The position numbers and the translations under genes are program-made. This document shows positions 1 through 64,000 of a stretch of 64,000 bases of DNA, one piece after another. Each line of letters opens with the position of its first letter. The stretch's first letter is position 1. Location: NCBI GenBank assembly GCA_010015585.1, contig ML975154.1, one strand, 5' to 3'. Source of the DNA: Eremomyces bilateralis CBS 781.70. Taxonomy: Eukaryota. The notes under the pieces were generated by a model that saw nothing but the letters and a program-made list of their open reading frames with translations, had not been told where the DNA came from and made no database searches.

Positions 1-1049
1 CTCGGAAGTGATCAAGCCTAGGCATCATGGCGCCAAGGTTCAATCTGGGGGAATCCTGGTGGAATCCCGGACAAGCTGTCGATTATCAATATGGCAAACT
101 TGCCGAAGAGCTCGAGAACAATTCAACCAGTTCAAACAATTCATACTTCGTGAAACAAACCCAGTCGAGGCCATGGGCATGGGTTTCCTTGACGTTCCCT
201 AAAATTAAGTGACGACTTGACTTCGGCTGTAATCGACTCCTCTGACACTAGAGGGGAAAGTCAACTTCGTAACAGAAACTTGCAAGAAATACGTAATAAG
301 CGGGGAATGGCATTCATCTCAAGTGCCAGCAGGATGATCTGAGGTACTGACTTCTGAACAACCGAAAGCTTCATCAACGAGACTGAATAGGTATGTACGT
401 GTGCAGAAATGGATGGCGATGAACTATAACCAAAGTTCGATTTCGTTAAGCGTCTGCCACCAAATCCTAAGGCGGGGTTAAGGAGAGAATGACAGTGGTT
501 TGGTCGAGACAAATTCCAAAAGTACAATCGTCAATCATTAATCAACCTAGCCGCTAAATATAACGATCAGCCATCGCCCATCAGGTAAGTTTAAAGTGGG
601 TTCACACTTACGATACTTAGTCCCTACTATGGATCTCTCCCGTTGATTATCATCCGACATCAGACAGAAAGAGGGGAAGGTCTGGCAGCTCGTGAAGAAT
701 CAAGAAACCATGCTACGTACTGGTGTTGTTCGTGGTGCGACTTGCCGATTTCCACTGTCGTGTGTGGTAATTATCGTCAAACGCTTCGGCCGTATCTGGA
801 GTCCTGGGCAGTGGACATGGTCCAGAAGAACGGTAGGTCATAGCATTGCCCTCTAAATGACATACGATGATAGACTGTAGTCTGTACGTCTTTAGCTCTT
901 TGCTATGCCGCGGTCATTGCGACTGCGGACAGCGATTGGCTATTGCCAGCGATGCCATCCACCATTGCGGATGCAATTCCGGCTCCAACTTCGCCGTGGA
1001 TGAAAAGAAGTTAAGTCAAGCCATCGTGCAGGACACTAATATTAACTAG
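1..1049 (+). pseudogene. Possible decayed gene remnant (unassigned)
   Basis: Protein-like fragments in + frames (e.g. LSIWQTCRRAREQFNQFKQF; KRLPPNPKAGLRRE*QWFGRDKFQKYNRQSLINLAAKYND) broken by several in-frame stops. No intact gene model or family recognised. Confidence 0.2.
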
Positions 1050-1594
1050 TAGAATGCAGTAGCTGCTGTGGCGTTTCTGGTTCAACTTTTCAACTCTCAA
1101 ATACATTGAGCCAACCAGCAAAGAATTCAGATACACCATAATGAAATAACTGACTTGAGTTCATGAGGACAACGGCAACCCCCGACAATTGTTCTCCTGC
1201 TCTAAACGCAATGAAATTAACTGAATACATATATGGATGGACAATGAACTCCAGGTGAATATGAGATGTGAAAAAGGAGTGACACGTGATAGCGTGCATT
1301 AGCGCGTTTTCTTCAACAAAGGGAATGGTCTGCCACCGCGTCCATAATGGCAATTGGCAATACGTCGCCTCAGGCCGAATTATTTGTCGCTTTTGATCCA
1401 TCTACGACATCTACAATTCTACGCTCATGCTATTAATGGTCAAGAGATATCATGTTTCAGTTCTTTTAAGTTCTTGCGATTTTATTTTTCTCAGCGTCAC
1501 TGGATAGCCTTATCTTCAATGCTGATGAAGCACTTGGCTTGTCCAACTTTGGCAATGGGGTGAAAACAGGAGAGGCGTAATTATTCGTTCAAAC

Positions 1595-1630
1595 TCCCCT
1601 ACCATTCTGTTCAACATCCCCTACCATTCT
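1595..1630. repeat. 14-bp direct repeat TCCCCTACCATTCT x2 upstream of the ligase gene
   Basis: Copies at 1595-1608 and 1617-1630, read directly. Confidence 0.7.
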
Positions 1631-1899
1631 CTAGCTATTCAATATTCCATAATAATACCTACCGCGCACTCAGCTGGAATGTCTTCTATCGGCTCCACCT
1701 TCCCGACTCCCAAAGTGAAAGGATTTCCTTCTGTTCCGTTCCTTCTTCCGTCAATCTTTCCCAACATATCTACTATTCTATTGCAGCTAATATTTTATAC
1801 AACGCGTCTTTCAACCCATATTCAGCCTAGACAGAACACCAAGAGCATATAATCCGACAGCTACAGTCCGAATCACAGCTTGGTTCTATCAAAACGAAC

Positions 1900-4566
1900 A
1901 TGGCACTCAAATTCTCTGCATTTTGCAACCTTCTCCACGAACTGGAGAGGACGGTCACCAAAGATCCCCCTCTACTTCCTGCACGACGCGATGAAATCCT
2001 TCACGAGAGAACTTCTATGTGGTTCCGGCAGAACCGTCAAGCAATCGATTTGACCGATGGTGTCGCCATCCTCTCTACCTTCCTTCCAGAACAGCGGACG
2101 GACCGAGTTTACCAGCTGCAAGCGCGATCGTTGTCCAAGATCATTGGGCGCTGTTATCAAATGCCGAGTGCGCGTTTCGACAAGCTACGAAAGTACGAGA
2201 TCCCCGGCCATGGGGATTTGGCAGAATGCCTCGAACGAGATCAGAGGCTGTATGATGCTGAACCTCGAGTTCAACTGAATGGAAATGCTGGTGACGTTAC
2301 GGTAGAAGAGGTGGATCGCTGCATGCAGCAGCTGGCAGGACGGAGCAGGTTTTCGAATCCTGATGTTCGCCGATCTGCACGACAGGATCTAGGCGGTGTC
2401 CCTATCGTGGAGCTTCTGAGGCCGCTGTATTGGCGTCTGCGCTCCAGGGAAGCGAAGTGGTTGACAAGACTTATCTTGAAAAATTTCAGTCCCGTTGTCT
2501 TCAATCCTCCGCTTGTGTTGTCCTGCTATCATTTTCTACTCCCCTCCCTCTTAAAATTTCAGAATGACTTTGCAGCAGCTGTGAAGTTGCTGAAGGGTCA
2601 ATTCTCCCCACTCCCCTCGAGCACGGACGTCGATTCAGCTGCTGGCTTTAGATACATGGCATCCGAAAACTTGCAACCTCAGATCAACGTCAAAGTTGGG
2701 AGGCCAACGCACCACAAAGCTTGGAGCTTGAATAACTGCCTAAAGCTGTGCGGGAGAAGGAAGTGGATTGTTGAAAGGAAATATGATGGTGAATTTGCCG
2801 AGATTCACATTGATCTCACGGCGAATCCGGATCCTGTAGGAACCGATTGTATCAGAATCTTCTCGAAATCTGGAAAAGATTCGACGAGAGATCGAGCCAA
2901 TGTCCACGACACGATCAAAAGGAGTCTGAAGCTAGGAACGCCTCAATGTCTCATCAAGCGCAAGGCAATCTTGTTGGCAGAGATGGTGGTTTGGAGCGAC
3001 CGTGACAACAAAGTGCTTCCTTTTGATCATATCCGTCGCCATGTCTCTCGGTCCGGATCGTATTACGGCAAATCGTTGGATGGCTTCTCTTCGGATTACA
3101 GCAGCGAGAATCTTGCGTTGGTTTACTTTGACATGCTGCTCCTGGATGACGACGTCGTTATGCGCAAACATCATGGGGAAAGGCGAGAAGTTCTGGGACG
3201 GGTGGTGAAGAAGATCAGAGGGAGATCGATGACAGCGCTGTATCGCCAGATTGACTTTGGGTCTCCTGATGCATCGACAAAGCTCGCTAAACAGCTAGGG
3301 GCTGCTCTTGGTTGCGCGGCGGAGGGGCTTCTGCTGAAACCTGCCGATCAACCATATTTCACCTTCAAACATCCCTCCAAGATGAATGAACTGAGCTGTC
3401 ACGGATACATAAAGCTCAAGAAAGACTACCTTGTCTCCCTGGGAGGAGAACGAGACGTTTGTGACCTTGCCGTTGTGGGTGGATTGTATGACGCTCTAGG
3501 CGAGAAACAAATGGCGAGAGGGACCAAGGGTGTCAAATATACCAAGTTCTTCCTCGGCTGTTTGACGAACCCTGACGAGGTTCGCTTTAATGGGATTCCC
3601 GTATTCCAAGTCGTAGCGGGACTCGGCGACGCTGAGATAATTCCAAAAGCCATCTTTAAAGCACTGAACGATGATGTCCGATTCAAGGCATCCGTTGCTG
3701 GTTCTGGAAGTTCCGACATGCGAGTCATCGGCTATTCTGGGATCGAAAAGAAGGAACTTGAAGAGATGAGTCTTTTCTGGCCTCCCCCCGTGGTCGAAAT
3801 TCTAGGGAGCGGATTCGTCCGACCGCCGTCTTGCGACTTCATGATGCTTCGACATCCGCGCATGCTGAAATTCCACGCAGACCGTACCTGGGTCGATGCG
3901 CTGACCTTCTCGGGGTTGCAGAAAGATGCAACCGAGTCAAATAAAACGTCGGGGCTCGTCACTGGAATCAGTGTCGCACTGGTTTCGAGAAGCATGGGCG
4001 TTGATCAATATGATGGTGACGAGCTTTCGAATAAAGAGTGGGAAGCGGAACTCGTCCAGGTCGTGCATGAAGTGAGCCGGCGGGTCCGAGCAAATATTGA
4101 AGCGGGCACAAGCGACCTGGACGGGATCCCCCTTCGGCATAGATATGGGGCCTCAGTCTCCATGTCGATGCTCCGGTCTAGCCTTTCGTCGACACTTCAG
4201 ACATCCTCTGCAGGCAGCACTGAACTCGAGACCATGACGAACACAGGTTTTACGGCAGCTATCTCCTCCAGTGTGCCAACAAGGCCTCCACGGCTAAACA
4301 GAGAGTTGACCCGGACGCCATCAATCCGACCATCGGGCTCTGCTACCGTTACTGAATCGAACACAACTATTCTCCCTACCCCTGTCGCTGCCGACGGCGG
4401 TCTCCCAAGCACTGATAGTAGAAACACGTGCGAAAATGTTCCAGAGTCCAGGAGCCAGGAATTTTCTCGCTCGCTCAAACGACCGAGGAGGGAGATTCAG
4501 AGCAGGATACAGAAGGTATCCCCGCCTCGAATACTCGAGGATGTTACGAATGAAGCGGAGCGGTGA
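1900..4566 (+). CDS. ATP-dependent DNA ligase-family protein (LIG4-like catalytic core, no BRCT visible), 888 aa, apparently intronless
   Basis: N-terminal DNA-binding-domain-like region (EAKWLTRLILK), motif I ERKYDGEF, IFSKSGKD, LVYFDML, motif IV EGLLLK, motif V YIKLKKDY, DLAVVGG and motif VI LRHPR, then an S/T-rich tail. Confidence 0.88.
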   Translation: MALKFSAFCNLLHELERTVTKDPPLLPARRDEILHERTSMWFRQNRQAIDLTDGVAILSTFLPEQRTDRVYQLQARSLSKIIGRCYQMPSARFDKLRKYEIPGHGDLAECLERDQRLYDAEPRVQLNGNAGDVTVEEVDRCMQQLAGRSRFSNPDVRRSARQDLGGVPIVELLRPLYWRLRSREAKWLTRLILKNFSPVVFNPPLVLSCYHFLLPSLLKFQNDFAAAVKLLKGQFSPLPSSTDVDSAAGFRYMASENLQPQINVKVGRPTHHKAWSLNNCLKLCGRRKWIVERKYDGEFAEIHIDLTANPDPVGTDCIRIFSKSGKDSTRDRANVHDTIKRSLKLGTPQCLIKRKAILLAEMVVWSDRDNKVLPFDHIRRHVSRSGSYYGKSLDGFSSDYSSENLALVYFDMLLLDDDVVMRKHHGERREVLGRVVKKIRGRSMTALYRQIDFGSPDASTKLAKQLGAALGCAAEGLLLKPADQPYFTFKHPSKMNELSCHGYIKLKKDYLVSLGGERDVCDLAVVGGLYDALGEKQMARGTKGVKYTKFFLGCLTNPDEVRFNGIPVFQVVAGLGDAEIIPKAIFKALNDDVRFKASVAGSGSSDMRVIGYSGIEKKELEEMSLFWPPPVVEILGSGFVRPPSCDFMMLRHPRMLKFHADRTWVDALTFSGLQKDATESNKTSGLVTGISVALVSRSMGVDQYDGDELSNKEWEAELVQVVHEVSRRVRANIEAGTSDLDGIPLRHRYGASVSMSMLRSSLSSTLQTSSAGSTELETMTNTGFTAAISSSVPTRPPRLNRELTRTPSIRPSGSATVTESNTTILPTPVAADGGLPSTDSRNTCENVPESRSQEFSRSLKRPRREIQSRIQKVSPPRILEDVTNEAER

Positions 4567-5089
4567 AGATGGACATCGCCAGTGCTTTACCATCTCTTAT
4601 AGCGGAATACAGAGTTGGAAGTGGTTTTGCGGCAATGGGTTTGTGCGGATCGTCAGCATTCTGGGGCTATGATATTGGAAAGTTGACGCGCAGACGATTA
4701 AATGGAAAGGAGGGCTGTCAATATCATTACGGAGTTTAGAAGTTTGAGGAGACAAAAGGAGTAAAGGACAAGCAGGTCAATGCCATGACCCCACGAAACC
4801 AAGCTTCCTAATGTTTATATCATTGCTTAGTGTGTAATGAATCCTTTAACTAAATCGAGTATCCGTGATACATATAGGTTAAAGATGAAGTTTGACAATC
4901 TAGAGTTGATAGGAATATTCTCTACTACGTCCCAGCTGTCAGTCTGGACCAGCGGACAGGGGTGGGTGAACAGGGGGGCAGCTTCCACACCTCATCATGA
5001 TCTGGCAACGTCAACTAAAACTTGAAGCCACCCACTGTCATTCCAATCCCTTGCACCGCACCACCATCCAACCGAACCATCGCGGAACC

Positions 5090-5911
5090 ATGAAGAGCCT
5101 CATATCGGTCGCAGGGGCACTCTGCCTACTCACCCTCTCCCCCCTCGCCTCGGCCCTCAAATTCGAACTCCAAGCCCACCACGGCCACGAATCCGCCAAG
5201 CATGAGCGATGCATCCGTAACTTCGTCGCGAAGGAGCAGCTGGTCGTCGTCACGGCCATCGTCAGCGGATATCGGGGGGATGGGCAGACGCTCAATATGC
5301 ACGTATGTTTGAAGTGGGCGGGATGGAATGGGCGGACATGGAGACTTACGTGCTGGTAGATCAAAGATGCGGTTGGGAACGAATACGGGCGACCGCGCGA
5401 CGTGGCGGGTGAGAATCGGTATGCGTTCACGTCGCATGCGAACTCGGCGTTCGATGTATGTTTCGAGAACGTGCTGTCGGGGAATGGTACGTATCACGAA
5501 CTTCGACCCCCAAGCTTCACTAACCATCCACCGCTCCAGCGCAATACGGGATGAGCCCTTCGCGAATGGTTGAACTCGACATCGACATCGGCGCCGACGC
5601 GAAAGACTGGTCGCAAGTCCAGGCGCAGGAGAAGCTGAAGCCGCTGGAGATCGAGCTGCGGCGGATCGAGGAGACGGTGGGGGAGGTCGTCGGGGAGATG
5701 GATTACCTCCGCGAGCGCGAGCAGAAGCTGCGAGACACGAACGAAAGCACCAACGAGCGCGTGAAATGGTTCGGGATGTGCACGATCTTCGTGCTGATCG
5801 GGTTCGGAGGGTGGCAGGTTGTCTACTTGCGGTCATATTTCAGGTGGGTCTTAGAACACCGAGTGCGAAGTGTACGACTAACGGCGTCCCAGGTCAAAAC
5901 ATCTCATCTAA
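5090..5911 (+). CDS. ERV25: p24/emp24/gp25L family cargo receptor (Erv25/Tmp21 delta subfamily), 3 introns
   Basis: Signal peptide [14 protein letters not shown]..., GOLD domain (RCIRNFV; FDVCFEN), coiled coil [30 protein letters not shown] segment and C-terminal YLRSYFRSKHLI. GT-AG introns near 5303-5359, 5488-5539 and 5844-5892. Confidence 0.93.
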
Positions 5912-6377
5912 AAGTCTACGGTTGTTGTTTTTGCTTTCTAGCTTGTATATGGGGCATGATGCATACTCCGAGCGGCGTACGGATGGCAAGAATTGGATCC
6001 TGCTTAGTGGGAGGAGGTCCATGGCAGGTCGACGATGAATTCAATAGCGCTCGGAAAACTTGAATTGGGGCTGATCAGGCTCATTACTGGGGCAGATCCG
6101 CGAACTTGATTTCGAAGTAAGGTTCGATAACACGTCTTATGAAGGGGGAGTGATAAATGGTGGGTCAATCAAAAGTACCTATAGGTATATTGAAGGAAAG
6201 AGCAGCCCTGTGACAACAGTCAACACATTGATCCTCTATACAAACCGCAGTACTACATTCGTGTTTCTTCTTCTCGTCCACCACGTCCTATTATTTCCTC
6301 GGCATGTTCAACTGGCACAATTCCTGATTTCGAAGTCGATCCTATCCTATGTCCAGATACCTACATTGAGCATCGCC

Positions 6378-7287
6378 ATGTTGCCGACTCCCGGAATCGA
6401 GGCAGCCCCATTGCCGCCCCCAAGGCCTCGTCGAAACCCTTTGAATCGAGCCTTCAAGAAATTGCGCTCCGCTCTGTCATTCCCCCGCTCCGGAACCGGT
6501 TCTAGCACCGCAGGCGAAGCGGACAGTTCTGCTGCTACTGAAAGGGGACGCTCACGGTGGGTCAACGATGGACTTGGATTTGCTGAGCGGCGGCGAGAGC
6601 ACTTCACGGGTTCCGATGCTAGATCACCCGATCTAATTCGATCGTAGATATAAGAAAATCGAAACGGTCGAGTTCTACGTCGGGCCCACCCTCAAAAGAT
6701 TCACCATCCACCGCGACCTCCTCCTCCCGATCCCCTACTTCCCCCGCCCCTCCGCGACGGGCGTCGAATCCTTCGAGGAACGCTCGTTCGACTTCCCCGA
6801 TTTCGAGGAACAGTCATTCAAACTGTTCGTCCAGCGCCTGCGCAAGGGCGGCAAGTCCCTTCACCGCCCCACCGATTTCTACGGCTTGCAGGACTACCTC
6901 GGCCTGTACGTCATCGGCGACCAGTTCAATTACGAGGCACTGAAGAACGAGGCGATGGATTTCGTGCGCGCGTATTACCGCGACAAGAACATGGCCGCGC
7001 CGCCGTATCGGCTGGAATACATATACGAGGCGACCAAAACGCCGAACAAGATGCGGGAATTCTTGGTGCACACCGCAGCATACAAAATGCTCTGCGAGAA
7101 AGAGGTCCCTGCGCCGGGTATGTGCGAGGTCGTCGGGAAAGGAGGCGAACTGGCGGTCGACTTGTTGAAGGCAGTGCTGAACTTCCATCACAATGGGATG
7201 ACGGATGCGAGGAGGAATGATTTGAACTGTCAGTGGCACGAACATGTGCAGACTGTAAAGTGTCCGGGTTCGGGAATCGGGTCATAG
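6378..7287 (+). CDS. BTB/POZ-domain protein, 1 intron (6557-6647)
   Basis: After splicing: VEFYVGPTLKRFTIHRDLL...FPDFEEQSFKLFVQ...LGLYVIGDQFNYEALKNEAMD...CQWHEH, the typical fungal BTB pattern. Confidence 0.8.
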
Positions 7288-7363
7288 GTGGTCAAGGACC
7301 CTGATGGAGCGGATGGTCGCTCGGCGAAACCCTAATTGGTACTCTTGATTGAATGCAATCCTC

Positions 7364-8060
7364 CTATCGACTTGTCGATTTCGGAGTCCAACCCCCCGGT
7401 TGTTCGGTGCTCTGATTCCCTGTTTGTGATGTTGAACCGGGCTGCCGCGGTGACTGTCCTTCAACTGCTCTGGCCGGAGTCGACTCCGGACCGCCTTTCA
7501 AACCGCTGTCCTTCTGCTTGACCGTCCTCGAAGCTATTCCAGCCGGCGTGGATCGTATATCTGGGACATTGCTTTGCCCCTGCCCTTCAGGCGCGACGAG
7601 AAACGATTCCTGCGCCTCCCATCTCGCGTCCGCCGCCGCCGCCAGCTTCTTAATCTGCGCTTGCCGCACCTCGTCCAGTTGCTGTTCGTTGATCGACGGC
7701 GCATCCAGCCGCGTATGCCGTAGCCATTGGTGCCATTGCGCTGTCGACATGAGTTTCCGGATATGAAATCGCAAATGCACCGTCACGTACGTGTGATCTG
7801 AATGTCTCCAAAGTGGGCCTTCGGATTGTAATGTACGATGCGCCGCAGACGGTTCGCGTTGAGTGCGTCCTTGAATTCCCAGAAGGTGTTTCCCGAGAGA
7901 TCCGAGCCTCATTGGCGTTAGTTCCCAGAACGAAATGAAGCAGCCATGCGCCGGGTCCGCACTTACCGACGAGCCATTTGTTCCTCCACGGTAGTCTTAT
8001 GGATTTCCATTGGAACCATACGCGACTGAGGAGTCCGGGTGTGGGCGGTCGTGTCGACAT
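7364..8060 (-). CDS. NDUFA12/B17.2-family protein, most like the complex I assembly factor paralogue (NDUFAF2/N7BML type), 2 introns
   Basis: WKSIRLPWRNKWLVG|xDLSGNTFWEFKD...RRIVHY...|QWHQWLRHTRLDAPS...; C-terminal QPGGWTP. Confidence 0.85.
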
Positions 8061-8667
8061 CGGGGCGGATTATTCTGGCCAGGGAAGAACACGCAGAGGC
8101 TTCAGAAGCACATGACAATGTGATGGAGTGAGGATATATCCCAACATATGGTCAAATCCGAATCCTAACAGCGACCGAAGCTCCATGTGTAAATTTAGGA
8201 TCGCGCTATGAACTTCCCAGGGCCCGCAGGGGTCGAATGAGGATGACGCATGAAATTGTGGCTGGACACCTTTACTTGTGGCTGGGGCTTTGACACGCAC
8301 TACAGCTCAAACAACAGAATCTCGAACTTCATTCCTCCTCAAAGACAGTTACAGAGTTACACAGATAATCATACAATCTTCGTTCTGATCGAACTCCGCT
8401 CCCAATCTAGTTTGCGAATGTACCTATCTGAGCGATCTCGCTCTACGAATATCAAGATCCCAACCCTACATATAGCGTAGCTAACCAGCGCCCCTCGTCG
8501 CTCCCCGCGCTGCTTTGTCAACGCCGGCGCATATGACAGATTCAACGAATTTAAAGGCCCATCACTGAATACACAACCTTCTATAACAATATATCCCGAC
8601 ATTACAGACGCGAATCTCCGAACCACTCCCACCACCTACATAAACCGGACCAAGCCCCCAACCCAAG

Positions 8668-10808
8668 ATGGCCTCGGTGTCGTCTCTGGATCAGGACATG
8701 CGCAAGCTGCGTCTTGGCCGATACACTCCACAAGCAGCGAACGAAATCAGGTTATGGATTGAGGATACACTCGGGGAGAAGTTACCGCCCGGAGATTTGT
8801 TGGATGTCCTTAAGGATGGAACTGTACTCTGCAGGTAGGCATTCCGGTCATCTTCCCTATGGATCGCACCGCTGACTGCGATTGCTTCAAAGGCTAGCCA
8901 ATCTGGCCCTTCCCCCGCCCGGAATCAAATTCAAGAAATCGAACATGCCTTTCATGCAGATGGAAAACATTTCCCATTTCCTCAAGGCGTGCGAAATGCC
9001 CCCGCTCAATCTTCAGGCCCACGATCGTTTCCTCACAGTCGACCTATATGAGGCCAAAGATCCCGCGCAAGTCCTCCAGTGTATGGGCGCATTCAGTCGC
9101 GTGGCGCATTCCGTAAATCCGACACGATTCCGTACCACCATCGGCCCGAAGCGAACGGTCATCAGCCCCACGACAACAGGATCCGCGACAGGTTTCACAC
9201 CCATAAGTCCGGTGAAGGAAAGCAGTTCCAGGCCTGGACCTTCTCGTGAAATGAGCCCTACCATTACTGGCGGATCGAACTCTTCGAAGACGACAAATGG
9301 GGGAGCGAGGTCGCCGCCTTCGGTGAGTAGCTGGAGCAAAAGGAAGGATGAACATGTGACATCCCCGGCATGGAACATTGCACAATACGGTGCGTGTACT
9401 ACGCCTCTAATTAGTGATATGACACTAATATGATATAGGGTACATGGGCGGTGCTAGTCAAGGTAACCAGGGGATCGCATTCGGTGCTCGCCGGCAAATA
9501 ACGTCTGCGGCTCCTAATGTCCCATCGCTGGCCGAGAAGGAACGAAAACGGAAGGAGAAGGAGGCTGAGGATCAGAGGTTGCGGCAGCTTGCGGAAGAAG
9601 CGGAGAACATACGCCGGATCGAACGAGAAGCCGAGGAGGAGCGGATTCGCGTTGCAGAGGAGAGGCGATGGGAGGACGAGACTCGCCGACTGCGTGAAGA
9701 GGAGAAGAAACGGGTCGAACAGCAGAAAGTCGAGTGGGAAGAGCAGGAGAGGAGATGGAAAGCGGCCGAAGAAGCGCGACTGCGTGAAGAGAGAGAAGCC
9801 CAAGAACAGTTCGAAAAGGAGACCCAGAGGCCGCGTGCTCCAAGCGATGCCAAGCTGCGTGGTCAATACCTCAGCGACTACAAAAGGGAACAGGTTTCGC
9901 GATCGAACTCTCGAAACGATTCGAGGGAGAACACACTGTCTCCGGACAGACAGCGGGTGGTGGAACTCGAGCGACAGCTAGCGGAAGCAAAGGAGCGCGA
10001 GAGACAATATGAATTGGAACGAGAGGAGAAACTCCGACAAAAGCAGGAGAGCCCACAGCGCCAAAACCGTTCACGATCGCGGAGTCGTCCCAGACCACCC
10101 CCTCGAGCACCTTCGCCAAAGGATAGCGAGGTTTCGTGGGCCGGTGACGAACGAGAATATCTTCGACAGCAAGTCAATGACTATCGGAGTAAAGCCGCTT
10201 CCAACATTGGATCACACCGACCGCTGCCCGATCCATCAACTTCATCGCCGAAGCCTCCAGCACCCGGACGATCTCTTCCTGATCCATCAACATTATCGCC
10301 GAAGCCCCCAACACCCGCCCGGCCGCTCCCCAACCCATCTTCCGCACCAACCTCATCCCGCCCCCTCCCTGACCCCACAAGTTACCGCCCCAAACCCCCC
10401 CTTCCCATCTCCCGAACCGACCAATTCCTCTCCTCCCATCCCGCCCCCACCCGCTCCCTCCCCACCACCCACCAGCCCTCCGAAACCGCGCACCTCACTG
10501 CCGCCGAACAAGACGCCGAAACCGCCCGCCGCCACGCCGCGCAACAGAAGACGAAAGCTGGCGGCTGGGCCTCAAAGAGCCTGCTGGAGCGGGAGATGGA
10601 GCGCGAGCGCGAGCGGCAGCAGGAGTGGGAAGAGGCGCAGAAGGCGTCGCGGACGGCGAAGCGGGATTTGAGTGAGGGGACCGGGGAGGGGCAGTCGTGG
10701 GATGTGAATCAGTATGGGTATATGGGCGGCGATGGGCAGAATCGGGGGGGTAGTGGGATCGGGTTTGGGGCGAGGAGGCAGATTATTGGACCGAGGCCGA
10801 AGCCGTGA
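8668..10808 (+). CDS. Calponin-homology (transgelin/Scp1-like) actin-binding protein with extended C-terminus, 2 introns
   Basis: MASVSSLDQD...WIEDTLGE...LKDGTVLC|RLAN...FMQMENISHFL...FLTVDLYEAKDPAQVLQC (CH domain). Calponin-like repeats QYGYMGGASQG and QYGYMGGDGQN, an E/R/K-rich helix and Pro-rich repeats. Confidence 0.88.
10218..10400 (+). repeat. Imperfect ~51-nt coding tandem repeat (R[P/S]LP[D/N]P units)
   Basis: cgaccgctgcccgatccatcaacttcatcgccgaagcctccagcaccc / cgatctcttcctgatccatcaacattatcgccgaagcccccaacaccc / cggccgctccccaacccatct..., plus a fourth degenerate copy. Confidence 0.75.
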
Positions 10809-12026
10809 TGGGCTGGTGGAGCAGTCCTGTTAGATTTGTTATGAAATCGTATATTGTCCTTCAATACGATCGCATGATTGTTCATGTGGAAGTTAAACAT
10901 GCTCCTCCATTTCCTCGCCATAAATCTTAACCAATCTGGATTCTGATAATGTAATCCCAATGCCCCCCCAGTTGTTCTAACGGCTCTCCGCCGTGAACCT
11001 TTAATTCCGACCAATCCCCGCTCTGTCCCGGCGTCGATCACTTCCTGTTCTGTTGATCGCAGCTGCAAGCAAACAACCTCTTTTGAACAACATCCATCCG
11101 CTTAACGATCTGCTTCACCCCCAGGTTTAACCAAGATCTCGAGCGCCTTGGCCAGCGAGACTAGATCATTGGCAGGCAAATACCGCCCTTGAATCTAGAA
11201 GTTTATGTGCCGAGTTTCACTCCCGAGTCCGATGCGCAGTTGATGGCTTCTCGAAAAGGTTGACAGGTTGGACCGTCACCAGGACGCGGATACATTGCGT
11301 TGACACGGTCGGGATGGTAATCGTCACGTCCAAAATCATATAATAGTCGCATTTCCTAGCGCTCGGTGCGAAATACCAAGGATTCCATCGTAAATAGCGT
11401 CAAAGGCCAGTGGTATTGGGTAAGACCTTACGTCAGTTCCTCATTCGAATGCAGGCCGCAGGGCCAGCAACGTGTCCGATCCTCGAGCTCATGGATGTCG
11501 CTGGTCGCATTATTATTGTCACCTCCAGGCTCCATGGTTTTTGGCACTTGGCAACTCTTCCCCGCAAAGATCAACAGCATCACCCACAGCTGTTCGTCTG
11601 GGGTAGTTCCCAAGCAAGCGGAGGAAACACTGGGAATGGCATCACCCGCTCTTGCTACTCCAATGATATGGACTCTGTGGCATGCCTTGCTTCTCATCCC
11701 AGGTGCTCGGTTGCGGAGATGGCTTCGGAAGTCGCCCCAGCATGGTTGATGATCCTGAAGTAGGTTCTATATGTAATGGAGCGTGGGATCTTTTACTCTG
11801 CTTTACGGTCCTTGGTTTCTAGAGTTCAACGTCAAGTTGTTAAGTCAAATCGTTTAGGGGACGTTTCTCCTGCTGTTCGCGGCTGAGCCTTCATATACTA
11901 TAGCCAAAGCTGCGTTTTGTTCCGTTCATCAAAGTCGATATACTAGTAGTCCGTCCGTTGGTCGGTTCTGTTCTACCTCTGTATCCGTCCCATTTTTGAA
12001 TAAAACTACGATATAGGACATTCAAC

Positions 12027-13907
12027 ATGGAGGTTAACATAGGTGAACGTGTGGGTTTACCAGACCGAGCTTCCACATCACATATCCTAAGACCAAGTAC
12101 AGGAACGGCGTCAAATCGAGGAGGAGTTACACATCGACATCCTCCCCGGGACGGAGATCATGGCAGATATCGGGGACCATCACTTCGTCAAGGCCTCAAA
12201 ACAAGTCCTGGTCCCTCAGCCATCCGCCGACAAACATGACCCCTTGAATTGGAGCCTCTGGTGGAAAGTTTCGGCCATCGCTACGTCCAGTTTCGTCACG
12301 TTTATGATGGCTTTCGGACCATTGGCTCTGGCTCCAATGTTTCCCGCCTACCAGGAGCTGTACCACAGGGACTTGGAGGCGGTGGTGCAGTTTACTGGCG
12401 TCTGTATCCTGGTTCTTGGGTTCAGCAACTTTATATGGTACGTTCCATGAGATTTGTCAGAAGATCCGAATTGGGATGCTCAATTTACGTGTGTCCAGGG
12501 TCCCCATAAGCACGTCGTTCGGTAGGAGATGCGCATACATGCTCTCCATTTCCATTTGCCTTGCATCCATGATCTGGCGGGCGCTCGCGACGTCCTATGG
12601 CTCATTTATGGGTGCTTGCGTACTCAATGGCATTGGAGCCGGGCCGGCCGAAACAATCCAACCTGCCGTCATCACGGATATCTTCTTCCTTCACGATCGG
12701 GGGACTTGGAATACGTTCTATTGGGTCATGTACATGGGTTCGCTGATTGTGGCTCCAATTGTTTCCGGTCCGATGGCAGAGCACGTGGGCGTTGCCTCGT
12801 TCTGGTGGCTAAACACAGGTCTTTGTGTCCTTGCTCTAGTGATGGTTGTCTTCTGTTTTCCAGAGACAAAATGGGGTCCTCGAAGTGAGACAGGTGAGTT
12901 TGCAGCCGGAGAGGTCAAGATCTCCCCCGACGAGAAAGTTGCCAATGATGAGAAACTGGGGGACCGGGTTTCCGCTGCTCAAGGGGACAGTCCAGTACGC
13001 GAGGCTGAACTTACTCGTGAGGAGACTGGAGCCAGAGACCCTTGGATTGGCCGCGGATCCCCATCTCGGAGTCAATATTGGCTATACCAGCCCAATCCTC
13101 ATCCCTGGAAGTCTATCATCAACGACGTGTGGACGCCTTGGAAACTCTTCGCGTTCCCTATCGTCGAGTACGCGGCGTTTGTGGTTTCATGGTCCTGCGC
13201 GGTTTACCTGTCGATCAATCTCACCCAAAGCCAGGCGCTCGCCGCACCACCTTACGACTTTAGTCCGCAAGCCATCGGATTCACCAACTTCGCAATTCTG
13301 ATCGGCGCGCTCATCGGTCTGGTCACGGCGGGGCCTTTGAGCGACTGGGTCGCTGCGAAACTAACACAACGTAACTCGGGTATCCGAGAGCCCGAAATGC
13401 GACTGCCCGCGATGATCCCCTTTTTCCTGATCATGATACTGGGGAACATCGTTGTGGCGGTGGGCTATCAGCACCACTGGCCCTGGCAAGCCATCGTGGT
13501 TATTGGATTCACTTGCGCAGGCATCCAGGTCGCAGCCTTGCCGTCCATATCCAGCACATATGCCGTGGACAGCTATAAACCGGTCACTGGAAGTCTGTTC
13601 GTTGCGATCACGGTGAACAAGAACGTTTGGGGTTATGGTATGCAGCTAAAAACGTACACAAGCCGCTATCGACTGACATAGTCTAGGATTCTCGCGCTTC
13701 ATTACTCCTTGGAGCATGGAAGTTGGGTAAGTCTTGCCAGAACTAATATCCCTTACAACCCGCTGATTCAATGGATATAGCTTCATCCCTCCGATCATGA
13801 CCAACATGGCCCTGACAGCGTTCTTCACCCTGTGCGGGGTCATCTTCTTCTTCTATGGTAAGACGTTCCGGAGGTGGAGCAAGAATAGTAAGGTGCACAG
13901 AATGTAA
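12027..13907 (+). CDS. Major facilitator superfamily transporter (Hol1/DHA1-like), multi-exon; first exon uncertain
   Basis: LVPQPSADKHDPLNWS, VPISTSFGRR, DIFFLHDRG, FPETKW, GPLSDW and REPEMRL motifs with many hydrophobic TM segments. Stop TAA at 13905-13907 after ...KTFRRWSKNSKVHRM. Confidence 0.88.
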
Positions 13908-14459
13908 AGGAAGAATACAGTGCTCTCTTGACCTTGCCATCGGCCCCGATGGGCTTCGATGGAGTTCGCTGGATTTCAGGGGGAAGTCATCTGCTGGTAC
14001 CATGCCAGGTGTTTTAACCATGGAGATTAGGTGTTAGGGCTATTATGCAGCAGCATCCTGTAATTTGCATCTAGTTTTACCACCGGATCTATGATTACCC
14101 TAAAGTTAGGAATATCTATGATTTCCCGTAGCGGTCTGCCATTCAAAGTTCGCCATCCAGTCTGACCAGTGACACCTGACAGGGGGAATCTTGGTCGGCT
14201 AAAGTTTCCATTCCCCAAATTCGCTTTTATGGATACGCTACTTTATGTACCAGACCTGCATCTTCAAAAATCATTTTGCTCGCAGAGATGTCCGGGACGT
14301 GTATGATCGGATTATCACCTACAATTTGATTACTTTCACTATCACTCGGTCTTGAATTTTGCCGGTCTTGGCTCTTCTCCTTCTCCCACCTTGGTAGTCA
14401 ATACCGCAAAATAAGCGCTTCATTAGTGTGCCGCAGAAACCCCAAGCAAAGCTGAAATC

Positions 14460-16219
14460 ATGTCGAGCGTCTCCTCAGACTCAGAATCCGACATTCTAGA
14501 TCCTCGTGCGGATGAAGGGTGGGAAGATGTCGAACCTGAAGAGGAGATCATTTCAGTCAAAAGTTTCTTCGACGACCGCTGGTTTCCCGATGTAAAGAGC
14601 ATGCTGGAGTATTGCAAACAAGAGCATGGATTTGATTTCTCGGATGTCCGCAAGCGCCTCGGTTTGTAAACATGTTGCATGTTCCATTAATGCGGAATTC
14701 TTTGATTGCACGATTGCTGACCAAGGTTGTGCGCAGGTTTGGATTTCTATGATACTATCAAACTCATCAACTACATCCGAGAGGGGGCAAAAGTGTCTAA
14801 GGATGTCCCCGAAATTACTTCACGAGATCAATTTGTCGATGATAAATTCCTGCAGCCTGCATTGGAAGACGATGCGCTGTTGTTCAGCTTAAGTTTCGAT
14901 GATGGGCCTGATGATGCTGAAAACCAGGAGCCAGGGCCGACTGGTACGGATCAGGAATTGAAGAAGCAAATCAAAGAACTGGAAGAAGCTCTGAATCAGA
15001 AGAATCAGGAATTCGAGAGCTACCGGGAGGCGGTTTCAAAATCTCTTGATAAGCGATGGGGTGCCAGTGCAGAAACCGAGGATGCGCCAGTCGTTCCCAA
15101 GATTTCTGCCGCCGATGTCAATGAACGCCAAGCGGGACATGACGACTCCTATTTCGAGTCTTACGACGACCACAGTATGTTAGTTGACGTCTACTGGTAG
15201 ATCGAGGCTAATCAGGACTAGATATCCATCACACCATGCTGAAAGACGCAATCCGGACAGACGCATACCGGGACTTCATCTACGACAACAAGCACCTCTT
15301 CGCTGGAAAGACGGTCCTCGACATCGGCTGTGGAACAGGAATCCTGTCCATGTTCTGTGCCAAAGCAGGCGCAGCACGGGTCATTGCAGTGGACAACTCA
15401 TCTGTCCTCGAACGAGCCAGGGCCAATGTGGCAGAAAACGGACTGGAGAAGACGATCACCTGCATCCGCGGGAAAATCGAGGAAGTAAAGCTCCCTGTGG
15501 AAAAAGTTGACATCATTGTTTCTGAGTGGATGGGCTACTGCTTGTTGTTCGAGGCGATGCTGGACTCGGTCTTATGGGCACGAGATAGATATCTCAAATC
15601 TGGTGGGCTAATGGTTCCATCCCATTGCACCCTCCAGATCGCACCGGCGATGGATTCCGACTATTTCAGGGACAACGTCGACTTCTGGCGCGACGTCTAC
15701 GGGTTCAAAATGAGTGCCATGGGGGAGAAGATGCACGATGACGCATTAGTCTGCCAACTGAAGGAAAAGAACATTGCAGGAAAGTCATACCCTTTCCTAG
15801 TTTTGCCGTTGCATGACATCACCACGAAAGACCTCTCATTTACTCGCGAGTTCAATGTGACCCTTGAAAAGAAGGACGCTCAATTGGACGCCTGGGTGGT
15901 TTGGTTCGACACGTTCTTTCTGACTTCTCCCGACGCCACCCTCGAGCCCGATGCTCGCGCCGAGAACTGGAAAGATCCTTCACGAGGAACTGCGTTCACA
16001 ACAGGACCGTTTGGAAAGGAAACGCATTGGATGTCGGGGGTATTTTGGATCGACCAGACCAAAACGAAGACCAGTGATCTCAAAACTGGAGATACTGTCT
16101 CCGGAACCATCACCTATCGTCAAGGGAAATCGAACAAAAGGGGATTGGAGGTTGATATTTCCTGGTCCTCGCCGAAGGAACCAAAAGTGTCTGGCACGCA
16201 GGCTTGGTTAATTCGTTAG
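14460..16219 (+). CDS. PRMT3: Type I protein arginine N-methyltransferase, PRMT3/Rmt3 type, 2 introns
   Basis: DSYFESY...HHTMLKDAIRTDAYRDFI, VLDIGCGTGILSMF, VDIIVSEWMGY and ETHW loop. The acidic N-terminus has a PRMT3-like zinc-finger remnant and LDFYDTIKLINYIR. Confidence 0.92.
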
Positions 16220-16904
16220 GAGGTACTACTTATCCCCGGGCCTATACGGTTCAAGAATAGTCAAATAAGGAATCTCTCAAAATTTGGAAGCCCTATGGTA
16301 TTACGTAGATTGAAGATAAGATCCGAAGAGGACTGGTGTTCATATAATCACCGGTTGCGCTCGTAGTTGTGTGCTGTGTAATACTTCGAGGAGTGTGGTG
16401 TACTGGTGTCGGAAGTTTCCCGGGCTGGTACGGGATCAATGATAATTGAATGAAATGTCTAGAGGTCGCTCACTGGGAACTCTAGATAGCAGAGAGGTAA
16501 AATCTCTACAATAATATCATAGAAAGACAGACCCGAAGGGGTAGTAGAAGTAGAGAATACGATGAATGGCAGAGTTGAAGTCGACGGCAACGATCCGAGT
16601 CAGGGGGAGACCCTGGTTGGCGCATGACAGGCATCAGATAATTCGATCATTACGGAACGAGGCGTCAATGAATACACCTAATGAAATCCACTTAATGAAA
16701 TAGCGCTGCACGCGTACATCATCACCTGCGCCTCGTAACTGTACATGATCTGGTCACTTGCAATAACGCCGTATCTTCTATCCGTCGTGTGCTTCAGGAT
16801 CTGCTATCATTCATTCTGCGGGTCCCAAATCTTCTGGCCTGCCGTTTCCACATTGTCCAGAGAATGCATTGAAGCTCTGGCAATTCCTCTAGCTCGTCGC
16901 GCTC

Positions 16905-19900
16905 ATGCGAACTGTCCTACCTGGCAGACCCCAGGCAAAGCTTCAAGCTGTCTCCACGGAGCTTTGGGATGGGAAACACATTGTCGTATGTCCACATCTC
17001 CTAAGCGACACGCTCCGATGCTAGACTCTAACACCAACGGAAGGTATACATCTCCGGGAATGCCGTCGTCATCCTTGATGGACCGCACCAGCTTCTCCAG
17101 ACCATCTATCTCGACAAGGATGACGACCTACAAGCAGTTGCACTCGATGAGGACTCGGGGAAAATAGCAGCGGCTTCGAGCACGGAGATTCACATCTACA
17201 AGCCATATGGGAAGGAGGAAGGCTTCCTCCAGGTATTCAAGGCTCATTGGAATCGTTGATATGGAGCTAATGCGCCTCAGTGGTCATTGCAATGCTCGAT
17301 TCGCACCGACGAAACGAAGGGAGATGTGCAGACACTATCCTGGGGCCAAGATGAAGGCTTGTTGGTTGGAAGCAACGCGTTGAGTCTTTACGATACTCAC
17401 AACGCCTCCAACCTTCACTGGTCGAGACCTTTAGCAAATGCCGCCAAGTTCGCCGAGTTTTCGTATGACGGAACCCTAATAGCCACATCAGGCCAATATG
17501 ATCGGCTCGTCAAGATATGGAGGCTACTGGGTGTTGGACCCTCTGGTCAAGAGTTTGACTATGGATACCTTCGTCACCCGGCCGTCGTTACCGACATACA
17601 CTGGCGGCAGCCATTCCATAGGGAACAGTCCATGGAGAACATCGTATATACGATCTGCGCTGATAACAAGGTCCGAATCTTTGCTCCTATGGACCACCAT
17701 GCGCCGTCAATCTTCCAACAATGGGGAGAAATCGACCTCATGCAATCGATACAACCCAGGGGCCTCGATCCTTCGCAGAGGTCCTCGAAGAGATACGCTT
17801 TCATAATCGACAGTCGAGACTTTACGCTCGCAGCTGAACGAGCGGTTCAACAGGCTGCAAATGACTTGGCCGAACAACGAGCTCTGGCGCATCTCATTGA
17901 AGCCGCAAATCGAAATCCCGAGGTCTGTGTGGTTCTCGACGATCAGGGCAACATGTCTGCATGGGGTCTTGAAGGTGTAGGGTTGCCTCATCCAAAGCTT
18001 TCCGATATTTTCAATATCGCCCACGTTCATGGATTAAAACTGCGGTTCGCAAGCCATACAAGCGGTCTGGGGTCTTATGCCCAGTTTCACAACTTCTGTG
18101 GGGACAAATCCAACAGTGCATTCACGCTGATTGCTCAGCATTTCGATGGTCGAATAGAATGGTTCGAGGCCAGAGTTGACCAACTGTTCGATTTGGAACC
18201 GCGAAAGCAGCGGCTGCACCGGAGGGCGCTATGGGCTGGCCATCGAAAACCGATCAAAAAAATAGTACGAACCGCTACCGGGAAGGCTGTCATTTCTCGT
18301 ACAGAAAACAACAGGAGCTGTATCTGGGTTCAGAAGCTATCCAGCCCCGGAATGAGACTCTCTCTGCAGAGCATGGTTCCAATCGACGAACACATTCACC
18401 GTATGTGGCTCCTTCGAGAGGGCAAGTTTGTTGTCTTTCTACACCATGGAAGCGTGTCCGTATGGGACTCCCGCGGACCCAAAGCTTTTGAAGTAGCCCG
18501 AAGACAATACACGATCAGGGGTAAGCCACTTTGCTTGATCTTGATACCTGAGGCTTCGGGTGAACAAGACTCTGTGCATCTCGCGACCATTAGCTCGGAG
18601 ATGGACGGCGTGGCATGGGAAGTTCAACTTCCTCCTGAACAAGCCGACGGGCACGCGAATGGTGCAACCGATGAAGTCCAGCTCCGAGACTTCGGGACAT
18701 TCGATCTTGGCACGGGCGACGATCTTGCATTTGTCCTTCCGGTCGATCCAGCGGGCACTGCACCCGTGATCTCTGGCTTCCTAGACACCTTCGCTCGAGA
18801 CATTGCAATATCCTACACGACTTCCGGGACTATCAAGGCGTGGACAACGCGTGTCAATAAAGCGAAGCGAACATTGGAGTGGCTGAACACTGCCAGTGTG
18901 GACACCTTCATCGAAAACCCGTCGCTTATGAGCGGTACATCGATCCGTAAAGCCGCGATGATCGATGCCGATAAAACGTCGTTGACGATTTGGAATACGC
19001 GTAGCGCCCAGTTAGAGCATCAAGAAGTGTTCAAAGATCAAATCATCACGGACCTGGATTGGTCTTTCACGCCAGACAACCAATCGATACTCTCCGTCGG
19101 GTTCGATCACAAAGTCCTCATATATACCCAGCTACGATACGATTACCTGGACGCAGGTCCGTCATGGGCACCGATTCGTGAGATCCATATTCGGAGTCTG
19201 ACTCCCCATCCCATTGGCGATTCCTGTTGGTTGGGCAATGGCGGTCTCGTCATGGGGGCGGGGAATCAACTGTTCGTGCAAGATGATAAGCTAGACGTAT
19301 CTTACGGTATTCTATCGAACATCCGGTTGCCATCAAGTGCGCACGGCTCCTTGGACATTTTCACAGCCGTCAGCCGTCTGAACGGACCGTTACCAGTCTT
19401 CCACCCCCAGTTTCTTGCCCAATGCGTTTTGACTGGGAAGCTGTTGTTGGCGCAACAGATTCTGACGAAGCTCTTCAAAATCTTGAAATTCTACTCGGAA
19501 GGAGACCCGTTGGACAGTAGCCTTGGATTTGACGCAGATGACGTTTCCCGAAAACCGGAAATGTACCATGCTGCAAGAAAGGAAATGCATTCTTCCTATG
19601 CCGATTTTGACAGCGACGACGACGAGCCCGCGACAGTGACTGAAGAGGTTGCAAGTTCGATAAATGGTATCTTGATGCACTGTCAAATACCCCAACTCTC
19701 GAGCAGGGAGCAATTCCATCTCGCGCACATCGTCGAATGCGTCGGCACGGTGGAGAAGCACCGTCGCTCCGTGGACGACAATGCGCGCCGATTTCTTCTA
19801 TTCTTCCGCCTGCATGTTCTTCGCAAATCGGAGCAGGTCGACTTACACCCGCTTTCTTGGCGCGAGATCACCTGGGCTTATCACAGTGGTAGTCAGGACA

Positions 19901-21162
19901 TCCTCGTTGACCTCGTGTCGAGACATTACCACGGCAAGATGCTCTGGCAACATGCGCGGCAGAGCGGCATGTTCATGTGGATGACGGATTTGAACGCGCT
20001 CCGGAGTCAGTTCGAGGTCATTGCGCGGAATGAGTTTACCAAATCCGAGGAAAAGGACCCTATCGACTGCAGCTTGTATTACCTCGCTCTGAAGAAAAAG
20101 GCTGTATTGGTGGGGCTGTGGAGAATGGCGACGTGGTGCAAAGAACAGGGCGCAACCTCGAAGCTACTGTCCAACAACTTCAACGAGGCACGATGGAAGA
20201 CGGCGGCGTTGAAGAACGCCTACGCGCTCATGGGACGGCGGAGATTTCAATACGCCGCCGCGTTCTTCTTGCTCGCCGACCACCTCGCCGATGCGGTCAG
20301 CGTCCTAGCGAACCGGCTCCAAGACATGCAGCTTGCGATCGCCGTGGCGCGCGTGTACGAAGGCGACGATGGCCCGGTACTCAGAGACTTCCTGCTGGAG
20401 CGCGTGCTGCCGCAAGCCGTGACCGACGGGAATCGATGGCTTGCCACCTGGGCGTTTTGGATGCTGAACCGACGAGACAAGGCAGTGCTGGCACTTGTCA
20501 CTCCTCTGACGACCTTGGTCTCGCCCCCGGAATCTCCGAAGCTGGAGTCGCGCTTGTTCCTTACGGATGACCCGGCGCTCATTGTGTTGTATAAGCAGTT
20601 GCGGGAGAAGTCATTGCAGACATTGCGAGGTGCGATGTCGGTGTCGCCGAGGACGGAGTGGGAGTTCGTGCTTCACACTGCCAACTTATACACGAGGATG
20701 GGCTGTGACCTCCTCGCACTCGATCTGGGTACGAACTCCTTTCCCATTCCTTTCGTAACCACCGCTAACAATCCAACAGTCAAAACCTGGGAATTCCTTC
20801 TCCCCGCATGCGGCCATCAGCCCACCCAACCCCAAAGCCCCCAACCCCCCGCATCTCCTGACTTCACCCACCCTCTCCACTCCCCTCTTACCCCCCAGGC
20901 CCGCTCCGCCCTCGACAACTTCAACATCGACCCGCGCAAGATCCTCCGCCGTCGCAGCTCTATGGTCGTCGCTGACCTCCCCGCGCCAGACGGTCACGCG
21001 GGCGGCGTGGCGAACTTGAACGGCGTGCTGGAGGACGCGGGGACCCCGCAGTCGGAGCGTGAGCAGGCTGCAGCGGAGGGGAGGTCGAGGAAGGAGGATA
21101 GGACGCCGACGCAGTTCCAGGAGCCGGATGCGAATAGTCTGTTGGACGCGTTTGGGTTTTAA
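16905..21162 (+). CDS. RAV1: RAVE complex subunit Rav1 (regulator of V-ATPase assembly; WD40 plus Rav1p_C)
   Basis: First exon MRTVLPGRPQAKLQAVS; WD repeats; RLNGPLPVFHPQFLAQC; Rav1p_C signatures WKTAALKNAYALMGRRRFQYAAAFFLL and LYTRMGCDLLALDL; ends ANSLLDAFGF. Confidence 0.92.
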
Positions 21163-21807
21163 CGGGGTGTGTAGTTTCATAGGTTCATCCAGTTCTGGCG
21201 TTTCGATTGGGCCCCGGGTGGAAGATTTCGATCGATGTGATGACTGTCTTCATTGCGCATGGCGTCTCGGTTGGTTTTCAGTACAGGCTTTGTGTGCAGA
21301 CTTTGTGTGCAATCGGATTGTTTTAGATAGTATTTCAAGCAAATTAATTGACGTGCCATCAACAGAACAAAATTCAATACCTAGCCTCTTTGAGCTGCTG
21401 GGCTCTGACGCCCCCCTTTGATTCCAAGGGCAAAGTGCGTAGAATCCCCAATGCTGAGAGCATCAGAGATGCTAGTCGCCTATCATACTGGCGTGTAGCT
21501 TCTGGAGGGGTTGGCTTTTGTCGATATTGTCTGTTCTACATTTCGTCGGTCATTAGGGAATCTTAATTTCTCAATTAAGTATGCGATGTATGATACGTAA
21601 AGAGTGTTCTCCCTAAATTCAATCCAGAACTGCGGGATCTCGCTTCCGCCAATGGCTGTCCGCCGTTGACCAGCCGACATAATACATAGTAGTAGCCAAT
21701 AACGACCATCTGCGTTATTGACACCTCTTGTCATCAGCTTCATACCAATAGGTCGAGGGATTATATCCAGGTCCCCCCAGAATATGAAACAGGATGACCC
21801 AAGCGGG

Positions 21808-23043
21808 CTATAGCCCCCCAACAAGCTCGCTATCATCCCCCGTCATCCCCTCCATTGCCTCCGCAATCTCATCCGCAATCTCATCAAAGCTATTCCGCCT
21901 CCTAACCCGCCTCGTCGCCTCCACCTCCACTGACTTCCTCCCCTCCGCACCCACCCCGCGCCCCACCTGCACATCACTCGCCACCAGCACCCCCCCATCC
22001 GCCGGTTCCTCCGCCTTCCCCTTCCCCTTCTCGGCGCGCCGCGTCCCGAACGGCGGATCGAACCGCTTGCGGATCGTCTGGATCATCTTGTTGAACCAGA
22101 AGAAGTTCAGCGAGTTGAGGGTTAGGTTGGCGGCGAGGTAGGTGGCGCCGAGCCAGGCGGGCATGTGCATTTCGCCGGCGTACCGCATGGTGTCTTCGGA
22201 GCCAGGGAGGAGGGCCGCCGTCCGGCGGTCGAGGTAGAGGGCGAGTTCATCCTTGTCGGCGGTCCAGGCGCGGTAAATGTCGGAGAAGGCTTGCATGGAG
22301 GAATAGGTTCCCCAGACGAGGCGGCAGCTGAAGAAGGTGCAGAGGAGAATGATGCCGTTGATCAGCTGTATCCGGGACCCCGTAAGGTTCAACTTGTCGC
22401 AGAACCAGTGGATGTTCAAAAAGGGTGTGGACAGCTCGTAGAGGATGAAGGTCGGCCCAAAGTAATTAGCATATGGCCGCTTGGAGAATAATGTTAGCAT
22501 GCAGTCGCTTACACATCACCTGCATATGGGACCTACGAAACCAAGTGTAAACACCGTCAGAGCACAAACCGCATGTGCCAAAATGCCGAATCCAAACATA
22601 TCTGCATGGAGCAGGCTGACGGCCAAATCCCACGCGAAATACCCACATGCAAACGCCAAGATCAACCCCAATCCGCCGTCGTACCCCCAGATCCTTTCCG
22701 GCCAGTTCTCCGCCAGCCCCATGACCTTCCGCTCCTCATCGACCGCGACGACGTACAGCGCCATGGCGCTGATCAGGACGCTCTGGACGAACGAGACGAC
22801 GTGGATGTCCCAGTTGAGGCGGGTCTTGCGCGGCAGATTGGCGTAGGTGCGCGGGCAGAGCTTCATAGAGATCCATGGCGACAGGCGGTTGTAGATGAAG
22901 TTGTAGAAGAGGAAGGCGAGGGCGACCTCGTGAGAGTGGTAGTGGAGGGTAGAGAGGTCGAGCGGCTCCGCGACGCGGCTGAGGTAGTGGTCGATGGCGA
23001 TTTTGATGCGGGGAGAGGGCTGGAGGGGGAAGGGATCCTTCAT
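21808..23043 (-). CDS. TLC (TRAM/LAG1/CLN8) domain membrane protein, Tda4/TMEM56-like, 1 intron
   Basis: NWDIHVVSFVQS, GYFAWDL, LAHAVCAL, FILYELSTPFLNIHWFCDK, FFSCRLVWG, LNSLNFFWFNKMI. Confidence 0.9.
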
Positions 23044-24311
23044 GGTGTCGCGAGTTCAGCGGTGGACTACCGTGATGGTTGTACTACCTTCAATATATGG
23101 CGGAATTCAAGATTCAGGTACTTGTATTAGGGGATCAGATAGGATGAAGAGGGGATAAATGAGAACGGCGAAACGACTATCTCCTCACAACGAACGGGGA
23201 GGAGGTTAATATGGATGTCTAGCAATGTAAGACAAAGAGGATGATGGCAGCCTAGGAGCCGAGGAGGATGACCTGAAAGATGGCAGATGATGGATTGTCG
23301 AAGGCCACCGTACCAGGTAGCAACGTGAACATAAATCTGGTCCACATGAGGAAGAGGTGTCGGGAGAGGCGTCAGTTCCGGTTCCGATTTCCGAAATGCT
23401 GGAGATGAGGGACCAGAAGGCAACAAGGCAGAACGCCATAGGCGCAAGGCAGCAATTGTTTCTGTTGCTCCTGGTCACGTGCATGAACTTTGTTTCTGTC
23501 CCCCTCCCGTTTCAACATCTCAAGTCGCCATCCTCTATCTCATCGCCCAACTTCAGGTGCCATTCTAGGAATGTTGCATCTCAAATACATATGTCTCTCG
23601 TATTTTCCGGGGAATTCTCCTTCGGGTTTGTGGAACACAGCATTCGAGACCCCAAGCGGCATCCGTGATCAAGAAGAGGCGCAGCGACGTTACTGCATCG
23701 TAATGCAGCCTCTGCTGCACCCCATCTGGTCAATATAACGATAAATTAATCGTTCCTAACTTGCTGAAGAGAGAACGAGACACTGATCTGTACATTGCAC
23801 TGATTTGCCTCAGCTGAATTGGATCAAATAAGACCTGGGTGTTTGCGAGGTGCATTAATATGACCAGAACACCCATTCTTTGTCCCAGACCACCGGATAT
23901 CGTGGTACAAATTGAATCATATCGTATCGAACTGACCATATGCAGTTGTCGGTTGGCCAGGAGTCGTTGCACAAGGCAGAATTGAAGCACACCACGACAG
24001 GCACCATGTGTCCCTGTCCATAACTTTATAAGACTCCCCCAGTTCTTAAATGCTGGCCCTGGCGCTATATTTGGCTCCAAAATGGCACAAACTGGCGGAG
24101 ATGCTTGCTTGGAACCTGGGCACCCTCATTTCTCACCAGGATACTCCCGCTCCGACCTCTGGGCTCTAATCGAAGGTGTGGATAGACGATGATCGGTGGC
24201 TATAAGGAGGCCCTCGGGCTACCCCAATTTTTTGGTTTCCTATGGTCGTTAGTCCTTGGTTTAGACGTTTGAGTCGTAATGCTCCCGACGATCGCCGTTT
24301 CAAGTCCCATC

Positions 24312-25269
24312 ATGCATCGCTTCTCGATTTGTATCTTCGTTCTGTGCCTTCTCTCAGATCTGGTGGCCTCCGATGCGCTCCACGCGCGGAACCCACAGAT
24401 CACCTCCCCAGCATTCCTCCTCGACAAGCGGCAAGCCATATGCCAACAACCATCCGATACCATCTGCCCCGACATGACCGGTACCAATTCCTCCCCCTCT
24501 AACCCCTCTTCCCCAACTAACCTCCCCAGGCTGCTGCCCCCTCAACGCCCCATGCACCCGCACCACCTCCAACATCCCTCTCTGCCAAACCACCTGCCTC
24601 TCCGCCCTCCGCTGCTCCCCCCCTTTCACCAATCTCTGCTGCCCCTCCGGCTCCACCTGCGACCCCGCCAACCACGGCCTCTGCGCACCCACCCTCGTCC
24701 TCGGCCGCGCATCCCTCACCTCCCCTCCCGCCGTCCGCGCCACACTTACTGGCACCGGCACCGCCACCCCCAGGGCCACCGCAGGCGGCGTCGGCGACCC
24801 GTCCGCAGAATCCCGCTGCCGCGCCCGCGGCGGCGCGTGCATCCTCGTGGACTCCTGCAGCGAGCAGGGCGGGTCGTCGACGGCGGGGCTGTGCCCCGGG
24901 GGCGTGGACGTGCGGTGCTGTTCGCTGCCGTTGGACGAGAAGTGCGGGGGGCGGGGCGGGGCGGGGTGCGTGAGTACGGAGTTTTGCGCGGCGAAGGGGG
25001 GGGAGAGCGTGAGTGGTCTGTGTGGGGGCCCGGGGAATATTCGGTGTTGCGTTGGCGGGGCGGCGGGGAATGGCACTGGAAATGGGACGACGTTGTCGGT
25101 GAATAATCGGACGACTAGTACGGTGGGGGGGACGAGGTCGGTTGGGGTGACGAGTTCGTCGGAGCGGGCGGGACCGTCGTCGAGCGTCGTGGGAGGGGGA
25201 TTGGTGGGTATCAAGACTTGGGGGATGGAAGCTGTGGTGGCTCTAGCGGGAGCGGTGGCGATTCTATGA
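24312..25269 (+). CDS. Secreted, probably GPI-anchored cysteine-rich protein, 1 intron (24481-24529)
   Basis: Signal peptide MHRFSICIFVLCLLSDLVAS and Kex2-like DKR site. Splicing joins CPDMTG|CCPLNAPC... in frame to the 24847-25269 ORF. Two six-Cys modules, an S/T/G-rich stalk and a hydrophobic C-terminus (AVVALAGAVAIL). Confidence 0.78.
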
Positions 25270-25758
25270 AGTCGTTCTGGCGGATTGAAAAGTTTCCTTT
25301 TGAAGGATTACTAGTAAGGATGTTATGAATAGAATACCCTGGAAATTTAGCTTCTTTTCAAAATGAAGTCGACGTAGAAACGACAATAAAATATCCAGAA
25401 AATTGACACAGGGCGCAGTATGCCTCTTGGAAGCGGAGAACGTGATTATGCCGTTATAAACATCTATTCCCCTTGATGGTACAAATGCAATACAAAGGAC
25501 AGAATTTAAGCTAGTAAGACAGAATAGGAAAATAACCAAGGAATTTTGGCCACATCGCAATAGGTATCGCAGTGGCTACAGACAGCCGTTATCGTCCGGA
25601 TATGAGCCCCATTATGCCCCGAGAAAACACCCCCTCTTTACCATTCGTCTCACTCCGAGCGCCAAGTGGAAGACAAAGGCCGGACGAAGGCTGGTCCTTT
25701 CACAGGAACAAGTCCAGACAAGCGATACCACTCACATCCTCGATCCCCCTTCACGCAT

Positions 25759-26916
25759 TCATGCGAGGGTATTCTGCTCATCCTGCGCGGCGGGCGCCGT
25801 CTTCGCCCTCGCCGAAGTCTCGGCATAGTTGACCCTCAACGTACGGTCATACACGAGCTTGTTATCGAGCACCGCCTTCGCCGATGTCGCGCTCTCCGTG
25901 TCGACGAAGTCGGCATGCGCAAAGCCGCGCGGGTGGCCGGTGGCGCGGTCGATGGCGACTCTGACGTCGAGGACGTTGCGGATGCCGCGGAAGAGCTCGG
26001 TGAGGTCCTTGTCGGTCATCTGCCACGACATGTTGCCGATGTACAGGGTGCGGGACGGGGGGAATTCGGGGCGGGGGGTGGTGTGTTCGCGCCGTTGGCG
26101 GGGTTGGCTGGACGAGGTGCCGGTGCGGTGGTGGACGATCATGATGCGGCCGGCGACGATCTTCTCGTTCATGGCTTCGATGGCAGCGTCGGCTGCTTCC
26201 TTGGTCTCGAAAGACACGAATGCGAAGCTGGGTTTCGTTAGCTTGCCAATCCTAGCTGCTGGGCGCATATCGATGCTAATGGAGTTCTCACCCTCTTGGT
26301 AGACCACGGTGATCTTTGACGATGGTGCATTGATTCAACGTTCCAAACTCGCTGAACATTGTGCTGAGTTGATCATCGGTAACTTCGAAGTTCAAATTTC
26401 CGATGTAAAGGGTGTGTTTGGGAGCGTTAGACCTCGGGGCCCGCTCCTGACCGACGGCAGAGGCTGCGATAGTAGCGCGTCCTTCAACGTCTCCCAAGGC
26501 ATCTAAATGGCAAATGTGAGTAACGAGTCGTTTCAAACAGGAGATAATTACTGACCTGAGGTAGGTTGCTCTGCAACGACGGTCTCTGCTTGCTCAGCGG
26601 GCGTCAGAGTGGAAGTCTCGGCGGCCAGCGCATCTGACGTTGCCTTCTCAGCAAGCTTCTCTTCATCTGTCTTGACAGCCTCATCACTGGCAAATCGTCT
26701 TTGGATCAGCGACGTGGCGATTGAGAGGCGTGTCCGCGGAACAGTCGCATTGACAGTGGTGATGGGACGAATGTTTCGGGGAGCAGAAAGGTTGACCTGT
26801 CGGGTAGAAGTAGACACTACCCGGAAGGCAGCACGTCGAAGGAAATGCCTTTCGCCCGTTAGTCGCAGCCATTTCACGCGCAGGCGTTGCATGCGATATC
26901 AGGGTTGAACTTACAT
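25759..26916 (-). CDS. Two-RRM RNA-binding protein with a mitochondrial-type presequence
   Basis: Spliced start MHFLRRAAFRVVSTSTRQ (Arg/Ser/Thr-rich, no acidic residues). RNP2 TLYIGNL and TLYIGNM; RNP1 RG|FAFVSF and RGFAHADF. Confidence 0.85.
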
Positions 26917-27338
26917 GATGGACGACTTGGATCGGCGGAATTAAACTTTCAATGAGTGCAGAAGGATAAAGATATGGAAGACAAGAGACAATTCCGTCGC
27001 GCTGGCCGGATGAATCCCTAAAAGTGAATGAAAAGAGAGGCTCTGATTGATGGATGAAGAATTGAAGATGGCAAAGATTCACGAACGATTTAATCATGAA
27101 CTCGAAACTGAACTTTTCCAGATGCGCTAAGACGGATGCGGAAGTCCAAACACGTGATCCCAGCCACTCTCCCTGCCCCGCGATTGGTTGATGGAGGTGA
27201 AGCTTGTCTGGGTCTCCAACATCGACGGCGCCTTTGTCTACCGTTCTGTAATACTGCAAATACGTCTACTCAAAACGGCCATTTCTTTTTTCCAGAAAGT
27301 CAATTCAGGCATCTCTATACCTTCCCGAAGAACAAATT

Positions 27339-28539
27339 ATGAATCGGAGTCGAGGAAGAGGACGTGGTGGGTATCAATTCAACCGATTAAGACCGCGGGG
27401 TCAGTTCCAGAACGGAGTTTGGCATTGTAAGTTCAGTCCGCCCTACATCGTGGACCACGATATCACATTTTCGGCAGATATCTAACAAGATAACAGGCGA
27501 CTGCGACCCTCGACTCCCCGCTGAATACTTCCGAGTCCGCAAAGAAGGCCGCAACCAAGGCCGCTGGTTCTACACCTGCCAGCAGCCTGAAGGCGAGCGC
27601 TGCGGCTTCTTTCTATGGGAGACCGATGCGAAGCCTCGCGAGGCGCCCGCCATCCTAGGCGATTCACGAGAGCCGGCACCTGCTGCACCCAGCCCGCCGC
27701 GAGGGGAGACAATGCGAAGTCCGCCACCCCCGTACCAGCCGGTGGAGCAAACCGGACCGGGTGTGGAATCGGAACATCCGGAGACCAACGAGCACTCGAC
27801 CCCGTCGGTCTTCCGATCGAATGGAGAGGGTTCGAATTGGAGACCGGATCAGCGGGATGATGATCGCCATGCGGACGCCCGGAGCTATTCACGATCGAGG
27901 AATGAGCGCGACGACACGACTTCTACGCATCATCATAGTCCATACGAGACCCCAACTGGAAAGCGCAAGTGGGATGCCTACACGCGTGATGAGGCTGGAG
28001 GTAATGGAATAGGACTAGAAACCCCCATCACCGGCACCACTGGCGGTCGATTTCGAGACGCAGAGGCCTCCTCAAGCCCATCGAAACGCCTTTTTGTACC
28101 CGATTCCTTTGACCTCGAAGATGATCTATTCCCGCCCACCCCTAGCCCCGTCCGGACCCGAGGCGCATCAGCCACCGCAATTTCGGGTTCGGTGCACACC
28201 ACGCCTTCGAAGCACGCCCATCCTAGTATCATCGGAGAGCTGGACGGCATCGTCAAAGACCTGTTCCACACCTTCCAAGAGATCAACGCAGCACGATATG
28301 ACGGCCCAAACTCGCCATCTGCGGAACGAGTGAAGCGATCCCTGATGCCGTGGGCCATGCGGATGGAGGGGGTGATCCGAGGTCGGGAGGTGTCTCGGCT
28401 AGCCGTGAAGGCGAAGGATGCGAAGATCGTGGAACTGTCGCATCGGATCACGACGCTCGAGGCGGAGCTGGAGACGGAGAAGGCGATTGTGCAGCAGTTG
28501 AAGTGGGAAAGGGATGCGTTGGATTCTCAGCAGCATTGA
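27339..28539 (+). CDS. GRF-type zinc-finger protein with C-terminal coiled coil, 1 intron
   Basis: Exon 1 MNRSRGRGRGG...GQFQNGVWH, then C|DCDPRLPAEYFRVRKEGRNQGRWFYTCQQPEGERCGFFLWE (zf-GRF). Continues in frame into the 27712-28539 ORF, which ends GVIRGREVSRLAVKAKDAKIVELSHRITTLEAELE. Confidence 0.85.
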
Positions 28540-29286
28540 TATTAGCGAAGCGAGTTTGGATATGGAAGCGAGATACCCCTCGTGCCCCTCTTGCGTTGGT
28601 CACGAATTGATGATCTAGTTTAGTGAATGATTACGACACATTTCGAATTTGGTTCGAGAGTTGGGTTACAAATTGTTCGAAGAGAAGTGTCGCGCCATCA
28701 TAGGTAGATGTTAGGATGCGAGTCCGGGTTGCTCGAGTACTGGAAGAACCGCCACTAGCAGTAGCACCTGTCACATGTGAGTTTATGTTGAGGCCCTTCA
28801 CATTGCAAAAGAGGTCTTGTACTGACATCGAAATCCACATCGAAAGAAGCGGCGTCGGAGCAGACCATTGCCGGAATACACTACTGAAAGCTGATATACT
28901 CCGTAGAGCAGAGCCGAAGGAGGCTCAAGGGTCAAGACTCAAGCAGCCCCCCCTACCTGTATGGGTTGAGAATGTGGGCCGTTCCTTAGTTCAGTGGTAC
29001 ATCAAGAAATCCAACCAATCAGCAGCTCAAAATTAACCCCAAAGATCGAGATTTTGGCGGGAGGATCCGCATGCGTGCTGGACCCTGGATCGAGTCCCTG
29101 CATATAAATCACTATTAGTGCTTCACCAGTCACCACTTACCTTCGATAATCCTACCTGATCCCTTCATATTTCTTCTTCCTCTAAGCCAACTTGTGAACT
29201 TAATGCTTCTCCTCAGGGATTCGTGAGTGACCAATTGCAAACACCCCAATTTCACACTACCAACACTCACCATACAACACTCATTG

Positions 29287-30570
29287 ATGTCCACAATGCC
29301 AGACCCTCAGGGAATGAAGCAGAACGTCAATCGCTTAATCGAGCGTCCATCTCAAAAACGAATTGCCTCAGGCTCTTCTCCTGACAGACGCCTCGCAAAA
29401 ATCAAGCGACGACATGCCTACCTCAAGATCCAACCACTGATGGAGACGGAGACGCACCAAGCGCATTGCCAAGTAACCAGCCGATGAAGGTTGAGAATCC
29501 GGAGATCAAGACCACTCCCAGAGAGATGTCGAAGCTAGAAGCCTCCAATTCAGCGGCTCGCCAATGCTCGGCGAAACCAAGCAAAATGGTGCATCATCAT
29601 TCGGAACTGTCGAGTCCGGACATGAAAACAGTATCCCTGACACTGCTGGAGACCCCCAGAGTGCGCATGGTGTACCTAAGAGTACCTTGGGTCTTGCAAT
29701 GGGCGAACCAGTTACTGATAGTGCAGTCATTCTTGCAAATGAGACAACCGAATCTTCGCCGGAGAGTGTATTCTCGAGCTGTAATCAGTCCGACGAAACA
29801 CACTTGACATCTGAAAACGACGAGTCATGCAGCGCTGATATTGATATCGGTCAGCATATTAAGTCGAAAAAGAAGGTTCAGGCACGCAAAAGCACGGAGC
29901 CACATTTCCGATCTTGGGCCAGAGGGAAGAGCCCCATGGGACCGAATTCGTCCGTTTTGGCAACCGTCCGCATGGCTTCGATGAAAATGCAGCGAATGAG
30001 AAGCTGTTCGACGGGTTTCGAGAATGTATTCTGCACCAGTGCAACCATCCTGACGATGCACATTCGACAAAGGTGTTTCACTGGTATTATGGATATCCTG
30101 CTTGCAAAAGAACGGCATAGACTTACCACTTTAGCAAGGCTTACGAGACCATCAATCAGTGGTGGAAGAACCGTGGCCTAACATTCAGGGGGAATGATGA
30201 GCAAGAAATGCACACGCGAGATCACTAGGAAGGCAAACAATGCTTTCTTAGGTCGGCCAGAAAATTGGTCTGTCGACCAGAGAGGTATGTGGTAATAAGT
30301 AGGCCGAATGGTCCATATTAGGTGAGGTATACTAGGCAGCAAAGAAGTCGGGAGGCACTCCGGGTCGTAGGCGCATGGCGCATGGGATCCTTCGGAATAG
30401 AGACCTTCTCGACACCAATTCGTTGAGGCAAGGATACGCGAGTGGATCGATAACCAAAGTCTACTTTTACTGGACGGTACATGCCTATCACTCATCGTTC
30501 TAAAGTGGCGAGCGGTTCCAGATTTGAAAAAGAGAGATGTCATTGAGGAAATATAAGCTAGTCCGGCTGC
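29287..30570 (+). pseudogene. Probable frameshifted/degenerate gene of unknown family
   Basis: Overlapping + ORFs in successive frames (29227-29487, 29466-29807, 29564-30181, 29914-30120). Protein-like text continues past stops (YYGYPACKRTA*TYHFSKAYETINQWWKNRGL). TATAAA at ~29104. Confidence 0.35.
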
Positions 30571-30647
30571 TGTCATATCGCATAACTAATCCAATATTAA
30601 TGCGTACAATCATGATTTAATCAATAGAAATGCTCCAGTGCAACCTT

Positions 30648-32314
30648 CTAAGCCAGCGCCCCCATCGGATCCCACAAATTCAACACCTTCGGCGTCTGCC
30701 CCAACACCTTCTTCACCTCCTCGCTCACGAACGCCGGATCCACCACCGCCTGATAGACAAACTCATTCATCCACGCATCCGACATGACGAAGTATCCCTT
30801 CTCCCCCGCCGTCTCCGACCACGAGTTCTCCACCCTCCACCGCACCGCCTTCCCCTCCACCACATGAACCCCCGTCAACACCATCGCATGCGTCATCGCG
30901 CTTTCCCTCGTCATCAGTCGCTCCGCCTTCGTCAATCCCAACTGCACGTTGAACCCCAGTTCGTAATCGTACAGCGCCGTGTCCATGATCCCCTTGCGCG
31001 AGTCGCTGTATTTCCCGACGTCCGACCCGAAGAACACGGGGATCCCGCGCTGGATCATTTTGACGACCGCCGCTTTCATCGTCGCCATGTCCACGTTCAC
31101 GTACGTGATCGGCCGCCCGCCGTGCACGTTGCCCAGGCGGTTGACAGTGAGAAGCCGGCCGTACTCGTTCCGCGGGTCGTTGACGAGGCTGAACAGCTTG
31201 TGGACATCGGTCCCGGCGCATGCGCGGACGGCCTTGGAGTCGGAGAGCTGTTTCGAGAAGTCCTTCGGTGTCGCCTTGAGCGACTGGAACGCGCCGTCCT
31301 TGTCGTGGTATTCCCAGGTGAACGTGGCGGTCGGGCTCGGAGGCGGCCCGAGCATGACAGTGAGGATCAGGTGGATCTCGCGGAGCATCGTGTCTTTGGT
31401 GGCGGAGATGGAAGAGCGGACGGAGGGGTCTTTGGACTGGGACATGGCGCGGAGGCGGATGCCATCTTCGCGGAGTTTGCTGGTGATGAGGCCGTTCATG
31501 GCGGAGGAGTTCATGGCGTTGAAGGAGTCAGGGTAGAGGGATTGGGGGATGAGGCCGTATTTCTGGACGAGATTGGCGACCATATCCCATTGTCTGCTCG
31601 GCGTCAATAAACGATCAACGTAAGGGGTCGACTCGTGTTACGTACCCGCCATCACCGACCGGACTCGACAGCAATTCCTGCACCAGCCGCCCATCCAACG
31701 GCTCCTCCACCGTCTCCAGCACGTTCTCCAGGAAGTAGTTCGCCTTCTCCAGCTTGTCCCAGAAGAACAGATATGCCTGGCTCAGCTCGAACTCCTTCAG
31801 CTTGTACCGCTGCATGATGGCGACGCGGAAGACGTTGGTTGCGGCGAAGAGCCAGCATCGGCCGGACGAGCGCTGGTTCGTGACGGGGCTGCCCTCGAAG
31901 GGGATCTTGATGTTGAAGTTCTGGGCGTCGGAAATGGTGACGGCGCGGGAGCGGAGCACGTCGTTCGCGGCGTTGGAGGACAGGGCCGCGAGGGCGAGAC
32001 GGTTCTATTGCGATCTGAGCAAATGGAGTGTCGGCCATGATGGAAACCATCGTACCTTAGGGTCTTCTAAGAGCTCCTTCTCCCATTGTTCGGCAGCGGA
32101 GATCGACAAGGAGGTGATTCGAGGAGAATATGCGGGGGCTAGACGGAGTCAGTACCACGCTGAGAATTTCACGTATAGAACTCTTACGGTCTCCTCTATC
32201 CACCGAGATGTAGTCGCCCGTTGACCCGGCGTCTTGCAACCGGATCATACGGAGCCGCTCCAGGAGCTTCTCCTCCGACGTCTGCTCTGGCGCTTTGCTC
32301 TGAGCGGAACCCAT
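30648..32314 (-). CDS. LAP3: Bleomycin hydrolase / cysteine aminopeptidase (peptidase C1B), multi-exon
   Basis: Catalytic motifs NQRSSGRCWLFA, MTHAMVLTG and WRVENSW; ELSQAYLFFWDKLEKANYFL; DGG|QWDM; C-terminal WDPMGALA. Confidence 0.95.
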
Positions 32315-33068
32315 GGTGAGGAGGATCAGTACCTATTCAGTAATAGAATCTAGCAAATGGAGACAGAACAAGGAGAATCCGGCGTGAATATCTATCTCTT
32401 GTCTAGACGTTGGTTTGAATCAAAGTGGTAATCGTGAGTCAACCTTGTGATCAACTCCGCCGCCTCTTAAGTCGGATCTGAACCCGCGATAAGAAGGTGG
32501 CTGGACCCTGGTCTCCCCTTCCCTAGTTCCTTATTGCGTATGCGGGGTTCGGGCATCACCTGTTCACGGTGTCTCCAGAAATGAAAGCGCAATGCACTGC
32601 GAACAAGAGTATCGTTGTTCCTTCAGACAGAATGTCTCTTAACCAAACGGATCAGGGTCTCTAGGAGCATAGACACCTAGAAGCAAACCGTATTATAAAT
32701 GCAGACTAATCACCAAGTCCACAGCACGCAATAGAATGAGCGGAAGGAATCCGAATCAGTAGGATAGACATTATACTAATTGAAGCAATTATACAGCCAT
32801 TGAGAATTGCGTCCATCCGACGACAGACAATCAGCTCAGCGGGGGGTATATAAATATCGATGTACAAATGAAACGCACGAATGCGCGATCCTTCGTTTCC
32901 GTCGTTCTTCATACAGTTCATGGATCATCCATTTCCATCCAGCTTCCACAGATCTTCCTGTACATTACGCTGCCGTCCTGTAACTCTTCGCCTCCCAATT
33001 TCTCCTCCATCCGTCATGCTCACTCAACCCCATTCACAACCACCCTCCTCTCACATCTACCAACCACC

Positions 33069-36000
33069 TCACCCCCTCAGCTTCCCCCTCTTCCAAAAGC
33101 TCGTCTTCTCCCTATCCTTTTTCTCCACCTTCGCCGCCGCACCACCATCCCCCTTCCGCTCTACCGGCGGCCCCGAATTGCGCAGGAAGTCCGCCAACTC
33201 ATTCGTCGACGACTGCCGACCCGCCCTCGCGTCCTTCGCCGCCACCTTACTCCTCCCCATCATCCCGATCATGCGTCCGCCCTCCTCGCGCGACGGCCCG
33301 GGAATCACCCCACCTTGTCCCGCGCCACGACTCGAAGGCACGCCGGCCCGTGGGGATAGCGCGCTCGGCGCGTTCCCCGCCGGCGGCTCGGCGCTGCGGA
33401 GGAAGTCGGCGAGGCTCTCTTCCTTGCGCGGCGGCGGGCGCTTCGACGAAGGGTTGATGAGCAGCTCACCGTCGTCGTCATCCTCTTCTTCGTCAGAGAA
33501 GTCGATGGCGTAAGGGTCTTTGATGCGGCGGCGGGTGCGCGGGGGGAAGCCGGAGCCGCCGGGGGGCGCGAGGGTGGCTTTCGGGGAGGGTGCGGATTGC
33601 GCGGGGGAGCTAGCGAGAGAGGATTTGTAGGGTGGATTCCCGCGAGATTGCAAGGAGGAGCGAGCAGATGGCAACAGCGGGGCCGCGGAGCCGTGGGACG
33701 GCGCGGCGGAGAAGCGGGAGTTCACGGTGCTGGCCATGGAAGTGTGCGGGGAGGCGAATCCACCGGTGGCCTCCAGCTGGCCTAGATCATCACTGTCCAT
33801 CGTCGTTCGGAACGGCGCGACCGCTCGGGGAATGCGGTGGCGGCCTTCGCCATTGGCGGCGGGCGGGCCTTGGCGTATGAAGTCGATGAGATCGGAGCTG
33901 CCATCGTTGGATGCGACCGCAGCGGATCGGGCCTCCAGGTGGGGCTTGCGTCGCGTCGGGACACTGGTTGCTGTTGCGTCAGATTGGCTGCGTGAGAGAC
34001 CCAGGCTGCTGTTGGAGGCGGAAGTGCTACCGAAGGTGCTCCTATTGGCACTGAATGTGCTGGGTTGGGGTGACCTAGCTGCCTTCATGCTGTGCCGCGG
34101 GAGTGCCGACGGATCGACCAGCGGTTGAACGATCTGCTCGCCGTACGGCCCCGTGCTGCGGATGAAATCAGCGAAGTCGCGCATCGACTCGGACTGGATG
34201 CGCGGCTCGCGGGCGAGGAGGCCGGCTTTGGTGGAGCTGGAGCTGCTCGGAGGTGCAGGACGCGAGACGGGAACCGGTCCCCTCGACTTTGAAGAACTAG
34301 TAGAAGAAGGATCCGGAGACGGAGACGACACGGGAGCCTTGCCAACAGAAGCCTTTGACGAAGGGCGAGGAGGGACAGCAGCAGGAGCATTCGTCGGTCC
34401 GCGTGGAGGCAAACTTTCAATGTCCTGCATCGCCGGCGACACCAGCTTGAACTTGACGGTGTCCTCACCCGCAACCAAGGCATCGAAATCCCTAGCCCTC
34501 GCCTCTGTGCTCTGTCTCGGATCCAGACTGCCCTTCAGGAGTCCGAAGCTCGTATCCGAGCCGTTTGTCTTGTGCAGCGTAGGCGTCGTCGTCGTGTGGA
34601 TTGACCCGGACCGACGGCCCGAGGGGGTCGACGATGCCGGTCGGTGCTGCGGGGACTCATTGATGGCAGTCTGGATCGAGGGAGCTCGAGGACGAGTGGA
34701 CCCGGCACTCGCGCTGCTACCTCGTCCGCTAGGAGCGGTATCAGCGGAGCGACGGGGAGATTCTCGGAAGTTCCTTGGGCTAGGAGCCGACGTGGGAGCC
34801 CACGCGGTAGCAGGACCCATATTCGGCGGTGAGTTCCTAGTCTGTCCGGTCGGGGTCGATGGCATGTCTCGAAGAGCTTGGCTAGCGCTTCTTGTCGCCG
34901 TCGTCCCGTCTCTACTGCTAACCAGAGCAGTCGGAGCCTGTTGCGAATGTGATGGATTCTGGGAGGCCCGATCGCTCGAGCGGCTGGGCACTGCGGGTTT
35001 TTGTTCTCCGCCGACGACATGCAGGGGCGTAACAATTCGCAAGGTCGTTCCCGTCGTGCCACTGCTTCCGCTGCCCGATGATATTGCACGTTGCGATCGG
35101 GGTCCTGGCTGGGGTGGCGCATGAAGCGGACGATCGCTTGGCGAATCGGTCCGGGCGCCCCTGCCGCCCTCAGACGGAATCGCATTTTCTGCCGCATCAG
35201 GGCCTGTGAAACGCGACCCCGCGGCGGACGCTGCACTTCTCGCAGGAAATTCGGGAGAGTCTGTGTTTCGACTCGCTGTTGCAATTACAGAATTTTCTTC
35301 TGCAGTGGCCAATGGGGCGGCAGTTGTTGCGGAGTTTTCGTTCGGGCTTGGCACGCTGCGAGGGATCGGCGGTGATACCGACGCCCTCATTCGTGCGCGG
35401 TCGGCAATCGAATCTGCCTTTTGTTTCGTCTTGCTGAAGCCCTGTTCCGCCTTAGGTGATGCGGAAGCGGGAGTCGGGATATCCGTGGTCCTCGCAACGC
35501 CGATGGCTTCGGGATCGTCCAGGGGAAGCGTTGGGGTGCTATCAATAGCAAGACCCTGGGGTCGCGCATGACCGAGCGGGGACTCCTCCGATGTTCTAGT
35601 GCTGCCCAGTCCTGCCGAAGCTGGTGCCGGCGGCCCTGGATAGGCGATATCTTCGGCAACTTCGTCGGGGAATTCCGAGATGTCGGGAGTGCTAGTATCG
35701 CGAGATTTCTTCGAGCGAATGCTGCCGGAATGCCTGGGAGTGTCGACGACCGCGGGAGGCGACGGCGGAACGCCTATAGAGACGCGCTTGATGTTCATAA
35801 CCACCGGTTCGGCCTCGTCGTCAGAGGTAATGCGGTAAGCGTCTTCAGCTTCTTCATCGGTTGACCCATCATCATCCTCTTCTGTCTTAGCCACAACTTT
35901 CGCGGCCCCTTCTTGTCCATCCACATTATCACCTCTGAACAATTCCTCCGTTGGCGTCATGAACTCCTCCCTTCCGTCATCTGTCTCTTCAAACAACGAT

Positions 36001-37421
36001 CTTCTTTCCAGCGCCGGAACGGAACTCGACCTCTGCCTTTGCACTTCCGGGCGATCCATATCGTCGTCCAACCCGAGCAACCTTGCCATCGGCAAGAAAA
36101 AGCTATGCGGCCTCGTGGGCCTCGAAATCGGAGTTGGCGCATCACTTCTCTCGTCTTCCTTCGCGTCCTCATCGTCTGTGATCTCTTTCGCGAGGCCGGG
36201 AATCTCGATCTCTCGCACATCATCTTCGCCCTCTGGCAGCGGAATATTCGCTGCGATCTCCGTCTCCGACGGCTCATGTTCGGGCAAGTTTTCGTTCACG
36301 TGCTCGGAGACATTTGAGTCTTGTCGCGCAAGGCTTCCACCGTCGACGGCCTCGGCCGTCGATGACGCGGGACTCATCGGAAGCGTCAAATGCGCGTACG
36401 TAGCCGAATGGTGAAGCGGAGAATGGATGGACGAGTGAACACTGCTATCTTGGCGGGTGCGTTGACGCCAGGTGCGGTAGAGGCGGCCGAGCGTGGAGTT
36501 GAGGGCAACCTTTTCAAGGTCACGATCCTCGACGACGATGCGGGGTGGTCTCATTTCCGGCTGCGGTTGTGGAGCGGCTGATTCGGCCACGGCGGGAGAA
36601 CGAGCTGTGGAAACGCGTCGCTTCCCGAGCACTCGATTATATGCTGCTGCGCCGGCGATGGCGAGGATTCGTTCGGCGAGGTATTCGATGATGGAGGTAA
36701 GGAAAATGGCGGACGCGCCAGAGACGAGTCCTAGACCGGAGAGGATATCCGCATTGTCCAGGTCCAAATATCGCTCTTCGTCTTCATCCTCCATTTCTCC
36801 AAGCCGGGTGTAGACCATCACTCGTAGGCGCGTTCTCTTGAAGGTTCCATCCAAGTCCCACCTCTCCGGGACTTCTCTATCTGCATCATCAAGCATATCA
36901 TCGATGGCCCTCCGACCTCCGCTCTCTTCATCTTCCTCTTCCTCTTCGGACATCAAATCCCTCAATTCCTCCTCCGCGATTGCCATCGCGTCTCTCGCCA
37001 AGCGGGGTTTCAGGACCTCGACGAACGCACCCCTTAGTCTGGCCAATCCCGGCCCTCTTGCCGCACCCAGGACTCGATAGAGAATATAATCCAAGAACGC
37101 ATTCAGCAAAGCCAGCGCATCTTCGGAAAAGAGTGCCGTTTCGCCAATTGGAGATGGGGACGTATCTCGCAGGTCGAATCGATCCCGGAGGATCGCATTG
37201 TTGGTATCCGTCACCATTTGCGAGGCTGCAGCAACGGCAACGTAGCCAGGTGGTGGGTGGACGAATTTTAGGGTGGAGTATCCATGAGGGCTTAGGACCG
37301 ATGGTCGGTCGGAAGAAATGGATGGAGCGCGGCTAGATCGTGCGTCCATTTGGTCGAATGTTGCGTCGGAACCGCGTGATCGGTGGGAGCGAGCGGGAAA
37401 GTTGTATGGTTGAGCCTCCAT
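33069..37421 (-). CDS. Uncharacterised 1450-aa protein: N-terminal tandem histone-fold-like region, long disordered S/P/A/T-rich middle, C-terminal repeated DF(L/I)R motifs
   Basis: Single uninterrupted 4.35 kb ORF. H2B-like and H2A-like segments at about aa 97-320 and four (L/F)xDF(L/I)R..P motifs near the C-terminus. Confidence 0.85.
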   Translation of the reverse strand: MEAQPYNFPARSHRSRGSDATFDQMDARSSRAPSISSDRPSVLSPHGYSTLKFVHPPPGYVAVAAASQMVTDTNNAILRDRFDLRDTSPSPIGETALFSEDALALLNAFLDYILYRVLGAARGPGLARLRGAFVEVLKPRLARDAMAIAEEELRDLMSEEEEEDEESGGRRAIDDMLDDADREVPERWDLDGTFKRTRLRVMVYTRLGEMEDEDEERYLDLDNADILSGLGLVSGASAIFLTSIIEYLAERILAIAGAAAYNRVLGKRRVSTARSPAVAESAAPQPQPEMRPPRIVVEDRDLEKVALNSTLGRLYRTWRQRTRQDSSVHSSIHSPLHHSATYAHLTLPMSPASSTAEAVDGGSLARQDSNVSEHVNENLPEHEPSETEIAANIPLPEGEDDVREIEIPGLAKEITDDEDAKEDERSDAPTPISRPTRPHSFFLPMARLLGLDDDMDRPEVQRQRSSSVPALERRSLFEETDDGREEFMTPTEELFRGDNVDGQEGAAKVVAKTEEDDDGSTDEEAEDAYRITSDDEAEPVVMNIKRVSIGVPPSPPAVVDTPRHSGSIRSKKSRDTSTPDISEFPDEVAEDIAYPGPPAPASAGLGSTRTSEESPLGHARPQGLAIDSTPTLPLDDPEAIGVARTTDIPTPASASPKAEQGFSKTKQKADSIADRARMRASVSPPIPRSVPSPNENSATTAAPLATAEENSVIATASRNTDSPEFPARSAASAAGSRFTGPDAAENAIPSEGGRGARTDSPSDRPLHAPPQPGPRSQRAISSGSGSSGTTGTTLRIVTPLHVVGGEQKPAVPSRSSDRASQNPSHSQQAPTALVSSRDGTTATRSASQALRDMPSTPTGQTRNSPPNMGPATAWAPTSAPSPRNFRESPRRSADTAPSGRGSSASAGSTRPRAPSIQTAINESPQHRPASSTPSGRRSGSIHTTTTPTLHKTNGSDTSFGLLKGSLDPRQSTEARARDFDALVAGEDTVKFKLVSPAMQDIESLPPRGPTNAPAAVPPRPSSKASVGKAPVSSPSPDPSSTSSSKSRGPVPVSRPAPPSSSSSTKAGLLAREPRIQSESMRDFADFIRSTGPYGEQIVQPLVDPSALPRHSMKAARSPQPSTFSANRSTFGSTSASNSSLGLSRSQSDATATSVPTRRKPHLEARSAAVASNDGSSDLIDFIRQGPPAANGEGRHRIPRAVAPFRTTMDSDDLGQLEATGGFASPHTSMASTVNSRFSAAPSHGSAAPLLPSARSSLQSRGNPPYKSSLASSPAQSAPSPKATLAPPGGSGFPPRTRRRIKDPYAIDFSDEEEDDDDGELLINPSSKRPPPRKEESLADFLRSAEPPAGNAPSALSPRAGVPSSRGAGQGGVIPGPSREEGGRMIGMMGRSKVAAKDARAGRQSSTNELADFLRNSGPPVERKGDGGAAAKVEKKDREKTSFWKRGKLRG

Positions 37422-38190
37422 AGTGAGGGTATGGAGACACTGGAAATGGTCGAGCCGATGTGGAAAGTCGGCAACTTCCTAACAAGTGCCTCGAGGGCAG
37501 AGCGAAGTGTCGATTCGACGGGTGAAAGAAGTGAAGTGACCAAAGACTACTATTGAGTCGACAATTCGGTTTCACTTTCACTGAATGAGAAATGCTAGGC
37601 AAACGGGTCAGAATCACCTGCTCCACTACCCAAGTGAAAGCCTGTCGCAATGAAACGTACCGGACCCCCTGAAAAAGAACCCTCCAGTACTACAACTGGA
37701 ATTCCACAGCCGACTCGCCTTCAACGTGTATCCAGGTACGGCGCCCAATGTGAGCTATGCGCTTGCAAACAAGCAGAAGAGCAGCCCTTCCCGAGCAACA
37801 GCGCACCGGCGGCTTACTGCATTCGCGCGTCGCCCAACACTGATTTCGGTCGTCCCCGGATGGATCGAATTGCGTGTGCAGGCTCACAAGTCGTACAATG
37901 TTGCGGGACTTCTCACCATCTGCGCGCAGCCGGGGAGAATTCTGATTGGATGGTTGCTAAATTGGTGGAAGATGAGGGAGGACAAAGAGAGAGTGTGTGG
38001 AGAGGAGAAAGGAAAGTATTACAGTAGAAGAAGGGTGGTGGTCTCGCTTTCAAAGGGAGAAAGTGAAGGATACCCGAGTCCACGTAATTATAGTGAATGA
38101 GCTTCGGAGGATATGACTCTATGAGTCGTTGGGTGAAGCAGTAGTGGAAGTGAAGAAAGTGAAATGGATGTCGCGGAAATGCCAGGACAA

Positions 38191-38235
38191 GGACATTCAG
38201 GACGTTCAGGATATCCTGGATATCCTGGATATTCA
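38191..38235. repeat. Imperfect 9-bp tandem repeat x5 (GGAYRTYCW)
   Basis: ggacattca ggacgttca ggatatcct ggatatcct ggatattca. Confidence 0.75.
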
Positions 38236-38432
38236 GGGAGGATGTCACAGAACGACGAAAGGGCTAGGCGTACAATAGCGTCCGCGTCGGCGCGTCCTAA
38301 GTGTGAGAGCCGGATCCGAACATCGTTGTTCAGCCACTTCAGGCCCTGAATGGTACCTTAACTATTGACGCCCTTGCTTTCTTCAATCGTTCGGGAGGAT
38401 AGGTAGGTAAGGACGATGGATTCGAGTTTACG

Positions 38433-38458
38433 AGATTAAGATTAAGATTAAGATGAAG
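38433..38458. repeat. (AGATTA)n microsatellite, ~4 units
   Basis: agattaagattaagattaagatgaag. Confidence 0.7.
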
Positions 38459-41400
38459 CTCCATTCCGAAAGTATTTAACAATACAGCTAAGCAATACGA
38501 AGGGTTCAGCCACACGTCCACAACGTCTCCTATTCGGAGGTGCTTCAGAATTGCAAGATGCTTCCCTGAGCATCTGATCATCGGCCCCGGCCACAGTGGA
38601 GTGCTGGAGTCCCTGAGATTTCGAATGTGGGAGGACGAAGGGGGAGAATTATTGGGGAAAGGGTTTAGACTATGGGCGCCGCCTGTTGATCTGATCGAGT
38701 CCGCCTTTACCCAGTTCAGATAGTTTTCCTAAGGCCTGCCAGTCTGAGTGTTAGTGTCCCCCCATCGAAAGCTTACATGTGGAGTCGTGGACAGGGAAGA
38801 TCGCGATAAAGTTCATGTTGATTCCAAGATGCACTAGAAGTCCGAAATATGAAAGGGTTTCCGCATGTCGTGGCTCGCGAGTACGCGACTTGACCCGTGG
38901 GCATATCTGCTTCTCGGAAACAATAGGCTTCCAACTTTCCAACCTCCAAGAGGTCGATAGAGGCTCAAATTACCGAAGCAGACTTTGTCCTCAATATCCC
39001 CGTGGGCCAGAGGAGACGATCTCTTATCTCCAGTATAGTACGCTCGGAGATGGGTGGCATCCTCCAACCGTTCATGTTGTGTTCAATGTCAACTGTCGTC
39101 TTATGACCGTCTTCGAAACACTAAATCTTTCCGAACTTCCAATCTGGATGCAGACAGTTCTTCCTTTGACTCTTATTCCAAACTCCAACTCGAAAACGTC
39201 CACCAAGCAGTCATTCCTGTGGGCCACGGGCGAGCCCATCAGGGTACGGGTAACTCCTGCCAGTGTCCCCAGTGACGGCCGCCCCGACTGCCCGCGAATC
39301 ATGGCAGTACGGGCCCACTGGGCAGTCAATCGCTTGGTCGTTATCCACGAGACCCGTCCAACTAACAACAGTCAACCCATCTTAGCGGTCGACTTTTCAC
39401 TCCTCTACCAGTCTGGCAGCTAATTGCGACGGCGGTCGGGGGGCGGCGGCGGGCTGGGGTTGCCCCAGGGTCCCCGGGTGAAGGCCAAGAGCCCCGAAGC
39501 TTGCGCAATATCCGCTCCCGGAATCCGATGCCGCCGAAACTCTCCCGACTGGCTTGGATTTCAGTAGCCGACCGCTCGTGCCACTTTTATGGCCTCATCA
39601 TCCAAATGTCCTCATCATTTCCATGGTTTCGAATGGCATGCAAAGGCGATAAGCCTACGTTGCCCAGGGTCGTGGATATTAAAAGGTTTGGAATTTTTGA
39701 TATTACTCTATACCTACTACCTTACATAACCTGTGGCCCATTCAAGATGAAATACGGTCCGCCTAAGGACCTGCACGACTCACGAAGGTAAGGGTGCTGC
39801 TCACAATAGCAACTAACCTAAACCAATGCAGATAATCCTCCGCACGTACAATTGATGGATGGCTATCGTTAATTCGAAGCGGAGGTATGCGGTGAGCTTG
39901 CATAACATGTTGCAATGACACCCAGTTTCGGTCCAATAGAAACCATGGCTCTATGCTCCTTGTCGCTGGTGAGACAGACTCCATTGGGCTCAAACACATT
40001 CTCTCGTGTTCGAGAAGCTACGGACGGGGATTCGAGTCAGCAACATGCAGCAGCTTGGGCTTTTAAGGTTTGACAGGCGTGGATATCCTGCATCTCTTAC
40101 AAGTTTACAAGATTATTTCTAGTTTTCTACCCTATTGCCCACTAATTAGGGAGGACTCCCGTGTTCCCGTCTACCCTCCTAGGTTACGATTCGAAACTAA
40201 AAGCTACGTTGCTGAGGCTGTGATAACTTGACAACTTTGACCACTGACAACTAAGTCGCAAGCGACAAGTGACAGCTTTGACAACCGGATATGCAGACTG
40301 CAGACTCACTGTGCAAAGGGACCTCACTCCACAGACCACAGGACATGAAATCTCGACGAAATCCCGCCGAAGGCCCATTGGCAGTGGTCAAAGCGGACAC
40401 CATCTCCGCCTGGTTTTGACTTAAGCGGTGGTACAAACCGCAACAATATCAGACGAACAGAGGACAAAGAACAAAGGCGGCGGCTCCTCCATTATGCGGA
40501 TTGCAGAATTCCATCTTCAGAAGCGTCGCGCAAACTTCGAATGAGAGGATGATCTCAATCAACTGTCACCAGATCTAGCAGATCAGCCGTCGATCGGTTT
40601 GAAGTTTAAATGCAGTTGAGCGAACGGGCGGTCCGATTGCGCTCTGATTCAGACTGATTGCTTTCTTTCCTCCAGTAATTGTCATCATTATCGCCTCAAT
40701 TATTTAAGTCTATTGAAAACGCTCGATCTCCTTTCCTTTCCCTATCGAATCTAAAGTCAATTTTCAAAGTCATGTTCCATTTCATAGATTCTACATTGGA
40801 GAAGTCTCGATTTATAAAGCCCTGCTGCTGAGTGTCTGAGTCTAGATCAACGAATATAATTCTGCTGCCAGCTTAGTTTGCCCATTATATATAGTCTCTA
40901 AATTCATGAATGCCCGTAGGAATATTAAATACGTTTTTTATTTACTTCCATAGCGAACTACTCTAGAAATCAAATGTGAGGTTCGCCCTTCTCGGCAGGC
41001 ACGAATGTACGATATTATCGTTCTTAGGGGATGTCCTCCCTGCGTGTCTTTCTTATGGGTGTCCTCGCTAGTGTGTCCCGCCTAGCCTCGAGGGATATTC
41101 TCCCATCGATGCGTCTGTTTCTATTTCTTCATCTCGTGCTCATTCTCATGTTCCTCGGATCAGGTTCGTATTAGCCCGCTTCCGCTTACACAACGAACGG
41201 TACTGCTCGCAGAAATCCCGAAACCGCCTATCCAGGATTTCAATGTCCTATTATGTATCCGAGTGCCATCCGTCCGAGCATTGACTGCATATATGCAAGC
41301 GCTTATCGGTTATTAGTCATACTTACCGTTCGTACAGCAGCCCGAGTGAATCCCGCTTCTCGGGACAAATGGAGAACACTACGATACCGTGGTAAATTCG

Positions 41401-44400
41401 ATAGTTGGTGGGTGTCGTCAGGCCGGCTCTTGGCCAGTTCTAAACAGAACTGGCTTCAGGCTCTGCGAGTTCGGACTTGACGATGGACTACCAAACCGGC
41501 GAATGTCCTCGGGACAGGACAGTCAGACTAGCTGAGGATTCAATGCTTCAAAAATTGCGACTTCCCAAGTTCATTTGCGTGCAGAATCCACAATATTCTG
41601 ATGTTTCTTTATTCCATACTTAATTTCTCGCTCAAAACGCCACAGGCGTTGAATTTTCTACTTCTTCACGCCGTACATGGCAGACTCGGGGTAGGAATCG
41701 GATAATGGCAGGCCCGGGGCACCAGCGAAGACCACTCAATCACCAGTGCATTCGGATATCTCATCTCCATCGGGGACATATTATCCTGTTGCAGGATCAA
41801 AACCAACCTCGACCCCAACCTCCTACTTTCTCCGGTATGAGTTCTCCGACAACTCTTGATCGATACTGCCGCATGTCTGTTTCGAACCAAGCGAGGGTGG
41901 ACTTTTGAATGTTTCCGATTACAATTCCATCGCAAACGGAGGGAACATCAACTTCGTATTAGCAGACCGGGCAGACTGGGGCGAGATTGAGCTATATCTC
42001 GCTAGTAATGGTTTATCCTACATATCCTTTCACGCGTCGTTCATCAACTTCTGCAAACGGATCACGGTGGGGGAGAATATGGATCTGACCCTCTCATTTT
42101 CGTAGGCGCGCTCTTTCCCCATTTCTCGCCAGGGTGACCCAACAAAAACCAAAACCGGTGACCTAGCAACAGTAGGAGGGTGGAGGACATCTTCGCTAGC
42201 AGGATCGCCAAATGCCTCTATAGTCTTCGTATCCAGGACACATTTCAAGAGCAGGTTTCAAAGCTGGTTCCAACGGTAACGAAGGGGAAGGAACAGCGAT
42301 TCTGGACTGGGTTCATCTGGGGAGAGAACCAGGAAGGTTTCACCAAGGAGAGAATATCGAATGCTCATATTTCTATGGCAGAGAAATTTGCGTCAACCGG
42401 GTAGATATTATCTTGGAGTCGCAACTTCGTTCTGAAGATTGCAGCTATCTTCTTCTCACGGTAACTCTATACTGATGCTGACTGAATAGGAAACTCCACG
42501 AACGGGCTCACGGACGAGATTATGTCAAGTCACTCCCTATAGAAACGACACGATAAGATTAGAGTGGACTTATAAGTTGCAATCCATACGGTGAATGCAC
42601 CGCATCAGCCCGGGATACCACATGAAGCTGGAGGAGGCAGACCTCCACAATTCTGGGTTGGGTCCTCGCGTTCCAACTTCGAAGGCCTCAACGACTCCAG
42701 CCCCGTCCATCAAGTGTTTCGCAACGGGACCACCCTTCCTCCTTGCGTGAATTGTGGGAGAGACGTTCGAGTTCCTGGCGACGGCCGCCAAAAATACCTG
42801 GCAACAGAAGGAGAAATTTGCAGCTCCATCATCTGCAAGCCGTACTTAAGTGGTACGTAAAGAGGGTCACCCACGGGGGAAGGAGGCGGAAGAGTCGAGG
42901 ATCAGGAACAGGTTCCTAGTCTACTAGAGAAAAGGCCGTTGGAATACCGATTCAAGGTAAGCCCAAGGCAGTTCAGCAGTGGCCAACAATAGTCCATGGC
43001 AAGAATCAGTGTGTCCGAATTTGATATTCGTGTGAAGACTATCGACGTTGCACTGATATTCCGTTTTCTCGGCCGTGTATAGTCGCCCTTGACCGCTGCA
43101 GTCCCGGCATACTAAAAGCTCACCCCATACAACACTTTATAGAACGTGTCTCGTAATTTGCCTCATAACATCCGGTTTCTGGGGCGCTGTCGCAGCACAC
43201 GCCTGAGTACTCACTCTATACACCATACAACACTCATTCCAAACAAAACGTCTCCTAGGACGCCTCTTGGGAACTGGTAATTCGCGTTGTTACTCTCTGT
43301 TTTCGCCAGTTTCTGCTAAATCCCCCTTGCATCATCGATGGCTGCACCGAAGTCACGGAGAGGTGCTCGGAGAAAGGGACTAAAGGACAGTCGTTCTCAT
43401 TAATTCACTATATATCCATTTTTTCCAGATAAGCCAGTGCCACAGGGAACCTGTTGACCGCAGGGGAACCAACAGTCTACTGTAGGGGTTTCGAATATCG
43501 AAACCTCGAGTCTCATTGGAGGCCTATATTTCTCTTCACCCAGGCAGACCTATTTAGCAGAACATCAGGATATAGGTATCGATAGACTGATCCATTACAG
43601 AACAATCCCCTAAGACGACTCTGGACCCACGATCTCAGGCCTGCCGGGGCATTCAGAATTCTTGCGGGCCTGCACCCCCTATCTTTCCCCGTGAATACAT
43701 TCGATTTCTAGCATATCACGTACCAAGAGCCACACCGCATCTCTACCATTACCTCATTTCGAAGCTTGTTCTTTATATTATTGAGTCACCATGCACGCAG
43801 TTGTCTCTCTATCCAGCCCAATGTCCTTAGGGTAGCTATAGATATCCCCCCGGCGCGAAAGCGTCAATAGAAAATTAAAATAAGTGGCGAGGGAGACAAA
43901 GTACACATCGGAAAGACTTGAAATCTGGACAGATGAGTCTTTCGACGACTGGTGTTGGGCTGGGGTAGCTGCCACATATACGACCCTATGGAGTTAGATG
44001 AACGAGATCTGTATGAGGATTTCATAATGAACACTAATTACGAGTGAGTATGTACGTGCCCCTCACGAGTAGGATACTGATGACTCTAAGGATAACCAGC
44101 AAGGAAAGAAGAATATATGGGACAAACCCAACAATGTTTCACGGACATAGAACGACAGTCGGAGATTACATGCCACTCATATCGCCAGTCCTAAAGCCAC
44201 TAGGCATGATGTCACGCCTTTGAGGATCTGACGGAGAATACTGGGGGCGTATCACAAAGGATGTATTCCAACAACCCTCTAAGGGCGGACGATGATGGTC
44301 ACCGTCGGTGAACATCCCCCACCTCTAGTTCTTAGTGACGATCCATTCGACAAGAGCTTCATTGAGGAGAGGTATCCTCTGAAGACCTGGTTGAGCAGGC

Positions 44401-45398
44401 CTACAACTAGATGAGCTTGTACGAGACCCAACCAGTCTAGGTAACTTGTCCGTATACTGTAAATCCGACCCTAAGGAGTTGGCTCCTCTTTGTCGACCTC
44501 TATCCTTGGCCAACCAACATCCGCGCAAAACAATGCCAATCCTCTGGAGTAGATGACGATGGCTCGAGGCAAGGGGCGGTTCTTCAAGACATTCAATGAA
44601 GATTAATCGCCGGTGGGAGGGAGAACTTGGAAGCGAGACACCCTAATTTAGAGGCGTCTACGACACGCCATGCAAACTGCACACACTGGATGACAGGCTC
44701 ATGTACATATTTGAAGTAGCTCGAGTTGATAAATTGGGCTGAAACAAATAGCAATGGAAGGTTTGTAGCTGTAGCTTTCTCATCCATAGGAGTGTCCAAG
44801 TCATGCACCGGATGCGGTCATATATCCCAATTCTGCACGAAACTGGACAAAAACAGTGGTGTGATCAACTGCTAGCGGATCCATGCTTGAATCTCGCGAT
44901 AGGAAACCATTTGTCATAAAGGAATTGCGTAGCAAAATGGAAACAAAACACCTAACACCAGGGTATCTTTCAGTTTGACCAAACTAGATGCGAGTATATT
45001 GCTCAGTCGGTTCTTCCCGCCAAAAGTCTTTCGCCTGCGGACCTGGATCATCTATTCAAATAGAGTTGAGCAAAAATCAAAGTTGTTCATAGGTCTAGGC
45101 ATGCCGTGGATTTATGGGCAGAGCACGCTCCGGACGGGCTGCAAGATGCCCCTTGAGGAATCAGCGCTGCCCACATCCATTCGATAGGTGATTGTTCATC
45201 ACCCGTGCGGCCTTCGAACCACTGTGATGGGGCGATCACGCATTCGACTCGCCCAGTCCTGTCTAAATGCATAACAATGGGCCATGCCTTGGTCCTCTCC
45301 TCGAAAACCGATGAGAATCGGGAAATAGAAACAAATTGCGAGGGGTCCTGTACTCTGCGGGCTTCGTGGGTGCTTTGGGTAATTTCCACGGCCCTACC

Positions 45399-47576
45399 TC
45401 AAGCCCCCGCATCCATGCCTCCAATATCATAGTAATAATCCTCATCTACCCCATCCCGAGTCGGCAAGACGGGCTCCTCCAGTCCGACGTCCTCGAACCG
45501 CACGTTCAGGAGGCGGATCTTCAGCCCGTAGCTACCGATCAAGTTCACGAGCTTGTTCGTATCCGCGGTGATGGGTTGCTGGTTGAGGAGCATGAGGAGT
45601 CCGTCGAGCCATTCGGATGCGAGGGTGTGAGATTGCGGGTTGAGCTGTAAGAGGACCATTTCCTTGTCACCTTGGGAGACGGAGGAGTCTTTGTGGGAGG
45701 AGGGGATGTAGCCATGGACGGTAATCTTGGTGGATGTTTGGGCGGGTACGGTAGTTTTGATGGTAGATGAGGAGGAGGATGTGGAAGGTGGGGAGGCAGA
45801 GACGTTGGAGACGACGGAGGAGACGGCGGAGAGGTCGATTTTATTGTTCAGATCGTCTAAGCCGGGCTCTTTCTCGGCCCTGCCTTCGTAATCCGCGTAA
45901 TGCAGGAACCTGCGGTTGTGGGACAGCTTGACGTACCGCCACGCGCTTGGGACGTTACGATTGAGATTGGCCTTCGTAACAGGCCCGTTTTCCGATCCAT
46001 AGCCGATGGAGTGCGGGAACCAGGCTCCCTGCAGTAAGCATCGGATGCGCTGTTCCTTGACAAATTGGAGGGCTTCGTGGTTGAGCTCCTCTCGTACTTG
46101 TCTAGATGTACCGTTAGTGCCAAATCGTGCTGAAAGAATAAGTCGGTTTACATACCGGAGGTGGTGGCCCCAAGCATCCTCATATGTCAGCTCGAGCAAT
46201 TCCATCTGCAATTCCCTGAGCTTCTGGTACTCGAACTCGGCCAATTCTTCCTCGACCTCGGCGATATCTTTCGTGCGGGATGCCTCTCCGACCACCTGCT
46301 CCACGAGGATCCGGACCAGTTCTTCGACCTTCTCGAAATCATCGGCTTCTGCACCAGTTGTCTTCCATAGGCGAAGATAAGCGTTCAGACCCGCTGTATG
46401 CAACCGAGACCAGTGAAGCAACAACGGTTTGAACGCCTTCTCAAAGTTCGTCCGCGAATCTAGCAATGTATATCGTTGAGAGTCCTCGTTGTCCGACTTA
46501 TCCACCTCGAAATGCTCGTACAATGTGCTCGTGACTGCCAGACTTGCTCGGGTGATGGGACACCGCTGTTGAAGCGGTTTGGTCGACTGCTCCAGGAGCA
46601 ATTTTTGGTATGTGTCTTCATATTTCTGGACAAAATCCGTCAAATCCATCATGCCCAAGAATCCCGTATTCTCAAACTCCCATGCAGGTGACTCCGTCTC
46701 AAAGCCTAGCCTCCGCCAGCGATCCGGAGGTGCCTTCTTGCTACCCAGCGTGCTGTCATCTCCGCCAGATTTAGATGCACTGCTTGCAACATAGAGACTT
46801 CGCAACGCTCTCCGGTGGTCCGCAGTCTCCATGTCAACCTTGATATCCCTCCATTTCCTTAACATCAACTTTGTCAAGCTTTGGAACTCCAACAACGGAT
46901 GGGCAAGATCGTGGATCGCGGTGCTCTGCATCAACATGTAGACTGCGCGGATCACGCCCAGGTCCTGTAATTTCTTTATGAACTTCGGCCATTCTCCTTC
47001 CAGGTCATTGGTGACCGCGTCGCGCATCAGTGCATTGATCAATTGCAACGAGTTGGCGCAGAGTGCGTGGTCGGCGGAGGAAAGCCGCGCGACTAGCATT
47101 TCCATGAACTGCGGATAGAGCGCGACGGCCGGTTTGAGGGCTTGGAAGCCGAAGGACCCGACTAGAGAGGCGCCTGTGTGTGGATGTGAGACGATGGCGA
47201 CGAGGATGGACATGGCGCCGCGGAGGATGTTGACCAGCGGTTGGGTGACGACCAACTCGACCGCCTGATTACAATATTAGCAAAGATCGTCTTGTAGGTA
47301 TCGAGCTTCACCCACTCGCTCAATAATCTCTTGGGAGATATGGTCCCAGCCCATGTCCAGTTCCAGCAGCCGTGAAAGCGACGTGAGACTATACGCTAAG
47401 GTGTTCCCCGTCGCTTGCAGGCAGAGGAACCGCAACTTCGGAAGGCCGCCTTCGCTGATGAACATGTCTGCGAAGGAAGGGTCGCCAATGGCGGATTGAA
47501 GCTTGAAAACTGCCATTTTTCGGACCGAGTCTTCATCGCTACCCAGCCGTGCGACGAGGTCACTAATGTTGTCCAT
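45399..47576 (-). CDS. ELMO: ELMO/CED-12 family protein with C-terminal PH domain, 2 introns
   Basis: MDNISDLVARLGSDEDSVRKMAVFKLQ, armadillo-like region, ELMO domain (WRRLGFETESPAWEF..TGFLGMMDL; CPITRAS), FVKEQRIRCLLQGAWF, PH domain YVKLSHNRRFLHY...SEWLDGLLMLL, KIRLLNV. Confidence 0.92.
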
Positions 47577-48898
47577 GGTGTCGACCCAATGGCTGAGACA
47601 GTTAGTTTCGGGGAGCTGTGTGAGGAGGAAGAGAGTAGATTTGATGCGCAAATGAAAGGAGAGACTTCTGGTAAGGGACGGACGACTTGATCATAAAAGA
47701 TTGACGTGTACAGCCACGGGAAAGGCTTTGAATATTCAACCCAGTTCAGCGAAGTCGGAGAAAGAGAGCATTTACTGCTTTGACAAAGGATGAGTATCTG
47801 GAGTGGACAAACACCAACACGTCAGGGTCTCACCTCTCAGGGGTATGCTTCGGTTAATATTCGGCTTATATATGGCAATTCTTCGGTTCTGACCCCAGAA
47901 TAAAGTTGCTGGAGACAACAGGAACCTGGAGGGGACCTTCGAGTTTCTGGAGATACAAGCACTGAACTTCATAGTTCTGTTGCCAACCTCCCAATCCATA
48001 CGTCTCAATCTCTGGGAATGGCTTGATCTGACATCCTGAGCTAGGTGATTCATTGTGAGATTTCCAATTTGCCATGTCTCTGCCCTACCGTCTTCTCACT
48101 ATTTCGAATAGGTTCAGCTTGGCCTGCGCCGGACGGACTCCCGAGACCCTCTCCGCTACTCGTGAACCGCTCTGTGAAGCTGTTATACAATACCAAACGC
48201 GTTTTCTCGTGCCTACTCCCATAGAAGTCCATAAGGATCCTAAGGTGTCGGAAGACAGGATCTGACTCGATTCATATCCCTCCGCCTCGTCTCGCCCTCG
48301 ATACTCGATAAGGCGTAGCGCCAACCGATCAACCCCCTTATACATCTCTTGACTACTCCCTTCGATCACGAGTCAGGCAAAAGATTATATGGCACATATG
48401 TTATGGTGTGAATTAATATAGCACTTAGAAGCGACTCCTATGACCGGGATTTGCTAAGGGTTGGCCTGCATCACGAGCATAGAGGTGCTATCGAGGGAGT
48501 TCGGCATCTGCCCCTCGTGCTTCTACTGCTGCAGATTGGACCTCTTGTTTTTATAAGAACTGGATAAGAGGTGCCTCTTATGAGTCACAATCTAGTGAAT
48601 TCCTGGCTGTTACTATGCTTTGATGTCAGCACAACTTTGGGCCCCAACATTCTGACTACTCCCCTTCGATCATTTTCCAACTTTTGCTGTTCTTTTATAT
48701 TACACTCTACCCAAGCATGAGAACTCATCATCTCCGATCTTTTCTGGCCATTCTCTGAAACACCGCGAACCTACTGTGAAGTGAGTAAAGCACCTGCTCT
48801 GCATTCCATGGGTAGCTGGCTGTCCCTGCTATCGCCTCCCTTTGAGAAATCATTTAGCAAAGCATGAACAACGTATACTGATTTTTTGATAGTAAACA

Positions 48899-51800
48899 AT
48901 GGACGGCGAATCCACACAAGTAGCTACCCAGCAGATGGTGGATCCTCGCCGAGTTGGGGAGGAGAGCTCTGAACTGAACCCATCAGAGCAGGCGGACATC
49001 ATCTGTACCCTCATCGGAGGCTCGACAGCAGCCTTTACAGCGATCCAGATTACAGCATCTGAACGGCGGCAACATGTGCTGCTCAAAAGTGATTCAATAT
49101 CTGAGGGGAAACTGTTACCAGCAGACGCTAATGAGCATGAAACACTCATTTTAGATCGAGATGGCACTCCTAACGCAGATGCCTTGGCTTTGAGATTTTC
49201 TTCTAAGACCATCAATCCTCTACTTGGATTTGTTTTTGGGAGGAACTCCGGTCAGAGCGATATTATCCTAGGACTGGACAGTCTCAACCGCACGAGCAAC
49301 AAACATTTTCGGATCTATCTGACTGAAGATGGAGTCCTGATGCTGGAGGATATATCTACGAACGGTACTATGGTAGATGAGACCGTCCTCCGCGGGAAGC
49401 TCTACCCACGGGAAGATAAATCTCGAATGCTTTCCCATGGCTCTGTCATCAAAATCCTTTCGCCGAAACCTGAAGATGAGATCCGATTCATGGTTCGGTT
49501 TCCTCCCCTATCAAGCGGCGCCGTCAATGAAGAGTATCACAGAAACCTCAACGCGTACCTTGAGAAACTCAGAGAACTCGAACTGGAACAACATGGAAAG
49601 GGAAAGGAAGACATCTTCGGCCATGGCGAGGGAAAGCGACTAGAACCTGTTGAGACCCGACTAGCTACACGCCCTTCCATTGCCGGAGCCCCGAACACAT
49701 TCGGCATGGTATGGGATGGAGGTGCGGAATACAATGTCATCGGAGTCCTTGGCAAAGGTGCATTCGCAACTGTATACCGGCTGGCAAACAAACGAGATGG
49801 AAGCCTCCGTGCGGTCAAAGAGCTTGAAAAGAAACGGGTCATCAAAAACGGGCAACTTGATCAACGGCTCGACAACGAGATGCAAATCATGAAGGAATTG
49901 AACCACCCGAACATCGTGCAATATGTCGACTACCTCGATTTCGACAAACATCTCTATATCATCATGGAGTATGTGCCGTTCGGGGATCTCCAAGGATACC
50001 TTCAGATGAAACGCTATCTGAAGGAGCCGCTGGCGAAGCAGATGTCCCGTCAAATTCTCAAGGCGTTGAAACATCTGCACCAGAAGATGATCACTCACCG
50101 GGATATCAAACCGGACAACATTCTCATCTCTTCGTACGATCCGTTCACTGTCAAGTTGACCGACTTTGGACTGTCGAAGGTGGTTAAAAACGACGAGACG
50201 TTCCTGAAGACGTTTTGCGGAACCCTCCTTTATTGCGCGCCGGAAGTGTTCCCGCACTACGATGCCCATGTCATTGGCCAGGGACAGAAACGAACCCGCC
50301 ACGGCCCGACGCCATCGAAATACCATTCTTACAGCCAGTCCGTTGATATCTGGTCCTATGGAGCGGTGCTGTGGACGTCTCTTTGCAAGCGGCCTCCGTT
50401 TGAGGGCGTCATGGACGCCAACGGTGATGCGATGCTTAAGAGGATCATGGAGACGCGATTAGACACAGGTCCTCTCGAGGCCCTTAAAATATCCGATGAA
50501 GCTATCGAACTTCTGGAGATGATGCTTGATACCGATCCCGCAAGTCGACCAACGGAAGTCGAGTGCCTCCGACATCCCTGGCTGTACGATCCAAATGATC
50601 CCGTGGAAGAAGAAGAAGCCGGCCTTGGTGCCATTGAAGAAGTGGATGAGTCGCATGAAGCTCTGTCCCAAGCCCAGGAAGATATGTCTCAGCTGAGCAT
50701 TAAGCGTGAATTTGGAGTCGATAGGGATAGAAATGGCATCGCAGGAGCCGGTGCAAGAGTGGTTGAGGAAGACTTTGCTGTGCCTCATTCGAAGAGAGTT
50801 CGCATCGATCCATTGATACCTCGCAATCAGTATCGTGATCCTTCCGAAGGGGTGGATTCCAGCGCCGAACCGTCCTTCGACGACAATTCTAGGATCCCCG
50901 AAATTGTCGATAGTCATGTGCGAATGCCGGTGCCCCAGAAACCGACACGTCTATTTGGTGAAGTCGGGCGGCGGCCAGCACTTCAAAGTTCCGGATTGCT
51001 GGGTGCTAATCCACCAAGGATAATTCACCAACAACCACAACCAAATTCAGGTCAAGAACTTCCTACATCCGACATCACTCAGTTCGACCGCAATTTGCAG
51101 AAGAACGAATTGCACACGCAACAGCCACCAGTTCCGAGTAACTCACAGGCTCAATCAGTAACGGAAAGCCTTCTTGGAACAGAATCCATGGTTCGGGAAC
51201 TGAATATGGCGTCTCCTCAATCACTCCCACCCGATTCCGGCCCCGACACCAATGAACCTACGACACCAAATGAAACAGGCGAAGCTACCAGCCATTCTGG
51301 AAGCAACGGCGTGGACGACAATACCCCAAGGCCAGCGAACTTCAGCCGCCAGATCAGCCTGCCTCTGCCTCCGTCATTCTTCTTCGACCCCGATGACCCA
51401 AGCACTCACAACCTCGAATATGCATCTCACATCAGCGGGTTCGATTATCTCAATGACTCGAATGCAGCTGCCATCGCTGCAGCTGCCACCTTTTCATTAA
51501 AGGTCGGGGACTCGTTCCCTTCCACCCAGGGCGGCTCTCAAGAACTCGCCGACCCGTCCCAGCACCTCCACCCCGCTTCCTCCCCTGCGCCGGAATTCAT
51601 CCGCCCTCCTCCGCGCCTAGGAATGCTCCGCTCCTCCACCGGATCGATCAAGAACATTGCCATTCGGCTCCAAGACCGGGTCACCAGCTGGGGCCGCCTT
51701 CCCTCCAACACCATCGTATACGAGGATTCCACCGATACGCGCATCCCCAAGACTGGCATCATCATCTGGTTCGCGGCGCCCGGCATCGACAAGATCGACC

Positions 51801-52084
51801 AGAAGGGCGGGGACTGGACGAAGTTGCCCGGGCTGCACACCATCCTCACGACGGATTCGCAGAACGGCATCTGGGTGAACGGAGTGTGTCTGCGGTCGAA
51901 GGATGCGGAAGGGAATAAGCTGTATGGCCGGCTGTACACCGGGGACCGCATCACCGTGTTCAAGGGGCGAGAGTCCTACCTGGAGTTTAATTGCGAGTTC
52001 TATCACGGATCAGCGGCGAAGGAGCGGCCGAAGAATGAGAGCCGGTTCCAGATTCTCACTGCATCGAACACGCAGCCAAAGTAG
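48899..52084 (+). CDS. RAD53: Checkpoint Ser/Thr kinase with FHA-kinase-FHA architecture (Rad53/Cds1/Chk2 family), 1061 aa
   Basis: N-terminal TQ cluster (STQVATQQ); FHA1 (FVFGRN...SNKHF...DISTNGT); kinase motifs GKGAFATV, AVKEL, HRDIKPDN, DFG, APE, DIWSYG; FHA2 (SWGR...SQNGIWVNG). Confidence 0.88.
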   Translation: MDGESTQVATQQMVDPRRVGEESSELNPSEQADIICTLIGGSTAAFTAIQITASERRQHVLLKSDSISEGKLLPADANEHETLILDRDGTPNADALALRFSSKTINPLLGFVFGRNSGQSDIILGLDSLNRTSNKHFRIYLTEDGVLMLEDISTNGTMVDETVLRGKLYPREDKSRMLSHGSVIKILSPKPEDEIRFMVRFPPLSSGAVNEEYHRNLNAYLEKLRELELEQHGKGKEDIFGHGEGKRLEPVETRLATRPSIAGAPNTFGMVWDGGAEYNVIGVLGKGAFATVYRLANKRDGSLRAVKELEKKRVIKNGQLDQRLDNEMQIMKELNHPNIVQYVDYLDFDKHLYIIMEYVPFGDLQGYLQMKRYLKEPLAKQMSRQILKALKHLHQKMITHRDIKPDNILISSYDPFTVKLTDFGLSKVVKNDETFLKTFCGTLLYCAPEVFPHYDAHVIGQGQKRTRHGPTPSKYHSYSQSVDIWSYGAVLWTSLCKRPPFEGVMDANGDAMLKRIMETRLDTGPLEALKISDEAIELLEMMLDTDPASRPTEVECLRHPWLYDPNDPVEEEEAGLGAIEEVDESHEALSQAQEDMSQLSIKREFGVDRDRNGIAGAGARVVEEDFAVPHSKRVRIDPLIPRNQYRDPSEGVDSSAEPSFDDNSRIPEIVDSHVRMPVPQKPTRLFGEVGRRPALQSSGLLGANPPRIIHQQPQPNSGQELPTSDITQFDRNLQKNELHTQQPPVPSNSQAQSVTESLLGTESMVRELNMASPQSLPPDSGPDTNEPTTPNETGEATSHSGSNGVDDNTPRPANFSRQISLPLPPSFFFDPDDPSTHNLEYASHISGFDYLNDSNAAAIAAAATFSLKVGDSFPSTQGGSQELADPSQHLHPASSPAPEFIRPPPRLGMLRSSTGSIKNIAIRLQDRVTSWGRLPSNTIVYEDSTDTRIPKTGIIIWFAAPGIDKIDQKGGDWTKLPGLHTILTTDSQNGIWVNGVCLRSKDAEGNKLYGRLYTGDRITVFKGRESYLEFNCEFYHGSAAKERPKNESRFQILTASNTQPK

Positions 52085-53198
52085 GATTCACGGGTCGATG
52101 GAGGGAGGGAGGATATATTGATTCATTGCGCTTCGCATCGTGTTCTGGAATTCTGCGAATTAACCTTGGAAGGCTTCCTTTCTAAACAAGCCAAGCAATC
52201 CAGGACGCACCAGCTGGTGTCATGATTGGGTCTTCGAATGTCGGAGTTTGTGCAGGAGGATGCTGAACGGAGGAATGGTCTCTGATAGAGATGAGATGAA
52301 GCATCCATCCCATTGTTGAGGGCTGCTCACTTAATGAGTAACAAGCCTCCTTACTACTATAGAGTAGAGCGAGCAGAAAGACTTTTCAGCACAGTAGCAA
52401 TATGAATATCAACTCAATTGAGGTTTAAATCCCACCATCCAGTCTGATTTCATGTATGCTGTTGTGGCTCTCTAATGTGTCTGTGGAGTGTGGACAAACA
52501 TCTGCCCGATATCGACCCACAAATGCAATGATCGGTGTTCCGGTGTTCCGACTCGCCGCACCCCAACCGCCAACTCTCCAGCAACGATCCCGTTTGCAGA
52601 TAAACGTCGCAGCTCACCGCTGTGATAATTTCAATTTTTACCCGAACAGCTGAGGCGCCGAGATCCTGGCTGACGTGATGGATGCAGACTGCATGTACTA
52701 TCACCGCGCCCTACCAATCAGCCGCGCCATATCCGGCGGTCACTCCATCAACCAACTGAACTTTAAGAGTCGGAGTCACTGGACTTCGTGTCTGCTACGC
52801 GACGGCCACCAACGCGTTGGGCGACGCGTTTTGATTCCCCCGCCTTTGGACTCGGCTTGGAGTGCATCGAAATGCGCCGCACTGGGGGGCTGCCTGAATT
52901 GTTCACCGTGCAAATGCGGACCGGAGAGACTTCAGGAGGGAGGGTCGGGGGAATGTCAGGAGTGGGGCGTGGATGGCATTTGGATTCTCGTGCTGCCCGA
53001 GCAAGAGTAGGAATATGGGATGAGTGTTGTGAATATAAATAAGGCCTTTCCCCTTGCCTTGGATTTGAAGACTGTAGCTACTATCCAACAACCAACATCG
53101 AACCCTACTTTTATACACTGACTTTATAAGTTATATCCCTCCTCACTCCAACTCACTCCAACTCAATCAGGTCTTTTATTCACATTTCACCATTCACC

Positions 53199-53651
53199 AT
53201 GGCCATCGACCACACCAGTATCTCCGTCCCCAAGGCCCAGTATGCGGAAGTCCTCGCTTTCTACGAGAAGGCCCTCGCCCCACTCGGATACACCAAGATG
53301 ATCGAATACCCCTTCCACGTTGCCGGCCTGGGCGCGGGGAAACCCGACTTCTGGATCACCGGCAAAGATGGCGAGGCCGGCATGACGAACCACACCGCCT
53401 TCACCGCCAATGGTACGTGTGATTGCTTTTCATGAACGAATGTTCAATCCTGCAGATCGACGCTCGGAGCGCTGACATTCCTGGGTTTCGCAGATCATGA
53501 GTGTGTCGACAAGTTCCACGCGGCTGCGGTTGCTGCGGGTGGGGTGGACAATGGTGCGCCGGGTCCGCGTCCGCAGTATCACGAGAAGTATTACGGAGCG
53601 TTCGTCAAGGATCCAGCGGGGAACAATATCGAGGCGGTCTCCCATGCTTGA
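53199..53651 (+). CDS. VOC superfamily (glyoxalase/bleomycin resistance/dioxygenase) protein, 1 intron (~53413-53493)
   Basis: MAIDHTSISV...FYEKALAPLGY...PDFWI...HTAFTA|...VDKFHAAAVAAGGVDNGAPGPRPQYHEKYYGAFVKDPAGNNIEAVSHA. Confidence 0.9.
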
Positions 53652-54117
53652 GCTGGGCAGTTAGCAATGAACCGGGTTCAGGAGCGATAAATTGCACCTG
53701 TTCGATCGGGTATTGGAGGTGTTGGAACGATTCGGATTGAGATGATTTGATTTCCGCAGATTCAAGTGAACTAGCTATTAAATACAAAAGCCAAAGGTTT
53801 ACCGGCGAAGAAGCCGTGCCCAGATCATATCGCTGCCGTTGCCGTGCCATTTCTGTTACCGTTCCCTCATGACATCGTGACCGTTACTCCCATCAACCCG
53901 TGCGATCCGAGACGTATGTACAAGAAGAAGACTAAAACTAAGTTACAGACCAATAAAACAGTAATCCAAAGCACCCAACTAGAACCCTAGGCACGAGAAA
54001 ATCCCACTATGCTAGGTCCAAACGCCAATGAAAGCAATAAACCCGACTGTGAACTCCGCTCGTACAACGGAGTGTGAGAGAGAAGAAAGGTAGGCGAAAA
54101 TTAAAAACACGTCAGAA

Positions 54118-56007
54118 CTATAGACCCCTCCAGGGGAAACAATAAGGATCTTCCGTCGTCGCAAAGTAGCCGGCACTCATGTCCGGCACACTCGGATCGA
54201 AGGGGTATGTGTTGGAGAACCCATACCCCGCAGCCGCCTCAGGTACCATGCCGAAATCGACATCGAACTGCACCGTGTCGAGCATATCATCACTCGACTG
54301 CGAAGGATAGGCCTCGCCCATCTCGAGCGGCGATGATTCCCCCTCCACGCCATCATTTCTCTCCTCCACCGGATCGACCGTCTCATAAATCTCCTTCATC
54401 CATTGCGACTTCAGCAGATCCATCTTCGGCCAATCGCCCCCGCCCTTCCCCCCGCGCTTCTCATCGCGCTTGCTCTTCCGCCCCCGCTTGCGCGGGTTGA
54501 AATGCGCCCGCCGCAGATGCGCCGCGCAGTTGTAGTACGCGTGGTACTTCTTGCCGCCGGTGCAGTGCTTGCAGTTCGCGAGGAACTTGCCGTCAGGGGA
54601 GGCATCGATGGTGACCCAGACGCGGCGGCGGGTGGAGTGCACGCGCTCCTTGTGGCGGCGGATTTCGTGCTCGCCGCGGAAGCCGTCGGGGTACTCGTTG
54701 CAGAGGTCACATTGGAGCTTTGGGTAGGAGGGGCGGATGTAGGGGACTTTGGTGATTTCGGCGACTTCTTTGGAGTGGCCGTCGCGGGAAGTGATGCGCA
54801 TCATACGGTGGTCGGAGGCTTCTTTGATGGTGACGGGTTTTTGGTCGTTAGCAACTTTGGCAGCAATGGGTCTTGAGGACTGCATCAGTTGCTCCTGGTG
54901 TCGCAGGGACAACCGCGACTGGGTCGGGTTGCCTGCATCATTGCGTTGAGCTGTGTTTCGTGATTGCACGTTGTTGCAAGGTGTGAAGGATAAGGGTGAC
55001 TGGTGCGGTGACACACCAGTCATAGGGGAAGAGAATTGCGCGAGTGAAGATTGCTCTTCACCAAAAACATCAACATGACTAAACAAAGGAACGTCGGAAC
55101 AACCCAAAGGAGGTTGTTCTGCAGTAAAATTGAAATCGGAGATGTTCGAGAAACTCGAGTCACTCCGAACCATTGTAAGATCAGCACCACTAGTGGTGCT
55201 GGTATTCCAACTGTTATCTCGAGTCATTTCACTCGACAAGGGAGATGCATCTGTCAGCTCTAATGCTGTTGAGGTGCGTGAGAGGGGTAAACTTTGCATC
55301 TTCATTTCCATTGTCATCAGAGGTGTGCAGCCAAACTGCGACACCTCGAATTGAGCAGCAAATTGCTCGGTTGGGTTATCAGCCCAACATGATTGAGTGG
55401 CTCCACTGGAGGTGTCCTCCATTGCGTGGATGTACTCAAGTGGGCTATACTCAGTAACATCACATACTGGCAGCATCGACTGTTTAAAGTCAACGACGCT
55501 GTACTCATCCGCGTTGCTCAACGAGTATGAGCTAGATCCGTCGTCGGAAAAGTTGGCCGGAGCGGTGCCAGGAAATGACGGGATACATGGCGAAGCCGCC
55601 GCCGTGGTATCTATGGCAGCCGTCGATGAGTGAGACCTCAACATCGCATCGTCGACCCATTGTGGCCGGGAAGGGAGGGCCGAATGACTCTGGTGTCGGA
55701 TCATGGAGGGGGCGCCGTTATAATCCTGGTCCTGAGAATTAGCCTAAGGGGAGACATGACCGAAGCCCGGGATGTTTCGTACAGGAGACCCGATGCTGTT
55801 CATCGAAGCCATGGGTGGCATGGTCCGTGGAACCGTCAAAGATATCGACCGTCTTGATGGGTGGCCATACGGTCGAGTGTGTTCGAGGCCGTTGGAGGAT
55901 GGAGAGAGGTATGTTCGACCCTCGTGGATAGTCGCGAGACTTGTTGAGTGGTCCAAAGGGAGCTGGCAGCTTTGTCGCCGGGTGGAGTTCGTCATCAAGG
56001 TCGCCAT
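54118..56007 (-). CDS. Putative transcription factor with atypical zinc-finger region (KLAP1-like fungal family); intron 55732-55782; true start may lie further upstream
   Basis: CDLCNEYPDGFRGEHEIRRHKERVH...CKHCTGGKKYHAYYNCAAHLRRAHFNPRKRGRK...RGGKGGGDWP...WMKE, preceded by an S/T-rich region. Confidence 0.8.
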
Positions 56008-56942
56008 GGTGTTAGTGGTCAGTTACGCATGAGACAGTCTCCAATGAGAAGAAAGTCCAAAATGAAGATCTGTGTTTGCGACAGAATTCTTAGCGTAATG
56101 TGAATGAAAGAAACAATAAGTTATGATGAAGCCAAAGAGTTGATAAAATGACGGGAAGTCAAATGTGAGAAGAGGATGAGATGAGAAGTGAGGCAATGGG
56201 TGGGCGATCGGGGGAGTTTTACGGACGTTTGACAACTTGGGAGTCGCCCAACGTCAGCAAGTCCACCATACAGCGACCGCCAACGCAGCAGATCCGAAGC
56301 AATCAACACGATAGCCCAGTGCGCCATGCCATTTCCGGCACTTTCTGAGAAGCTGAGATGTCGCGTCGTGGAGGGTGGTGCCCGTCGGGTTGGTGTCGAT
56401 TGGGCTTGTTTGATACGCCAAATGTTGCGATGGACCGGGAGGCCCTGCCAGTCACACGGCGCCAGTGCTTCCCATTCGTTGCCTCGCATTTCGAACGGCG
56501 GACTGCGGGATCTCCAAGAACAGGCAAGAAAAGGCAACGCGCTGCCTGAATTCTGCCCCGCGTGATATCATCGCTTTCACGAATGAGAGCAAGCGGGAAT
56601 GGTGCACTCCAAATATGTGTGCTTACCAGTTATGTTCCGGCTGACTTTTCTGTTAGCCTTCCTGTCGACATCGTACAACAATAAAGAGTGCATATTGAGG
56701 GAGCCAATTGCAAGCGCATCCTCGAGCAGTGTTGGGAATCGGGAATCAAGCGCAGTTGCAGCTGAGGTGTGGTTGATACATTGACATTTGACCGGAAGTA
56801 CAAGTAGATGCAGAATGGCATGATTGGGTATAATGCGTACGTAATTGATGTATCATATAATCGTTCCCTCAGCGAAATAGCTCCGAGCTCCGAATCACCG
56901 GTCAGTAGAGTTACAGAGCCGATTCGAAAGTATTCCATCCCA

Positions 56943-58099
56943 TCATAATTCGTCAAACATTTCCAAGGCCGAGCAACGTTTCCCCGTGATGCTCGCGGGT
57001 GATTTCTTAGGCGATCCGATCGAATGCCCGACACCGTCAAGGATGAAGGATGTGACCGCTTCGTCTGAGCCGTTCAGGGCAGAGACGTTTACCCCCACGC
57101 GCGAGGCGTAATCGTGATCTGGAGGCCAAATGTAACGGGCGAGCGACAGGGCCAACATGATGGCGACGATCGCACCTAGACTCCCCCAGAAGATCTTCAG
57201 ACGTCCTGTGTGGAATCAGAAGCTGCATCGGATGGTGGACTGAGGCCGGTACTCACTGCTTACGTTGGCCTGCCACTGAACCTCACTTTGCTCGCGTCTC
57301 TCGATGCGGCGCTTGGTCTGGTACAGGCGCTGCTTTAAACTGTCCGCTTTCCGTTTACTGCTGTCGAGACGACCCGATAACTCGGTAATATCTTTCCTTT
57401 GCTGTTGGAAGTCCCCGAGATTCTCGGCTTGAGTGTTGATCTCCTCTTGCAACGCGTTTGAGTCGATGTCGAACTCATGATGTAATTGGACCTTCATAGA
57501 GACGAGTTCCTGGATGGAGCCCATTGTCGACTGGATCGTGGAGAACTTTTCGAGGATGGAATAGTGGATGCTGTCGAGTTCTTGAATCGCGTCTAGAGAA
57601 GTGTCCATAAGGGTTTGATAGGACTCGTAGAGTTCCCTGGCGGGGTTGTCAACCATTTTTCTGGTCACACGATACAGGTATGGTATTCTTACTCTTCCCG
57701 AATGGCATTCCGCTGCTTTTCCGCCTCCACATCCTCTTTCCGAGCAATCTGCGGCTGCATCGCTCGAGGCATCGCAGAAACGGCGACGCCCTTGTTGGGA
57801 TCCCGCATCTGCCCGTTCCGATCTGTATCGAACACCGGGTCCCAACTGCGGCTCCGGCCGTGACTAGGGCGATGTGCCGTGTGGGATTTGTAGTCTAACA
57901 ACGAGTGGTTGCGATGGTGTCGATGATGTGGCCGCCGACTGCTGCGATGCGGGATAGGCAGAGCATGGTGGTGGTGATGATGTCGCTTCGGGTGCAACGG
58001 CAGCGCTGTTGTTAAGGCAGATGGTCGGGGAACTGATTGCCGAGAGTGGTCGGTGGAGTCCATGTCTCTAGCATAGCCGTCATCGGAGATGAAATCCAT
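56943..58099 (-). CDS. Hypothetical coiled-coil protein with a single C-terminal TM helix, 2 introns
   Basis: His-rich N-terminal exon (57689-58099 ORF), helical middle exon (ELDSIHYSILEKFSTIQSTMGSIQEL...) and last exon RRLKIFWGSLGAIVAIMLALSLARYIW ending at the 56943 stop. GT-AG junctions are visible. Confidence 0.65.
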
Positions 58100-58636
58100 T
58101 TCGGAAGGTATTGGTTCCAGACTCTCTAATATCTAAAGAGGCCTGTTTCACGTTCACATGAAAGTACAGTAGTTCACGAGCCCCAAGCTCAGGGCAAGCA
58201 TCGGAATGATCACAAGGAGAAGGGGTCGAACTTTACCAACCAATGACGTGTATCCCGTTTAGACATCACTGAAATTATCACATCAACATGAACAAACCAC
58301 AAACCTGCTCTGTCTTAGGTATCGTAGTTAATTGGGACTAAATATACATTGACGTCTTATTAAGTTTAAATTAAGATTCTTTTGTAAAACTTTGCATCAA
58401 CACTGCCGGTAGCCAACAAAGAGCTCCGATAATGTGGTACCGAACATCAAGCCATGGGAGGGCGTGGAGTGATCCAGGTCTCTACAATTTCACCGCTCAT
58501 TCGAAGATCCTCAATTCCTCACGAACTCCTGAGCCTGGGACAGATACTGTACTCATACAGCTCTTCTAAAGCTCTTCACAGTGCTCAAAACAACAGGTGA
58601 ATTGGAGCCCATGAAACAAGCTATTCACACCCAATT

Positions 58637-59369
58637 TTAGGATGGCTTGGGCTTGTTCATATATTGCTTGAAGGACCATCCATTGAGATGGCCACATCCA
58701 GCCTGAAGCAAGTTAATTTGGACCAATGTAAAAATGAGAATCAATACTAACGCTGAGATATGTTGCATAGGATAGCCACCCGAGATATGGGACCATCAAC
58801 CAGGCCGAGACCTTGTCCACCTTGGACCAGATATACGTCAAGTAGCTGGTCACACCCAGGAGTGCCACGATATCCACTGTAGCCTCCAGCGGTTTGCCGA
58901 GCCCAAAGAATAGAGGCATCCAAAGAAGGTTCAAACCCAGTTGGATGGTGTACAAGGTGCCACCTTGCTGTGTGTCCTGAGTCAGCAGTCACTCCTCTAC
59001 AGCCAGTAGCCGTTCCCTGACCATGGAGACATACCCTTGCGAGAGCAACTTTCCTAGGGGTTATGGACGACGTCCCTGTGGTCCAGGCGCGATGAGCAGC
59101 ATATCCCATTGTGGCATAAAGAGCTGTCCAGACGGGGGCGAAGACCCATGCGGGGGGATTGCCTAGAGGCTGCTTGATCTTGGGATAAAAGTGACCTTCA
59201 CGGGCTAGAACGAGTTAGATATTAACTATTGGAGGAAGAAGGGGAGGTGAAAAAAACGTCTAGTGAGGTATCCAACGGCATTGCCGCATCCCAGTGGAAG
59301 CAGGATCGAGGCAGCTGCATTGTTGAAAACAGCGGACGGAAGAGTGAGGCATGGTATATGTGTGGTCAT
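58637..59369 (-). CDS. TSPO: TspO/MBR family translocator protein, 3 introns
   Basis: Spliced: ...YPKIKQPLGNPPAWVFAPVWTALYATMGYAAHRAW...LYTIQLGLNLLWMPLFFG...WLMVPYLGWLSYATYL...LNGWSF. Confidence 0.9.
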
Positions 59370-60523
59370 AATGATTGGTGGCTATTAAGTATGATGTAGC
59401 AGCCACTTAGATCTTATAATGAACTTGGGGTTATTATAATCCTTTAAAAAGATAGGATACGGATGTTAAGATTTGATGACTTGCAACCAAAGCTGATTCG
59501 ACTTGATTCAGATTGGGGATGCTGGAGATGTTTTCCAGCTTTGATCTGAATATGATATTTCTGAGGTTAAACCCTTACCTGATTTGCGTGCAATCATGAG
59601 ATATATGGAACCTGAACTCCTTCATAGCAACCTCTCGAATAGTCTCGATTGAGAGACTGTCAGTGCTGCTGAGATCGGCCCCTCATCACCTCGTCATATT
59701 TGATAGAGTTGATACTGGCATACCCTGGAATACGCTATTCCATGTACAGTTAGTGGAATTAAGCTGTTTAGGATTAGCATGTAGCTTGCTAAATAAGATG
59801 CCTAACGGAATATGGTATAGCGCTGGTAGACTTACGTAGTAGAGGCACGTGAGATAGCTTCTGTGCACGTGATGTCTTTGATGGCTGGACAGTGGACACC
59901 TCGATCCGCATCTCCTTCATCGCCCAACTGAACCTCACTTCATCTCTTAAGGGTATTTGCATCTCTATGTCAAGCCTCTCTGCTTGACCACCTGCATTAC
60001 CTTGTGCGCAACCATCGTGAGTGCAGTCTGCTTGTTGCGCTACCTGCCTCAAACCCATCTTGTGTAATTGTGTGTTTTCTCCACCCTTAGGCTTTGCTTC
60101 TCCAGTCCCCCATCTACCTTTCTCTCCAGCGCTGGCGCCGACATGAGTCGCGTCGCGAGCACCTTTCAAGTCCTCTTTTCAGCCCTCTTTCCATTAGCTA
60201 TTCTTACAGCTTTCTTATGAGCAGTCGCCGAGATTACTGCTCACTCATCACTTTTGGACCCTCTCACTCTTTTCTTGTTTCAGAACGCCGTGTCTTCTAA
60301 CTCATTGAAATGTTCCACTCTAACGCGATTCTTATCATGGCAAACAGCTTCCATCGACCGATTGTCCACATCTATTACCCAAACCCCATTACCTGACGGT
60401 TCCCTACAACCTGCGAGCAATCCGCTCGGCATATGATGCTTTGGCAATCCGCCTACAAGAAAGTTGTCTGCCTTGCATAACTTGAGTTCAACGAGACATT
60501 ATTCAGAGCGGACCGTCACAGCA

Positions 60524-63413
60524 ATGGAGGCATATCAGTACGTCGGTGGCATTTCATGTTGGACTTCATATGCTGATTACTTGACTGCAGGCGTGAAGAC
60601 GCACGATTCGGGACGGACGGATTCCGTCGAAGATCACCTTCGGGTAAGAAATAGACTATGCGTTTTCTGCACCATGGAATTGAAATATCGCCTGGCAACA
60701 TGGTGTTGACATGAAAGATGGAAAATTCCATTGTTTCAGAACGGTCCCTTGATTTTGTTCAACCTCGACCTTGTTCTTTATGGAATCGTTGCTCATTTGT
60801 CATCTTTGTTAGGGAATTACGATCGTCGACCTCGTCAGCCCAGGAATCGCTCGAGATCTCCTGTCGCCATCGATCGGTATCAGCCCGAACGCAACCGTGA
60901 TGAATACTATCGAGGCCGCGAAGAGCCTCCGAGGCGACGCAGCCCACCTCCCGTCCAAGCGGGGATCGACCGTTACGTGCCCGGACAAGAACCGGCCGCC
61001 CCCGCTGTGACTACCAATCCGCTTCCAAACCCTCTCTCGCTTGACTTTCAAGTTGGGTTCAATTGGTTCGCTGAATGGTGGCGCATGGATCAACTCATCA
61101 AGGAGGAGAAGGAGCGTCAGAAGAACGGAGGCCGTAGACCTGAACGTCTCAAGGGCGAAAAGGAGTCTCGCGAAGAGCGCAACAAGGAACGAGAGCAGAT
61201 CCAGGCGGCTTATGATGCGTACAAGGAGAAACTCCAGATGCAAATGGCCCGCACTTTCATCCACCAACACAAAGGCGAGGAGTGGTTCAAGGAGCGATAC
61301 GACCCGCAAGTCCGTGAACCTTTGAGGAAGAGACTCGCAGAGTTCAGGAAGGAAGCCTACAATCAATGGCAGCAAGACATTTCTTCCGGGTACTTCGATG
61401 AGTTCAACCTGGAGGGGATCTACAAGAATGATAGTAACGGAGCCGGTGGTATTGTTGAGAAAGAAGAAGGCGAGACGACCGCAGCAAATGAGGTGTTGGG
61501 TGTCGGCGACCTCCTGCCATCGAAAGGAGGAGACCTCCGTGACGAGTCTGCGCAACAGCCGACGCTTCTTATCAAGACCATCGCACCAACCGTGAGCCGT
61601 GAGAAGATGGAGAACTTCTGCAAAGAGCACCTTGGTGAAGGGGAGGGTGGCTACAAATGGCTCAGCCTGAGCGATCCTAACCCTCAGAAGAAGTGCCATC
61701 GAATTGGCTGGGTCATCTTGAATCAGCAGCAAGATCAGTCTTGGGGTTTGGACGAGCGCGGCGATGGCCGAGAGGAAGACATGGAAGAAGGCGAAGAAGG
61801 TCTGGCTCGCTCAGATAACGAGACCTCGGGGCCTCGTGGAACCGCCGTCAAGGCTTTGGAGCAACTCAACGGGAAGACCATCCATGATGAGGAGCGTGGA
61901 GATTTCACGTGCCACGTTGGTGTCCATGAGCCGCCTGCTCTTCCGAGAAAGAAAGCCTTGTGGGACCTCTTCTCCGCACCGGAGCGCATCGAACGCGATC
62001 TTCAGCTCGTGACGCGCCTGGCCAACAAATTTGACGAAGAGCTTGGCGAGGATCATTCCGGGGTGGCGTTGGTCGAACAACGCGTGGAAGAGATGCAGAG
62101 GCAAGGACTCCTTCAACCACCCTTCGGTACTAGTTCCAAGAAAGCCAAAGCGGAGTCTGAGGACGAAGATGCGATGGAAGAGGGTGAAGAGGAGGAGGAG
62201 GGTACATATGACGAGGATGTGGATGACGAGGATCTCCTTGCGAAAAAGAAGAAGCTCGATCTTACGGTCGAGTATCTGCGCCGGGTCTTCAACTTCTGCT
62301 TCTTCTGCGTCTTCGAAAGCGACTCGGTCCATGAATTGATGAGGAAGTGTCCGGGTGGACATTTGCGTCGGCCGAGAGCGAGTCTTACCACGCCAGCCAA
62401 GATCGCTGCCAAAGCGAGTGCTTCCGGCCAGCCATTCCCTTACAAAAAGCAGGATTTGTCTGGAGAGGGCGAAGGCGCGTTGTCGCCAGTTGAAGAGAAG
62501 AAATTCCCCAAAGGAAATCCGAAGACCCAGCAGCAGCTTCAACGAGCGTTCAACTGGGTGAAGACCTACGAGGACAAGCTGTTCCAGATCTTGGACCCTG
62601 CGAGTGTGGATATCAAGAAGCTGGGCGGGAAACCTTCCGAAGAGGGAATGGAAGAAGAACTTCACAAATTTGTGAAGCAGGAGGACGAAGCCAAGTTCCG
62701 ATGCAAAGTGCCCGACTGCGCCAAGCTTTTCAAAGGCGAGAATTTCTGGCGGAAGCATGTTGAGAAGAGGCACGCCGAGTTCTTTGAGAAGATCAAATCC
62801 GATGTAAGTGATCCATACGCGATTTACTTGGATCATAGACTAATGTCCGTAGGTCGAGCTTGTGAATGCATATGTCCTTGATCCAGCTCATATCGCACCA
62901 TCTAGGACGGACGCCAACAGCAACGGCCACTTCCCCATGAGCAATCATGCTGTCACCGGAACCCCTCGTGGCTTCAACCTCTCCGCCATACCCTTCGCCT
63001 TCAACAACGCGATACCAGGCGGTGTCCCCAACCCCGCCGCCATCCAAGCCTACTTCGCCCAAAACAACATGGTCCCCCCACCCGGCTGGACGGCCGGCGG
63101 CGCCATGATGGGTGCGGAAGACGACCGTCGCCCCGGCGGCCCGATCCGACGCTTCAACAACCGCCCGAACAACCGCGCGGGCGGCCCTTACGATCGGCCC
63201 TCGAAGGACATGCGGAACGCGCGATGGGGCAGCGCGTCTGGGCGGTTGACGCCGCCTCGCGCCAACGGGGCGCGCATGCCGGTTGATCCGCGCTTTGCCG
63301 ATGCGGCGGCGGCGCTAGTGGGGCCGCGGGAGGCGGTGCAAGGGAGGACGTTGCGGAGCTATGAGGACCTCGATGCGGCGGGGGCGAATGGGAGTGCGGA
63401 GTTGAATTACTGA
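60524..63413 (+). CDS. ARS2: ARS2/SERRATE-family cap-binding-complex partner (arsenite resistance protein 2 homologue), 3 introns
   Basis: MEAYQ|REDARFGTDGFRRRSPSG|NYDRR..RSRSP; FIHQHKGEEWFKERY; LLIKTIAPTVSR; KKLDLTVEYLRRVFNFCFFC; C2H2-like FRCKVPDCAKLFKGENFWRKHVEKRH; NAYVLDP; RSYEDLDA...ELNY. Confidence 0.92.
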
Positions 63414-64000
63414 GTCGGCACGGGTTCCTTGCGACGTCGCGTGGATATGGGGAGAAATGCGCGGGATTCGTCACGCGGAATTAGAACATCACATGGTCTT
63501 ATCGATGGGGTTCGCACCACAAGAGTCCGTGTTCGTTAGGGTGACTTAACGGGTGCAAAATTGCGTTCATTATTGCTGGGGACGATCATTTAACATTCTC
63601 TACTCCGTCGAAGGGTGTCTGACTTCCGAGAGATGACGGACCCAGCCTTTATGTTTCACACTGTATGTTAGATTGACGGCTGGACTTCAGGGCCATCGAC
63701 GCGGAGATGGCACCGCGTCCTCCGGGTTTCGGATCAAAATTTTTATTTCTAGCTAGCCTGAGTAACAAATGGAAATTCGAAATCTGCACCATGATCCCGT
63801 CGTGTCTCTTGTGAGTAGTGACTTGTGAGGATGTCCGATGACGCCAATCCGAAGTTGCCGTTAGATTGGCGATGGTCGCTTACAAGGATGGATCAGATGG
63901 ACATTGGAGGAACGTTCAACAACGGGATCTTGCTCGACGGGCAGTTTAGTCCCCATTGGCTCCTTCAGCTCGCAACTAACCAATGCCCAGGAATTGGTGG

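Follow-up and report, generated by a model that had tools for sequence, protein, structure and literature searches.

An N-terminal double histone fold in a 1450-residue fungal protein

Residues ~60–330 of a 1450-aa protein encoded in the analyzed window (64,000 nucleotides of Eremomyces bilateralis contig ML975154.1) form an intramolecular pseudo-dimer, in which an H2B-like histone fold is followed by an H2A-like one, a reading supported by profile searches and by a confident predicted structural model. The open reading frame is uninterrupted, and both the N- and the C-terminus of its product align with full-length homologues. Scans of the window for tRNAs, tandem repeats, and Rfam families returned nothing relevant. 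The gene and the parts of its double histone fold (DHF) are located as follows:

33069..37421, (-) strand: complete single-exon coding sequence, 1450 aa plus stop (P0001; open reading frame list and translation)
36432..37244, (-) strand: DHF domain, aa ~60–330
36921..37235, (-) strand: first histone fold, H2B-like, aa ~63–167 (model helices; best PDB match of the fold-1 profile is H2B)
36855..36959, (-) strand: acidic inter-fold linker, aa ~155–189 (charge tally)
36435..36854, (-) strand: second histone fold, H2A-like, aa ~190–329 (model helices; fold-2 profile against the PDB)
36720..36803, (-) strand: acidic insertion in loop L1 of the H2A-like fold, aa ~207–234, LGEMEDEDEE... (alignment and charge tally)

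The predicted model (pLDDT 86.1) contains two consecutive helix–loop–long helix–loop–helix units in one chain, with α1, α2, α3, and an additional αC each assigned twice by DSSP. In the first fold these helices span residues 63–81 (α1), 100–121 (α2), 126–136 (α3), and 139–167 (a long αC), and in the second, residues 190–204, 235–274, 299–307, and 312–329, the last being a basic αC; short strand bridges are predicted in L1 of the first fold and L2 of the second. The two folds interlock in the model as a handshake dimer and superpose on H2A–H2B as one rigid body, as expected from a sequence-only reading that had proposed a fused H2B–H2A doublet here. That reading had flagged 36462–37133 on the (-) strand, i.e., residues 97–320 of the open reading frame, and the two stretches it quoted are present as written. 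The fused folds do lie there, but the interval was too short: since α1 of the first fold starts at ~63 and αC of the second ends at ~329, the domain is larger than what was flagged. After this last helix no H2A docking segment is evident, and from residue 270 of the model onward pLDDT is under 50.

For the second fold, likeness to H2A is also clear from sequence profiles. At E ≤ 1, the fold-2 profile retrieved 206 different PDB sequences (best E 9.8e-5), of which the best 60 were all H2A, H2A.Z, or H2B–H2A chimeras matched in their H2A half, bearing out the earlier assignment of this segment. Within one such chimera, bit scores were 24 for the H2A half and −1.1 for the H2B half. A profile of the whole family likewise matched H2A (E 3.2e-4), and the α2 signature of the second fold aligns with H2A residue for residue, including two glutamates; E246 and E250 of this fold are invariant in a 46-sequence alignment. 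For the first fold, the proposed H2B identity is less clear from sequence. Its profile yielded three PDB matches at E ≤ 10, two of which are H2B aligned from α2 to αC in the correct register, and the long αC follows α3 in the model; the best match, to H2B, has an E-value of 0.3, which is not significant alone, and the single sequence of this segment retrieved no histone. When the two fold profiles were compared, α2 aligned on α2 at only P 0.037 (probability 1.4%), so the halves are not recent duplicates of each other. Pfam recognized no histone family at E ≤ 1, and nothing else relevant, among 57 relatives; the 1450-aa protein itself matched no family at E ≤ 10, including Histone (PF00125), related histone-fold models, and any catalytic domain, in agreement with the initial view that it carries neither a GEF nor another enzymatic module. 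Overall, the DHF descends from, or closely imitates, an H2B–H2A pair.

An acidic domain that departs from nucleosomal histones

The DHF carries a net charge of −14 in this protein and a median of −19 in the family (n = 372 domains). Much acidity is found in the inter-fold linker, recognized as acidic from the outset (net −13 here, median −7 across 372 family domains), and in the L1 insertion (median −12 across the same 372), where L207 and G208 are invariant and E211, D214, and E215 near-invariant in the 46-sequence full-length alignment. Only two basic islands are kept, α1 and αC of the H2A-like fold, the latter with a family median charge of +6 and near-invariant tryptophans. Residues 1–59 are rich in Ser, Pro, and Arg and include a single lysine (K52), consistent with the prior remark that basic histone tails are missing. 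Nucleosomal histones are separate polypeptides of ~130 aa with Lys/Arg-rich N-terminal tails and a strongly basic DNA-binding surface; here both folds sit within one 1450-aa chain, and neither such tails nor such a surface was found. Being strongly acidic, and having two acidic insertions but no tails rich in lysine, the DHF is not a histone that wraps DNA. Its charge argues against a DNA-bound nucleosomal role, and is compatible both with a chaperone or nucleosome mimic and with a module like that of SOS.

Conserved short motifs in a disordered tail

Beyond the DHF, ~1100 residues form a disordered, Ser/Pro-rich tail, which composition tallies show to be rich in Thr as well. Its conservation was evaluated in the full-length alignment of 46 sequences, with wider pattern counts over 305 full-length homologues, and is concentrated in short segments:

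36189..36254, (-) strand: conserved island IPLPxxxDVxEIEVPGLA, aa ~390–411 (46-sequence alignment)
36015..36113, (-) strand: basophilic phosphosite-like motifs R437xxS440 and R464xRSxS467xP469, the latter presumably 14-3-3 mode-1-like (aligned homologues)
34422..34499, (-) strand: conserved island FDxLIxSxETIxYTLTPxxMRD, aa ~975–1000 (46-sequence alignment)
34146..34211, (-) strand: DF motif 1, aa ~1071–1092, ...SMRDFADFIRSTGP (alignment)
33792..33929, (-) strand: DF motif 2 and downstream block, aa ~1165–1210, SDLIDFIRQGPP...RIPRAVAPFR (R1165 and G1185 invariant)
33456..33545, (-) strand: basic run, R1299-x3-P1303-Y1304 (presumed PY-NLS-like), and acidic run ending in LL, aa ~1293–1322
33381..33419, (-) strand: DF motif 3, aa ~1335–1347, EESLADFLRSAEPP (F1340 and L1341 invariant)
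33165..33206, (-) strand: DF motif 4, aa ~1406–1419, NELADFLRNSGPP (alignment)
33072..33116, (-) strand: basic-aromatic C-terminal tip, ...SFWKRGKLRG; family consensus F-x-RRKK

In the first island, D401 is invariant and L395, P396, E404, I405, E406, P408, and G409 are at least 90% conserved across the 46 sequences; in the second, T988 and L993 are invariant and T992, T994, P995, and R999 at least 90% conserved. Of the 46 aligned homologues, 45 contain RxxS and 36 a pattern resembling RSxSxP; we liken R464xRSxS467xP469 to the 14-3-3 mode-1 consensus. The DF motif, DLxDFLRxxGPP, is present as four conserved repeats. R1299, D1302, P1303, Y1304, and A1305 are invariant (46/46), and R-x3-PY preceded by a basic context and followed by an acidic run was detected in 296 of the 305 full-length homologues, a pattern we take to be PY-NLS-like. 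At the extreme C-terminus, an aromatic residue with a tribasic tip is found in 252/305, and the last 25 aa contain a median of 6 K+R against 2 D+E. Ser-Pro and RxxS sites lie to either side of the basic patches.

Comparison with other histone-fold proteins

The comparison with SOS and with giant-virus doublets made at the start was upheld, as the predicted model superposes on both. In SOS1 (PDB 1q9c, 3ksy), the H domain is likewise an N-terminal DHF, H2B-like and then H2A-like, in a non-chromatin protein. However, DH-PH-REM-Cdc25 (RasGEF) domains follow it there, whereas the fungal protein has no other recognizable domain (Pfam, E ≤ 10), and its linker and L1 carry large acidic insertions, a further difference from SOS. 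Structure-based identity is 14% to SOS, as opposed to 19–23% to real H2B–H2A, and SOS was absent both from the best 60 of the 206 fold-2 matches and from the whole-family profile matches listed. SOS itself has been reported from animals and Capsaspora (PMC13088155, Table 1).

Canonical H2A–H2B, for which we used engineered single-chain chimeras (6w4l, 6k00, 8zvy), is strongly basic and made of two polypeptides, unlike the acidic fungal DHF, which is a single chain with an ~1100-aa disordered extension, acidic insertions, no Lys-rich tails, and no evident docking domain. The H2B–H2A doublets of giant viruses (Marseilleviridae/Melbournevirus 7n8n, 9cvt; Pithovirus relatives) show 14–16% identity to it and, judging from PDB entry titles, form nucleosome-like particles on DNA; the fungal domain is acidic. 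A diverged H2B-like plus H2A-like DHF in, or as, a non-histone protein also occurs in ABTB2/Cca3 and Cca3S, where it is ~25–30% identical to histones (PMC13088155, section 3.4); these proteins are likened to ours by description only; they are restricted to animals, carry ankyrin and BTB domains, and have no solved structure. SPT3 of SAGA is likewise a fungal protein with an intramolecular histone-fold pair, and the DHF described here is not a pair of this SPT3/TFIID type.

Yeast Fyv8 (YGR196C; Pfam 38 PF27837) is also mostly disordered, phosphorylated, and without assigned function, and is likened to the present protein through an ESM Atlas lead only: the C-terminal 381 aa fell near a cluster of 1527-aa proteins, 21% of which carry PF27837, with a score of 0.83, below the threshold of 0.9. 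Fyv8 is listed as 89% disordered and cytoplasmic (PMC6634968, Table 2), and two reports present it as a phosphorylated fungal protein with no assigned function (PMC6634968, Table 2; PMC3945295); by its genetic interactions, FYV8 falls in a cluster linked to glycosylation and the cell wall (PMC5427489). A separate candidate, the eisosome organizer Seg1/Sle1, with a folded N-terminal targeting region and a polybasic C-terminus, was set aside: these are described as coiled-coil proteins, and a Seg1 homologue is reported as not detected in Alternaria (PMC3413353; PMC6916069).

A proposed docking head on a regulated scaffold, and alternatives

From these features, we infer that the DHF is likely an SOS-like docking and regulatory head, operating off the nucleosome and mounted on a phospho-regulated disordered scaffold. 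An H2B–H2A-like pair would have been rebuilt for such a role by becoming acidic overall, gaining acidic insertions, retaining two basic islands, and lacking lysine-rich tails, so that it would serve, as the SOS H domain does, for rigid docking and regulation and not for DNA binding. The ~1100-residue scaffold would recruit partners and set location, in the nucleus or at the cell cortex, through its conserved short motifs, namely the four putative DLxDFLRxxGPP mini-helices, the R-x3-PY site, the RxxS and RSxSxP sites, and the basic-aromatic tip. The likeliest binding sites on the DHF would be the grooves used by histone chaperones on H2A–H2B, which could accept the acidic-aromatic DF motifs of the protein itself or those of a partner, with phosphorylation beside the basic patches switching binding.

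The invariance of the R-x3-PY site after a basic run (46/46 aligned; 296/305 full-length homologues) would also suit a nuclear histone mimic or decoy: imported through this PY-NLS-like site, an acidic look-alike could engage the H2A–H2B machinery, e.g., Nap1, FACT, or another chaperone, importins, or H3–H4 surfaces, and buffer or regulate histone traffic or chromatin factors. We see this as unlikely, although identity is higher to real H2B–H2A than to SOS, the α2 signature with its invariant E246 and E250 matches H2A throughout, and the acid-plus-hydrophobic DF motifs resemble, by eye only, chaperone or activation-type peptides. Chaperones bind H2A–H2B through acidic peptides that contact a basic surface, one largely missing from a domain of net charge −14 (family median −19), the invariant acidic L1 insertion adjoins the H2A–H2B DNA contact, and both Lys-rich tails and an evident docking segment after αC are lacking. 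The PY-NLS reading, moreover, is a likeness of pattern only, and yeast Fyv8, if that weak lead is right, has a cytoplasmic location on record (PMC6634968, Table 2).

We are similarly doubtful of a membrane-proximal role, in which the basic amphipathic αC (GRLWRTWRKR) and the C-terminal tip would bind acidic phospholipids, and the protein would be a cortical plasma-membrane scaffold (cell-wall, polarity, or endocytic) with the DHF as its lipid-gated autoinhibitory head. In SOS, the histone domain binds acidic lipids; αC is conserved as a basic, tryptophan-bearing helix, the aromatic and tribasic tip recurs in 252/305 homologues, and the Ser-Pro and RxxS sites around basic patches are as expected for an electrostatic switch; the Fyv8 lead, together with the cell-wall and glycosylation cluster of FYV8 (PMC5427489), points the same way. 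However, neither a domain for lipid binding nor a transmembrane segment or lipidation signal is found in the 1450 aa, the DHF is acidic when taken whole, its basic stretches and that of the tip might instead be nuclear localization signals, and the Fyv8 score lies below threshold.

Two bolder readings strike us as improbable. In the first, the protein would mimic chaperone and histone within one molecule: the four mini-helices may be cap-anchor-like ligands for the grooves of the protein's own head, and phosphorylation may toggle it between two states, one closed and autoinhibited, the other open, multivalent, and networking with other copies or partners. In the second, the DHF would share one ancestor with SOS and ABTB2. 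Were the single ancestor true, a non-chromatin H2B–H2A module would already have existed in the opisthokont ancestor. That there is no histone fold at all, and that a generic helical bundle with a chance H2A α2 match was forced onto histone templates by AlphaFold and the aligners, we hold to be very improbable.

A widespread family misnamed Flo11

The family comprises at least 487 clusters at 50% identity, with members of about 1200–1700 aa. Named members come exclusively from Pezizomycotina (Dothideomycetes, Arthoniomycetes, Sordariomycetes, Leotiomycetes, Eurotiomycetes, and two lichen orders), no Pfam model covers them, and an ESM Atlas query with the DHF returned only unnamed Ascomycota clusters (scores 0.80–0.82). 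In UniRef, members are called hypothetical or "Flo11", "flo11 protein", or "FLO11-like". A Flo11-type cell-surface adhesin would fit this name, given to many relatives, and the Ser/Thr/Pro-rich tail, yet we give it next to no credence: Pfam detected no Flo11 or other domain, the only folded part is, in the predicted model, an intracellular-type histone fold, and the first 30 aa are hydrophilic (mean Kyte-Doolittle −1.29) with no hydrophobic stretch outside the DHF across the 1450 aa, hence no signal peptide and no GPI signal. The "Flo11" name is a propagated mis-annotation, which the present result corrects.

Literature searches by locus tag, "Flo11", histone-fold terms, and Fyv8 retrieved no paper on the family, and neither these nor annotation searches yielded a functional description, as had been anticipated. 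The family represents widespread DHF proteins for which we did not find a description in print in the literature searched.

Outside chromatin, double histone folds are uncommon and little understood; SOS alone among DHF families has a cytosolic role that is strictly confirmed. A large and genetically tractable fungal example would be added here, because SPT3 is the sole fungal entry in a 2026 review of all DHF families, the present family being absent (PMC13088155, Table 1), and because the family is so extensive. It could show how an H2B–H2A pair becomes an acidic interaction module, and whether this happened once or repeatedly, and it offers a first structural handle on a conserved, function-unassigned protein of many plant- and human-associated molds.

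Gene model and genomic surroundings

The double histone fold (DHF), residues ~60–330 of a 1450-aa protein with an H2B-like fold 1 and an H2A-like fold 2, is encoded within a single unbroken open reading frame (ORF) with an ATG start:

33069–37421, minus strand: gene of the 1450-aa protein, enclosing the histone-like interval
36462–37133, minus strand: histone-like interval, residues 97–320 by translation

Both protein stretches quoted by the sequence-only reading are present, letter for letter, in the translated interval. Because full-length homologues start and end at positions equivalent to those of the 1450-aa ORF, the single-exon gene model is sound. Antisense and out-of-frame ORFs of 130–331 aa, found on both strands at 33736–35284, overlap the Ser/Pro/Ala-rich tail and seem to be not genes but by-products of a GC-rich (~0.6) coding sequence of low complexity. 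The rest of the 64 kb (DNA ligase, MFS transporter, PRMT, Rav1, ELMO, FHA-kinase, Ars2, and others) is ordinary fungal chromosome, and includes:

9429–10808, plus strand: 459-aa ORF without a match in a Pfam scan, probably a Pro-rich repeat protein; contains a tandem repeat at 10217–10339 (51-bp unit, 2.4 copies, 75% matches)
45402–47276, minus strand: ELMO/CED-12 protein with PH domain, 8–11 kb from the DHF gene
48896–52081, plus strand: FHA-domain protein kinase of Rad53/Chk2-like architecture, likewise 8–11 kb from the DHF gene
54121–55743, minus strand: 541-aa ORF with DUF7896, a domain of unknown function (E 6.8e-27)

Evidence for two histone folds

When residues 1–340 were searched as a single sequence against PDB, 30 matches were obtained at E ≤ 10, of which 27 were H2A or H2B–H2A chimeras aligned through H2A alpha2, with a best histone E-value of 0.076. 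The histone signal reached significance once family information was added: a 75-relative profile yielded 199 matches at E ≤ 10 (best E 3.2e-4), the best 60 being all H2A, H2A.Z, or chimeras aligned through their H2A half, and a fold-2-only profile yielded 206 matches at E ≤ 1 (best E 9.8e-5), the best 60 being all H2A. On one H2B–H2A chimera, the fold-2 profile scored 24.0 bits against the H2A half, compared to −1.1 bits against the H2B half. For fold 1, the single sequence found no histone in PDB, and a 27-sequence profile gave three matches at E ≤ 10. Two were histones, H2B at E 0.3 and, at E 1.4, a C. elegans H2B–H2A chimera aligned through its H2B half; the other, at E 0.76, was an unrelated GTPase. 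These H2B alignments extend from alpha2 via alpha3 to alphaC in the expected register, at E-values that are not significant. Judged by sequence, fold 1 is far more diverged than fold 2, and neither half is a recent duplicate of the other (local hhalign, alpha2 on alpha2, P 0.037, probability 1.4%). Pfam reported no family at E ≤ 10 for the 1450-aa protein and no histone family at E ≤ 1 for 57 relatives.

AlphaFold2 was run on residues 60–340 with a 75-sequence family alignment and no templates, and returned a model with a pLDDT of 86.1 and a pTM of 0.84 (pLDDT ≥ 90 at 160 of 281 residues). The predicted elements follow the order alpha1-L1-alpha2-L2-alpha3-alphaC two times over, with disorder beyond the fold-2 alphaC:

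Fold 1: helix 63–81, short strand, long helix 100–121, helix 126–136, long helix 139–167
Between the folds: acidic linker with a helix
Fold 2: helix 190–204, insertion with short helices, very long helix 235–274, short strand, helix 299–307, helix 312–329

In a Foldseek search of this model against PDB, nothing reached E ≤ 0.001 (best E 6.1e-3), yet the 30 matches listed to rank 38, each with a probability of 1.00, were without exception the Melbournevirus doublet, the histone domain of SOS1, or single-chain H2B–H2A constructs. In a viral structure library, giant-virus histones or H2B/H2A fusion proteins made up 12 of the 13 top rows. The sequence-only reading had claimed an H2B-like then H2A-like pair in one chain, and had named modeling and Foldseek among the checks; the fold-2 profile and the model confirm the observation, and the structural matches support its interpretation. 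A fold other than a histone fold is very unlikely for this domain.

An acidic domain followed by a disordered tail

The electrostatics of the DHF are the reverse of those of a histone pair:

Net charges of the DHF and its elements
Whole domain, 1450-aa protein: −14
Whole domain, family: median −19 (range −32 to −6, n = 372)
Inter-fold linker: median −7
L1 insertion, fold 2: median −12
alpha1, fold 2: +4
alphaC, fold 2: +6

Within the L1 insertion, a core reading LG-D/E-M-E-E-E-D-E is near-invariant in the family, and the fold-2 alphaC is amphipathic and carries a tryptophan. Given this acidic charge and insertion, the absence of lysine-rich tails from the 1450-aa sequence, and the disorder past alphaC, DNA wrapping or residence in a nucleosome is very unlikely. 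E246 and E250 of alpha2 are invariant and align with glutamates of H2A alpha2, which form part of the H2A acidic patch.

Residues 331–1450 are rich in Ser (14.6%) and Pro (11.7%), with 16.6% order-promoting residues versus 31% in the DHF. An alignment of 46 full-length members spanning the classes, together with counts across 305 full-length homologues, revealed conserved islands, for some of which consensus motifs suggest candidate roles:

N-terminal block (46-member alignment): RRSRxxSxSSDRPS
aa 390–411: IPLPxxxDVxEIEVPGLA
aa 437–440: RxxS site, in 45 of 46
aa 464–469: RSxSxP-like site, in 36 of 46; candidate 14-3-3 mode-1 site
aa 975–1000: FDxLIxSxETIxYTLTPxxMRD
aa 1082, 1177, 1336, and 1408: four repeats, [ST]x[DE]-L-[AI]-D-F-[LI]-R-x-x-G/E-P-P (DF motifs); candidate cap-anchor-like peptides
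R1299: basic run, invariant R1299-x3-P-Y-A, then acidic run, seen in this arrangement in 296 of 305; candidate PY-type nuclear localization signal
C-terminal tip: basic-aromatic, in 252 of 305; candidate membrane-binding basic-hydrophobic tip

Taken together, these data show a diverged, acidic H2B–H2A-type DHF at the head of a protein that is long and disordered and in which linear motifs are conserved.

Distribution, names, and relation to known families

In a 90%-clustered collection, the DHF search retrieved 1147 proteins at E ≤ 1e-3 among 7985 candidates scored; at 50% identity there were 487 clusters, of which 447 reached E ≤ 1e-10 and 324 reached E ≤ 1e-30. A Sordariomycete member used as query gave 1622 matches, and a Penicillium member 689, each among 8000 candidates. 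Among the matches listed (best 120–150 per search), all those named were Pezizomycotina, from Dothideomycetes, Arthoniomycetes, Sordariomycetes, Leotiomycetes, Eurotiomycetes, Thelocarpales, and Vezdaeales. The listed relatives are called hypothetical, uncharacterised, or, in UniRef, "Flo11". This last label is wrong, as the 1450-aa protein has no Flo11 domain by Pfam, no signal peptide, and no hydrophobic end; a Flo11 adhesin is very unlikely.

In several Pleosporales gene models of ~1700 aa, D-lactate dehydrogenase domains (PF01565 and PF02913) share one chain with the DHF protein, and other relatives of normal length merely bear the name D-lactate dehydrogenase (relatives concerned, fused or only so named: P0020, P0029, P0038, P0044, P0074, P0097, P0116). 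These probably represent merged neighboring genes and a propagated name rather than a real fusion; no D-lactate dehydrogenase gene was found among 20 window ORFs scanned.

The cellular families in Table 1 of a 2026 review, "The double histone fold" (PMC13088155), are M. kandleri-type archaeal doublets, bacterial DHFs, the Son of sevenless (SOS) H domain (animals and Capsaspora), ABTB2/Cca3 (animals), SPT3 (animals, fungi, and protists), and HSIH-DHF proteins (animals). SPT3 is the sole fungal family named in that table, and a term search of a companion paper (PMC13520046) found none of the words fungi, fungal, yeast, and Ascomycota. A literature search covering main texts found nothing on a Pezizomycotina DHF family, although automated resources such as InterPro or AlphaFold DB may already flag the histone fold. 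The fungal DHF uses the same single-chain H2B-then-H2A solution as SOS, ABTB2, and viral doublets, but differs in kingdom, in its own acidic insertions, and in an architecture without a catalytic domain.

In the ESM Atlas, the C-terminal 381 aa (33072–34214, minus strand) fell close to a cluster (score 0.83, below the 0.9 line; rank 28) whose members are hypothetical proteins of 1527 aa, 21% of them carrying Pfam 38 PF27837 "Fyv8". In moulds, the family may correspond to Fyv8, an uncharacterised protein of yeast. Yeast Fyv8 is described as 89% disordered, with no known role (PMC6634968, Table 2); the FHA1 domain of Rad53 pulled it down (PMC2064674, Table I), and by genetic interaction it groups with glycosylation and cell-wall genes (PMC5427489). 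The closeness of the FHA kinase and ELMO genes to the DHF gene is most likely coincidence.

Possible function

By analogy with SOS, the DHF probably serves as a rigid module for docking and regulation, not as a DNA binder. The SOS domain is described as cytosolic, a pseudo-dimer of an H2B-like and an H2A-like fold without nucleic-acid-binding electrostatics, serving intramolecular and protein–protein interactions (PMC13088155). The likeliest candidate binding sites on the DHF would be the alpha1–alpha2 grooves, which H2A–H2B chaperones are reported to fill with an acidic cap and an aromatic anchor (PMC6101569). The four DF motifs, acidic-aromatic two-turn helices closed by Gly-Pro-Pro, could be the groove ligands, with a spacing unlike that of the published cap-anchor motif. 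A nuclear histone mimic or decoy, to which the PY-NLS-like site and an identity closer to real histones would point, seems unlikely. We likewise regard as rather improbable a membrane-proximal scaffold, suggested by two basic-aromatic elements, alphaC and the C-terminal tip. As a putative docking module, or in another role, this DHF family is of interest to both histone-fold evolution and fungal cell biology.
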